From contig NC_043020.1 in NCBI RefSeq assembly GCF_006345805.1, positions 12,896,001 to 12,960,000 of the forward strand: a stretch of 64,000 nt of DNA, written 5' to 3'. The position numbers were made by a program, and so were the translations under genes. Origin of the DNA: Octopus sinensis. Its lineage: Eukaryota. Below the pieces are notes generated by a model, which worked only from the letters and a program-made list of their open reading frames with translations, had not been told where the DNA came from and did not search any database. Below, piece by piece: positions 1 to 64,000 of this stretch; the first letter of the stretch is position 1; the number at the start of each line of letters is the position of its first letter.

Positions 1-989
1 TTATTATTATTATTATTATTATTATTTTTTAAAACTAAAGGTAGAGTTGTAGATTATGATAAAGAATGACTTGTTACAAGTAAACAAATATCCAACAGTA
101 TTGATCAATGAAGCAGAATTTAAGATTTTCTCATCATTGTTTATCTTTTATAGTTAAACATTTAAGACGAATTTTCTATTAAATATTTTAACAATATTTT
201 TGACAGATTTGAGACAAAGAAATTTGAGGTAAATATTGGTTTCGAATTTTAGTACAAGGCCAGCAACTTTGGGGGAGGAAATAAGTTGATGTCATCGACC
301 CCCAGTGTTCAAGTTCTATTTATTTTATCAACCCTGAAAGGATGAAAATCAAAGTCGACTTCAGCAGGATTCGAACTCAGAACATAAAGACAGATAAGTT
401 AAGGTTAATATTGTGAATAATTGCTTATTGATTTCCTTTCAAAATCAATTAGAGAAAACATTTGATAAAAAAAAAAAAAAAAGAAAGCTCCAAAAAGAAA
501 TTCTATCAGGATGTAAAGGTGTCGAATTATATATCTTGCTTCAAAATTAAAGATTATTCACATTAATTAACGGTTGAGGATGGAACATTTGATAATAAAT
601 AATGAGTTGGTTTGGTTTCAGACCCATTAATATTTAAACTGAGTTTCTGATCTAGACTAATTACATCTTAATTAATGACATTAGAATTGTGGCAGGTGTG
701 GTAAAGTGAATGCTGCATGTGTGTGTGTATATAATGCAATCAGTGTGCATGTGTAGAAGGTGTATTTTCTCTGTATATGGTCTGAAATATGAATGCAAAA
801 TATAACTATTTTTTAAACTATTGAAATTCTACTTCTCCATGCAAACCATGCATACACTGGACGAGAAAATGAGAGAGATACACACATTCACAAGCAAACA
901 CATGTTCAAATTTTATGGTTTGAAGAAGAATGAATGAATGTGTGTGTGTGTGTGTGCATGCGTGCATATATATATGTATATCTATCTAT

Positions 990-1030
<41 letters not shown>

Positions 1031-2657
1031 ATATATATATATCACCATGATAGATCGTTAGCCACTACACACATTTTTTCTCTCCTTGTTTCTCTCCTTG
1101 TTTCTTTCTGTGTACCTTTCTGTAGAAGAGCATAGGCTCGAAACGTAAACGACTTTTTCTATTCCTGAGCGTTATACTAATACATCTGTTTGTTTTGTAC
1201 ACCACCAGTCTTCGTCTTCTGTTTTTTTCGTAAACTCTCCCTATATATATATATATATATATAGATAGATAGATAAATAGAGAGAGAGAGAGAGAGAGCT
1301 CCTTGATACACGGAATCAGTCAATCACAGCTGTGCTGGAATCCCATTGAATCAATCCTGTAGCCCTTCTAATGTCAGAATTGATGGTATCAAGGATGCAC
1401 TATATATATAATATATATTGGCCTGCTCGCTTAGCCAGTGGGTCGGCGTCATTTGAAGGCTAAAACAATGCGAAGCACATTGTGACCAGCGATGTGTAGC
1501 AACATCTGATAGCCTGGTCGGTTCATCATCCTCATCATATTATATATATATATATATATATATAAAGGTGTCAACCGAATTTCATTTGTTTGGTACTGGA
1601 CAAGGTGCCACTCACTAGGATTGAACCTGAAACCACGCGGTTGTAAAGCAAACTTATTAATCACATTGCCATGCCTGTGTTTGTCTCTCTGTTTATTCTC
1701 TATAATCCAAATGAAAAGATACTGTTCAAAAATTTTCTAATTATATAAAATATATCTGCAAGGAATACAACCTCTTAACATTAATACTAAATATCTAAAT
1801 GTGTGTTATGTTTGTGCATATGTTGGTTGAACATATATGTTTTACTAATGTTCTTCTGTCGGATGGGTGGGTCTCTAAATTTATTTCAGTAGTTGAAGAA
1901 TAACAAGCCATCTCTTTTTATTAGTGGGTGATTTTTTTTAAAACTTGATTTATGATAAAATACTTGACAAGGCAGTAATAGTAAAATAGGTTATTACTAA
2001 CACAAATACAGTTAATGAGTTAACAGATACGGTTAACGAGTATTGTTTAAACTAGAAATGGTCTGTAAAGGAGTGGTTCAGATTGGAAATGGGAAAGAAA
2101 AGGAAATGTGCTGTGGGAGCCGTACAGAATGGTATAGACCCTATGATGCCCTTCATCAGAGAATAGCATAAACCATGTCTATATAAGCTGATCAAAATAA
2201 ATAAATTTATAATTAGCTACTTAAGTACCAATGCAAAAAAAAAAAGCAATCTAAAATAAAATATACAAAGCTTTAATGAAAAAATAAAATTGAGATAGGA
2301 TTTAATGTCCAAATTTAATTATTGAATAAATTTTGTTTTTAGATAGAAAAGAAAATGAAATATTTTAGATGGATCCAACCCTTTGGAATTTAAACCATAT
2401 TCAGCCCATATATTTTTGTTACATGTTCAAACTGGCCAGATCTGGCCTTTCACACCTACCCTACTATGCCATTGTAAAAGTAAGCAGTTACATCAACAAA
2501 ATCTTGAAGTTATGAGATAATGCATGATTAATTGAAAATAATGTGAATAAATAAGGATTACATTTGATAGAGGAATCTGGAATGCTTGAGGGTTAAATTC
2601 TAGGTTTGGTATTTGTAAATTCTTCAGAGAATATCATAATACGAAGCTCAAAGATTG

Positions 2658-2980
2658 GTAACAAAAAACAGATAAACAATAACTAGGAGTTTTAAGTAAT
2701 TTTTAGAATTCATTTCAGGTGTTTAACCACACCCTCTCCCCCTGTTAATTAATTGCAGGACTGTAATTGAATGGTGGGTGGGGAAATGGTTAAATATTTA
2801 AAAAGATTTATGTGGTAACAAAAAAAAACAAAAAAACAGATAAACAATAACTAGGAGTTTTAAGTAATTTTTAGAATTCATTTCAGGTGTTTAACCACAC
2901 CCTCTCCCCCTGTTAATTAATTGCAGGACTGTAATTGAATGGTGGGTGGGGGAATGGTTAAATATTTAAAAAGATTTATG
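2658..2980. repeat. Tandem duplication of about 160 bp
   Basis: 2658-2812 repeated at 2814-2980. Confidence 0.9.
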
Positions 2981-3163
2981 AGAAACTGGAACTAAATTTC
3001 AGTTAAAATTGGGGCAAAAAAAAATAATTAAAATGAACTGCATAGCAATATTTTAAAAATAATAATAAAAAAAATTATAACAATAGCATTTAGAACAATA
3101 ATGGATGTAAATAATATTAATTATAATAATAATAATAATGATAATAATAATAATGACAATAAT

Positions 3164-3195
<32 letters not shown>

Positions 3196-3527
3196 ATAAT
3201 CATAATAAAAAAAAAATTAATGCTTAAAGAAAAATGAAAAGGAAAAAAAAAAATCAAAAATGCAAAACTGAAAAAAATGAGAGACGACATAGAAAGCAAA
3301 CAACATTGGCAGGAAATTAAGAAAATCCACCTCACAAATTTACACAGACAGAATTTAGAAACAGAAAATTTAATACTTTAACAAAAAATATTTAAAAAAA
3401 TAAATTTTTCTACCTGCTTTAAAATTATTGTAATTCTTTTTTTTAGTGCAGCATTTTATATATAATTATGTGTATGTATGTGCATGTGTGTATGTATATG
3501 TATGTATATATATATGTTTATACAAAT

Positions 3528-3562
<35 letters not shown>

Positions 3563-3774
3563 GATATATATACATATTTATACACATACATATTAGGTTG
3601 TAACAAAAGTTCATACTGTTTTTTTTTTAATTGGCAGCATTTAAATATGTGATTTTGTTTCTCGTGTGACAGAAGAATTTGGCTAGTATATGTTTTCAGA
3701 ACGTGACATTTCAAGATGTCTTTCTATATGGTTACTGTGTGGATAGTTTATTTTTCGGTGGCATGTAAGCGAAC

Positions 3775-4130
3775 CATCTGAACATGGCCATTGCCAACGT
3801 GCCTCCATGCCGGTGACACGTAAAAAGCACCATCCGATCGTGGCCATTTGCCAGCCTCGCATCGCCCCCGTGCCGGTGACACATAAAAAGCACCATCCGA
3901 CTGTGGCCGTTTGCCAGCCTCGTCTGGCACCAGTGACGGTGGCACGTAAAAAGCACCCACTACACTCACGGAGTGGTTGGCATTAGGAAGGGCATCCATC
4001 CATAGAAACATTACCAGATCAGACTGGGCCTGGTGCAGCCTTCTGGCTTCCCAGACCCCAGTTGAACCGTCCAACCCATGCTAGCATGGAAAGCGGACGC
4101 TAAATGATAAAGAAGAAGAAGAAGAAGAAG
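3775..4130 (+). mobile_element. Retroposon family with internal GGCACGTAAAAAGCACC subrepeats and a triplet-repeat tail; copies near 26115-26385, 45450-45670, 49220-49470(-), 60030-60500
   Basis: Multiple near-identical copies with variable 5' truncation. Confidence 0.85.
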
Positions 4131-4454
4131 TTTTACATTAAAAGGGAATATGGAGGGAAATGAGATAGTTTTGTCATTTGATGCTCTTCTATTTCTGGAA
4201 AGGAAAAAAAAAATTGCTGTACAAACAGCAAAAAGAGTCATGTGCAGTTTATGGAAATGGTACCATTGCTGAGAGGACAGTTTGTAAGTGGTTCACTAGG
4301 ATTAGAAGTGAAAATTTTCATCTAGAAGACTATGAATATTCCAGAAGGCCTACAGTCGTTGATGATGACCAAATCAAAATGCTGATCAAAAAATAGTCCA
4401 GGTCACACAACAGGAGACATTGCAAAAATACTCAACATATTTCATATATATATA

Positions 4455-5060
4455 TATAATAATATGAGGGAATATTATTTCAAACTTACAGGGAAAAATT
4501 GAATTTAGAAATACTAAATCAAATTTCACAAAATATAATATATATATAAATTAGAAAAAAACCTACCTTTTATCAATTCAAGGTATACTTTAATTTTTCA
4601 TTATTGAATTGCTAAAAGGTGTTTTTTTTCTAATGGAGTTGAACGAAGATGTTATTAAAATTCTTTTACTTTCGACATATGTTTTGAAGACAGCCTATCT
4701 CAACAACAAGACATTATAACAATTACGATTGTAATTGTTATAATGTCTTGCTGTTAAGATAGGCTCTCTTTCTTTCCTGGTGAGAAGATTGCATTTTACA
4801 CCGTTTATTCCTTTGGAATAAAACCAATGTTGTCTTCGAAACATATGTCGCAAGTAAAAGAATTTTAATAACATTTTCGTTCAACTCCATTTATTTACTT
4901 ATAATACACAAATTACTACAGATTAACCCGGAGTTTCTACCTTTGAATAGGTCGCTTCATCCGTGTTACTTGCGTAAATTTTGCTACCATGGTAACTGTT
5001 TATTGAATTTTCCATGTTAACAGTAAACAAAGGATAATTCATTCATCGATTTATATATAA
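4455..5060. mobile_element. Penelope-like fold-back element(s) nested in the mariner
   Basis: Inverted repeats 4550-4581/4604-4634, 4633-4692/4831-4890 and hairpin 4693-4765, plus degenerate hammerhead, TA-rich flanks. Confidence 0.5.
4772..4854 (+). ncRNA. Degenerate hammerhead ribozyme (duplicate at 6316-6398)
   Basis: CTTTC-CTGGTGA-GAAGA...TCTTC-GAA-AC(ATAT)GT-C/GCAAG; one core and one stem I substitution. Confidence 0.55.
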
Positions 5061-5081
5061 ATGTATGTATGTATATATATG

Positions 5082-5276
5082 AAAGTCTCGCAGAAAATAC
5101 AGAACCCCAGCGATGTTGCACATCTGCAGCAGGAGTTGGACTCAATTTACAGATGGGCTGAGGATAATAATATGCAGTTTAGTGCTGAAAAATTCCAAGC
5201 CCTGCACTACCAGCATCCAAAACTGAATATGAAGCATACAGAGTACACTGGTCGACAGGGAATTTCAATCCAGAAC
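5082..5276 (+). mobile_element. LINE reverse transcriptase fragment (CR1/Jockey-like); duplicate at 6624-6820
   Basis: LQQELDSIYRWAEDNNMQFSAEK matches the LQxDLxxxxxWxxxxxMxFNxxK segment downstream of YADD. Confidence 0.75.
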
Positions 5277-6117
5277 CTATGAATATTCCAGAAGGCCTAC
5301 AGTCGTTGATGATGACCAAATCAAAACACTAATCAAAAAATAATCCAGGTCACACATCAGAAGACATTGCAGAAATATTCCACAGAGTTCATGTGTGAAT
5401 CTTTATGATTTTGGGTGCCTCGTCATTTCAATCTGGGATTCTCTGCTCAAAAGGACCCATTTTTGAAAAGAAGGATCACAGGTGATTGAAAAATGGATTG
5501 TTTTTTAAACAATGTGGAATAATAATAATAAAAAAAAAAAAAAAACCCTAGAGAAAATTAAATGAATCACCTTTAATGATTCCAAAAGCTGGTCAATATC
5601 GAAAGAATGTGATGCCTTTTATTTGGTGGTATAGGAACAGTGTTGTGTATTCGCAAAATCTGATGTTGAATTCAAACAATTATTGTTCCCAGTTATGCAA
5701 ATTAAACGGGGCACTCAATGATAAATACTCAGAATTAGCCAATCGGAAGCATCTTGCTTTTCTTTAGGCAATGCTAGGCTTCATGTTTCCTTGAAGACTC
5801 AGCAGAAATTGGTACACTTTGGGTGGGATGTTCTACTACACTGACTGCACTCATCTGACCTTGTACCTTCAGATTACCATTTATTTTGATGCCTATAAAG
5901 TTCTCCTAATTGGAAGAACTTCAGTTCTTTGGAAGACTGTAAAAACCACTTGAACTGAAAGGGGCTAAGTTATAAGAGGAAAGGATCAGGAAGCTGCCTC
6001 AAAGATGGCAAAAGGGGGTGAAACAAAATGGGACATGTGATTGAATAAATATCTAAATGTTGTTTTAACATTTAACTCAAAAAGCAGTACGAACTTTTGT
6101 TCCAACCCAATATATAT

Positions 6118-6172
<55 letters not shown>

Positions 6173-8764
6173 AATAAAGGAGTTGAACGAAGATGTTATT
6201 AAAATTCTTTTACTTTCGACATATGTTTTGAAGACAGCCTATCTCAACAACAAGACATTATAACAATTACGATTGTAATTGTTATAATGTCTTGCTGTTA
6301 AGATAGGCTCTCTTTCTTTCCTGGTGAGAAGATTGCATTTTACACCGTTTATTCCTTTGGAATAAAACCAATGTTGTCTTCGATACATATGTCGCAAGTA
6401 AAAGAATTTTAATAACATTTTCGTTCAACTCCATTTATTTACTTATAATACACAAATTACTACAGATTAACCCGGAGTTTCTACCTTTGAATAGGTCGCT
6501 TCATCCGTGTTACTTGCGTAAATTTTGCTACCCTGGTAACTGTTTATTGAATTTTCCATGTTAACAGTAAACAAAGGATAATTCATTCATCGATTTATAT
6601 ATAAATGTATGTATGTATATATATGAAAGTCTCGCAGAAAATACAGAACCCCAGCGATGTTGCACATCTGCAGCAGGAGTTGGACTCAATTTACAGATGG
6701 GCTGAGGATAATAATATGCAGTTTAGTGCTGAAAAATTCCAAGCCCTGCACTACCAGCATCCAAAACTGAATATGAAGCATACAGAGTACACTGGTCGAC
6801 AGGGAATTTCAATCCCAGAACCTATGAATATTCCAGAAGGCCTACAGTCGTTGATGATGACCAAATCAAAACACTAATCAAAAAATAATCCAGGTCACAC
6901 ATCAGAAGACATTGCAGAAATATTCCACAGAGTTCATGTGTGAATCTTTATGATTTTGGGTGCCTCGTCATTTCAATCTGGGATTCTCTGCTCAAAAGGA
7001 CCCATTTTTGAAAAGAAAGATCACAGGTGATTGAAAAATGGATTGTTTTTTAAACAATGTGGAATAATAATAATAAAAAAAAAAAAAAAAACCCCTAGAG
7101 AAAATTAAATGAATCACCTTTAATGATTCCAAAAGCTGGTCAATATCGAAAGAATGTGATGCCTTTTATTTGGTGGTATAGGAACAGTGTTGTGTATTCG
7201 CAAAATCTGATGTTGAATTCAAACAATTATTGTTCCCAGTTATGCAAATTAAACGGGGCACTCAATGATAAATACTCAGAATTAGCCAATCGGAAGCATC
7301 TTGCTTTTCTTTAGGCAATGCTAGGCTTCATGTTTCCTTGAAGACTCAGCAGAAATTGGTACACTTTGGGTGGGATGTTCTACTACACTGACTGCACTCA
7401 TCTGACCTTGTACCTTCAGATTACCATTTATTTTGATGCCTATAAAGTTCTCCTAATTGGAAGAACTTCAGTTCTTTGGAAGACTGTAAAAACCACTTGA
7501 ACTGAAAGGGGCTAAGTTATAAGAGGAAAGGATCAGGAAGCTGCCTCAAAGATGGCAAAAGGGGGTGAAACAAAATGGGACATGTGATTGAATAAATATC
7601 TAAATGTTGTTTTAACATTTAACTCAAAAAGCAGTACGAACTTTTGTTCCAACCCAATATATATATACATACATACATACATACATAATATATATATATA
7701 TATATACACACACATACACACATATACATAAATATAAATGTATACATATATGTGTGCATATGTATATATGTATGTATATATGTGTGTATATAGATGTGTG
7801 TGTGTATATATATGTGCATATATGTATACATATATATGTGTGTATGCATATATGTGAGTGTATATATATGTGTGTGTGTGTGTATACATATATATGTGTG
7901 CATATATGTAAATACATATATATATATGTGTGCATATGTATAAATACATATGTATATATGTGTGTGTATATATATGTATATATATACATATACATACATA
8001 TATATATATATACATATATACATATATATATATATATACATATATACATGTATATATACATAAATATATATATATAAATATATGTATGTATATATGAGCA
8101 TATATATATGTATATATACATATATATGTATAATATATGTATATATATGTGTGTGTGTATATACATATATATGCACACACACAAACACGCAAACACACAC
8201 ACACACAATACAAACATACACATGCACACATATATACACACATCGATATACATGCATGTGTGTCTTTGTTTCAAAATTGTTATGCTTAGATTTAAATTAT
8301 TTGTGTAGATAAAGCGTAGAAATATACAAAAAAACAAAAAATGGTTAAAAAAAAAATAATAAATAATAATAATAATAAAAATGGGAAAGAATTTATAAAG
8401 TTAAGATTTTCAGTTGACTATATCTGTTAGTATTGCCTTCTTGTTGATACACTATCCTTCCAAAGGTTTTGGGACTAGAGTTTGGCCATATAATATGCCA
8501 GCAATTTTAAAGAGCTTATACGGAAAATAATTATAATTATCTAAAATTATTTGTAATTTGTAGAAAATTTGTAAAATATGCCAAATAGTACATGTTAACA
8601 AAAAATAGTAAAAAAAAAAATAATGGATGAATGTTAATAAAAAGAGAAGGGGGAAAATTCTTTGGAAAACGATATTTTTCATTAAGTCTTGGTTCCAAGA
8701 TTGTGGACATCTGATCTAAGTGTGGCGTTTAGAGAGAAGAAAGGTTTATACATCCCAAGACAGA

Positions 8765-8815
<51 letters not shown>

Positions 8816-10293
8816 AAGAGAGTGAGAGTGAGAGAAAGAGAGAGAGACGAGGAAATGAAACAAGGCTGACAGAAGGCAAACAAAGAATTTGATGTAAAGA
8901 CTGTAGCCTGGCCTGACTGTAATATATCTTTTAATTGGTACGCACTAGTGAAGCGGTAGGAGGAGAGGCAGCAGCAAAAGCAGAATGGTAGAATTGTATT
9001 AGAAGAGAGAGAGAGAGAGTGTGTGTGTGTGTGGTGTGTGTCTGTCTTTTTTTTTTGTACTTTTTTCTTGTTTCAGTCATTTGACTGCGGCCATGCTGGA
9101 GCACTGCCTTTAGTCGAGCAAATCGACCCCGGGACTTAATTTTTTTGTAAGCCTAGTACTTATTCTATTGGTCTCTTTTGCTGAACCGCTAAGTTACGGG
9201 GATGTAAACACACCAGCATCGGTTGTCAAGCAATGTTGAAGGGACAAACATAGACACACAAACATATACACACACACATACATATATACGGCGGGCCTCT
9301 TTCAGTTTCCGTCTACCAAATCCACTCACAAGGCTTTGGTCAGCCCGAGGCTATAGTAGAAGACACTTGCCCAAGGTTCCACGCAGTTGGACTGAACCCA
9401 GAATCATGTGGTTTGTTAGCAAGCTATTTACCACACAGCCACTCCTACGCCTAATACTTAATACTTAATACTATTTTGTAAATATTATTTTTGCCAAAAC
9501 CACTAAGTTACAGGGATGTAAATGCACCAACACCAGTTGTTAAGCAATGGTGGTGGGGGACAAACACATATACAAAAACACACACACATGACAAACTTCT
9601 TTCAGTTTCTGTTTACCAAATCTACTTGCAAGGCTTTGGTCAGCTTGTGGTTATAGCAGAAGATATTTGCTCAAGGTACCATGCAGTGGGACCAAACCCA
9701 AAACTAAGTGGCTGGGAAACAAACTTCTCACCACAGAGCCACAGACCTCTCAGAGTCCATGAGGCAAAGAAAACCTAACATTTATATATGTAGAGAAGAA
9801 TTTGGGAAATTTGCCACAATGGGCCAATAAACTTCTATTGTATAATTTGTAAATATGTGCATATATATTGTATAATTTATAAATATATGTATGTATATAA
9901 ATATGTGTGAATATATGTATAATTTATAAATATGTGTGTATACATCCAAAATGAGTCCTGCAAACGACGTTCTTCCTTACACAAAGACACACCAATTTGT
10001 GACAAATGTTCTGATGAAACAGGATAACCTATTTTGTTGAATTCATAGTTTGGAATAAAACTTGTGGATCTTAAGATTTCACACTTTGGGTTCTGTATTC
10101 TAAGTGACCTGACCATGTTTCTCTGAATTAGTCAAATCTAAGAATATATGTGTATGTATGTGTGTATACACGCATATATATATATTATATATATATATAT
10201 ATATATAATATAATTTGTAGAACGTTATACATGCTGGATTTCAGTTGAGCGTTTTGTATCTAGTTCTGGAAATTGTGTTTTATAAACGACAGA

Positions 10294-10367
10294 CTTGCTG
10301 CTGATCTTGCAGATGTTCGCGTATGCACACACGTGAATATTAACAAGTGAAACTAATTAGTACATAG
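10294..10367 (+). ncRNA. Degenerate duplicate of the 12192 hammerhead
   Basis: Same sequence except core CTGCTGA and a 1-nt loss in stem I. Confidence 0.6.
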
Positions 10368-12031
10368 GTAATCGTTTTTTATTTCGTATATTTTCATTTG
10401 TCTTGCTTATTTTTACACTTTGGGTTTTTGCTGAGTTTTTCTTGAGAACAAATTCTTCGTGGAAAATGGTGATTTATATCTAGCGTATAGGCTGTCCACT
10501 TTTAGTGGTCAGTCCTCTAAATTTTGTATGTAAAAATTTTTCATCTTCGAATGAAAAACAAATATGCTAGGCCATTGGTTTTAATTGATTAATATCATTT
10601 TCTACCCTTATTTAATTATATATATATATATATATGTATGTATACACACACACACACACATAGCCACACACATATACATGTATGTATGGTATGTTTATAC
10701 AGACCACATCAAGCACCATTATAATACTAGTTAACACCAATATGAAATTGGAATTAAAAAAACTGACCCCTCCTACCTAACTAGAATGAGTTAGTGTCCT
10801 GATTAATTTCCTTAGATTTAATTGTTGATTCCATCAAATGGTACAAATAGTCGGTCTAGCTGCACAGACAGACATGGTTCAAGTCTTGGAACCAGATTTG
10901 GTGGTTTACTTTCATCTCAAAATAATATTTAAAAAAAGGTGCAGGAGTGGCCGTGTGGTAAGTAGCTTGCTTACAGACCACATGGTTCTGGGGTCAGTCC
11001 CACTGTGTGACACCTTGGGGAAAGTTCTTTCTGCTATAGCCTCAGGTTGACCAAAGCCTTGTGAGTGGATTTGATGGATGGAAACTGAAAGAAGCTCATC
11101 ATATATATGTGTGTGTGTGTGTGTGTGTGTATGTTTGTGTGTCTGTGTTTGCTTGACAACCGATGTTGGTGTGTCTATGTCCCCATAACCTACAATTCGG
11201 CAAAAAAGACTGATAGAACAAGTGCTAGGCTTACAAAAAAAAATAAATTCTGGGGTCAATTTGTTTGACCAAAGGTGGTGCTCCAGCATGGCTGCAGTCA
11301 AATGACTGAAACAAATAAAAGAATAAAAGAGTTAAAGAGTAAAGTATGATTCATTGACCAAATTCACATCAGTCAAATAGGAAGCAGTTCTAGATTTCTC
11401 ATTTATCTTAGTTTGGATCTTAATCAATTTGAATAAGTAGAAATAATGATGTTTAATAATAACTGGATGTATATGCTCTAGATTTTAAACTCATAACATT
11501 GAGCAATCATGGTAAAAGTGCAGTTCTGCAAGACTTTCTGAATGACGGGCCAATGAAAAATGGCCTTTTAGTAGTGCAGCCTGTGTGATGAGTGATGTCT
11601 CATGTTGTCCACTTCATGAAAATGTTGCTCAGATGGTGCAGGTAAAGCTGATGGTAAAAAGTTTGTTTCATAGCCATGTGGTTCTGGGTTCAATCTCACT
11701 GCTTGCCACTTTGGGCAAGCATCTTCTACTATAGCCCTGGGACAACCAAAGTCTTGTGAGTGGATTTGATAGACATAAATTGAAAGAAACCCCCTCGTAT
11801 ATATGTATGTGTGTGTATATGTGTTTGTACATGTGTTTGACTTCACCACAGTTTGACAACCTGTGTTGGTTTGTTTATGTCACTGTAACTTTACAGTCTG
11901 GCAAAAAAGGACTGAACCTAGAACTTCTTGATTGCAAAACAAATTTTGTAACCATTTGGCTATGCTGCAGCCACATATTTCATTTTACATATATATATGT
12001 GTGTGCGTGTATATACACACACTCATATCTA

Positions 12032-12097
<66 letters not shown>

Positions 12098-12191
12098 TAT
12101 ATATAATATATATTATATAATCGTTATACATGCTGGATTTCAGTTGAGCGTTTGTATCTAGTTCTGGAAATTGTGTTTTATAAACGACAGA

Positions 12192-12266
12192 CTATGCTGA
12201 TGATCTTGCAGATGTTCGCGTATGCACACACGTGAATATTAACAAGTGAAACTAATTAGTACATAG
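12192..12266 (+). ncRNA. Type I hammerhead ribozyme with extended stem II
   Basis: CTATG-CTGATGA-T-CTTG..ATGTTCGCGT(ATGCACAC)ACGTGAATAT..CAAG-T-GAA-ACT(AATT)AGT-A/CATAG; cut predicted after 12261. Confidence 0.8.
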
Positions 12267-13951
12267 GTAATCGTTTTTTATTTCGTATATTTTCATTTGT
12301 CTTGCTTATTTTTACACTTTGGTTTTTTGCTGAGTTTTTTCTTGAGAACAAATTCTTCGTGGAAAATGGTGATTTATATCTAGCGTATAGGCTGTCCACT
12401 TTTAGTGGTCAGTCCTCTAAATTTTGTATGTAAAAAATTTTTCATCTTCGAATGAAAAACAAATATGCTAGGCCATTGGTTTTAATTGATTAATATCATT
12501 TTCTACCCTTATTTAATTATATATATATATATATATGTATGTATACACACACACACACACATAGCCACACACATATACATGTATGTATGGTATGTTTATA
12601 CAGACCACATCAAGCACCATTATAATACTAGTTAACACCAATATGAAATTGGAATTAAAAAAACTGACCCCTCCTACCTAACTAGAATGAGTTAGTGTCC
12701 TGATTAATTTCCTTAGATTTAATTGTTGATTCCATCAAATGGTACAAATAGTCGGTCTAGCTGCACAGACAGACATGGTTCAAGTCTTGGAACCAGATTT
12801 GGTGGTTTACTTTCATCTCAAATAATATTTAAAAAAAGGTGCAGGAGTGGCCGTGTGGTAAGTAGCTTGCTTACAGACCACATGGTTCTGGGGTCAGTCC
12901 CACTGTGTGACACCTTGGGGAAAGTTCTTTCTGCTATAGCCTCAGTTGACCAAAGCCTTGTGAGTGGATTTGATGGATGGAAACTGAAAGAAGCTCATCA
13001 TATATATGTGTGGTGTGTGTGTTTGTGTTGTTTGTGTGTCTGTGTTTGCTTGACAACCGATGTTGGTGTGTCTATGTCCCCATAACCTACAATTCGGCAA
13101 AAAAGACTGATAGAACAAGTGCTAGGCTTACAAAAAAAAATAATTCTGGGGTCAATTTGTTTGACCAAAGGTGGTGCTCCAGCATGGCTGCAGTCAATGA
13201 CTGAAACAAATAAAAGAATAAAAGAGTTAAAGAGTAAAGTATGATTCATTGACCAAATTCACATCAGTCAAATAGGAAGCAGTTCTAGATTTCTCATTTA
13301 TCTTAGTTTGGATCTTAATCAATTTTAATAAGTAGAAATAATATGTTTAATAATAACTGGGTATATGCTCTAGATTTTAACTCATAACATTGAGCAATCA
13401 TGGTAAAAGTGCAGTTCTGCAAGACTTTCTGAATGACGGGCCAATGAAAAAGGCCTTTTAGTAGTGCAGCCTGTGTGATGAGTGATGTCTCATGTTGTCC
13501 ACTTCTGAAAATGTTGCTCAGATGGTGCAGGTAAAGCTGATGGTAAAAAGTTTGTTTCATAGCCATGTGGTTTGGGTTCAATCTCACTGCTTGCCACTTT
13601 GGGCAAGCATCTTCTATAGCCCTGGGACAACCAAAGTCTTGTGAGTGGATTTGATAGACATAAATTGAAAGAAACCCCCTCGTATATATGTATGTGTGTG
13701 TATATGTGTTTGTACATGTGTTTGACTTCACCACAGTTTGACAACCTGTGTTGGTTTGTTTATGTCACTGTAACTTTACAGTCTGGCAAAAAAGGACTGA
13801 ACCTAGAACTTCTTGATTGCAAAACAAATTTTGTAACCATTTGGCTATGCTGCAGCCACATATTTCATTTTACATATATATATGTGTGTGCGTGTATATA
13901 CACACACTCATATCTATCTACTTCTCTCTCTCTCTCCTCTCTCTCTCTCTA

Positions 13952-13989
<38 letters not shown>

Positions 13990-14454
13990 CATTAATTTCT
14001 ACAAATAGAAGCTCGATTGTGACTTTCATTGTTTCTGACTTTATATAGTTTTTTTCAGGTTCTCCCATCGATAGTTGGAGTAATGTAAATGAGAATTAGG
14101 TGTAGTGTAAGTAGACAGGTGAAGTACTATACTGTCATATGTATGTAATTGATCACACACACAAATACACCGACAACGTATGTATGTAGGTATGTCTATG
14201 TGAATGTACAGAAGAGAGTGGTTAGAGAGTGTGGCTCATGACCACAAGGCCATGGCTTTAAATTCCTATGCAAAATGGTTTTTGTATTCTTGAGTAAAAC
14301 ACTTTCTTTCATGTTTGTCCCACTCAGCTGAAAACAATATCAACATTAGCTGAGGATTGAAACCTGTGTTGCGTATGTCATATTACTGCTACAAACCTAT
14401 CACATGTTGAAGGCCAAAGAAAAGACATCACATCCACCAATACAAACACACATA

Positions 14455-15010
14455 CATATATGTACACATATATACATATACACATATATACTTATGTATA
14501 TATACATACACAAACGTACACATAGACATATGCCTATATATCTACTATATCTATATCTCTTTCTAAATAGCTTCATTCATACAAATACATATATATCCCT
14601 ACTATCTCGGTGCCTGTCTTTTTACACCATGCCTGCAATGTGAACACATATGTACACATATATACATATACACATATATACTTATGTACATATACATACA
14701 CAAACGCACACATATACATATGCCTATATATCTACTATATCTATATCTCTCTCTAAATAGCTTCATACATACAAATACATATATATCCCTACTATCTCGG
14801 TGCCTGTCTTTTTACACCATGCCTGCAATGTGAACACATATGTACACATATATACTTATGTATATATACATACACAAACGCACACATATACATATGCCTA
14901 TATATCTACTATATCTATATCTCTCTCTAAATAGCTTCATACATACAAATACATATATATCCCTACTATCTCGGTGCCTGTCTTTTTACACCATGCCTGC
15001 AATGTGAACA
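14455..15010. repeat. Three tandem copies of a 175-190 bp unit
   Basis: Each unit ends CACCATGCCTGCAATGTGAACA. Confidence 0.9.
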
Positions 15011-15209
15011 AGTTTCATAAATTTGCTATCATTTCTATTCTTCTCCTTCACTTATGCTTTTACATTTTGCTTTTAATAAAGTGAATTAAATGAATCATTA
15101 GATCTGCTTCTATTTTTTTTATTTTGTATTTATCTTCAATCTGCTCCTGCTTCTGTTGTTAGTGTTTCAATTTTTCAATACTTTTTTCCATATACATATA
15201 TATTATAAT

Positions 15210-15265
<56 letters not shown>

Positions 15266-15294
15266 TATATATATAATATATATATACATACATA

Positions 15295-15862
15295 TAGGGT
15301 GTTCAAAATGTCTCTCTACAGTAGTAGTATTTTTATTGCAAAATAAATATTTCTAAGATGGTATAAGACTACAAAAGAATATACTAAACTTTACAAGACT
15401 TTAAAAAACTTTATAAGAGGTGTTGAAATTTAATTTCTTTTTTACTGCATGTCAGCACTTCCTGGGCCGATTTCTGTTTCCTGTGACAATTTGCTTAAGG
15501 ACTTTGACGGGCTTGCCAACAGTTTGTCAAAAATATTGGGGAATGCTTCTTGCTGCGTCCTCCACTGAGCCTAAGTTTCTAAATTTTCTTATCAAATCCT
15601 GCACAGTGTCACAAAGCGGAACAACAGTACTTGGGAAAGTTTCACTGAACTTCTGTTTTACAGTATCAGTATATTTGTTTCCAGCTTGAAACACCCATTC
15701 AACTAAAAATCTATGTTCTTCAATGGTTAGCATGTAGACATGATGAAGTGGGTACACAATGACTGAGGGACAATGGCTGACACTCGGCCGCTCATGCAGT
15801 GATAGCCAAGCTGCGTATGCACAGGATGAAAAAATTCACTGTGGAGAGACTTTTTGAACACC

Positions 15863-15865
<3 letters not shown>
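15295..15865 (-). mobile_element. Internally deleted Tc1/mariner-superfamily element retaining the transposase N-terminus
   Basis: TIRs TAGGGTGTTCAAAATGTCTCTCTACAGT / ACTGTGGAGAGACTTTTTGAACACCCTG in (TA)n; ORF 15527-15757 has an HTH-like KFxxxFP...P...TV..LIRKFRNLGSVED. Confidence 0.8.
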
Positions 15866-15914
<49 letters not shown>

Positions 15915-15986
15915 ATATATATATATATATATGTGTATGTATATATATATATATATATATACATACATATTATAAATATATATGTA

Positions 15987-16027
<41 letters not shown>

Positions 16028-16118
16028 TGTATGTATGTTATATATTATATATATATATGTGTATGTATATATATATATATATATACATACATATATATAA
16101 ATATATATGTATATAGTG

Positions 16119-16177
<59 letters not shown>

Positions 16178-16608
16178 ATATATATACTCACACGCCACCA
16201 TTATCAACCTTATCAACATCATCAGTGTTTTACATCTGCTTTTCCATGCTGGCATGAATCAGACGTTTTTTCTGAGAAATCTCTTTTAAGCTGGATGATT
16301 TTCCTGAAACCAACGCTTCTTGTTTCCACAATATGTGGGGATGTGGGGGTGCCTCTCTGAAACTAGGATACATATGTTCCCTGTGTATGCATGCATATAT
16401 ACATACACATACTTATATGTAATTATGTCTGTATAAATGCACACACACACACACATATAAAGAAACACACATACATATGCACAACCATACACATAATGAT
16501 ACATATACATAACTATGCACATACAGACACATACATATATGTCATTATGTCGATATAAATACACACATAATTATATATATATACACTTATGTATATATAA
16601 ATATATAC

Positions 16609-16647
<39 letters not shown>

Positions 16648-16684
16648 TATATATAAATTATATATATAAATAGATATATATATA

Positions 16685-16721
<37 letters not shown>

Positions 16722-16766
16722 TATATATATAAAATATTATATATAATATAATATATATATATATGT

Positions 16767-16797
<31 letters not shown>

Positions 16798-16800
16798 AAA

Positions 16801-16848
<48 letters not shown>

Positions 16849-17567
16849 CCACACACACACACATACACATGTACAACTGTACACATAATGATATATATAC
16901 ATAAATATGCATATAAAATTTTCTCTTCACATCTTTTGAACTACTCTGTTTGAACCGACATCATGTAAACCTAAACATTTCACTTGGAATGAATTGCATG
17001 TATGTATATGCACGTATGTATGTAAGTATGTATGTGTATGTATATGTGTGTGTGCATGCATGTATGGGTTTATACAAATACCAGCTGAGGAAAAAAAAAA
17101 AAAAACAGAAGTAAATAGAAATGTTTTCAAGGAATCAAAAGAATTATTAGGTGAAAGATGAGAATTGTTGAAGCTCTAAATAAGTGGTAAGAAAAGGCAG
17201 AATGGTTCAGCAAGATAAGAATGGATTCTAGAACAGTGTCCGTCTGAATACCTTTGGGAGGATGGTGTAAAGATGAATAGGATGGAATTGCGAATGAGAA
17301 AAAGAACTGGTCGATATATCTTTGCCTACCTATCTCAGTTTGAGCGCTATCAGCTCCTATCTCGGCTTCCAACGCCTCTAGTAGCGCTGTTATCATTGAT
17401 TCTATAAAAAGTAGAGGTAGCAGGATGTAAACAGAGCCAACGAAGAAGCATGAGAGATGAATAAAAGAGAAGAAGCCTCTATCACTAAACAAAATAAATA
17501 TATAAAATATATAAATATTACATAGAACAAAAGAAAATATCAAAACACACTATACTGACTTGATGTT

Positions 17568-17616
<49 letters not shown>

Positions 17617-17929
17617 GTATGTATGTGTGTGTGTGCATATGTTTGCATGTATGTATGTTGTATATATATATATATCTTTATACATTTTTATGGACAGATA
17701 TATCTGTATAAATATATATATGCGTATGTCTATGTATATACATATATATATATATATAATATATATATGTATGTATATATACACACATATATATATGTAG
17801 ATTCATAATTATATGTATATATATGTATACACATACATTTACACACATAAATATACATACACATGCACATGTATACATGTATACACACATATATGTATGT
17901 ATATTTATATATATACATACACATGAATA

Positions 17930-17975
<46 letters not shown>

Positions 17976-18263
17976 AACATATTTATACATACATGCAATC
18001 ATACACACACACACACACACTACAAACTTATTTATACAGGCACTCTCACATTCAGGAAACGTTGTTTCTGAATATTTTGCTGTAAAGGCAAAGTCATCAA
18101 TGTGCACCAGATTGTCCAATAATTTTCCAAATTCCAAGGAACTCAAAGAACAAGGAACACATTGGAAAACAGATTGCAGGTTTTGAATTCTGTGTCACAG
18201 CAAGATTTTCACAAATGCAAAGATTCCCTAACAACAAGGATGCTTGTTGATTATACACGTATA

Positions 18264-18321
<58 letters not shown>

Positions 18322-19041
18322 AATGTTTTAAAAGAAATAGCTTTAAGCAATGCAGGTGAGAAGTTAAATAAAATATATGATTGTCAGGTAAGGCCAGAGA
18401 AAAGGAAGGCATAGTTTTCTCTTACATAGGTTGTTTCATGTTTCTATAATATTTTGGGAAAGATCTCTAATCTTGGTTTATCTTGGTAAGAGAAAGCTTC
18501 CCCCGAAAATATTATAGCAATCTATATAAGGTAAAACACTATTTTTTGTTGATTTTTCTTTATTGCATTGCTGTACATATTTTGTCTAACTCCACATCTA
18601 AGTTGCTTAAAGGATTTCTAAAACATTTACACATTGTATTGCTTCAAATAAAGTACAATATTCTTTTATACATATACACATTCATACACACACACACCCA
18701 ACAGCACAAACACACACACACATATATATATGCATATGCAGATAAATATACATAGATGCTATATATATACACATACAAATACATACATATATGTGTATGC
18801 ATGTGTATATATATATATTATATATATATATAATAGATATATATATATATAGTATATATATATATGTATGTATGTTGTGTGTGTGCATATATATATATTT
18901 CTATATTTACACACACACACATATACACATATATACTTGCATGCATATGTACACATTGATATATGTAATTACATTTATACACACAAACATCAATCTATAC
19001 ATATGTATGTGTATGTGTGTATATATATATACATATATACT

Positions 19042-19083
<42 letters not shown>

Positions 19084-19998
19084 CATATATACACACACAT
19101 ATATACATATGTACATTTTATCATTTTTGCATATAGATGTTTGTGTATGAGTATATATGAAATATACATCAAAATCAGTGTATATAAATGTACATATACT
19201 TCCTTGTATACATGTATATTCCTTCTTTTTCTCTTTATATATGCATGTGCAAATAATACATATGTATATGCATGTGTCTACATATATGCCCATACATACA
19301 CACCCATATACATATATGTACATACACAAACATATACGTATATGTACATACATACACACTTTTAAGTACATTGATATGTATATTTTTGCATGTGGATACA
19401 CCCACACAATCTACATCATGTGTGTGTGTGTGTGTGTGTGTATGTGTACATTTGTGTGTATGTATGTCTGTGTGTGCATATGTGTGTATATCTGTGTATA
19501 TGCGTATAATTGTGTGTATGTGTGTATGTATATATATATACATGCATATATATACATACATATACACATGCACATACACACACATGCACACAGACACACA
19601 CACACACAAAATTTTAGCTGAATGTCCCCCTACAAAAATATCTTATTATTATCATTATTATTTAAATATTTTTATGATTATGCTGAAATGAAAATGGAAG
19701 AATAAATATAATTAGAGAGAGAAATATGTAGGGACTTTAAGTTATTTTAATTCGTTAATTAAAATTTGATCAATTAGTCACTCTAAGTGCTGAAAATATA
19801 AAACTCTGATTCTTAAAATTTTTTCTCTCAATGTAACTGCAACAATATGCGAATACTCTTTAGTCTAGATATTAATGGAATCCTTTGACCGTTTGTTTGT
19901 AGCAGAAACTAAAATTACTAACAGGGATGTTTAAAAATGTTCCCTTATAATCTCTAACAATTCTTTTATGCTCTAATCATGAACATCCCATGTCCAAT

Positions 19999-20387
19999 GG
20001 AATGGAAGCACTCCGTCGGTTATGACGACGAGGGTTCCTGTTGATCCGAATCAACGGAACAGCCTGCTCGTGAAATTAACGTGTAAGTGGCTGAGCACTC
20101 CACAGACACGTGTACCCTTAACATAGTTCTCGGGGATATTCAGCGTGACACAGAGAGTGACAAGGCTGGCCCTTTGAAATACAGGTACAACAGAAAGAGG
20201 AAGTAAGAGTGAGAGAAAGTTGTGGTGAAAGAGTACAGCAGGGATCACCACCATCCCCTGCCGGAGCCTCGTGGAGCTTTTAGGTGTTTTCGCTCAATAA
20301 ACACTCACAACGCCCGGTCTGGGAATCGAAACCGCGATCCTCCGACCGCGAGTCTGCTGCCCTAACCACTGGGCCATTGTGCCTCCA
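19999..20387 (-). mobile_element. Full-length SINE, same family
   Basis: TSD CCCATGTCCAAT. Confidence 0.9.
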
Positions 20388-20524
20388 CCCATGTCCAATA
20401 GTTCTGTATTGACATAATCAACAAGAACTCAGTAGTTTAGGATAGTCCCCGTCTGACCCCTAAGATTCTTGTTTACACTTTGAGCAATTATTAAACGTAT
20501 TTACTTTTGCTGCTATGTTTAGCA

Positions 20525-21625
20525 GGCGCTACTAATCTGGACTGTCTGAGGAATATGCCACTATCTGGAGTATTTGAAGGGTATGCCACTAAACTGGACT
20601 GTCTGAGGGCATGGTCCAAATTTTTGTCTGATTTCACTGGCCGATGTCACTTCATCCATGTCTTTTGGTCCGATGTCTTTTTGTCCGATGATTTAGTTTG
20701 TCCAATGACTTTTAGGCTAATTTTAGATAAACTCTTTAGAAAACAAGGTAAATATCAAAATCAAATAATCAGTGAGAATTTTTTTTAAAAGGATTTGTCG
20801 CTGGCCCCAAAAAAAATCATCGGACAAAAAGATATCAGACAAAAAGACATGGATGAAAAGATGTTTGATGTAGAGACATCGGGCGAAAAGACATAGCATG
20901 GCTGAGGGATACACCATTATCTGGAATATTTGAAGCATGTGCCACTAATCTGGACTGTCTAACGAATATGCTACTACCTGGAGTGTCAGAAGGGTATGCT
21001 ACTAACTGGGGTATCTAAGGGATATGCAACTTGTTGGGGTATTTTTTAAGGGTATGCCACTAATATGGAGTGCCTTGGGAATGTGCCACTATCTGGAGTT
21101 TATGTGGAGATACCACTGCTTGGAGTGTTTGGGGGTATCTAAGGGATATGCAACTACCTGGAGTATTTGAAGGGTATGCCACTAATATGGAGTACCTGGG
21201 TGGTGTACCACTATCTGGAGTTTATGTGGAGATACCACACTGCTTGGAGAGTTTGAGGGACTTTTTGAGGGTATCTAAAGGATATGCAACTACCTGGAGT
21301 ATTTGAAGGGTATGCCACTAATATGGAGTGCCTGGGTGGTGTTTATGTGGAGATACCACTGCTTGGAATGCTTGAGGAAGTGTTTGAGGGTATATAAGGG
21401 ATATGCAACTCTCTGGAGTATTTTAAGGGTATACCACTAATATGGAGTACCAGGGTGGTGTGCTACTATCTGGAGTTTATGTGGAGATACCACTGCTTGG
21501 AGTGTTTGAGGGTATGTAAGGGATATGCAACTACCTGGAGTATTTGAAGGGTATTCCACTAATATGGAGTACCTGGGTGGTGTGCCACTATCTGGAGTGT
21601 AAGAAGAGTATGTGACTATCTGGAG
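20525..21625. repeat. Diverged minisatellite of about 24-bp subunits (GGGTATGCCACTA..TGGAGT) with higher-order structure
   Basis: Direct reading. Confidence 0.85.
20610..20901. mobile_element. MITE with internally repetitive subterminal inverted repeats, inserted in a minisatellite
   Basis: 20651-20694 is the inverted complement of 20814-20857; CTGAGGG duplicated on both sides. Confidence 0.6.
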
Positions 21626-21870
21626 TAACCAGTTGATGTAATACTTTTTTCACAGAAGCTTTCATCTGGTGTCAAAATCTTGTGCATTTTTATATCTTTA
21701 GAATAAACATTCCCAACAACCAGTCAAGTATCTTAATTGTCGTTTCCATTACTGGTGCTAGCAATACATTGTGGGATATTGTCTTGCTGTAAGACTAAAG
21801 CTACAACTGCTAATTTATGTATTTTAAAGTCTGGTTTAGTATTCTATGCTCAGGGAACTTTTTGTATGTA

Positions 21871-22091
21871 CAGTCATAGCCGAAAATTTGGAACATCGGT
21901 TTGAAAATTAGAATTTTTACATTTAATTTGCAATATATCATTACTTGGACAAAAGATTGGAACATAGGTTCGAAAATTAAAATCTTTACATTGAATGCCC
22001 AAATATATATATTGTATATTTTGAATTGAATTCTATTTGGACGTAACAATTAAAATTTTTTTTAAATGCTCCAAACCTTTGGCCACGACTG
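21871..22091. mobile_element. Tc1-like MITE
   Basis: TA flanks; TIRs CAGTCATAGCCGAAAATTTGGAACAT / ATGCTCCAAACCTTTGGCCACGACTG. Confidence 0.75.
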
Positions 22092-22199
22092 TATCATTCT
22101 CAACTATACCTTGGTATTTGTACAACTTTCATATCAAATAGGAGAGATGCAAATGTCATTTATGTAAAGGTCTTTGGCTTGTGAAGCAGTTTTTACCTG

Positions 22200-22850
22200 T
22201 CAAATATGAACATTATTTAAACCCAAATTCCATATATCTATCAGCTGATGTTGTTATTAACTTTATCTGTTTCTCAAGAATTTCAAAAGTGGATATCCAG
22301 GATCATCCACAGAGAAATTACACATTCACTAGCGTCTTGTGATCTTCAAGACAATAGAACATAACTACCAGATTAACAAGAAATAGTAATGGTTTTAGTG
22401 TCCATAATAAACAGAAGCATTGACAACAACAGATCCTTGTGTTGCTCTCAATTAAGATTATTAACCAGGCCATTGTAAGCCTTTCATTAGAGTCGTCTGT
22501 TTATTTTCCAAAGTCAATGAATCTAGGAACCCCCAGAAGAGGATCTATATAAACATTCTTTTGTATTCAAGACATAACAGAAGGGATTCTGTCCTGGTTT
22601 TCTGATTGAAATTTTGATTTTCATTCCCCAAATTTTAGACTAAGATGATCTAATATCTATCCAAGTAGAAGGGATTCCTTTTAGAGAAGTATTGTTATTC
22701 ATCTTCCCTGCAGTAAAAAAGTTTGTGGATTAGAAGCAAACTTGGTATTAATATTGGTTCGTTAGAGTTTAATCTCATAGAATAACAAACTTTTTCACTC
22801 AGCAACTCCGGTTCATACTTCAAAAATATTTAATTCTCCTCAAGACTGTA
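22200..22850 (-). mobile_element. Highly decayed non-LTR reverse transcriptase remnant
   Basis: Frameshifted motifs in the expected order: LEYKRMF, LGVP, TQGSV/LSMLLFIMD, SVDD, EFGFK. Confidence 0.4.
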
Positions 22851-23620
22851 AAATTCCCCGCAATTTTTGTTCATTTTTGTTTCTTCTTTCATAAATTGGT
22901 GAGCTGTAAACTTATGTATATATTTATTATATTTATGTGCATATGTGTATGGATGTATGCATGTATCTATATGCACATATGTATTCATACATGTTGGCTC
23001 TTGTGTATATTTATGTAGGCATGTGCCTGTATATATATGTGTGTATGCATATATGTATATATATGTATGCGTAAAAATGCAGGAGTGCATAAATGTATGT
23101 ATATATATGTAAATGTATGAGTGTATATATAAAATACTTTGATACTCCTTAAATATCATGTCCTTCAAAACTATATTTGTTTTAATACAATTTACCAAAA
23201 ACATTTTCATTATCTACCAATTTAACAATAGTTGACCATATTACATTAAAAATAATTATTTTTTAACATCGTTAACATTTATCTAATATTGTAGTTAATT
23301 AATGACAACACTACATAATATTATAATCAACTAATTAGTTAATTGTGGTTAATTCAGTTTGATTTTTAGTAAACTACAAAATAAAAACTGTCATCAAGTC
23401 ATAATGAGTTAGAGAAAACAGAATAGGTTGAAATAAATTGTGACATTTCAATTAGTAACATTAGGTATATTAAATTCCTACTGACTATGCATACATACAC
23501 ATACATGCGTATATATATGTGTGTGTCTAAAACCATTCCATTTAATCTTTTGAATCCTAAGAATTCAAAAGAATCAGTTAAGAATAATGAAATTTAATTT
23601 ATAACAATATTTCTTGCTAT

Positions 23621-23659
<39 letters not shown>

Positions 23660-23708
23660 CATACATACATACATACACATATATGTATACAGACACATAT
23701 ATATATAC

Positions 23709-23771
<63 letters not shown>

Positions 23772-23787
23772 TATATATATGTATATA

Positions 23788-23829
<42 letters not shown>

Positions 23830-23909
23830 ATGAAAATCTGTATCCACGAATGTCGTGATGAACACTCATTCTAATGGTTTGACATTTACATATATATATA
23901 TATATATAC

Positions 23910-23945
<36 letters not shown>

Positions 23946-24564
23946 ATATACATACATATATATGTATATATATATATATGTATATATATATGTATATATA
24001 TATATATATGAACGTACAAAAAACATAGTTTGCCCCATGGAGGGAAATATGTCCTCAAAGAGGAGAAAATTTCTTCTCAGACAAATTCAAAGATTCTGAA
24101 TACTTAATTCTTGACTTAAACATAAAAAGGGGAGAGAATTTATATATATATATATATATATATATACATACATTTCAAAAATTTTGTCTAGTTTTGCAAA
24201 TCTGATCTCCAAATTCTATAATTCACCTCCCAATAACCGCACCATTTTTAGCAAACCAAATTGGGCAAAAATTGGATGATGAAAAAAAAAAATTTAAAAA
24301 TTAGAAAATAAAGAAATCAAACGAAATTTTATCTTTATCTAAGAAAGAAACCAATATAAATTTTTAATTTTAACGATGAAGTTCTTAATTATAAAAACTA
24401 TTGCTAAACGGGGAATAATATTTTTTGAACTGCATTCCTTCACCAGAGAAATTGTTTTTCTTGTAAACATTGTCCCTAAATCTTATATTATGTAGTTACA
24501 AAGATGCCGTTTTTGTTGTATTTTGGGAGTAGGGATGATGTGTTTTAATAGAAATGGTAAAAAA

Positions 24565-24720
24565 TTTGGGCACCCCCCTATAGAGGGGAGAGAAATAGTA
24601 AGTTCTTATTACTATCTATGATATTAATTCCAAAATATTTCATCATTTGGGCACCCCCTATAGAGGGGAGAGAAATAGTAAGTTCTTATCTATGAAATTA
24701 ATTCAAAAATATTTCATCAT
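24565..24720. repeat. Tandem duplication of about 80 bp
   Basis: TTTGGGCACCCCCTATAGAGGGGAGAG... occurs twice. Confidence 0.85.
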
Positions 24721-25289
24721 AGCATTAATCCCTGTTAATTCTAGTTTTAAAGATAGAATACAATGTGTATTTAATGTTATGTATTAATGTTGCTTTCCTT
24801 GAGGTAAATACAGAAAAAAATTATTCTGTTTTAGGCAGTGGAAAACTATGCTAATAAACTCATACAGGTGTCATAATGAGCTTTTGTTGTTTTTCAAAGT
24901 GTTTTCTTCTTTAACTATTTTTTGGCACCAGTGTTGGTGGCAGCACTTGGCTTATGTGGTTCTAGCTATAATAATACCAAACCTATAAGACTTAATCAAA
25001 ATGATGGTGGTGATGATGACGATGATGACGATGATGATGATGAAAATGATAGTGATGATAATGGTGGTGGTGGTGGTGGTGATGGTGGTGGTAGTAGTAG
25101 TAGTGGCTGTGGCATCGACAATGGTGATATAAATAACGCTTCTTTTGAAAAAAAAAACCCTCAAAAAAACCCAATATTTATTGAGCAGACAATATCGGTG
25201 AGGGGGGGGTACTCTGACTTCCACTTATAAACAACACAAAATCAACACCAACACAAAACACATGCAGTTATAATGAATAGGATTAATAA

Positions 25290-25290
25290 T

Positions 25291-25372
<82 letters not shown>

Positions 25373-25414
25373 GTAATAATAATAATAATAATGATGATGA
25401 TGATGATGATGATG

Positions 25415-25447
<33 letters not shown>

Positions 25448-25482
25448 TAATAATACTAATACTAATAATAATAATAATAATA

Positions 25483-25524
<42 letters not shown>

Positions 25525-25983
25525 ATAATAATAAAAATAATGATGATGATGATGATAATGATGATGATGATGATAATGATGCTGATAATGATGATGATGA
25601 TGATGATGATGATGATAATAATAATAATAATAATAATAATAATGGTGAGGATGGTGATAGAGCGGGACATAGTTGCAAGTAAAACAAATCTAAGGAGGAC
25701 ATGCATACATACCGGTAATATATGAGGACAGACACTAAAATAGCTTAAAAGGTGTAGTACATGGGGGTACAGCTTATGTTTCTAGCAATGTATAAAGACC
25801 AAGTTACAGAAATATAACATGGAAAATGGCAGTGCTGGGCTACAACAGGACACAACATGTGTTATGCTTCATGTTAACTAAAGTGCCTAGAAAAACATAC
25901 ATACACAAACATATGATGATGGTGATAATGATGATGATGATGATGCTGATGATGATAATAATGATAATGATAATAATAATAAC

Positions 25984-26016
<33 letters not shown>

Positions 26017-26034
26017 GATAATAATAATAATAAC

Positions 26035-26075
<41 letters not shown>

Positions 26076-26110
26076 TAATAATAATAATAATAATACTAAT
26101 ACTAATATTA
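25290..26110. repeat. Two compound (AAT)n/(GAT)n microsatellites
   Basis: Direct reading. Confidence 0.9.
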
Positions 26111-26764
26111 ATATGGCCCCCGTGGCCGGTGGCACGTAAAAAGCACCATCCAATCGTTGGCCGTTTGCAAGCCTTGTCTGGCACCTGTGCCAGTGGCACG
26201 TAAAAAGCACCCACTACACTCACGGAGTGGTTGGCGTTAGGAAGTGCATCCAGCCGTAGAAACGTTGCCAGATCAGACTCGGCCTGGTGCAGCCTTCTGG
26301 CTTCCTAGACCCCAGTTGAACCGTCCAACCCATGCTAGCATAGAAAGCGGACGCTAAACGATGATGATGATGATGATGATGATGAATAATGATGATGATG
26401 ATGATAATGTTGATGATGACGACGTGATTTCAAATTTTGACACAAGGCCTGAAATATTGGAGGAGGGGGTAAGTCCTCGCAACTGCCAGCCTTGACAGAA
26501 TTTGGACAGAATGCACTAAGCATTTTTTGGTACAGTTTGCTAACAGTTCTGCCAGCTTGCCCCCTTAAAAATAATAAGGATTTCAAATTTTGACACAAGG
26601 CCAGAGGGCGGAGGGGATAAGTTGATTACATTGATCTCAGTACGCAACTGGTGCTTATTTTTATCCCTCCCTAAAGGATGAAAGGCAAAGTCGACCTCAG
26701 TGGAATTTGAACTCAGAATGTGAAGATGGATGAAATACCACTAAGTATTTTGCTCGGCCAGCTC

Positions 26765-26810
<46 letters not shown>

Positions 26811-27403
26811 TAATAATAATAATGATAATAACTGCCTTAATGCAGTACCAGGCACTGACTCTCATGGCTTCTGATCTTAACTGATTGGAACTGTTATCAT
26901 GTACATTGTTTTGTCTTGGTATAAAAGATGGGCTACAGCAAATATTCGGCTCAATACCACAGATTTGCTTGTCAGTTGTTTAACCTTAACCAGTTGAGCA
27001 TGTCCCTTAGTGGCTGACGATATGTGCATCTCTGATCACGAGCAGAAGTAGTGGGAGAGCATCATAGCCATGTGTTGAAAGGAATTCTTAGAGGTTTGGA
27101 TAATTCACCTTTGGAAACATGGGTGGTTCATTCAACATCCTTAAACAATCCTTATTCAAGGATCATTTGAGTAGGATGGGCTACTAGACCAGAAGAAAAT
27201 TCTAACTGGGCCCCGCCTGCAAGGTCATGCCCTGTTTATCTTGATGAGATCACCATGTCATGCACATATGGTTGTGGTGCATGTGCCTAGTGTACCCTTA
27301 TCAGATGGGTAGTGATGATGGTTATACTGGCTTTGTATATTTTACCCCAGTGTCACTTTGATAGCATGCACTGCTCTCTCAATCAATAATAATAATGATG
27401 ATG

Positions 27404-27441
<38 letters not shown>

Positions 27442-27625
27442 AAGAGCATTGTCGATGTGAGAACTGTTGCTGCTCATGTATTTTAATATAACGTAAAAAA
27501 AAAAAAATGAACGAACTATTGAGTTTGGTTTAATGGCCTACCAATGTATACTATGAGTTTCTTTGCCCTAGGAGTCGGGAAGACACTCGGCAAGAAATTG
27601 AAGCAAATTTGAAAGAAGAAGAAAA

Positions 27626-27671
<46 letters not shown>

Positions 27672-28457
27672 TGTATGCATGGATAGATAGATATGTATGT
27701 GTCTTTAACAAGGCATATGCCTAAGTGGTTAAGGTATTTTTTTACTTGTTTCAGCCATTTGACAGTGACCATGCTGGAGCACTGCCTCAAGGTATTAAAC
27801 TTACAAGCATAACTTAATTTTATGCTTTTAACAAAACACTTAATTTTATGTTGCTCCAATTCACTTAGCTGAAAATGAGTACCAGTAATGACTTAAGGGT
27901 TTATTTTGTGATGGACTGATGTCCCAGTTGACAGGAAATATTGTACTCTCAGTAATTATATATATTTCTTTACTACCCATAAGGGGCTAAACATAGAGGG
28001 GACAAACAAGGACAGACAAAGGGATTAAGTCGATTACATCGACCCCAGAACGTAACTGGTACTTATTTTATCGACTCCGAAAAGATGAAAGGCAAAGTCG
28101 ACCTCGGCGGAATTTGAACCCAGAACATGTAATGGCAGACGAAATACGGCTATGCATTTCGCCTGGCGTGCTAACGATTCTGCCAGCTCTCAGTAATTAT
28201 ATATAGGAGGATTGCGGTTTCGATTCCCAGACCAGGCGTTGAGTGTGTTTACTGAGCAAAAAGCTCCACAAAGCTCCTGCAGGGGGTGGTGGCGACCCCT
28301 GTTGTACTCTTTTGTCCCAACTTTCTCTCACTCTTTCTTCCTGTTTCTTGAGTAACGCTGCAATGGATTGGCATCCTGTCCAGCTGGGGGGAACACATAC
28401 CCCACAGAAACCGGGAAACCAGGCCCATGATCCTGGCTAGGCTTTAAAAGGGTATCT

Positions 28458-28855
28458 TCTTTATATATAAAAGTGAAGTTGTGTGTCTGTCTCCTACGAT
28501 TTAGATTCCTAACTACTCCCACATTTTGCGGTGCAGTTTAACCAAAACCGGGTATCTTATAGTCGTGATTCATATCGAGCCCTTCTGGGTATTAGCGTGC
28601 GTCTACGATGAGTCTACAATTTAAAAAAAAATTTACCATCATTTTTTCCATTTTAATGTATTTTTTCGCTATTATATAAGGGAAGTAACTCTCTAAAAAT
28701 GTCTACGATGAGTCAACGATTTAAAAAAAAATTTACCATCATTTTTTTTTTCCATTTTTAATGCATTTTTTGCTATTTTTTGGCTATAACTCTCTAAAAA
28801 TGCTTATATAGTTATTTCCCTTACAAACCTGAGCAACGCCGGGCGATACTGCTAG
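28458..28855 (+). mobile_element. Non-autonomous Helitron
   Basis: 5' TCTTTATATATAAA, 3' hairpin CCTGAGCAACGCCGGG then CTAG followed by T; no TSD. Confidence 0.75.
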
Positions 28856-29128
28856 TATAAATATAAAATACCAGGGAAAACTGCTGCAGCAGAGCTAAGA
28901 TGTGCATGTGTGTGTGTGTGTATATGTATGTATATACATAAACACACACCAAAGGATGTATGTAAGTATGTATAATCTTAAAACAAGTAAGTGTGAGACT
29001 AAGTTTAACCAAGGCAAATGATTCAATGTCTTGATGGACATTTTTCAATAATATGGTTTTTGATGCTTGAAAGCCATTGAAATAATGTTATTTTGATATT
29101 GTGTGTAACCAACCATCAGAAACAATTA

Positions 29129-29203
<75 letters not shown>

Positions 29204-29204
29204 A

Positions 29205-29531
29205 AAGGTGGCAAGCTGGCAGAAACGTTAGTATGCGTGGCAAAATTCTTAATGATATTTCATCTGTATTTACGTTCTGAGTTCAAATTCCGCCATGGTT
29301 GACTGTGCTTTGATTCTTTCGGGGTCAAAAATTAAGCACAAATTGCGTACTGGGTCGATCTAATCAACTGGTCCCCTCCCCTCAAAATTCCTGAGTTCAA
29401 GTTCTGCCAAGGTCAACTTTACCTTTCATTCTTTCATGGTCGATAATTTAAGAACCATTTGCATACTGGGTCAATGTAATCGCCTTAATCCCTTTCCTCA
29501 AATTTGAGTCCTTCTGCTTCCAGTAGAAAGA

Positions 29532-29562
<31 letters not shown>

Positions 29563-30190
29563 GTATTTTTATTAAAAAAGCAGCAAGCTGGCAGAAACAT
29601 TAGCATGCTAGGCAAAATGCTTAGTTGTATTTTGTGCGTCTTTACATTCTGAGTTCAAGTCAACTTTGCCTTTGATCCTTTTGAGGGGGGTCAATAAATT
29701 AAATACCAGTTGCGTACTGGGGTAGATCTAATCGACTGGCCCCCTCCCCCAAAATTTTGGGTCTTGTGCCTAGAGTAGAAAAGAATCGTTAGCATGCCGG
29801 GCGAAATGCTTTGCGGTATTTCATCTTCTGTTACATCCTGGGTTCAAGTTCCGCTGAGGACGACTTTTCTTTTCATCCTTTTGGGGGGTCAATGAATTAA
29901 GTATCAGATGTGTACTGGGGTTGATGTAATCAACTTAATTCCTTGCCTCAAATTTGAGGCCTTGTGCTTCCAGAAATGTTAGCATGCTGGGCGAAATGCT
30001 TAGCGGTATTTCGTCTGCCGTTACATTCTGAGTTCAAATTCCGCCGAGGTCGACTTTGCCTTTCATCCTTTCGGGGTTGATAAATAAGTACCAGTTACGC
30101 TCTGGGGTCGATATAATCAACTTAATCCGTTTGTCTGTCCTTGTTTGTCCTCTCTGTGTTTAGCCCCTTGTGGATAGTAAAGAAATAGGT
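29205..30190 (+). mobile_element. Tandem cluster of a SINE family with core GTCGACTTTGCCTTTCATCCTTTCGGGG; other copies near 236-395, 26575-26765, 27965-28190, 34880-35085, 52070-52270, 53610-53795, 58950-59285, 61575-61810
   Basis: B box GAGTTCAAATTCC, repeated core, association with (ATT)n. Confidence 0.85.
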
Positions 30191-30422
30191 ATTTGATCTA
30201 GCTTTTTATAATCCAATTACAAGTCCAGCAGAGATCCACTCTGTTGTTTATCCCTTTGGGTTGATAAAATAAACAACCAATCAAGTACTGGAGTTGATGG
30301 TACTGACTAACCCTAAAACTCCTCTCTACCTATGTTAGTAATTATTATTATTATTATTGTTGTTGTTGTTGTTGTTGTTGCTGTGGTGATGGTTGTTATT
30401 ATGAAGGGTACAGGACTGATAA

Positions 30423-30763
30423 GTGAAGGTGCGTGGCTTAGTGGTTAGGGCATTCGGCTCACGATTGTAAGGTCGTGAGTTCGATTCCCGGCGACGCGTT
30501 GTGTCCTTGAGAAAGACACTTTATTTCATGTTGCTCCAGTCCACTCAGCTGGCAAAAATGAGTAGTACCTGTATTTCAAAGGGCTGGCCTTGTCACACTC
30601 TGTGTCACGCTGAATCTCCCCGAGAACTACGTTAGGGGTACACGTGTCTATGGATTGCTCAGCCACTTGCACGTTAATTTCACGAGCAGGCTGTTCCGTT
30701 GATCATATCAGCGGGGACCCTCATCATCGTAACTGACGGAGTGCTCCTATGTACATATATTCC
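30423..30763 (+). mobile_element. tRNA-derived SINE with a different head/core but the same 3' tail (second copy 33816-34122)
   Basis: A/B boxes; TSDs ACAGGAYTGATAA and AGCTTGATCACAG. Confidence 0.85.
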
Positions 30764-31199
30764 ACAGGATTGATAAAATTTGTAAAATGTTGGCTAAAAC
30801 GTTGTGAGGCATTTTAGGGTTGATCTAAACCCAGTGAAGCTGATTTCTCATTTCAATTATTAATACAAATTAAAACTAATTAACTCCCATAATTGATTTA
30901 ATCAACTGTTCCTTCATTCACTGTCAAATGTTCCACTTTGTGCCAATGTCGGAAATCCTCATCATCATCATCATCACCATCATCATCATAATCATCATCA
31001 CTCCTTTGGTTTCTTCCCTAATCCCCGGACTGAAAATCTGAAAGTTTTGGATAATCCAATTATAACTGAGCTTTCAGACATTTTTCAAAGACTTCTTGCG
31101 TTACAGGAATCAAGTCTTCATAAATCACATATAAGAACTTGATTCAGGTTTGTGTAGGAATTAACCCACTTATATAAAGTCCGAGGTGTGTGTGTGTTT

Positions 31200-31234
<35 letters not shown>

Positions 31235-31909
31235 TTTGCATGTGTGTACACATGTTTTGCTGCTTAGCTCTAGGTCAGCCTTGGCTCAGCAGATCAATAA
31301 TCTAATGTCATCTAGCCATAACTAATGTGAGTTTTTTTCTCTGCAGAGATTTCTTGGGCCATGCAACGAAATGTGTTATCTTCACCTTTCTAAGATGATG
31401 GGGCATGGTTTTAGGGAGATTTAAACGAGAGAGAAGTCGGTAGGGTATAAAGAAAGACAGGCAGTGTTAGTAAGAAGCGGGAAATGAGTGACAGAGTGAT
31501 CAGGTTTTCTTGCTCATCATGAATAGGGTCCTACAAGAAACGGCACATGCTCAAAAATGTGGAGTCATGACAGACACTCAAATATTGAAGAAGCTATTAC
31601 CAATAAATACAGATGGCTTTTAACACAATAACTTTGCACCAGAAATAATATCCAACATCCTTAGGTACTTAGGAAGTAATGAAGGAACCTTTAAACATAG
31701 ATTGTATAGTCATAGTTTGAAAGACTTTCATCGCAGATCATACTCCCTTACTTAAAACCACCTCTGGTCTACAAATGCTTTTAGTGGATTTTGCTCTTTT
31801 GAAAATTAAGACCAGGCTCCCAACAGGCAGTTATTGAGACCACATGCTGCACTGATGCCCTTTATACTTCCTGAAATGTCAAAAATAATACTCAACCTGT
31901 TAAATAATT

Positions 31910-33050
31910 CTGCACCTTCTCCAATATCCACGTACTGCAAGCCAACCTAAATACTGCACATGACTTCTTTCTAGAATGCAAACCACTCATCTCCAAGACA
32001 ACTCTCTCATTGCCTATCTATTATTGTTTCTGCTGTCCAGGCCCCAAACTTTACACAGCTTCCATTGAATGGTGGTGTCTGTGTGTACATAGATTCCAGT
32101 CTCCTTGTCATTCACTTCTCTCACCTGGATACCAGTAACAAAGACCTCCAGTTACTCTGGCTCAGAGTTTCCCTTCCTTTACTAACTCACTCCTTCCTCC
32201 ACTCTCTGAATTCCTTTATCCCTCAACAACTCTTCAATCGTATTCTACCTGCATCTAAGCCATTTAAGACATCTAACTTCATCCCCTCTCAAGTTATTGC
32301 TCTCAGGGACTACAGACATCCTTCACACTGAACCCAGCTTAATAGCACCAATGGTGCAGAAACAGGGTTTCATAATCATCAACTCTCAAAATCAATTAGC
32401 TCCATTCATGACCATCAATCCAGACACCCTCCATATCTCTCTCATCTCCAAATATGATTTCTAGCAAACAGTTTCTAAGTTTATCAGCCTACCCAGCACA
32501 TATTACAGCTACCCATCACATACCCACATAAGAGGCAATGCACACATCCTACCTCCTGGACTCTGACACTTGAAGTCAGCTGATGGTTGCTCCACCAATT
32601 CTACAACAAAACCTTCAACAGTAACAAATAAATAATCACTACTAAGATCACAAAAGCATTAACTCCCAATCCTGAACACGAACCCTATACAACTAGAACC
32701 CTTAAGGTCACTGCAAACCCTGGGTTGCATTCCCACTGATGATCTCTCAGGACCGACACACGTCGTCAATATCACAAAGACCCCATCACAAAAACTGGTC
32801 TTCCTTCTTCAACACCTGAAAATACTCCAGCCTTAAACAAAGCTAAAAGGTAATCCACAATGGATTATTAGTCTCACATTTAGGATATTGTTGCTGCTGC
32901 TTCTCCTACCTACAGATCTCTTAGACAGCATCCAATGAAAGGTCACCTATGTGGTATAAAGATACTAATCAACACAGACCAACATTCGGCTTACAAATGC
33001 ATTCCCTCATCTTTGTCTTTTCTACTACTGTTACATTGGCCTCTGTTTAG
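31910..33050 (+). mobile_element. Highly decayed LINE, apurinic endonuclease region
   Basis: FSNIHVL..., GGVCVYI...LQLLWLRV resemble non-LTR APE motifs; C-rich composition; many stops. Confidence 0.55.
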
Positions 33051-33052
33051 CT

Positions 33053-33355
33053 TTAGTTTTTCCTTCTCGAGCCATGCCTGGCTCTTAAGGGCCGGTTTCC
33101 CAGTTTCCTTGGTGTATAGGTTACCCACCTGGATGGGACGCCGGTCCATCGCAGGTGAGCTGCAAGATGCAGGAGGAAAGAGTGAGAGGAAGTTGTGGCG
33201 AAATAGTCAGCAGAAGTTCGTCATTACCTTCTGTCGGAGCCACGTGGAGCTTAGGTGTTTCACTCATAAACACACGTCGCCCGGTCTGAGATTTGAACCC
33301 ACGATCCCTCGACTGCGAGTCCACTGCTCTAATCACTAGACCATGTGCCTCCACT
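33053..33355 (-). mobile_element. OR-like SINE with an alternative 3' tail, inserted in the LINE remnant
   Basis: tRNA-like head; TSD ATTGGCCTCTGTTTAGCT. Confidence 0.85.
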
Positions 33356-33586
33356 ATTGGCCTCTGTTTAGCTCATGCTGTCTTTAATCAAGGATTCCTA
33401 ACTTATTTCTCTCACCCTTACTGGGATCACTCAGTCCACTGGTTCACCATGACATTGACCCTGTGTAATTCTCTTGTCATGTTTACCTGTAACTGTAAAC
33501 TTGAATTGTGGTCAAGATGAATATTAAATATACTGATCCCATAGTTCTTGTAGGACCTTTGAAAGCCAAGGACACAACCTTTTCCT

Positions 33587-33782
33587 CCAGACTATGGAGG
33601 GCCAGTAAAGGCCACTAGTAGAGCTGATTCCCCCCAGACCATAGGGGAACAATAAAGGCCATGGGTAGAGCTAGTCTCTCCAGATTATGAACGACTAGTA
33701 AAGGCTATGAGTAGAGCTAATTCCTTTAGACTATGGAAGGCCAATAAAGGCAACAAGGAGAGCTAATACCTCCAGACCACAG
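33587..33782. repeat. About four diverged 46-47 bp tandem units
   Basis: Consensus CCAGACTATGG..G.CCA.TAAAGGC.A...GTAGAGCTA. Confidence 0.75.
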
Positions 33783-34329
33783 AATGCCTTTCATCATAAA
33801 TTAGCTTGATCACAGTGAGGGCGCATGGCTTAGTGGTTAGGGCATTCGGCTCATGATCGTAAGGTTGTGAGTTCGATTCCCGGCGACGCGTTGTGTCCTT
33901 GAGCAAGACACTTTATTTCACGTTGCTCCAGTCCACTCAGCTGGCAAAAATGAGTTGTACTTGTCACTCTCTATGTCACGCTGATTATCCCCGAGAACTA
34001 CGTTAAGGGTACACGTGTCTGTGGAATGCTCAGCCATTTGCACGTTGATTTCACGAGCAAGCTGTTCCGTTGATCGTATCAGCTGGGGCCCTCGTTGTCG
34101 TAACCGGCGGAGTCTTTTTTTAAGCTTGATCACAGATGAGCTGGGACTAATTAACGAAGATAGTTAAATCTTCTGGAATGCTCTGTTATTAAAATGAAGG
34201 ACTTGTACAAGCTCAGATGATGATATCAACAGAAACTCAAGCCACACGTCTGTTGCTAATAAGACAAGCGGGATAATTACAAGGACATCCTTAAATCAAT
34301 AAATTCCTGTTTTCTTATTTTATAAAGAA

Positions 34330-34842
34330 CTAGCAGTATCACCCGGCGTTGCTCGGATTTGTAAGGGAAATAACTATACAAGCATTTTTAGAGAGTTACT
34401 TCCCTTATAGATGCCAATTCGGGCTTTCTTAGCCATTTCTGCTTTGGTGTCTTCAAGCCATGAAGTCGTTGTTCTAAAAGAACGCTGGTCTCCTTGACAA
34501 CGCTTTACGATGTTCATTTCATTACACTCCCTTCCCCACAGCTTCACGAGGGAGGGAAGAAGTGGGAGAAGCAAACAGGTGCAGGTGTGACCATGGACGC
34601 CAACTCCGCCGCCATCGACACACGAAAAATTATGCATTAAAATGGAATAAAAAATGATGTTAAATTATTTTTAAAATCGTAAACTCATCGTAGACGCGCG
34701 CTAATACTCAGACGGGCTTGATATGAATCACGACTATAAGATACCCGAATTTGGTTAAACTGCACCACAAAATGTGGGAGTAGTTAGGAATCTAAATCGA
34801 AGGGGACAGACACTCACACAACTACAGTTTTATATATATAGA
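34330..34842 (-). mobile_element. Non-autonomous Helitron of the same family with an extra internal segment
   Basis: Reverse-complement termini match the 28458-28855 copy. Confidence 0.75.
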
Positions 34843-35112
34843 TTTCTATGCTTTGATTTTCATATAAGAAATTATTATTAAGGCAGCAATTTGGTAGAAT
34901 GATAGCATGCCAGAGAAAATGCTTAGCGGCAATTTTCTGGCTCTTTGATTTCTGAGTTCAAATGTCATTGAAGTCAATTTTGCCTTTTTGAGATTGATAA
35001 GAATTAGTACCAGTTGAGTACTGGGGTTGCTGTAATCGATTTCCCCACCCCTCAAAATTGCTGACCTTGTGCCAAGATAAGGATTATTGTTATTAATATT
35101 ATTATCATTATC

Positions 35113-35154
<42 letters not shown>

Positions 35155-36944
35155 GACTTCATGTGCCAAAAAGCGAGAGAGTGGGGTGAGGGCAGAGTTC
35201 CTTAGTTACAAGCAAAGATTTTTGATATTATCAGAGTTCCTGTATAACAAATAAAAAAAAATCCTCCTCTTTTTCCTCCTCCTCCTTCTCATCATCATCA
35301 TCATCATCACCATTATATCATCATTACCATCAACACCATTATCACAATCATCACCAACGTCAATATTGCCATCATAACACCACTACTTCAAAAACCAATT
35401 AAGAAGAGTTACTTGTTTCCTAACATCAATAAATCATTAATTAATTAATCACAGCCAAGTTGATATTAATTAAGATAATTATTAACAGAATTTACTAATA
35501 AATTATTTCATCACAGAATTATGTTTAAACAACTATTTTAATTTATGGTCTATCTCAAAATTTCTGTAGTTACATTAAATTTATCTTCCCATCTCTAATT
35601 CAAAATTTAATCTTCTAAATTTTGGGGTTAAAAAAAACCCATTTTAGAACTAAAAAAAATAGTTTTTTTAATAGTTAAATTTCACCAAAAGTGGAGGTAA
35701 ATAAGTTGTACTCAAATTTTATTTAATGTTTATTACCCACCTCTTGTCTTTTAACAAAAATGATAAATGGTTTATTCCTAAATAATTTACAGTTGATTAG
35801 TTAGAACTGTAGTTATAGTTATATAAGATATATACCTGCTGTTATAGTTATATTTAGTTAGATCTATAACTGATTTTTAACTTTATTTTATTTATTTACT
35901 TATAAATAAATAGGTATAGGGTTGGCTGTGTGGTAAGAAGTTTGCTTTCCAGCCATGTGGGCTTGGGTTCAGTCCCACCAAGCTGCTTCTTGGCCAAGTG
36001 CTTTCCACTATAATCCCAAGTCAAGTGAAGGCTTGTCAGTGGATTTGGTAAATGGAAACTGAAAGAAGCCCATTGTGTGTGTCTGAGTTTGTGTGTGTGT
36101 GTGTGTGAGAAAGAGAGAGTTTTTATGTTCGTTCCCCACCATGGCTTGACAACTATGTTGGTTTGTTTACGTCCTTATAACTTGGCAGCTCAGCTAAAAG
36201 AGGCCAATAGAATAAGCACCAGGTTTAAAAATAAGTACTGGGGGTCAATTGGACTAAACCTTTTACAGCAGTGCCCCAGCTTGGCCACAGTTCAAAGACT
36301 GAAGCAAGTAATGGGTAACAGATGTACCAATGTAAAGAGCTTATAGGAGGCATTGGTTTTAAAAGAGACAATGTAGCCAAAATCTTTGCAGAGAAAATAA
36401 TGAGAGAAGAAATGGATAAAACCTGCCATAGAAAGTCAATAAAATACAAGTGAACAGTGATTTTTTCTTTTCCATAACAACACTGTTTTCTGGAGAGCGT
36501 TCAGTGAATTAAAAATGTTAATGCTCACTTAACTGTTGTTTTAAAAGCAGATGGTGTCTCTGAATTAGTTAACTATATTAGTCTTACAACTTACACATTT
36601 ACTTTGTGATTTTTTAATAAGTGCAATGGTTATATATTGTGGCTGAGGTTAGAATAAGGTTGAAATATGTCCAGAGTTGTGTCCCATACTTAGAAAACAT
36701 CAAGTAAATAATATTAGTTATGGATTGATATTATTCTTTTCCCCACCAGATAATTATTTTAACTTAATTTTCTTAATTAATAATCATTTCTAACTAACTT
36801 CATTCACTACATAATTATTTCTCATTAAATACGATAATAATTTGTTAAAAAATTGTTAAGTTCCTGATTGATTGAAATGTTTAGCAAAATGCAAAACATA
36901 TTCTGAATCTTAAATTCATAGCAGATACATGAAAATTGATTTAA

Positions 36945-37166
36945 CCCTTTCATTACCAGCCTGGCTGAAACCAGCTCTGGCTCTTTAGTATAAATGTCTT
37001 GTTTTCATAAGTTTTGAATTCAAATCTTCCACTAAAATCTTAGTTACAATTTATGTTCCTAACACTAGCTTAATGATAACTAAGTTAATTTACTAAATTC
37101 TTTGTTATATTTAAAATAACAGGAAGAAACACAGAGCATCTCAAAATAAATACAGTAACAAAAGTG
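36945..37166. mobile_element. piggyBac-type MITE
   Basis: TTAA|CCCTTTCATTAC ... GTAACAAAAGTG|TTAA, imperfect TIR. Confidence 0.55.
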
Positions 37167-37504
37167 TTAAGTACAGCCCTAAGGAAATCCAGCACAAAAT
37201 TGTGTAAAATTAATTTAATGTTTACAAAACTAAATTTTTTTTGAATATTAACAAACATTCTCTGCTATTATTTCCTAAACTGCTAATTTAGGTCATTTGA
37301 AAATTTTCTTAAATCAAAAAGACAATAAGATATTAACAAATTTGGTGAAGATTTCTCTGTTATCACAACTGCAAGATGACATAAATAAATGAGAAGGCTT
37401 CCCTACTGGGCGATACTGCTAGTAAATAAATACAATTAACTTATGTAAAAATATCCTCACAATTACTTTGAATATTTAAAACTAATTACTTGATAATTTA
37501 TTAA

Positions 37505-37812
37505 CCCCTTACCCAACAATTATTTTGAAAATAAATGTATTTTTTCAGACATATTTTTTAATTGTTTTATTTTACTATGTTTTGAATGGTGATTTCGAGG
37601 TATATTTCAAACCTTATTTATTATGAATTTTAATTCAATAATATTGATTTTAAATTACCGCTTTGGGCAGAAACGAGTTAACCCATTTTTAGACGAAGGA
37701 ACTCGTTTGCTGTCGATTTTGGTGAGTCTATCTTTTGACGAGTTAACTCGCCAGAGATAGAAAAAAACGATTTCGGTCAAAACGCATATATTCGTTTCTG
37801 CCAGGTAAGGGG
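37505..37812. mobile_element. piggyBac-type MITE
   Basis: TTAA|CCCCTTACC ... GGTAAGGGG|TTAA. Confidence 0.7.
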
Positions 37813-37997
37813 TTAAGACTCAAACTATGTTTTAAGGTAAGCAATATGAAATGTACTGATATAAAAAAGAAGAAATATGAAAATAAAAATGAGAGTATTT
37901 GGTTGAAATTGAACTTGCATATTTCTGTTTGTTGATGCTTTGCTCTAATAATCCCAACCTCTTTATCCATGTGCCCATAATAGGAATAATGCGTATC

Positions 37998-38104
37998 TCA
38001 CATTAAACATCTTTCTTCCAACACATAACTAAATGGTGTAATTGTTTTGAATGGAAGGAAGTGCAAGTGAAGTTTGCGTGTCGGTTGAGCGTTTTGGAAT
38101 TTCT
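37998..38104 (-). CDS. ROS1: Candidate terminal coding exon of the ROS1-like gene (KKFQNAQPTRKLHLHFLPFKTITPFSYVLEERCLM*)
   Basis: T-rich tract plus CTACAG acceptor, open in the required phase to a TGA; no recognisable motif, so tentative. Confidence 0.35.
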
Positions 38105-38471
38105 CTGTAGCGACAAAAAAACCCCCCAAAAAACCCTAACTGTGGAACCCTGTCCCCTTATTTCAACTAAAAGTGGAGATGCTACTTCTAATGCACTTGA
38201 GGTGGGGGGGGGGGCAATTTAAAGGAATCTATTTGGGGTTGATTTTACTGTTTATAGGTTTCACAAGGAAGTAAAAGCTTACAAATATTTAGTCCTGGAC
38301 TTAGCAGCGATGTTACATGTCTACATTATTTTAAACAAACTGAAACGTGCTAATAAAAAAAAAAAAGAAAAAAAAACAAACAACACAAAAGATATCACAT
38401 AAGGGAGAATATAAATAATGTGATAAACTAGCTTGCAATTTAAATCTACATATCTTTGTTCCCATCCCAAC

Positions 38472-38505
<34 letters not shown>

Positions 38506-39063
38506 GTATTATTTAGGGTTACTCAAAATTTATTCCCTGAAAGTATTCAGTTTTTTTAAAAAAAATAATGATTTCATAGTTTTAAGACCACCAACAAAAA
38601 GTTTTTTTTTTTTACTATTTTCATTTTTTTTTGTTTTTGTTTTCTAATTAGCACTAATTGAAACATAATAAGCAACACTGCTTGGCTAAAACATCGAAAT
38701 AGGAGTTTGGTTGAAATAAAAAAATTAAACAGAACGAAACAGAAAAAAAAATAGGCAATCAAAAAAAAAAAAACAACATTCCATGGAAATATCAATTCTT
38801 AGAGGAAGATAACACAAATGTAGATTATATATACACACTCACACACACACACACAGACTCTCTCTCTCTCTCTCTCTCTTTCTTTCTCTCTCTCTAAAAC
38901 ACTCAAAGAAGTTTAGCTAAAAAATTATAGCAAAAATAAGAAAGTAAAGAAAAAAAGAAATGTAAAAGCAATATAAATATATATATAAGCATGTATACAT
39001 GTGTGTGTGTGTATAAATATGTGTGCAAATATGCTTGTAGATATATACATACATACATACATG

Positions 39064-39109
<46 letters not shown>

Positions 39110-39126
39110 TATATATATATATACAC

Positions 39127-39157
<31 letters not shown>

Positions 39158-39845
39158 TATATATATATGTATGTATGTATGTATTACACATTAAACATAC
39201 AAACATATGTATATATGTATATACATATAGATATATTACGAATACACACAGACACACATACATATATGCAAACTTACACACATGTATATTACATATATAT
39301 AATATATTATATATGTGTATATATATATATGTAAGATATATATCTATATTATGAATATACAAACATATATATATGTAGAAAGATGATTATGATGTAAATA
39401 TATATATATATATATAATATATATATATAATACACACACAATATATGTATATATATATATATATGCATGTGTGAGTCTATATATGTATATATATATATAT
39501 GTGTGTGTGTGTGTATGTATATATATATATATGTGTGTGTGTATATATGTGTATGCATTTACATGTATGAATACGTATATGTATATATGCGTGTGAGTAA
39601 CTATACATGTCTGTGTATATTTATCTATATATAGGTATATATATATATAATTATATGTATACATGTATATGTGTGTATATGTATGTACATACATACATGC
39701 ATACATACATACATACATACACTCACACACACACATATATATTTTTATATATATATATATATATCCACACACACACACATACACATATCTATCTGAAATC
39801 TATAAATATTTATTTTTGTGGGTTTTTTTTTATTGTTTTGCTTAC

Positions 39846-39976
39846 TTGTAGTGTTTTTGTTCAGCATTGATTCTTCAAAAAGTCTTTGGTAGAAAAGTTC
39901 CAGTTGTTCCAGGATAAATGATGAAGTTGGTCGGTCTTCTGGTGCATAGCTCCAACAGTTCAGTTTTAATTGGTAT
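39846..39976 (-). CDS. ROS1: ROS1-like kinase exon, subdomain XI (YQLKLNCWSYAPEDRPTSSFILEQLE...)
   Basis: TAG acceptor, GTAAGC donor; 131 nt, phase 2 to 1; CW...P..RP motif. Confidence 0.9.
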
Positions 39977-40681
39977 CTAGTATTAGAAATGATTAGAACA
40001 CACTTACATGGCATCAGTACACAAAATGGTATTGCTACTGAATTCTTCAACCACCCTTTAACTGTAAAATTAAATTTCATGTTGTGACATATATTTGCCA
40101 TTTAAATATGGCTAACCCCTAAGGGTTGATGCTACTGTAGTTTGTAGCCCCAAGAGGACACCTCCTCCAGCTGGCTATAGACACACATCCTGTGCCCTAT
40201 TAGTATTTGCAAAGGGAAGCCATCCTTCCCGTCAATGGCTTCCCTTTGCAAATACTGATAGGGCACAGAAAGTGTGTCTAAAGCCAGCTGGAGGAGGTGT
40301 CCTCCTGGGGCTACAAACTACAGTAGCATCCACCCTTAGGGGTTAGCCATAATTAAATGGCAAATATACATCACGGTGTGTTGCAGCTACTGTTTATAAC
40401 TCTCTCTAAGATTTATTATTGCTAAATTTCATGGTTCTTCTAGAAATGATGTTAAAAATCTATCAGAAAATGGAATTGGAGTTTTCTGGTAGTCACATTG
40501 CCTCAATAAACATGATATGACTAAATATTAAAAAAAAAGTTTCAAACATGACATTCCTTGACCAAAGATTGGTATAAAAAAACAAAAAACATAATGAACA
40601 CTGGTTAACAGTGCTTCCAGTTAGTGAACACTGGTTATCAACAGTTTATAACTGGTGAACAGCAGTTAACGATAGTTCACG

Positions 40682-41402
40682 CTAATCCCAGTTTTGATAT
40701 GTTAACGACAGTTAACAATAATTTTGTGTTCAGTGAACACTAGTTAACAGTAGTTTTTGAGCAGTAAACACCAGTTAACAGTAGTTCTAATAAGTTTACT
40801 CTAATCCCAGTCTTGATATGTTAACGACAGTTAACAATAATTTTATGTTCAGTGAACACTAGTTAACAGTAGTTTTTGAGCAGTAAACACCAGTTAACAG
40901 TAGTTCTAATAAGTTTACTCTAATCCCAGTCTTGATATGTTAACAACAGTTAACAATAATTTTATGTTCAGTGAACACTGAGCAGTAAACACCAGTTAAC
41001 AGTAGTTCTAATAAGTTTACTCTAATCCCAGTCTTGATATGTTAACGACAGTTAACAATAATTTTATGTTCAGTGAACACTAGTTAACAGTAGTTTTTGA
41101 GCAGTAAACACCAGTTAACAGTAGTTCTAATAAGTTTACTCTAATCCCAGTCTTGATATGTTAACAACAGTTAACAATAATTTTATGTTCAGTGAACACT
41201 GAGCAGTAAACACCAGTTAACAGTAGTTCTAATAAGTTTACTCTAATCCCAGTCTTGATATGTTAACGAAAGTTAACAATAATTTTATGTTCAGTGAACA
41301 CTAGTTAACAGTAGTTTTTGAGCAGTAAACACCAGTTAACAGTAGTTCTAATAAGTTTACTTTAATCCCAGTCTTGATATGTTAACAACAGTTAACAATA
41401 AT
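40682..41402. repeat. GTTAAC-rich tandem array of 119- and 102-bp units
   Basis: Unit starts at 40682, 40801, 40920, 41022, 41141, 41243, 41362. Confidence 0.92.
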
Positions 41403-41522
41403 TCTATTGTTGTTATAAATTATCATTTCAAGATTTATAAGAAACAAACAATATTAATTCTGAAGAAATAATAAGGAAGGAAAAAATAATGGAAAAAGCA
41501 AGTGAAAAATTGCTCTTCTTAC

Positions 41523-41657
41523 AAATATTCCGGGCAGTTATCTGGCCGATCCAATCTGCCTCCTGATCGGACATACTGTAAAACTTCTAAATTTGTTCGA
41601 GCTGGATAAGGTTGTTGACCATATGTGATGACCTCCCACATTAAAACACCAAACGAC
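41523..41657 (-). CDS. ROS1: ROS1-like kinase exon, subdomains IX-X (WSFGVLMWEVITYGQQPYPARTNLEVLQYVRSGGRLDRPDNCPEY); not in the ORF track
   Basis: CACAG acceptor, GTAAGA donor; 135 nt, phase 2 to 2; translated by hand. Confidence 0.95.
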
Positions 41658-42121
41658 CTGTGTTTAATAGACATACAAAGATATACCTGTAGAGTGGGAA
41701 TTAAATCATAGGTGAAAAAAATTAAACAGCCATTTCATACCTTTACATTTTCACAGGTAACAAATTAACAACAAACTTATTAAGAGACTCATTATTAGAT
41801 TTGTTAATAAACTTGTTAACAGATTGATTAAAGAGTTGGATTATGTACCATGTGGTATTTATTCCAGCTTTCTGTCTTCTGTGTCCAAGTCCTAAGAAGG
41901 TTGATTTTTTGCCTTTCATTCTTTAGGAGCTCATAAATATAGGCACAGGAGTGGCTGTGTGGTAAGTAGTTTGCTTACCAACCACATGGTTCTGGGTTCA
42001 GTCCCACTACATGGCACTTTGGGCAAGTGTCTTCTACCATAGACTCGGGCCTACCAAAGCCTTGTGAGTGAATTTGGTAGGCAGAAACTGAAAGAAGCCT
42101 GTCGTATATATTCATATATAT

Positions 42122-42132
<11 letters not shown>

Positions 42133-42152
<20 letters not shown>

Positions 42153-42900
42153 CAAATTGAGATAGGGGTTGTAAATGCAACCCGCTATGGGATAACGTAT
42201 ATCCAATATATTGCTAGTGAAGTACCCAACAAAGTTAATACATAAATGTTAATGATTGCGATGCAATCAATTCATTTACTGTATTATATGGGCAAAGGTA
42301 AAATGATTTACCACAAATTACTAATACAAGATAAGAAAATGGAGAAATACATCTAAATCAAATATCAATTACCAGATAATACTCAATCACATACTTTATT
42401 AAACCACCACATAAGAGACTGTAGGGTTAAATGTAAAAAGCAGAACAAATCAGTGTACATAAAGGAATGTACATAAAAAAATGTACATAAAAGAGTAATG
42501 TTGTATAATAATTAGAATATATATAAAAAAGAATATAAATACAAGTATTTATCTCATTCGATACCCTGACCCCAACGTTTGTTTTGTTCCCTCCTTTTCT
42601 CAACCTTATAGTGAATAAAGAAATACTCTCTCTCTCTCAAAATATTCCCTAGTATCTTTAGAAATAAACATGAAACAATATTTAAGTAAAGCAAAGGTCG
42701 TTACCACCTCGATGTAGTGTTGCTGCATAGAACAATGTTTCCACATTTTTTAACCCCAGGAGGACACCTCCAGCTGGTTAACAACACAATATCAGTGTCC
42801 AATATATTGAAAACAAGGGAGGGAACAACTCCCATCTATCAGCACCAAGACCAGTAGACCAGCTGGTTTCAGGGCCTCACCCTTCCTCAGTACTGGTACA
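42133..42900 (-). mobile_element. Penelope-like pseudo-LTR remnant carrying the hammerhead
   Basis: Non-coding unit abutting a (TA)n tract and ending at a hammerhead; 42754-42830 resembles the arms of the 40090-40368 hairpin; boundaries approximate. Confidence 0.5.
42850..42897 (-). ncRNA. Type I hammerhead ribozyme, intact core, sense strand of a ROS1 intron
   Basis: Minus strand: ACCAGTA-CTGAGGA-AGGG(TGAGG)CCCT-GAA-ACC(AGCT)GGT-C/TACTGGT; 7-bp stem I, 4-bp stem II, 3-bp stem III, GUC triplet; cut predicted between 42857 and 42856. Confidence 0.85.
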
Positions 42901-43012
42901 TCTGTCTGCTAGAAATGGCAGCCGTTTATCACAATTTGCAAAGCTTCTATTGCTCAAACTTGCCGTTTTAGAGGACAAATACAAAAATTAGTCTTTTTGA
43001 CCAACTACTTAC

Positions 43013-43308
43013 CATATATCTGACTGTGTAGTAAAAACTCCATCTACCAATGATTCTGGGGACATCCATCGAACAGGTAGCAAGCCTTCTCCTTCTTTAC
43101 GATAGTAGTCATTTTTGTATATATCTCTAGCGAGACCAAAGTCTCCTATTTTCACCACCATGTCCCTGGGGTTCTTTGATGACACTAAGCAGTTACGAGC
43201 AGCTAAGTCTCTATGTACAAAATGCATTTCTTCTAAATATTTACAGCCCCGGGAAACATGCACACATATTTTCATTAGATCCAATAATGTTAAAGACACT
43301 TGGCTTGT
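43013..43308 (-). CDS. ROS1: ROS1-like kinase exon, subdomains VI-IX ([38 protein letters not shown])
   Basis: AACAG acceptor, GTAAGT donor; 296 nt, phase 0 to 2; activation loop diagnostic of the ROS1/Sevenless family. Confidence 0.97.
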
Positions 43309-43909
43309 CTGTTAAAAAAGAAAAAGGAAAAGTGTTATTTAGAATTGTGTGAAGAAGAAGAAGGAGGAGGAGGAGGAGGAGGAGGAGGAGGAGAAGAAGA
43401 AGATAGAAGAAGAAGAAGAAAAAGAAGAAGGAGAATATAGAAGAAGATGGAGAAGATAGAGGAGGAGGAGGAGGAGGAGTAGGTGGAAGAAGAAGAAAAA
43501 AAGAAGAAGGAGAATATAGAAGAAGATGGAGAAGATAGAGGAGGAGGAGGTGGAGGAGTAGGAGGAAGAAGAAGAGGAGGTGGAGGAGGAAGAAGAAGAA
43601 GAAGAGGAGGTGGAGGAGGGAAAGCGGAGGTGGAGGGGGGAGGAGAAGAAGAAGAAGAAGAAGAAGAAGAAGAAGAAGAAGAAGAAGAAGAGTGAAGCTG
43701 ATGAAGCAGATAAGATGTCAAGACATATATGGGTTAGGAGTTGGAATTCAACAGTAGGGATTTTGGTGAGGTTCTAGAAAATCGCTAGGCTCCATATTGC
43801 TGAGGTTTATTTTGCTCTCAAAAACAAATACCGGACATTCTGCAAAATTCTTGTTTCAAAGAGAAGTCAACAGAGGAGATCACCTATTTTATACCAACTT
43901 GTGGTCGTG

Positions 43910-44245
43910 AAGGCGCATGGCTCAGGGGTTAGAGTGTTGAGCTTATGATCGTGAGGTTGTGAGCTCGAATCCCGGACCGGGCTGCGTGTTGTGTTCTTGA
44001 GCAAGGCACTTTATTTCACGTTGCTCCAGTTCACTCAGCTGTAGAAATGAGTTGCGACGTCACTGGTGCCAAGCTGTATCGACCTTTGTCTTTCCCTTGG
44101 ATAACACTGGTGGCGTGGAGAGGGGGCTGGTATGCATGGGCGACTGCTGGTCTTCCATAAACAACCTTGCCCGGACTTGTGTCTAGGAGGGTAACTTTCT
44201 AGGTGCAATCCCATGGTCATTCATGACCGAAGGGGGTCTTTACCC
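43910..44245 (+). mobile_element. tRNA-derived SINE variant
   Basis: A/B boxes; TSD TGTGGTCGTG. Confidence 0.8.
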
Positions 44246-44606
44246 TGTGGTCGTGTAAGGTCAAGTAAGTAACTAGAGTTATCCCACATGGATTAAGAGT
44301 AACTATTTACTTATCTTCAATGACAGGAAGAGTGAGTTATTATATGTTAGTATCTTAATCATAAATAGCAGATATATAAATACTTGTTTTGAAAAACTGG
44401 ATAAAAAGAGAAAGAATCATGAGCAGAACCTCTCCAAATGATGTGGCAAGCCTTGGTGGCCTGTTAATGAAGAGGCAGGTAATGATTCTTAGATCAATCA
44501 TGACTGGATTAGAAATTGGAATTTTAAAGACCAAAAAAGGAAACCATATAAAAGACATAATTATTACTTTCTTTCTTCTTACTCATTACAAAGATCTTCA
44601 GATTAA

Positions 44607-45401
44607 CCCCTTGACACCGGTTTTACCCGAAGCATGAGAGACACTGCTCCATTCTTTTTTTTTTTATCTAATGAGGCCACACAAACTGCCGGAACAAGCT
44701 GGAACAAACTGCCGGCATCAGTTGTTAGTTGTCGGAGCACTGCATCCTTCAAAACTTCCATGCTTCCTGAGATTCGTCAACACTACACCTGATATTCTCC
44801 CCTCCATACACACACAGGCATGTATCTGACTCATACATTGTTCGCTTTCCAGACAGTTTTACATTACTGCATGTACTTTATATGCACTTTCTGACAAGTT
44901 GTGGTGCACCTGAGCACTGTATACAATAATTTCATTATTATTATTATTTATTAAACACACAAGTGCCAATGAGCTCGCGTCTATTTACGTTCACCGTTAC
45001 AATAACATAGCGTCGTACATTTACGTCTACCAGTTTCTGAAAACGAACTATGTGAAGCTATTTATCATAATATGATATGCACGAGTTATTCTGCTCAAGT
45101 TCAGAAAAATAGCCTTCATGTGGTACAACTCAAAACATGGTATTCATGTAAAGTATCGGCATGTCATTGGTCTACTGCTAGTCTCATGACTTGAACGTAA
45201 CCTAAAATAGCTAAGATAATGCATGGGACGGCAACTGTGCACTCCTCAAGAGATAAAGTACACGATAGTGAACGTAAACATATGTCAGCCGCTAAAAAGT
45301 CCGTGATGGATGTAGGGTAGCTCTACATCATATATTTATGTTAACCACGGGTAGGCAAGCAAAAATGTGATCGCATATTTGTGTCAACTGTTGTCAAGGG
45401 G
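44607..45401. mobile_element. piggyBac-type non-autonomous element with a nested LINE 3' fragment (about 44690-44945)
   Basis: TTAA on both sides; TIR CCCCTTGACA / TGTCAAGGGG; internal WNKLPASVV...SFK CR1-like C-terminus followed by an (ATT)n tail. Confidence 0.75.
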
Positions 45402-46296
45402 TTAAGCAGGGGACAAAACTAAAATAGTATAAGATTAGAATTTCGCTACAGTGGCCGTTCGCCAGCCTCGTCTGGCACCTGTGTCGGTGGCACATAAAAT
45501 CACCCACTACACTCTCGGAGTGGTTGGCGTTAGGAAGGGCATCCAGCTGTAGAAACACTGCCAGATCTGACTGGCCTGGTGCAGCCTTCGGGCTCCCCAG
45601 ACCCCAGTTGAACCGTCCAACCCATGCTAGCATGGAAAGCGGACATTAAACGATGATGATGATGATGATGATGGTGGTAGGGAAACACCAGTCTTTTACA
45701 TATTCTTTAAGTATATTCTGAGGCTGAACCGGTCAAAATTAAGTTGATGACTCGGAACAAAGAATTCAAAGACAATTACTAAGAATTTTTACAAAGTATT
45801 GAAGGCCAATCTCAAGAAGCTGAACCTTAGGATGAACTATTGAAGGCCGATCTCAAAACTTGAACCTTATGAAGGAGATGACAGAGGACTAAGATATGTG
45901 GTACATTGCTGTACTTGTGAAGTCCTGTCCACCACAACAGAACTGAAATTCTAAAACCAAGGTGCCACATAAAAACCATTGGTGATGGTGCCATGTAAAA
46001 AGCACCAAGTGCACTTTATAAAGTGGTTGGCATTATGAAGGGCATCCCGCCATAGAAATCAAGCTAAAACAGACTATGGAACCTGATGTGGCTCTTGGCC
46101 TTGCTAGCTCCTGTCAAGTCCTCCAACCCATACCAGAATGGAAAACAGATGTTAAACTTTGATGATGACTAATCCAAAGACCAGAATCTGGGTGGTGTGA
46201 CAAAACCAATAACAAAATACAATACCAACAAAGTTATGAGAACACAGAATGAACAATTAAAGAAAAAAAGAATGAAAATAGATGCCAATTACTTAC

Positions 46297-46491
46297 CGAT
46301 GTTGGACGGTAGTTCCTCAAATAAAGAAGTAAATCTCCGCCTTCCATCAGTTCCAATACAATAAATTGAGGATTACCATCGAAACAGACGCCTAGTAATC
46401 TTAGAATATGTTCGTGTTTAAAATTGCTCATGAGCAAAGCTTCTTTTAAGAATTCCTCCTTTTCGTGTTCTGAGGCACATTTTCTCAGTGT
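46297..46491 (-). CDS. ROS1: ROS1-like kinase exon, subdomains III-V (TLRKCASEHEKEEFLKEALLMSNFKH...LELMEGGDLLLYLR)
   Basis: TTTCAG acceptor, GTAAGT donor; 195 nt, phase 0 to 0; EFLKEA and LELMEGGDL typical of ROS1. Confidence 0.95.
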
Positions 46492-47292
46492 CTGAAATAA
46501 AACAGCAACAACAACAACAAATAATGAAATGTTGCTACAAAGAAGTTAAGAATATGAATTTGGTAAACCATAATGATTATAACAAATTATTTATTACGAA
46601 AGGCATCAGGCTGTAGAGACCCTGTCAAAACAGACAAATGGAGCCTGGTGCAGCCCCTGGCCTTACCAGCTCCGGTCAAACCACCCAAGCCATGCCAGTA
46701 TGGAAAATGAATATTAAATGATGATGATGATGATGATGATGATAGTAAAATATTTTTAAAAATCGAGAAATATCAGGATCTAACCAGAGACAAAAGGAAA
46801 AGGCGTAGGAGTAGCTGTGTGGTAAGTAGCTTGCTTACGAACCACATGGCTCCGGGTTCAGTCCCACTGCGTGACAGCTTGGGCAAGTGTCTTCTGCTAT
46901 AGCCTCGGGCCAGCCAAAGCCTTGTGAGTGGATTTGGTAGACAGAAACTGAAAGAAGCTTGTCGTATATATGTATATATATATATATGCAATAAAGGGTG
47001 GAATATAATTAATTTAATAAAATTAATCAATTTCACCTAGTAGATTTATCGGTATGGAAAAGACCATATTTGGTAAGGGTTATAATAATTATAATTAAGG
47101 GTTAAATGCAACAAGTTGCTCAAAACCACATTCTGAAAATATTAGAAATAGCAGCCAAAATTGGTCACTATTTCCTCTACTAGTAAAAAGTCTCCACAAA
47201 CAAACAGAATTTGTAAGCTGTATACGGCAAAAAAGGCAGAAAAGGCTGGGTTTTCGTTATTTTCTGCCTTTTTTGCCATATACAGCTTACAA

Positions 47293-47335
<43 letters not shown>

Positions 47336-47702
47336 GCCACTGAAAAGATTTGGCTTCAGATGTATGTATTGGTATGTATTCCAAGAAACAGCTAGGTTTC
47401 TTTTTCTAACATTTTACATAATTCAATCTAAATAAGTGAATGTGTGAAAAATAAAATAGGAATTTTGAAAGAAGTTTCTATAGAACTAGTTCTTAAACAT
47501 TGAATGACTATGGGGGGGGGGCACCAGAATAAAATAGTAATCAAAGGGGTCCATAGATTAAAAAAAAAAACTGGTTGAGAACCTCTGCACTGTAGTGTAG
47601 CTCAACCTGCTAGAAAAAGCAGTCAAATCTCCATTACTTTGTGCTCCATCGCTGTCTTAAATGAAGAACACGTTAGATAATGTTGTCCTACAAGCTATTA
47701 AA

Positions 47703-48089
47703 TGGAGGCGCAATGGCCCAGTGGTTAGGGCAGCGGACTCACGGTCATAGGATCGCAGTTTCGATTCCCAGACCAGGCGTTGTGAGTGTTTATTGAGCGA
47801 AAACACCTAAAGCTCCACGAGGCTCCGGCAGGGGATGGTGGTGATCCCTGCTGTACTCTTTCACCACAACTTTCTCTCACTCTTACTTCCTGTTTCTGTT
47901 GTACCTGTATTTTAAAGGGCCGGCCTTGTCACTCTCTGTGTCACGCTGAATATCCCCGAGAACTACGTTAAGGGTACACGTGTCTGTGGAGTGCTCAGCC
48001 ACTTACACGTTAATTTCACGAGCAGGCTGTTCCGTTGATTCGGATCAACCGGTACCCTCATCGTCGTAACCGACGGAGTGCTTCCTTCC
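47703..48089 (+). mobile_element. Full-length young tRNA-derived SINE (octopus OR-like)
   Basis: A box TGGCCCAGTGG, B box GTTTCGATTCC; TSD ACAAGCTATTAAA. Confidence 0.9.
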
Positions 48090-48211
48090 ACAAGCTATTA
48101 AAGAAAGTTGAGATGGTCACAGTTGGAACGCTTTTGATCAAATGCCTACTGGGCTGGGATTGACTTGGGGCTAGACACCAACAACAACAATAGCAACAAC
48201 AAAAGCATTAC

Positions 48212-48368
48212 CTTGACAGCCACACGTGTTTCTCCATTTGCAACACAGCTTTTGCAAACGCCTTCAAAAACTTCGCCAAAAGCACCGCTTCCCAAGAACT
48301 TCTTTCTGATTAGTTGGTCATGTCGGAAATGAGGTAATGCAATGAGGTCAGCATCAGTTGGCACCATA
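48212..48368 (-). CDS. ROS1: ROS1-like kinase exon, subdomains I-II (FLGSGAFGEVFEG...VAVK)
   Basis: TTTTGCAG acceptor, GTAATG donor; 157 nt, phase 2 to 0; Gly-rich loop and catalytic Lys. Confidence 0.95.
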
Positions 48369-48597
48369 CTGCAAAAATCACAAAATAGAAAACAATTTTG
48401 AAGAAGCAAATAACCAAAAAAATAAGACAAAGTGAGTTTTACCATTCTTCATAATAAGTCTCTTTTACTTGCTCTTTTACTCTTTTACTTTGGCCATGCT
48501 GGAGCACTGCCTTTAGTCGAGCAAATCAACCCCAGGACCTATTCTTTGTAAGCCTAGCACTTATTCTAACAGTCTCTTTTGCCGATCCGCTAAGTTT

Positions 48598-48676
48598 ATG
48601 GGAGAACAAGAGAATGGGAGAACAAGAGAATGGGAGAACAAGAGAATGGGAGAACAAGAGAATGGGAGAACAAGAG
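48598..48676. repeat. 16-bp minisatellite (ATGGGAGAACAAGAGA) x5
   Basis: Direct reading. Confidence 0.9.
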
Positions 48677-48806
48677 TGAGATACATAGAGAAAGAGAGAA
48701 ACAGACAGAGTGAAAAGGAGAGGGAGAGAGTAAAATAGATACACAGCATGGAGAGAAAGCTAGACAGAGGGATAGATAGATAGATAGAAATATATATATT
48801 TATATA

Positions 48807-49203
48807 CAGGAGTGGCTGTGTGGTAAGTAGCTTGCTTACCAACCACATGGTTCCGGGTTCAGTCCCATTGTGTGGCACCTTGGGCAAATGTCTTCTATAG
48901 CCTTGGGCTGACCAAAGCCTTGTGAGTGGATTTGGTAGACGGAAACTGAAAGAAGCCCGTCGTATATATGTATATATGTATGTGTGTGTATATGTTTGTG
49001 TGTCTGTGTTTGTCACCATAGCATTGCTTGACAACCGATGCTGGTGTGTTTACATCCCCGTAACTTAGCGGTTCGGCAAAAAAGAGACCGATAAAATAAG
49101 TACTAGGCTTACAAAGAATAAGTCCCGGGGTCGATTTGATCGACTAAAGTCAGTGCTCTAGCATGGCCACAGTCAAATGACTGAAACAAGTAAAAGAGTA
49201 AAG
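48807..49203 (+). mobile_element. Abundant SINE family (head GGAGTGGCTGTGTGGTAAG, central TA/TG tract, tail GACTGAAACAAGTAAAAGAG); other copies near 9058-9450(-), 10938-11335, 12838-13225, 35918-36308, 41942-42110, 46801-46970, 55381-56208
   Basis: Many mutually similar copies in the window, tRNA-like head. Confidence 0.9.
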
Positions 49204-49472
49204 AGAGAGAGAGAGATAATCATCATCATCATCATCGTTTAGCGTCCACTTTCCATGCTAGCATGGGTTGGACGGTTCAACTGGGGTCTGTGAAGCCAGA
49301 AGGCTGCACCAGGCCCAGTCTGATCTGGCAAAGTTTCTACGGCTGGATGCCCTTCCTAATGCCAACCACTCTGTGAGTGTAGTGGGTGCTTTTTACGTGC
49401 CACCGGCACAGGTGCCAGACGAGGCTGGCAAACGGCCACAATCAGATGGTGCTTTTTACATGCCACCGGCAT

Positions 49473-49510
<38 letters not shown>

Positions 49511-49517
<7 letters not shown>

Positions 49518-49887
49518 TTAGAGACAAAACCACTATTTTGCAAAACAAACAAGGAAAGACTTAATCAATACATAAAATTTTAATAAAAAGTAAAAAAACC
49601 GCCACTACAATTGTTTCATGTCTTGATCGACAATCTTCAGGTGGATTTCCGATTTTCAAGTCAGTTTCAAATTAATTTGAAACTGACTTGAAAATCGGAA
49701 ATCCACCTGAAGATTTTTTTACTTTTTATTAAAATTTTATGTATTGATTAAGTCTTTCCTTGTTTGTTTTGCAAAATAGTGGTTTTGTCTCTAATTAATA
49801 TTATATAATATTTTACTATAAAATTGGATTTAATCCTAAATCTGATTTTTTTTCCCTGTAAATTTGGATTTATTCCCTAATATTTAT

Positions 49888-49890
<3 letters not shown>
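49511..49890 (-). mobile_element. Penelope-like fold-back element between (TA)n tracts
   Basis: Inverted arms 49517-49795, hammerhead, and an end (49845-49890) similar to the reverse complement of 4461-4500. Confidence 0.55.
49602..49644 (-). ncRNA. Minimal type I hammerhead ribozyme inside a palindromic element, sense strand of a ROS1 intron
   Basis: Minus strand: CCAC-CTGAAGA-T-TGTC(GATCAA)GACA-T-GAA-AC(AATT)GT-A/GTGG; palindromic short stem III, GUA triplet. Confidence 0.78.
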
Positions 49891-49947
<57 letters not shown>

Positions 49948-49987
49948 CTGGGGAGAGAGAAAGAAAAAAGAGAGTGTGTGTACATAC

Positions 49988-50123
49988 CCAACTGAATAAA
50001 GGGTGTTGTTCTGTTGGACTGCTATATGCGGTAAATCTTGCAAAGTAGCGAGTTCCACATCAGGATTGTGACCATCATTGACATGAGTGATTCGCTTTTT
50101 TTCTGTTTGTTTTTTCTTGAACA
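49988..50123 (-). CDS. ROS1: ROS1-like juxtamembrane exon (FKKKQTEKKR...DVELATLQDLP...QQNNTLYSV)
   Basis: TGCAG acceptor, GTATGT donor; 136 nt, phase 1 to 2; ELAxL...NxxY resembles the ROS/Sevenless juxtamembrane region. Confidence 0.87.
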
Positions 50124-50563
50124 CTGCAATAATTAATAATGGATTAGTTTCATCAGCACTTGTATTTCTTAAAATACTTGATTACATTTTAATGTGTTTC
50201 AATACACACACACACACCCACACTCACACATACACATGCACACATACATTATTGTATATTTTTCTTCTCCCATTCACAAAGACTCAATGCTACTTCATTT
50301 TCAAAATATGTCTGGAATGTAAAGGATTGGAAATCGAAATAAATTACTCAGAAGACATTTTCCATTACATACAGGTGAGGAAAAGCATTTTTTGAAGAAC
50401 ACTTAACATAGTTTAACTTCCAATATCACCTTCACAGATTTATTACAAACTTTTTCATACATTTTTAAAGAACTTTTGTTGCACATATATGAGTGTGGAT
50501 ATGTGTGTATGTAAGTGCAAGTACATGCATGCATGTATGAGTGTACGTGTGGCTGAATGCAAT

Positions 50564-50955
50564 GGATGGATGGAAGCACTCCGTTGGTTACGACGACGAG
50601 GGTTCCGGTTGATCCGAATCAACGGAACAGCCTGCTAGTGAAATTAACGTGTAAGTGGCTGAGCACTCCACAGACACGTGTACCCTTAACGTAGTTCTCG
50701 GGGATATTCAGCGTGACACAGAGAGTGACAAGGCCGGCCCTTTGAAATACAGGTACAACAGAAACAGGAAGTAAGAGTGAGAGAAAGTTGTGGTGAAAGA
50801 GTACAGCAGGGATCACCACCATCCCCTGCTGGAGCCTCGTGGAGCTTTAGGTGTTTTCGCTCAATAAACACTCACAACGCCCGGTCTGGGAATCGAAACC
50901 GTGATCCTATGACCACGAGTCCGCTGCCCTAACCACTGGGCCATTGTGCCTCCAC
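50564..50955 (-). mobile_element. Full-length SINE, same family
   Basis: Near-identical to the 47703 copy; TSD TGGCTGAATGCAAT. Confidence 0.9.
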
Positions 50956-51279
50956 TGGCTGAATGCAATAATGTCTTAATAAAAAAGTGCATATATCTCC
51001 ATCTTTATTACAGCCTCTTGTGGCTCTATCAATCACAAACATCAGACAAAATGCTGTTTGGAAATTACTATTTTTAAATCTCACAACGTGAGATCTTCGG
51101 CATCAGTACTTTGTAGTAAAGATTGTTTGCCAACATAACATGGCAGTCCTGGTTTAGGACTTCTAGCCAAACAATGTAGATAAATAGGCAAAACATTTGA
51201 CAAAGAAATCTGAATGTTACATCAAGTTATTTAAAAAAAAAAAAAAGAATAAAGCAAAAAATATAAAACTCCAACTTAC

Positions 51280-51375
51280 AAATACAAATTAAAATAACGA
51301 TGATGATGATGATGAAGAGTGTAATTGGGATGAGAGCATATTGATACATATTGCTACTGGTTGCTCGGTCAATTT
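51280..51375 (-). CDS. ROS1: ROS1-like transmembrane exon (IDRATSSNMYQYALIPITLFIIIIIVILICI)
   Basis: TTTCAG acceptor, GTAAGT donor; 96 nt, phase 1 to 1; hydrophobic helix followed by basic KKK in the next exon. Confidence 0.87.
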
Positions 51376-51482
51376 CTGAAACGATACAAAAAAAAAAATA
51401 ATAATACACAATAATTAACTTTGTCATAAAGCATGACTTAATGAGAGAAAATTTTTTTGTTTTGTTTTTATTCAAAAATGAA

Positions 51483-51518
<36 letters not shown>

Positions 51519-51544
51519 TAATAATAATAATGATGATGATGATG

Positions 51545-52050
51545 ATTGGAAGAGTTATCATGTACATTGTTTTGTCTTGGTATAAAAGATGGGCTACAGC
51601 AAATATTCGGCTCAATACCACAGATTTGCTTGTCAGTTGTTTGACCTTAACCAGTTGAGCATGTCCCTTAGTGGCTGACAATATGTGCATCTCTGATCAC
51701 GAGCAGAAGTAGTGGGAGAGCATCATAGTCATGTGTTGAGAGGGATTCTTAGAGGTTTGGATAATTCACCTTTGGAAAGATGGGTGGTTCATTCAACATC
51801 CTTAAACAATCCTTATTCAGGGACCTTTTGAGTGGGATAGGCTACTCAACCAGAAGAAAATTCTAACTGGGCCCCACCTGCAAGGTCATGCGCTGTTTAT
51901 CTTGATATGAGATAACCATGTCATGCACATATGGTTGTGATGCATGTGCCTGGTGTACCCTTATCAGACGGGTAGTCATGATGGGTATACTGGGCTTCGT
52001 ATATTTTACCCCAGTGTCACTTTGATGGCATGCACTGCTCTCTCACTCAA
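51545..52050. mobile_element. About 500-bp dispersed repeat in AAT tracts (copies 26835-27385 and partial 52335-52437)
   Basis: High similarity between copies; class not determined. Confidence 0.75.
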
Positions 52051-52435
52051 TAATAATAATAATAATCCTTTCTACTAAAGGCAAAAGGACTGAAATTTGG
52101 AAGGAGGGCACTAGTTGATTACATCGACTCCAGTACTCAACTGGTACTATTTTATTGATCTTGAAAGGATGAAAGGCAAAATCAACCTCGATTGAATTTG
52201 AACTTAGAACATAAAGACAGACGAAATGCCATTAAGCATCTTCCCTGTCGTGCTAACAATTCTGCCAGCTTAATTATAATAATAATATTAATGATGATGA
52301 TGATGATGATGATAATAATAATAATAATAATAATGTCTGGTGTACCCTTATCAGACGGGTAGTCATGATGGGTATACTGGGCTTCGTATATTTTACCCCA
52401 GTGTCACTTTGATGGCATGAACTGCTCTTTCACTC

Positions 52436-52475
<40 letters not shown>

Positions 52476-52953
52476 GTAATAATAATAATAATAATGATGA
52501 TGATGATAATGATGATGATGATGATGATGAGGATGATGATGATGTAAATAAACCAACACCGGTTATCAAGCGAAGGGCCCCCCCACACACACACACGTAT
52601 ATATACTGCAGGCTTCCATACAGTTTCTCTCTAACAAATCTTCTCACAAGGCATTTGTCAGTCCAGGGCTTATAGTAGCAGAAACCTGTCCAAATTTTCC
52701 GTGCAGTGAGATTGAACCACAAAATCAAGTTGTTGCAGAGCAAGTTTCTTAACCAGACAGTCATGCCTGAGTTTCAAAATAATTCCTTTTTAAAGTTACA
52801 AAAGTGTAACATTCGTTTTCTACATCACTCTCCGTTTCGCCTTCGGTTAAAAAATATGGAGGAGAAACGACTGGAATTCACAAATAATGATGAAGGGTGA
52901 AGAGAAGCAAGGGAGGTAATTCTAACGAAGGTAGGCAACTCTTGGTTACTTAC

Positions 52954-53117
52954 GGTGAAGAAATGGTCGGCTGCTTTTACTGAAATTGCTCCAGCCTCGA
53001 GAATTTCTCGCTCTCACTCGGAAGATATAGTTCTCACCATCCTGTAGGTATTCCTCAATGATCCAATGTGGAGCGGAATCATTGTAGATCGTTGTCCAAT
53101 TCCCACTGCCGACTGGT
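52954..53117 (-). CDS. ROS1: ROS1-like exon, end of last FN3 (PVGSGNWTTIY...YIFRVRARNSRGWSNFS...)
   Basis: TTTCAG acceptor, GTAAGT donor; 164 nt, phase 2 to 1; YxFRVxAxNxxGW motif. Confidence 0.9.
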
Positions 53118-53170
53118 CTGAAAGCAAAACACAAAATCATAATTATCATTTTCTGCTATAGACAAAAACC

Positions 53171-53609
53171 GGATCTTTTCGGTTTTGAACGGCAGTTTTT
53201 AACATAATTTCCAGGTAACTAAAAAATTTAAAACTTCGTATATTGGTAGAATGTGTTTATAAAACATCTTTTTCTCTTGGCTTTATTGTGAAAATTCTAT
53301 AGTTTGTAAGATATTTGTTGTTTTTTTCTTCAATTTCTGCAATTTCAACCAATCAATGACGTCTATTGAGGTGAAAACATTCTGTGCCGTATGAATATGT
53401 CCCTCGTTTAAGAAACAGATTGGGTTTATTTACATTTGTGAAGAAAAAAAGATACCCTTCCCCCCACCCCTAACCCTAACCCTAATCCTAACTAACCATA
53501 ACCCTAAAACAGATTGAAATGCAATAGATCGATACTAGGGTCATAATTATGGGTGAAAATTTCATATGACACCGCTAGAAAAAAACTGCTGTTCAAACCG
53601 AAAATATCC
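53171..53609. mobile_element. MITE with about 29-bp TIRs and internal (CCCTAA)n
   Basis: GGATCTTTTCGGTTTTGAACGGCAGTTTTT / AAAAACTGCTGTTCAAACCGAAAATATCC; imperfect 8-bp flanking repeat caaaaacc/ccaaaacc. Confidence 0.7.
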
Positions 53610-54402
53610 CCAAAACCCCGGAATTTTAGGGAAGGGGCTGGTCGTTTACATCGAATCCAGTGTTTGTCTGGTACCTATTTTATCGACCCCCAAAAGGTTG
53701 AAAGGCAAAGCTAACCTCGGTGGAATTTGAACTCAGAATATAAAGACGGACGAAATGCCGCTAAGCATTTTGTCCGGCGTGCTAAAAGTTCTGACAGTAA
53801 ACAAGTTGTGCTAGAATGTGTATTGGGGTTAATTGCGGAAACATTAGGGGACAATAAAACATGTTGATTTCAATCAAGGGGTCACTTAAATTAATAAGGG
53901 GTTTTAAGTAGCAACTTAAAAAGTGTAACAAAAACAAACTTTTGGTTGGTTTGAGCATAAATTTGGTTAAATATTTCGGCCAAATATGGCCTGTTTATAT
54001 ATTGAAATAGTTGTTTGTTCCTTTTCAAGCCACGCCTGGCTCATAAGGGCTGGTTTCCCAGTTTCCTTGGTGTATAGGTTCCCCACCTGGATGGGACGCC
54101 GGTCCGTTTCAGGTGAGCACAAAGGCAGGTTGGGTAACTGGAGATTATCAGCAGCCATAGAAAGAGGAGGAGGAGAAGGAGGAGGAGGAGGAGGAGAAGA
54201 AGGAGGAGGAGAAGGAGAAGGAAGAGGAGGAGGAGGAGGAGGAGGAGGAGAAGAAGAAGGAAGAGGAGGAGGAGAAGAAGAAGAAGGAGGAGGAGAAGGA
54301 AAAGGAAGAGGAGAAGGAGAAGGAGAAGGAAGAGGAGGGGGAGAAGGAGGAGGAGGATTTCTGTAATCTTCTAATTATTACATAATGTAACAAAGTTCTC
54401 AC

Positions 54403-54523
54403 TTGTATTGCAGTTCGAAGAGATTCGGCGGCACTTTCTCATCTGGATGTTTCCATGTAACTTCTTCGTAACCTGAGTTTAGTTTGTGTACGTAAGGTAG
54501 CGATGGCGGAGACGGGAATTCAA
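54403..54523 (-). CDS. ROS1: ROS1-like exon, start of membrane-proximal FN3 (VEFPSPPSLPYVHKLNSGYEEVTWKHPDEKVPPNLFELQY); not in the ORF track
   Basis: Polypyrimidine tract plus CAG, GTGAGA donor; 121 nt, phase 1 to 2, bridges both neighbouring exons exactly. Confidence 0.85.
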
Positions 54524-54685
54524 CTGGAACGGTAAGAAAGAGAAAAAAGGAAAAAAAAAAAAAAAGAGAAAGATGATTTATTGCTTGAGAAATTTTGATA
54601 TTTTTTATTTGAAAAAAAAAAACAAAAACAAAATAGAAAATGTTTCTAAAAGCAATATTTATTGATACACTCCTTGAAATCTAAT

Positions 54686-55071
54686 CAAGGAAGCACTCCG
54701 TCGGTTGCGACGATGAGGGTTCCGGTTGATCCGAATCAACGGAACAGCCTGCTCGTGAAATTAACGTGTAAGTGGCTGAGCACTCCACAGACACGTGTAC
54801 CCTTAACGTAGTTCTCGGGGATATTCAGCGTGACACAGAGAGTGACAAGGCCGGCCCTTTGAAATACAGGTACAACAGAAACAGGAAGTAAGAGTGAGAG
54901 AAAGTTGTGGTGAAAGAGTACAGCAGGGATCACCACCATCCCCTGCCGGAGCCTCGTGGAGCTTTAGGTGTTTTCGCTCAATAAACACTCACAATGCCCG
55001 GTCTGGGAATCGAAACCACGATCCTATGACCGCGAGTCCGCTGCCCTAACCACTGGGCCATTGCGCCCCCA
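54686..55071 (-). mobile_element. Full-length SINE, same family
   Basis: TSD CTTGAAATCTAAT. Confidence 0.9.
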
Positions 55072-55603
55072 CTTGAAATCTAATACAGAGAGAGATAACA
55101 GGGTGGACACCAGAGGTGGTGCTATGCTAAGAGAAGTAAAGCTGAGCTTGGAGGAGGTGATACTTGGGGGTGGGGGTTAGTGATTTATCGATGGGGAAAC
55201 TGTAGGGTGCGAATGAAAGACGATAGAAATGGTCAATGAAGAGAAAACTGCGGAGAACTGACAAAATGAAAAACTGAAAAATGAAAAAAAAAAAAAAACA
55301 TTAAAAAATATTTAAAAAAATTTTTTAAAAATTAGAAAATGAAATTAAAATGAAAAGATGATGGGAAACTGAGGTATTACTCTTTACTCTTTACTCTTTT
55401 ACTCTTTTACTTGTTTCAGTCATTTGACTGCGGCCATGCTGGAGCACCGCCTTTAATCGATCAACTCAACCCCAGCACTTATTCTTTTGTAAGCCCAGTA
55501 CTTATTCTATCGGTCCCTTTTACTGAACCGCTAAGTAACAGGGACATAAACACACCAGCATCGGTTGTCAAGCAATGCTAGGAGAACAAACACAGACACA
55601 CAA

Positions 55604-55641
<38 letters not shown>

Positions 55642-57124
55642 GGCTGTGTGGTAAGTAGCTTGCTAACCAACCACATGGTTCCGGGTTCAGTCCCACTGTG
55701 TGGCATCTTGGGCAAGTGTCTTCTGCTATAGCCCCGGGCCGACCAATGCCTTGTGAGTGGATTTGGTAGACGGAAACTGAAAGAAGCCTGTCGTATATAT
55801 GTATATATATATATAAGTGTGTGTGTGTATATGTTTGTGTGTCTGTGTTTGTCCCCCTAGCATTGCTTGACAACCGATGCTGGTGTGTTTATGTCCCCAT
55901 CACTTAGCGGTTCGGCAAAAGAGACCGATAGAATAAGTACTGGACTTACAAAGAATAAGTCCCGGGGTCGATTTGCTCGACTAAAAGGCGGTGCTCCAGC
56001 ATGGCCGCAGTCACATGACTGAAACAAGTAAAAGAGTAAAAGAGTAATATATACGATGGGCTTCTTTCAGTTTCCTTCTACCAAATCCACTCACAAGGCT
56101 TTGGTCGGCCTGAGGCTATAGTAGAAGACACTTGCCCAGGGTGCCACGCAGTGGGACTGAACCCAGAACCATGTGGTTGGTAAACAAGCTACTTACCACA
56201 CAGCCACTCAGTATAAATATCTTATATTCCTTAAGATATCTGTCAGAAATTTTGGCAGTAACTGGAGGATGTATTATGCAAGTGATAAGGAGGGTGTGAT
56301 AAGGAGGGCAGATCAAGGTGGTAAACCAAAGACTATCCCAAGAATTCCACCTGGAACTAATTGAAATGTTGCTGTTGCTGTTGCTGTTGAGCGAAGCGGT
56401 CTTCGTCCCAGAGCTCGCAAGATGGGAGAAGTCCGAAACGTGGTCCTTTGCTATTCGTAACACCCGCAGAAGAGAAAGCAGGTCAACCCCCGACACCGAG
56501 AGCATCGACAGATGGACGAATGCGCATCCGGGCTCAGCGGCTGCGTAGGAAGTCGGGGACAAGAAACAGGAAGGAAGAATGAGAGAAAGTTGGAGCGAAA
56601 GAGTACAACAGGGGTCGCCACCACCTCCTGCCGGAGCCTCTTGGAGCTTTAGGTGAAATGTTGTGCCCGGGACATGACCAAGTTATTAGAGAAAAATTAA
56701 AAAACAAAAACGCTTTGACAAACGAAAACAAAACAAATGAGTTACTGTTTAACTAAATTAAACAAGCAATCAATTAAATAATTAGATAATTAACCAATTG
56801 ACTGTGCCTCTCTCATATTTTGAACACCTAGCATAAAGTCACTTCTCTCTCACTCTCTCTCTCTCTCTCAAATAGACCTCCACCCTATAATTTTTCCTTT
56901 TCCTTTTTCTCTATTCTTGTTTTGTCTTGCATGTTATCTGGCAACCTCACTAGTGCTGGTGGCATAAGAAAATCACCCTGTACTACACACTCTATAAAGT
57001 AGACAGTGTTAGGAAGGGCATCTAACAATTAGATCCATACTTTAGCTGACACTGGAGCCTAACATGGCTCTGCAGACCTTGCCAAAGCATTCAACCCATG
57101 CCAGCATGGTAAATGGACGTTAAG

Positions 57125-57156
<32 letters not shown>

Positions 57157-57173
57157 GTGTATACACAGACACA

Positions 57174-57720
57174 GAGTGAGAAAATATCACTGAACACATG
57201 TGGTTCTAGATACATGAATTTAATAACGGTTTAACTCAGCACCACATGAAGTTTCATGGCCATGTAGACCATATCCCTCTCATCAGATGTTTGAGGACAC
57301 ACACACACATGCACACACACACACACACATACACACACACATACACACACACACAGTGAGTGAGAAAATGGAAGAAAATATCACTGAACACATGTGGTTC
57401 TGGACACATGAATTCAATGACAGTTTAACTCAGCACCACATGAAGTTTCATGGCCATGTAGACCATATCCCTCTCATCAGATGTTTGAGGACACACACAC
57501 ACACACATGCACACACACACACACATGCACACACACACATACACATGCACACACACACATACACACACACACAGTGAGTGAGAAAATGGAAGAAAATAGC
57601 ACTGGACACATGTGGTTCTGGACACATGAATTCAATGACAGTTTAACTCAGCACCACATGAATTTTCATGGTCATCATCAGATGTTTGAGGACACACACA
57701 CGCACACACACGCACGCACA
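57174..57720. repeat. Three tandem units of about 190-215 bp, each ending in (CA)n
   Basis: Direct reading. Confidence 0.88.
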
Positions 57721-57863
57721 TACACACACATACATGCACGCGCGCACACATGTACACGCACAGCTATACATGATCAGTAAACAGTCCAGCAACATCTCAC
57801 CCTCACTATCATCTTCACTGGGAAAAGAACCAAGAAACTAGGGGATCAAAGAGTTTTACTTAC

Positions 57864-58071
57864 CAAGTGTTCTTATTGAATAAAGAAGGCTGCTATTAAA
57901 GTGAGGCCAATGTTTTTTAAGTTCAATGTGGTTATGGTACCTAATTCGGACCGCAAATTCATATAAACTATTCGGTTCAAGGTTGGAAAAGAACATTGTG
58001 AAAGTTTTGTTTCGTTCCGGCTGTACAATAAATTGCAGCCTTTGTGAATTCCATTTACGCATTGTGACGTT
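57864..58071 (-). CDS. ROS1: ROS1-like exon, FN3 (NVTMRKW...SNLEPNSLYEFAVRIRY...SIRTL)
   Basis: CAG acceptor, GTAAGT donor; 208 nt, phase 0 to 1; NLEPxxxYxFxV motif. Confidence 0.88.
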
Positions 58072-58445
58072 CTGTGAATGGAGAGAAAACAAATCATTAT
58101 TTGGTGATAAAAAAGAATTTCATTTTGTGAAATGAAAGCAATTAGAAAGAAAAAGCAAATATTTCCCTTAAGGCTTTCTCTTATTTTTTCGTGCATACCA
58201 CCAACCTCCACCTAACACATTGTTGTCAGGCTAAGATCTTGTCGACTTATAAGTTTAGCGAAGTGATTTCAGCCAAGACTGTCCCTTCTTTCAGACAGTG
58301 TACAACCCCCACACACAATACCACATTATCAAATATGTAGTCCCTTCTTATAAGAGTTTGGAAAGTGATTTGAGAGAGATTTTAGCTACTATTTTTAATA
58401 AATCAAGAAACTTTCTTTCACACACATCCAAATATTTCCAACTTC

Positions 58446-58795
58446 TGTCCAATAAGTATTATCCCAGATGTCCAATAAGTATTATCCTAGATGTCAAATA
58501 AGTATTATTCCAGATGTCCAATAAATATTATCCCAGATGTCCAATAAGTATTATCACAGATGTCAAATAAATATTATCCCAGATGTCCAATAAATATTAT
58601 CCCAGATGTCCAATAAGTATTATCCCAGATGTCCAATAAATATTATCCCAGATGTCCAATAAGTATTATCCCAGATGTCCAATAATTATTGTCCCAGGTG
58701 TCCAATATGTATTATACCAGATGTCCAATAAGTATTATCCTAGATGTCCAATAAGAATTATCCCAGATGTTCAATAAATATTGCCCCAGATGTCT
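58446..58795. repeat. 23-bp minisatellite (TGTCCAATAAGTATTATCCCAGA) about x15
   Basis: Head-to-tail copies without spacers. Confidence 0.92.
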
Positions 58796-59311
58796 AATCA
58801 ATAAAATTATGTTCAATGAATATGGATTTCATTGATAAAGTATGATTGGAGTTGATGTAATTGACTTACCCCTCCCCTGAAATTGCTGGCCTAGTGCCAA
58901 ACCTTGAAATCATTGTTATTATTGTTAACGGCTGTTTGGTTTAGATAACAAGTTGGCAGAATCATTAGCATGCTGGGCAAAATTCCTAGTGGTATTTTGT
59001 GTGTCTTTATGTTCTGAATTCAATCTGAGTTCAATGCCACAAGCGGGCCAACTTTACCTTTCATTTTTTGGAATTGATAAAATAAGTACCAGTTGAGTAC
59101 TGGGGTTAATGTAATCGATTTGCCCCCTCCCTTGTGCCAAAATCTGAAACTAATATTACTGTTCTATCTTCAGCATATCGGACAATATGATTAGCAGCAT
59201 TTCGTTCATCTGAGTTCAAATTCTGCCATGGTTGACTTACCCAGTCCCACTAAAATTGCTGGCCTTGTGCCAAAATTTGAAATCATTATTAAAAGACTGT
59301 TAGCAATATAT

Positions 59312-59665
59312 GCGTGGCATCTTGGGCAAGTGTCTTTTGCTATAGCCCCGGGCCGACCAATGCCTTGTGAGTGGATTTGGTAGACGGAAACTGAAAGAAG
59401 CCTGTCGTATATATGTATATATATGTGAGTGTGTGTGTATATGTTTGTGTGTCTGTGTTTGTCCCCCTAGCATTGCTTGACAACCGATGCTGTTGTGTTT
59501 ACGTCCCCGTCACTTAGCGGTTCGGCAAAAGAGACCGATAGAATAAGTACTGGGCTTACAAAAGAATAAGTCCCGGGGTCGATTTGCTCGACTAAAGGCG
59601 GTGCTCCAGCATGGCCGCAGTCAAATGACTGAAACAAGTAAAAGGGTAAAAGAGTAAAAGAGTAA
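59312..59665 (+). mobile_element. SINE (5'-truncated), young subfamily
   Basis: Shares diagnostic bases with 61141-61555 and 55641-56045. Confidence 0.9.
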
Positions 59666-59682
59666 TAGCAAACATCCGTTAC

Positions 59683-59856
59683 CTTATTGATGATCAGAAA
59701 TGTATGAATTGGTGTATCAGCAGGTGTTGTCCAAGAAACGTATACAGATGTTGCTGTGATATTGTGAAACCCGATTGGCGACAGATGCTTCGCAGTTTTG
59801 TTTGTTGCTTCCAGGGTATTGCTGCACCATTTTATTTCACTTTCGCAAGCTTTTGC
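59683..59856 (-). CDS. ROS1: ROS1-like exon, FN3 end/start (AKACESEIKW...ITATSVYVSWTTP...INK)
   Basis: CAG acceptor, GTAACG donor; 174 nt, phase 0 to 0; joins YKIQ|AKAC in frame. Confidence 0.85.
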
Positions 59857-60850
59857 CTGTGTTGACATAAGAGGTGAAATGCTAGATGTTAGATGTCAGA
59901 GGTCGAAAGATGTGAAACAAATGTTTATATGTTAAAAAAGCACAGATATGAAGAAATCAGTTTTTAAAGACAAAAATATATCCATTACTATCATATTACA
60001 ATATATAATTTATACATACATGCCTTTCTTCCCTTGGACACAAAGACCTGTTGAGGCAAGCGAAGTCGATATAGAACCTCATTCGACGACAGGCACCCAT
60101 GCCAACCCCCTTTGCTTGCGAAGACATGTTGGGGCAAGCGAAATCGATATCGAATTGAACCAGCCAGGATCCAAGGTCTGGTGGTACGTAAAAAGCACTA
60201 TCCGACTCGTGGCCGATGCCAGCGCCGCCTCGACTGGCCTCCGTGCCGGTGGCATGTAAAATACACCAATCCGACCGTGGCCGTTGCCAGCCTCGCCTGG
60301 TACCTGTGCAGGTGGCACGTAAAAAGCACCCACTACACTCACGGAGTGGTTGGCATTAGGAAGGGCATCCAGCTGTAGAAACATTGCCAGATAAGACTGG
60401 AGCCTGGTGCAGCCTTCTGGCTTCCCAGATCCCCGGTCGAACCATCCAACCCATGCTAGCATGGAGAACGGACGTTAAACGATGATGATGATGATGATGA
60501 TACATACATACATACACACATACATACATACATACATATATATATTCTTCAGTCAGAAGATAAATTCTAATACCTTAATGTTCTTAACCTTCAAATCAAC
60601 ATCTTAGTCTATATATCTACCCTCTTTATCATGTTATCAATTAACATGAAAATAAGTGTATGTATTGAGAATTGGTACCAGGCTTTAAAAAAACAAAACA
60701 TAACAAAAAAAAAAAAAGTACTGGGATTGATACGTTTGACTAAAAATTCCTCAGAGCGGTGCCCCAGCATGGCCGCCGTAGTCCAATATCTGAAACAAGC
60801 AAAAAAGATTAAAGATTAAGTAAATAAGTATTTGCAAAACATTTTCTTAC

Positions 60851-61107
60851 CTGAATCTTATATTCATGTTCTGGTTTCAAGTTTTTGAGAATATATTCCA
60901 GGGTATTCGACTCACTTCTATAAATTTTACTATGAAGCAGCTTGATGGTGTTCTTTTGGATCTCTCCTGTGCTCAGGGTTGTAGTGGATGTGACCACATA
61001 CACTAATAAGTTTACATTGCCATTAGGCTGCACAGGAGGTTTCCAACTTATTTTGATGTCTTCATAAGTCAAAGTAAAGGCTTCGAGATTTCGGATTGAT
61101 GTAGGAA
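60851..61107 (-). CDS. ROS1: ROS1/Sevenless-like RTK exon, fibronectin type III repeat (PTSIRNLEAF...ISWKPPVQPNG...LKNLKPEHEYKIQ)
   Basis: AG acceptor after a poly-T tract, GTAAGA donor; 257 nt, phase 1 to 0; FN3 motifs WxPPxxPNG and LxNLxPxxxY. Confidence 0.88.
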
Positions 61108-61140
61108 CTGGAATCGAAAAAAAAAAAAAATTAACGATAT

Positions 61141-61555
61141 ACTCTTTTACTCTTTACTCTTTTATACTCTTTTACTTGTTTCAGTCATTTGACTGCGGCC
61201 ATGCTGGAGCACCGCCTTTAGTCGAGCAAATCGACCCCGGGACTTATTCTTTGTAAGCCCAGTACTTATTCTATCGGTCTCTTTTGCCGAACCGCTAAGT
61301 GACGGGGACGTAAACACACCAGCATCGGTTGTCAAGCAATGCTAGGGGGACAAACACAGACACACAAACACATACACACACATATATATATACATATACG
61401 ACAGGCTTCTTTCAGTTTCCGTCTACCAAATCCACTCACAAGGCATTGGTCGGCCCGGGGCTACAGCAGAAGACACTTGCCCAAGATGCCACGCAGTGGG
61501 ACTGAACCCGGAACCATGTAGTTGGTTAGCAAGCTACTTACCACACAGCCACTCC
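61141..61555 (-). mobile_element. SINE, young subfamily
   Basis: Reverse complement of 59312-59665 plus the head. Confidence 0.9.
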
Positions 61556-61840
61556 TTAATAATGTTTTTTTTTTTTTTCAAATTTTGGCAGAAGGCCAAC
61601 AATTTCAGAGGAGGTGACAGTGGGGGTGGGTGGGGGGTGGGGTGAATCGATTACATCAACCCCGGTGCTCAACTGGTACTTATTATTTTTTATCGACAAC
61701 CTAAGGGATGAAATTTCAATGTTGCCCTTGGTGGAATTTGAACTCAGACTGTGAAGACATGAAATGCTGCTAAGCATTTTGTCCAGTATACTAACAATTC
61801 TGCCAGCTGTCCATCTTAATAATAATGATGATGATGATGG

Positions 61841-61917
<77 letters not shown>

Positions 61918-61946
61918 TGATGATGATGATGATGATGATGACGATG

Positions 61947-61983
<37 letters not shown>

Positions 61984-62046
61984 TGATGATGATGATGATG
62001 ATGACGATGACGATGATAATAATAATAATAATAATAATATGATGAT

Positions 62047-62088
<42 letters not shown>

Positions 62089-62121
62089 GATGATGATGAT
62101 GATATAATAATAATAATAATA

Positions 62122-62173
<52 letters not shown>

Positions 62174-62205
62174 CGATGATGATAATAATAATAATAATAA
62201 TAATA

Positions 62206-62260
<55 letters not shown>

Positions 62261-62386
62261 CGATGATGATAATAATAATAATAATGAATGATGATGATGA
62301 TGATGATGATGATGATGTGATGATGATGATGATGATTGATGATGATGATGATGATGACGACGACGATGATAATAATAATAATAATA

Positions 62387-62423
<37 letters not shown>

Positions 62424-62446
62424 CGATGATAATAATAATAATAATA

Positions 62447-62489
<43 letters not shown>

Positions 62490-62518
62490 CGATGATAATA
62501 ATAATAATAATAATAATA

Positions 62519-62573
<55 letters not shown>

Positions 62574-62602
62574 CGATGATGATAATAATAATAATAATAA
62601 TA

Positions 62603-62660
<58 letters not shown>

Positions 62661-62668
62661 CGATGATG

Positions 62669-62751
<83 letters not shown>

Positions 62752-62767
62752 AATAATAATAATAATA

Positions 62768-62808
<41 letters not shown>

Positions 62809-62830
62809 AATAATAATAATAATAATAATA

Positions 62831-62864
<34 letters not shown>

Positions 62865-62869
62865 CGATG

Positions 62870-62955
<86 letters not shown>

Positions 62956-62973
62956 AATAATAATAAAATAATA

Positions 62974-63014
<41 letters not shown>

Positions 63015-63036
63015 AATAATAATAATAATAATAATA

Positions 63037-63073
<37 letters not shown>

Positions 63074-63078
63074 CGATG

Positions 63079-63116
<38 letters not shown>

Positions 63117-64000
63117 CTGAGACCCAAGGCTAGCAATTTTAGTGTAGTGGGGGACTTAATTATATTAACCTCAGTGCTCAGCTTCTTATTAACTCCAAAA
63201 GGATGAAAGGCAAAGTTGACCTTGGTAGAATTTGAACTCAGAATGTAAAGATACCCTTTACACTTTTACTCTCTTTTACTTGTTTCAGTCATTAGTCTGT
63301 GGCCAAGCTGGAGTGCTGCCTTGAAGAATTTTACTCAAACAAATCGACCTCAGTACTTACTCTTTTACTTGTTTCAGTCATTGACTGCGGCCATGCTGGA
63401 GCACCGCCTTTAGTCGAGCAAATCGACCCCGGGACTTATTCTTTGTAAGCCCAGTACTTATTCTATCGGTCTCTTTTGCCGAACCGCTAAGTGACGGGGA
63501 CGTAAACACACCAGCATCGGTTGTCAAGCAATGCTAGGGGGACAAACACAGACACACAAACACATACACACACATATATATACATATATACGACAGGCTT
63601 CTTTCAGTTTCCGTCTACCAAATCCACTCACAAGGCATTGGTCGGCCCGGGGCTACAGCAGAAGACACTTGCCCAAGATGCCACGCAGTGGGACTGAACC
63701 CGGAACCATGTAGTTGGTTAGCAAGCTACTTACCACACAGCCACTCCTTAATAATGTTTTTTTTTTTTTCAAATTTTGGCAGAAGGCCAACAATTTCAGA
63801 GGAGGTGACAGTGGGGGTGGGTGGGGGGTGGGGTGAATCGATTACATCAACCCCGGTGCTCAACTGGTACTTATTATTTTTTATCGACAACCTAAGGGAT
63901 GAAATTTCAATGTTGCCCTTGGTGGAATTTGAACTCAGACTGTGAAGACATGAAATGCTGCTAAGCATTTTGTCCAGTATACTAACAATTCTGCCAGCTG
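61170..64000. repeat. Direct duplication 61170-61810 / 63360-64000, runs to the window edge
   Basis: Same SINE plus SINE junction repeated almost base for base. Confidence 0.9.
61818..63116. repeat. 1.3-kb compound (GAT)n/(AAT)n microsatellite
   Basis: Alternating blocks; source of the long spurious poly-amino-acid ORFs. Confidence 0.95.

Follow-up and report, generated by a model that had tools for sequence, protein, structure and literature searches.

Position and structure of the hammerhead

The window (the whole 64-kb stretch of DNA that was analysed) carries part of a receptor tyrosine kinase gene on its minus strand, and a hammerhead motif was found in one of the introns of this gene. 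The preliminary description had assigned the gene to ROS1. When the exon with the HRD and DFG motifs was compared with solved structures, the best match was indeed ROS1 (157.7 bits, E 7e-46, for this one exon), and ALK scored lower (113.5 bits, E 4e-32). The features of the gene and of the motif were as follows.

43013..43308, minus strand: exon of the ROS1-like receptor tyrosine kinase (HRD, DFG and activation loop), from the translation, an AG acceptor and a GT donor
41658..43012, minus strand: host intron of 1,355 nt, GT...AG
41523..41657, minus strand: next kinase exon; the kinase frame continues (W-SFGVLMWE) from 41657
42850..42897, minus strand: type I hammerhead of 48 nt; core, stems and GUC triplet read on this strand
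42897-42891 with 42856-42850, minus strand: stem I, 7 bp
42890-42884, minus strand: core C3-U4-G5-A6-G7-G8-A9 (CUGAGGA)
42856..42857, minus strand: predicted self-cleavage site, 3' of C17 in hammerhead numbering

The motif had been described as having an intact core and three intact stems (7, 4 and 3 bp, with a GUC triplet), and reading the minus strand from 42897 to 42850 bore this out. Three helices surround the core and the structure is open at helix I, which is the type I topology. Stem II consisted of 4 bp (one A-U and three G-C pairs) with a 5-nt loop and was followed by the segment GAAA, with G12-A13-A14 present. Stem III consisted of 3 bp (A15.1-U16.1 and two C-G pairs) and is capped by the palindromic loop AGCU. 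All the required core positions (C3...A9, G12-A14, A15.1-U16.1 and H17) were found at 42890-42857. The 10.1-11.1 pair was A-U in the window copy and not the usual G-C, which is highly conserved but not obligatory. An A-U pair instead of G-C at this position would be expected to slow the hammerhead.

The position and orientation given earlier also held. The GT donor starts at 43012 and the motif lies 115 nt further, against a stated distance of about 115 nt, and the hammerhead and the ROS1-like pre-mRNA are on the same (minus) strand, that is, in the sense orientation. The cut predicted earlier between 42857 and 42856 agreed with C17 at 42857; it would fall 156 nt past the donor and 1,199 nt ahead of the intron end. 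The hammerhead descriptor matched a single locus in the 64-kb window and none of 30 dinucleotide shuffles, and the same search found no second hammerhead for dimerisation in the window. No hammerhead model of Rfam matched the window at the gathering score or at E<=10, nor did any match five other loci of the family described below. A weak Rfam match to ST7-OT4 in the window was rejected, as it was under its gathering score. A second CCAGCUGG occurs about 80 nt downstream, where stem III pairing would be possible and the core could not be built.

Two other repeats were observed near the motif. A very high-copy short repeat occupies about 41930-42100 of the same intron, and it drew most of the 85,000-160,000 contigs per run in four runs at 80% likeness. 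At 40090-40375, about 1.2 kb past the next kinase exon, two arms of about 135 bp form an almost perfect foldback. It consists of two inverted fragments akin to the downstream part of the repeat superfamily that carries the hammerhead, without the hammerhead itself, and its RNA would form a long hairpin if transcribed.

A dispersed family of non-coding units carries the motif

The hammerhead is contained in a partial copy of a dispersed repeat, the boundaries of which were taken from genome matches.

42688..42941, minus strand: partial monomer in the sense orientation of the host gene, lacking its 5' part and retaining 254 nt of the unit of about 350 nt

A search of the organism's own genome with the 351 nt around the motif gave at least 47 matches, 74-86% identical, over window positions 42941-42688 (best 40 of 497 candidates scored, a lower bound that favours well-preserved copies). 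With a longer family copy as the query, at least 73 matches were obtained (best 40 of 1,098 candidates scored), and this number is likewise a lower bound biased to well-preserved copies. From the matches, 51 stretches covering the hammerhead region were collected, a few of which were truncated. The core pattern matched 23 times genome-wide, compared with no match for the reversed control; three of the 23 matches belong to one recent segmental duplication. These three identical hammerheads, on C30, had been candidates for young insertions and were rejected as such for that reason. They lie in three 10-kb stretches (L123-L125, G000:C30), each with one hammerhead fragment, and L123 and L125 were 99% identical over 9.8 kb.

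The unit is about 350 nt long and non-coding, has one hammerhead, and falls within the 150-450 bp size range of non-LTR retrozymes. Tandem copies were found as a dimer in locus L060 and as a trimer in locus L119, which belongs to a sister subfamily, whereas the window copy is a partial monomer. The spacing of successive units was 345 nt in L060, 342 and 355 nt in L119, 356 nt in L055 and 355 nt in L069, and no ORF was found between successive units in the tandem loci. The L119 trimer (1135-1920 of the locus; G000:C14, about 41.637 Mb) has two consecutive intact hammerhead cores 355 nt apart and, of the loci seen, is the most promising array from which one unit could be excised. A head-to-head inverted piece (5' inversion) was present in 15 of 45 loci. 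The 3' ends clustered in 39 of the 51 copies, either 197-207 nt (18 copies) or 245-271 nt (21 copies) past the start of helix I, and often abutted microsatellites; the 3' end of the window copy, at position 201, is inside the first cluster. Target-site duplications of non-LTR retrozymes, when present, exceed 4 bp; for the window copy, inspection by eye gave a 5-nt repeat only, which overlaps element-like sequence at both ends and is not a convincing duplication.

The core of the hammerhead was variable in the family. Core position 7 was G, C, A or U in different copies, position 4 was C in 10 of 51, position 10.1 was A in 47 of 51, and position 11.1 was U in 34 and A in 15. One subfamily (L012, L027, L041, L051, L055 and others) commonly has an A.A mismatch at 10.1-11.1, often together with U4C. 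The sharing of these changes suggests a natural core variant that may have been propagated. A sister family of hammerhead repeats of about 355 nt (L128-L151) was also observed. A first look gave 1,624 candidates for it; the copies were 82-87% identical to the query, the palindrome of stem III is another one, and L131 contains a tandem dimer.

The carrier of the intact motif was classed as a dispersed non-LTR retrozyme, likely moved by the enzymes of Penelope-like elements (PLEs), because non-LTR retrozymes are defined as tandemly arranged short units that do not code for protein and have one type I hammerhead each (PMC7229834). According to a 2026 preprint, PLEs gave rise to the retrozymes of animals (10.64898/2026.07.22.740005). 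A different pedigree was weighed separately from the question of what the copy does to the gene: the 254 nt could be the remnant of a pseudo-LTR of an autonomous PLE and not a retrozyme unit. Truncation, 5' inversions, partial tandems, clustered 3' ends and a bias to microsatellite neighbours have been described as marks of PLEs (PMC8557442), and one family locus, L015, adjoins a fragment of a PLE reverse transcriptase (RT). However, the dimers and the trimer recur every 342-356 nt without an ORF, similarity to PLE proteins within 1.5 kb was found at only one distinct locus among L001-L076, the repeat was absent from 29 other loci fetched with the RT fragment next to L015, and helix I has the extended, bulged form of a canonical type I hammerhead, not the minimal PLE form. 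We therefore regard the pseudo-LTR pedigree as unlikely. In the loci examined, mostly within +/-1.5 kb, no ORF with RT and GIY-YIG was found between pseudo-LTRs of the repeat.

Two leads to a parent element were rejected. The PLE next to L015 belongs to a separate family without the hammerhead repeat, and for the sister family of about 355 nt, PLE protein similarity was found in 2 of 25 loci, neither of them in a pseudo-LTR arrangement. A near-intact Penelope-type element was observed at 263-2750 of locus L080, with an RT frame of 716 codons and a GIY-YIG piece after the stop. It is unrelated in sequence to the hammerhead repeat, and the simple hammerhead pattern had no match within this locus.

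Covariation of helix I

Across subfamilies, 22 aligned copies with the core pattern were compared. Both sides changed in 6 of 6 proximal and in 5 of 6 distal pairs of helix I; these counts are inflated by the relatedness of the copies, and the search pattern left no freedom to stems II and III. The covariation score of helix I was 0.32; it was matched by 0 of 500 shuffles, and slid controls gave 0.04-0.10. The covariation of helix I between subfamilies makes it likely that the ribozyme was of use to the element. Among 43 dispersed copies of nearer subfamilies, covariation did not exceed that of shuffles (190/500) and pairing was 86%; this comparison left out 8 of the 51 stretches, 7 of which were truncated, chimeric or partly deleted. 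The lack of covariation among dispersed copies is as expected of neutral decay after insertion.

Helix I is extended in the family and has a bulge starting with U, and loop 2 ends in A in 44 of 51 copies. A contact between the 5' U of loop 1 and the 3' A of loop 2 is reported to speed hammerheads at low Mg2+ (PMC3088659, PMC2632901).

Preservation and predicted folding of the window copy

The following features were relevant to the state of the window copy.

42844..42906, minus strand: extended helix I, with a UGU bulge at 42900-42898 and a distal 6-bp helix (42906-42901 with 42849-42844)
42875..42875, minus strand: last base of loop 2, G here and A in 44 of 51 copies; the sole change in the 48-nt motif from the subfamily majority
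42840..42895, minus strand: predicted competing 11-bp helix (42895-42885 with 42850-42840), present in minimum-energy folds

The core was kept in 12 of the 51 copies, and the core together with all three stems in 3, including the window copy. The window copy was the only exact match to the core pattern of its own subfamily, a pattern that was drawn from it. Compared with the majority of 16 copies of its subfamily, it had 1 change in the 48 sites of the motif and 23 changes in 188 non-CpG flank sites (p=0.025). The contrast gave p=0.032 against all copies and p=0.007-0.011 when CpG sites were kept; all of these values are nominal, as the motif had been picked for its intactness beforehand. Of 204 flank sites, 31 differed from the subfamily majority. 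The contrast was stronger in 4 of 46 other copies, which placed the window copy fifth of 47, and two of the four better-scoring copies have broken ribozymes (L056 with a deletion in stem II and L020 with a core change).

The peripheral part of the hammerhead (the distal helix I and the 3' A of loop 2) was degraded in the window copy. In its distal helix I, two positions are mismatched and two pairs are G-U, compared with 89% paired cells in the family. A change from A to G at the 3' end of loop 2 had a small effect in one viroid hammerhead (PMC2632901).

The active hammerhead fold was not the predicted minimum-energy fold. According to the prediction, the CUGAGG core is sequestered in the competing helix after 10 further nucleotides have been transcribed, and the predicted share of the active fold was at most 0.6% in nine contexts. 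When 13 other copies were folded likewise, the active fold had at most 1.1% in all 13; folding probability was rejected as a discriminator, since all copies score low. An evolved silencer in the cluster of substitutions adjacent on the 3' side was also considered and rejected, because several of these substitutions are of the CpG type or are subfamily differences found in other copies.

Contigs from runs with two other organism labels span the insertion. The X3 contig had 5 differences over 42654-43344 and the X6 contig had 1 difference over 42748-43344; at more than 99% identity, these contigs are too close to show constraint. For a contig of run X9 (organism D), the alignment begins at 42966 and continues upward, and the 36 letters preceding it did not align.

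Expected effect on the host gene

The preliminary description had left two readings side by side, a neutral passenger of a transposon and an effect on expression or splicing. The passenger part was supported, because the repeat family that contains the motif is dispersed and the copy in the window is truncated. The regulatory part was left with one weak point, the motif-versus-flank contrast at p=0.025, which is weak because the contrast is within the range of other copies, the tertiary module has decayed, and cut introns are reported to splice. The hammerhead is thus probably part of a truncated retrozyme copy that landed in the sense orientation in the intron of the ROS1-like gene and is decaying there as a passenger with little effect on the gene. 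What counts against this is that the window copy belongs to the intact class of 3 in 51 and that its motif is nominally better kept than its flanks.

By analogy with known retrozymes, an active tandem array would be transcribed and its hammerheads would cut the RNA to unit length. The unit-length RNAs would then be circularised and reverse-transcribed into new sites by a Penelope-like reverse transcriptase, and the 5'-truncated window copy would be a dead-end insertion of such copying. In Xenopus, about 42-44% of retrozyme copies are reported to overlap introns (bioRxiv 10.64898/2026.07.22.740005), and an intronic position is therefore common.

Monomer cleavage rates reported for other animals are about 0.8 per minute for coral, with full contacts, about 0.1 per minute for mussel, with contacts missing, and 6-22% in 1 h for axolotl (PMC7229834). 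The window hammerhead is a single monomer, its loop-loop module is weakened, and an alternative helix is predicted to compete with its core. As such it would be expected to cut slowly, at about 0.1 per minute or less, and for the most part only once the 1.2 kb leading to the 3' splice site have been transcribed. Transcription of 1.2 kb takes about 1 minute. At 0.1 per minute, cleavage ahead of the synthesis of the 3' splice site would affect no more than about a tenth of the transcripts, and a larger share if splicing takes several minutes. By comparison with introns studied elsewhere, splicing of the cut intron would still be expected in most cases: efficient splicing has been reported for introns that a hammerhead had cleaved, whereas an HDV ribozyme, which is faster, prevented it (PMC2995048, with reference to Dye 2006 and Fong 2009). 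Taken as a whole, a near-silent passenger is the reading that we hold to be likely.

Two other readings differ from this one in how much the copy would do. The monomer could be an active cutter under no selection, cleaving a measurable share of the nascent ROS1-like RNA and slightly lowering the output of the gene. The intact core and stems point in this direction, as do the two C-G pairs of stem III, which allow folding as a monomer, the rates reported for monomeric coral and mussel hammerheads, and the finding that the A-to-G change in loop 2 can be mild. In addition, before 42849 is transcribed, the predicted pairing probability of stem I was 0.4-0.8 in two of three contexts. Against this, the predicted probability of stem III was at most 0.10, the competing helix would take over within 10 nt, the distal helix I has decayed, and an A-U pair takes the place of G-C at 10.1-11.1; moreover, introns cut by hammerheads can still splice. 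Measurable cutting with an effect on output is accordingly judged to be rather improbable.

It is considerably less probable still that the hammerhead is a host-retained regulator like those of RECK, C10orf118 and CPEB3, kept by selection and tuning the ROS1 mRNA by racing splicing. The sense orientation, the motif-versus-flank contrast and the occupied insertion site in the X3 and X6 contigs, from runs with two other organism labels, are consistent with such a role, and the amniote cases are proposed to have arisen when hammerheads of retroelements were domesticated (PMC3088659, PMC6155905). A domestication caught underway, with the core kept, a loop contact loosened and a competing helix added to give a slow, tunable cutter in the middle of the kinase domain, would be its most specific form and is likewise very unlikely. 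The motif was selected for intactness and four of the 46 other copies show a stronger contrast, and the single change and the decay of the distal helix hit the very module that speeds cleavage at low Mg2+. The near identity of the other contigs leaves constraint invisible, and the whole 254-nt element persists, not the ribozyme alone. If such a role were true, the locus would be a first case among invertebrates comparable to the RECK and CPEB3 ribozymes, and a rare young ribozyme domestication with its mobile source still visible.

Comparison with known systems

The decaying passenger favoured here makes the locus itself ordinary, as a single dead-end insertion of a mobile repeat with a ribozyme. 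The family is of modest value, in that it combines inversions of the PLE type and fixed 3' ends with a unit that has no ORF; this combination fits the proposal that PLEs move animal retrozymes. The family also carries natural core variants (A-U or A.A at 10.1-11.1, and U4C). Searches of the main texts of papers found no cephalopod retrozyme described, and the main text of a 2026 repeat annotation of Octopus vulgaris (PMC13282606) contains none of the words ribozyme, hammerhead and retrozyme.

The hammerheads of PLE pseudo-LTRs, as described in PMC4209133, resemble the present family in their type I topology, 5' truncation, inversions and partial tandems, and in a palindromic stem III region that could pair two copies (here with a predicted duplex of -19.1 kcal/mol). 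They differ in that the PLE motif has a short helix I and a long helix II, whereas the present one has a long, bulged helix I and a helix II of 4 bp (PMC4209133). Furthermore, PLE pseudo-LTRs flank an RT-endonuclease ORF, and none was linked to the repeat in the loci examined.

The metazoan non-LTR retrozymes (350-390 bp in mussel and 330/350 bp in axolotl; PMC7229834) share with the family a unit length of about 350 nt, the lack of coding sequence, a single type I hammerhead per unit, a short stem III with a palindromic loop, the occurrence of monomers and tandems, and the presence of PLEs in the same genome. In contrast, the present family is old and decayed (74-86% identical), no long or homogeneous array of it was seen, and the self-cleavage and the linear and circular unit-length RNAs of known retrozymes are predictions for it. 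The 10.1-11.1 pair is G-C in known retrozymes and A-U or A.A in this family.

The conserved intronic ribozymes, namely the hammerheads of RECK and C10orf118 and the HDV-like ribozyme of CPEB3, resemble the window copy as self-cleaving motifs (predicted here) that lie in introns in the sense orientation and probably originated from retroelements. The CPEB3 ribozyme has a reported half-life of 2-3 min and lies 9.9 kb from the next exon (PMC10919898), compared with 1.2 kb for the window hammerhead. These ribozymes are conserved across mammals or amniotes and their cleavage has been shown, whereas the window copy is still contained in a mobile element that has many decaying paralogues.
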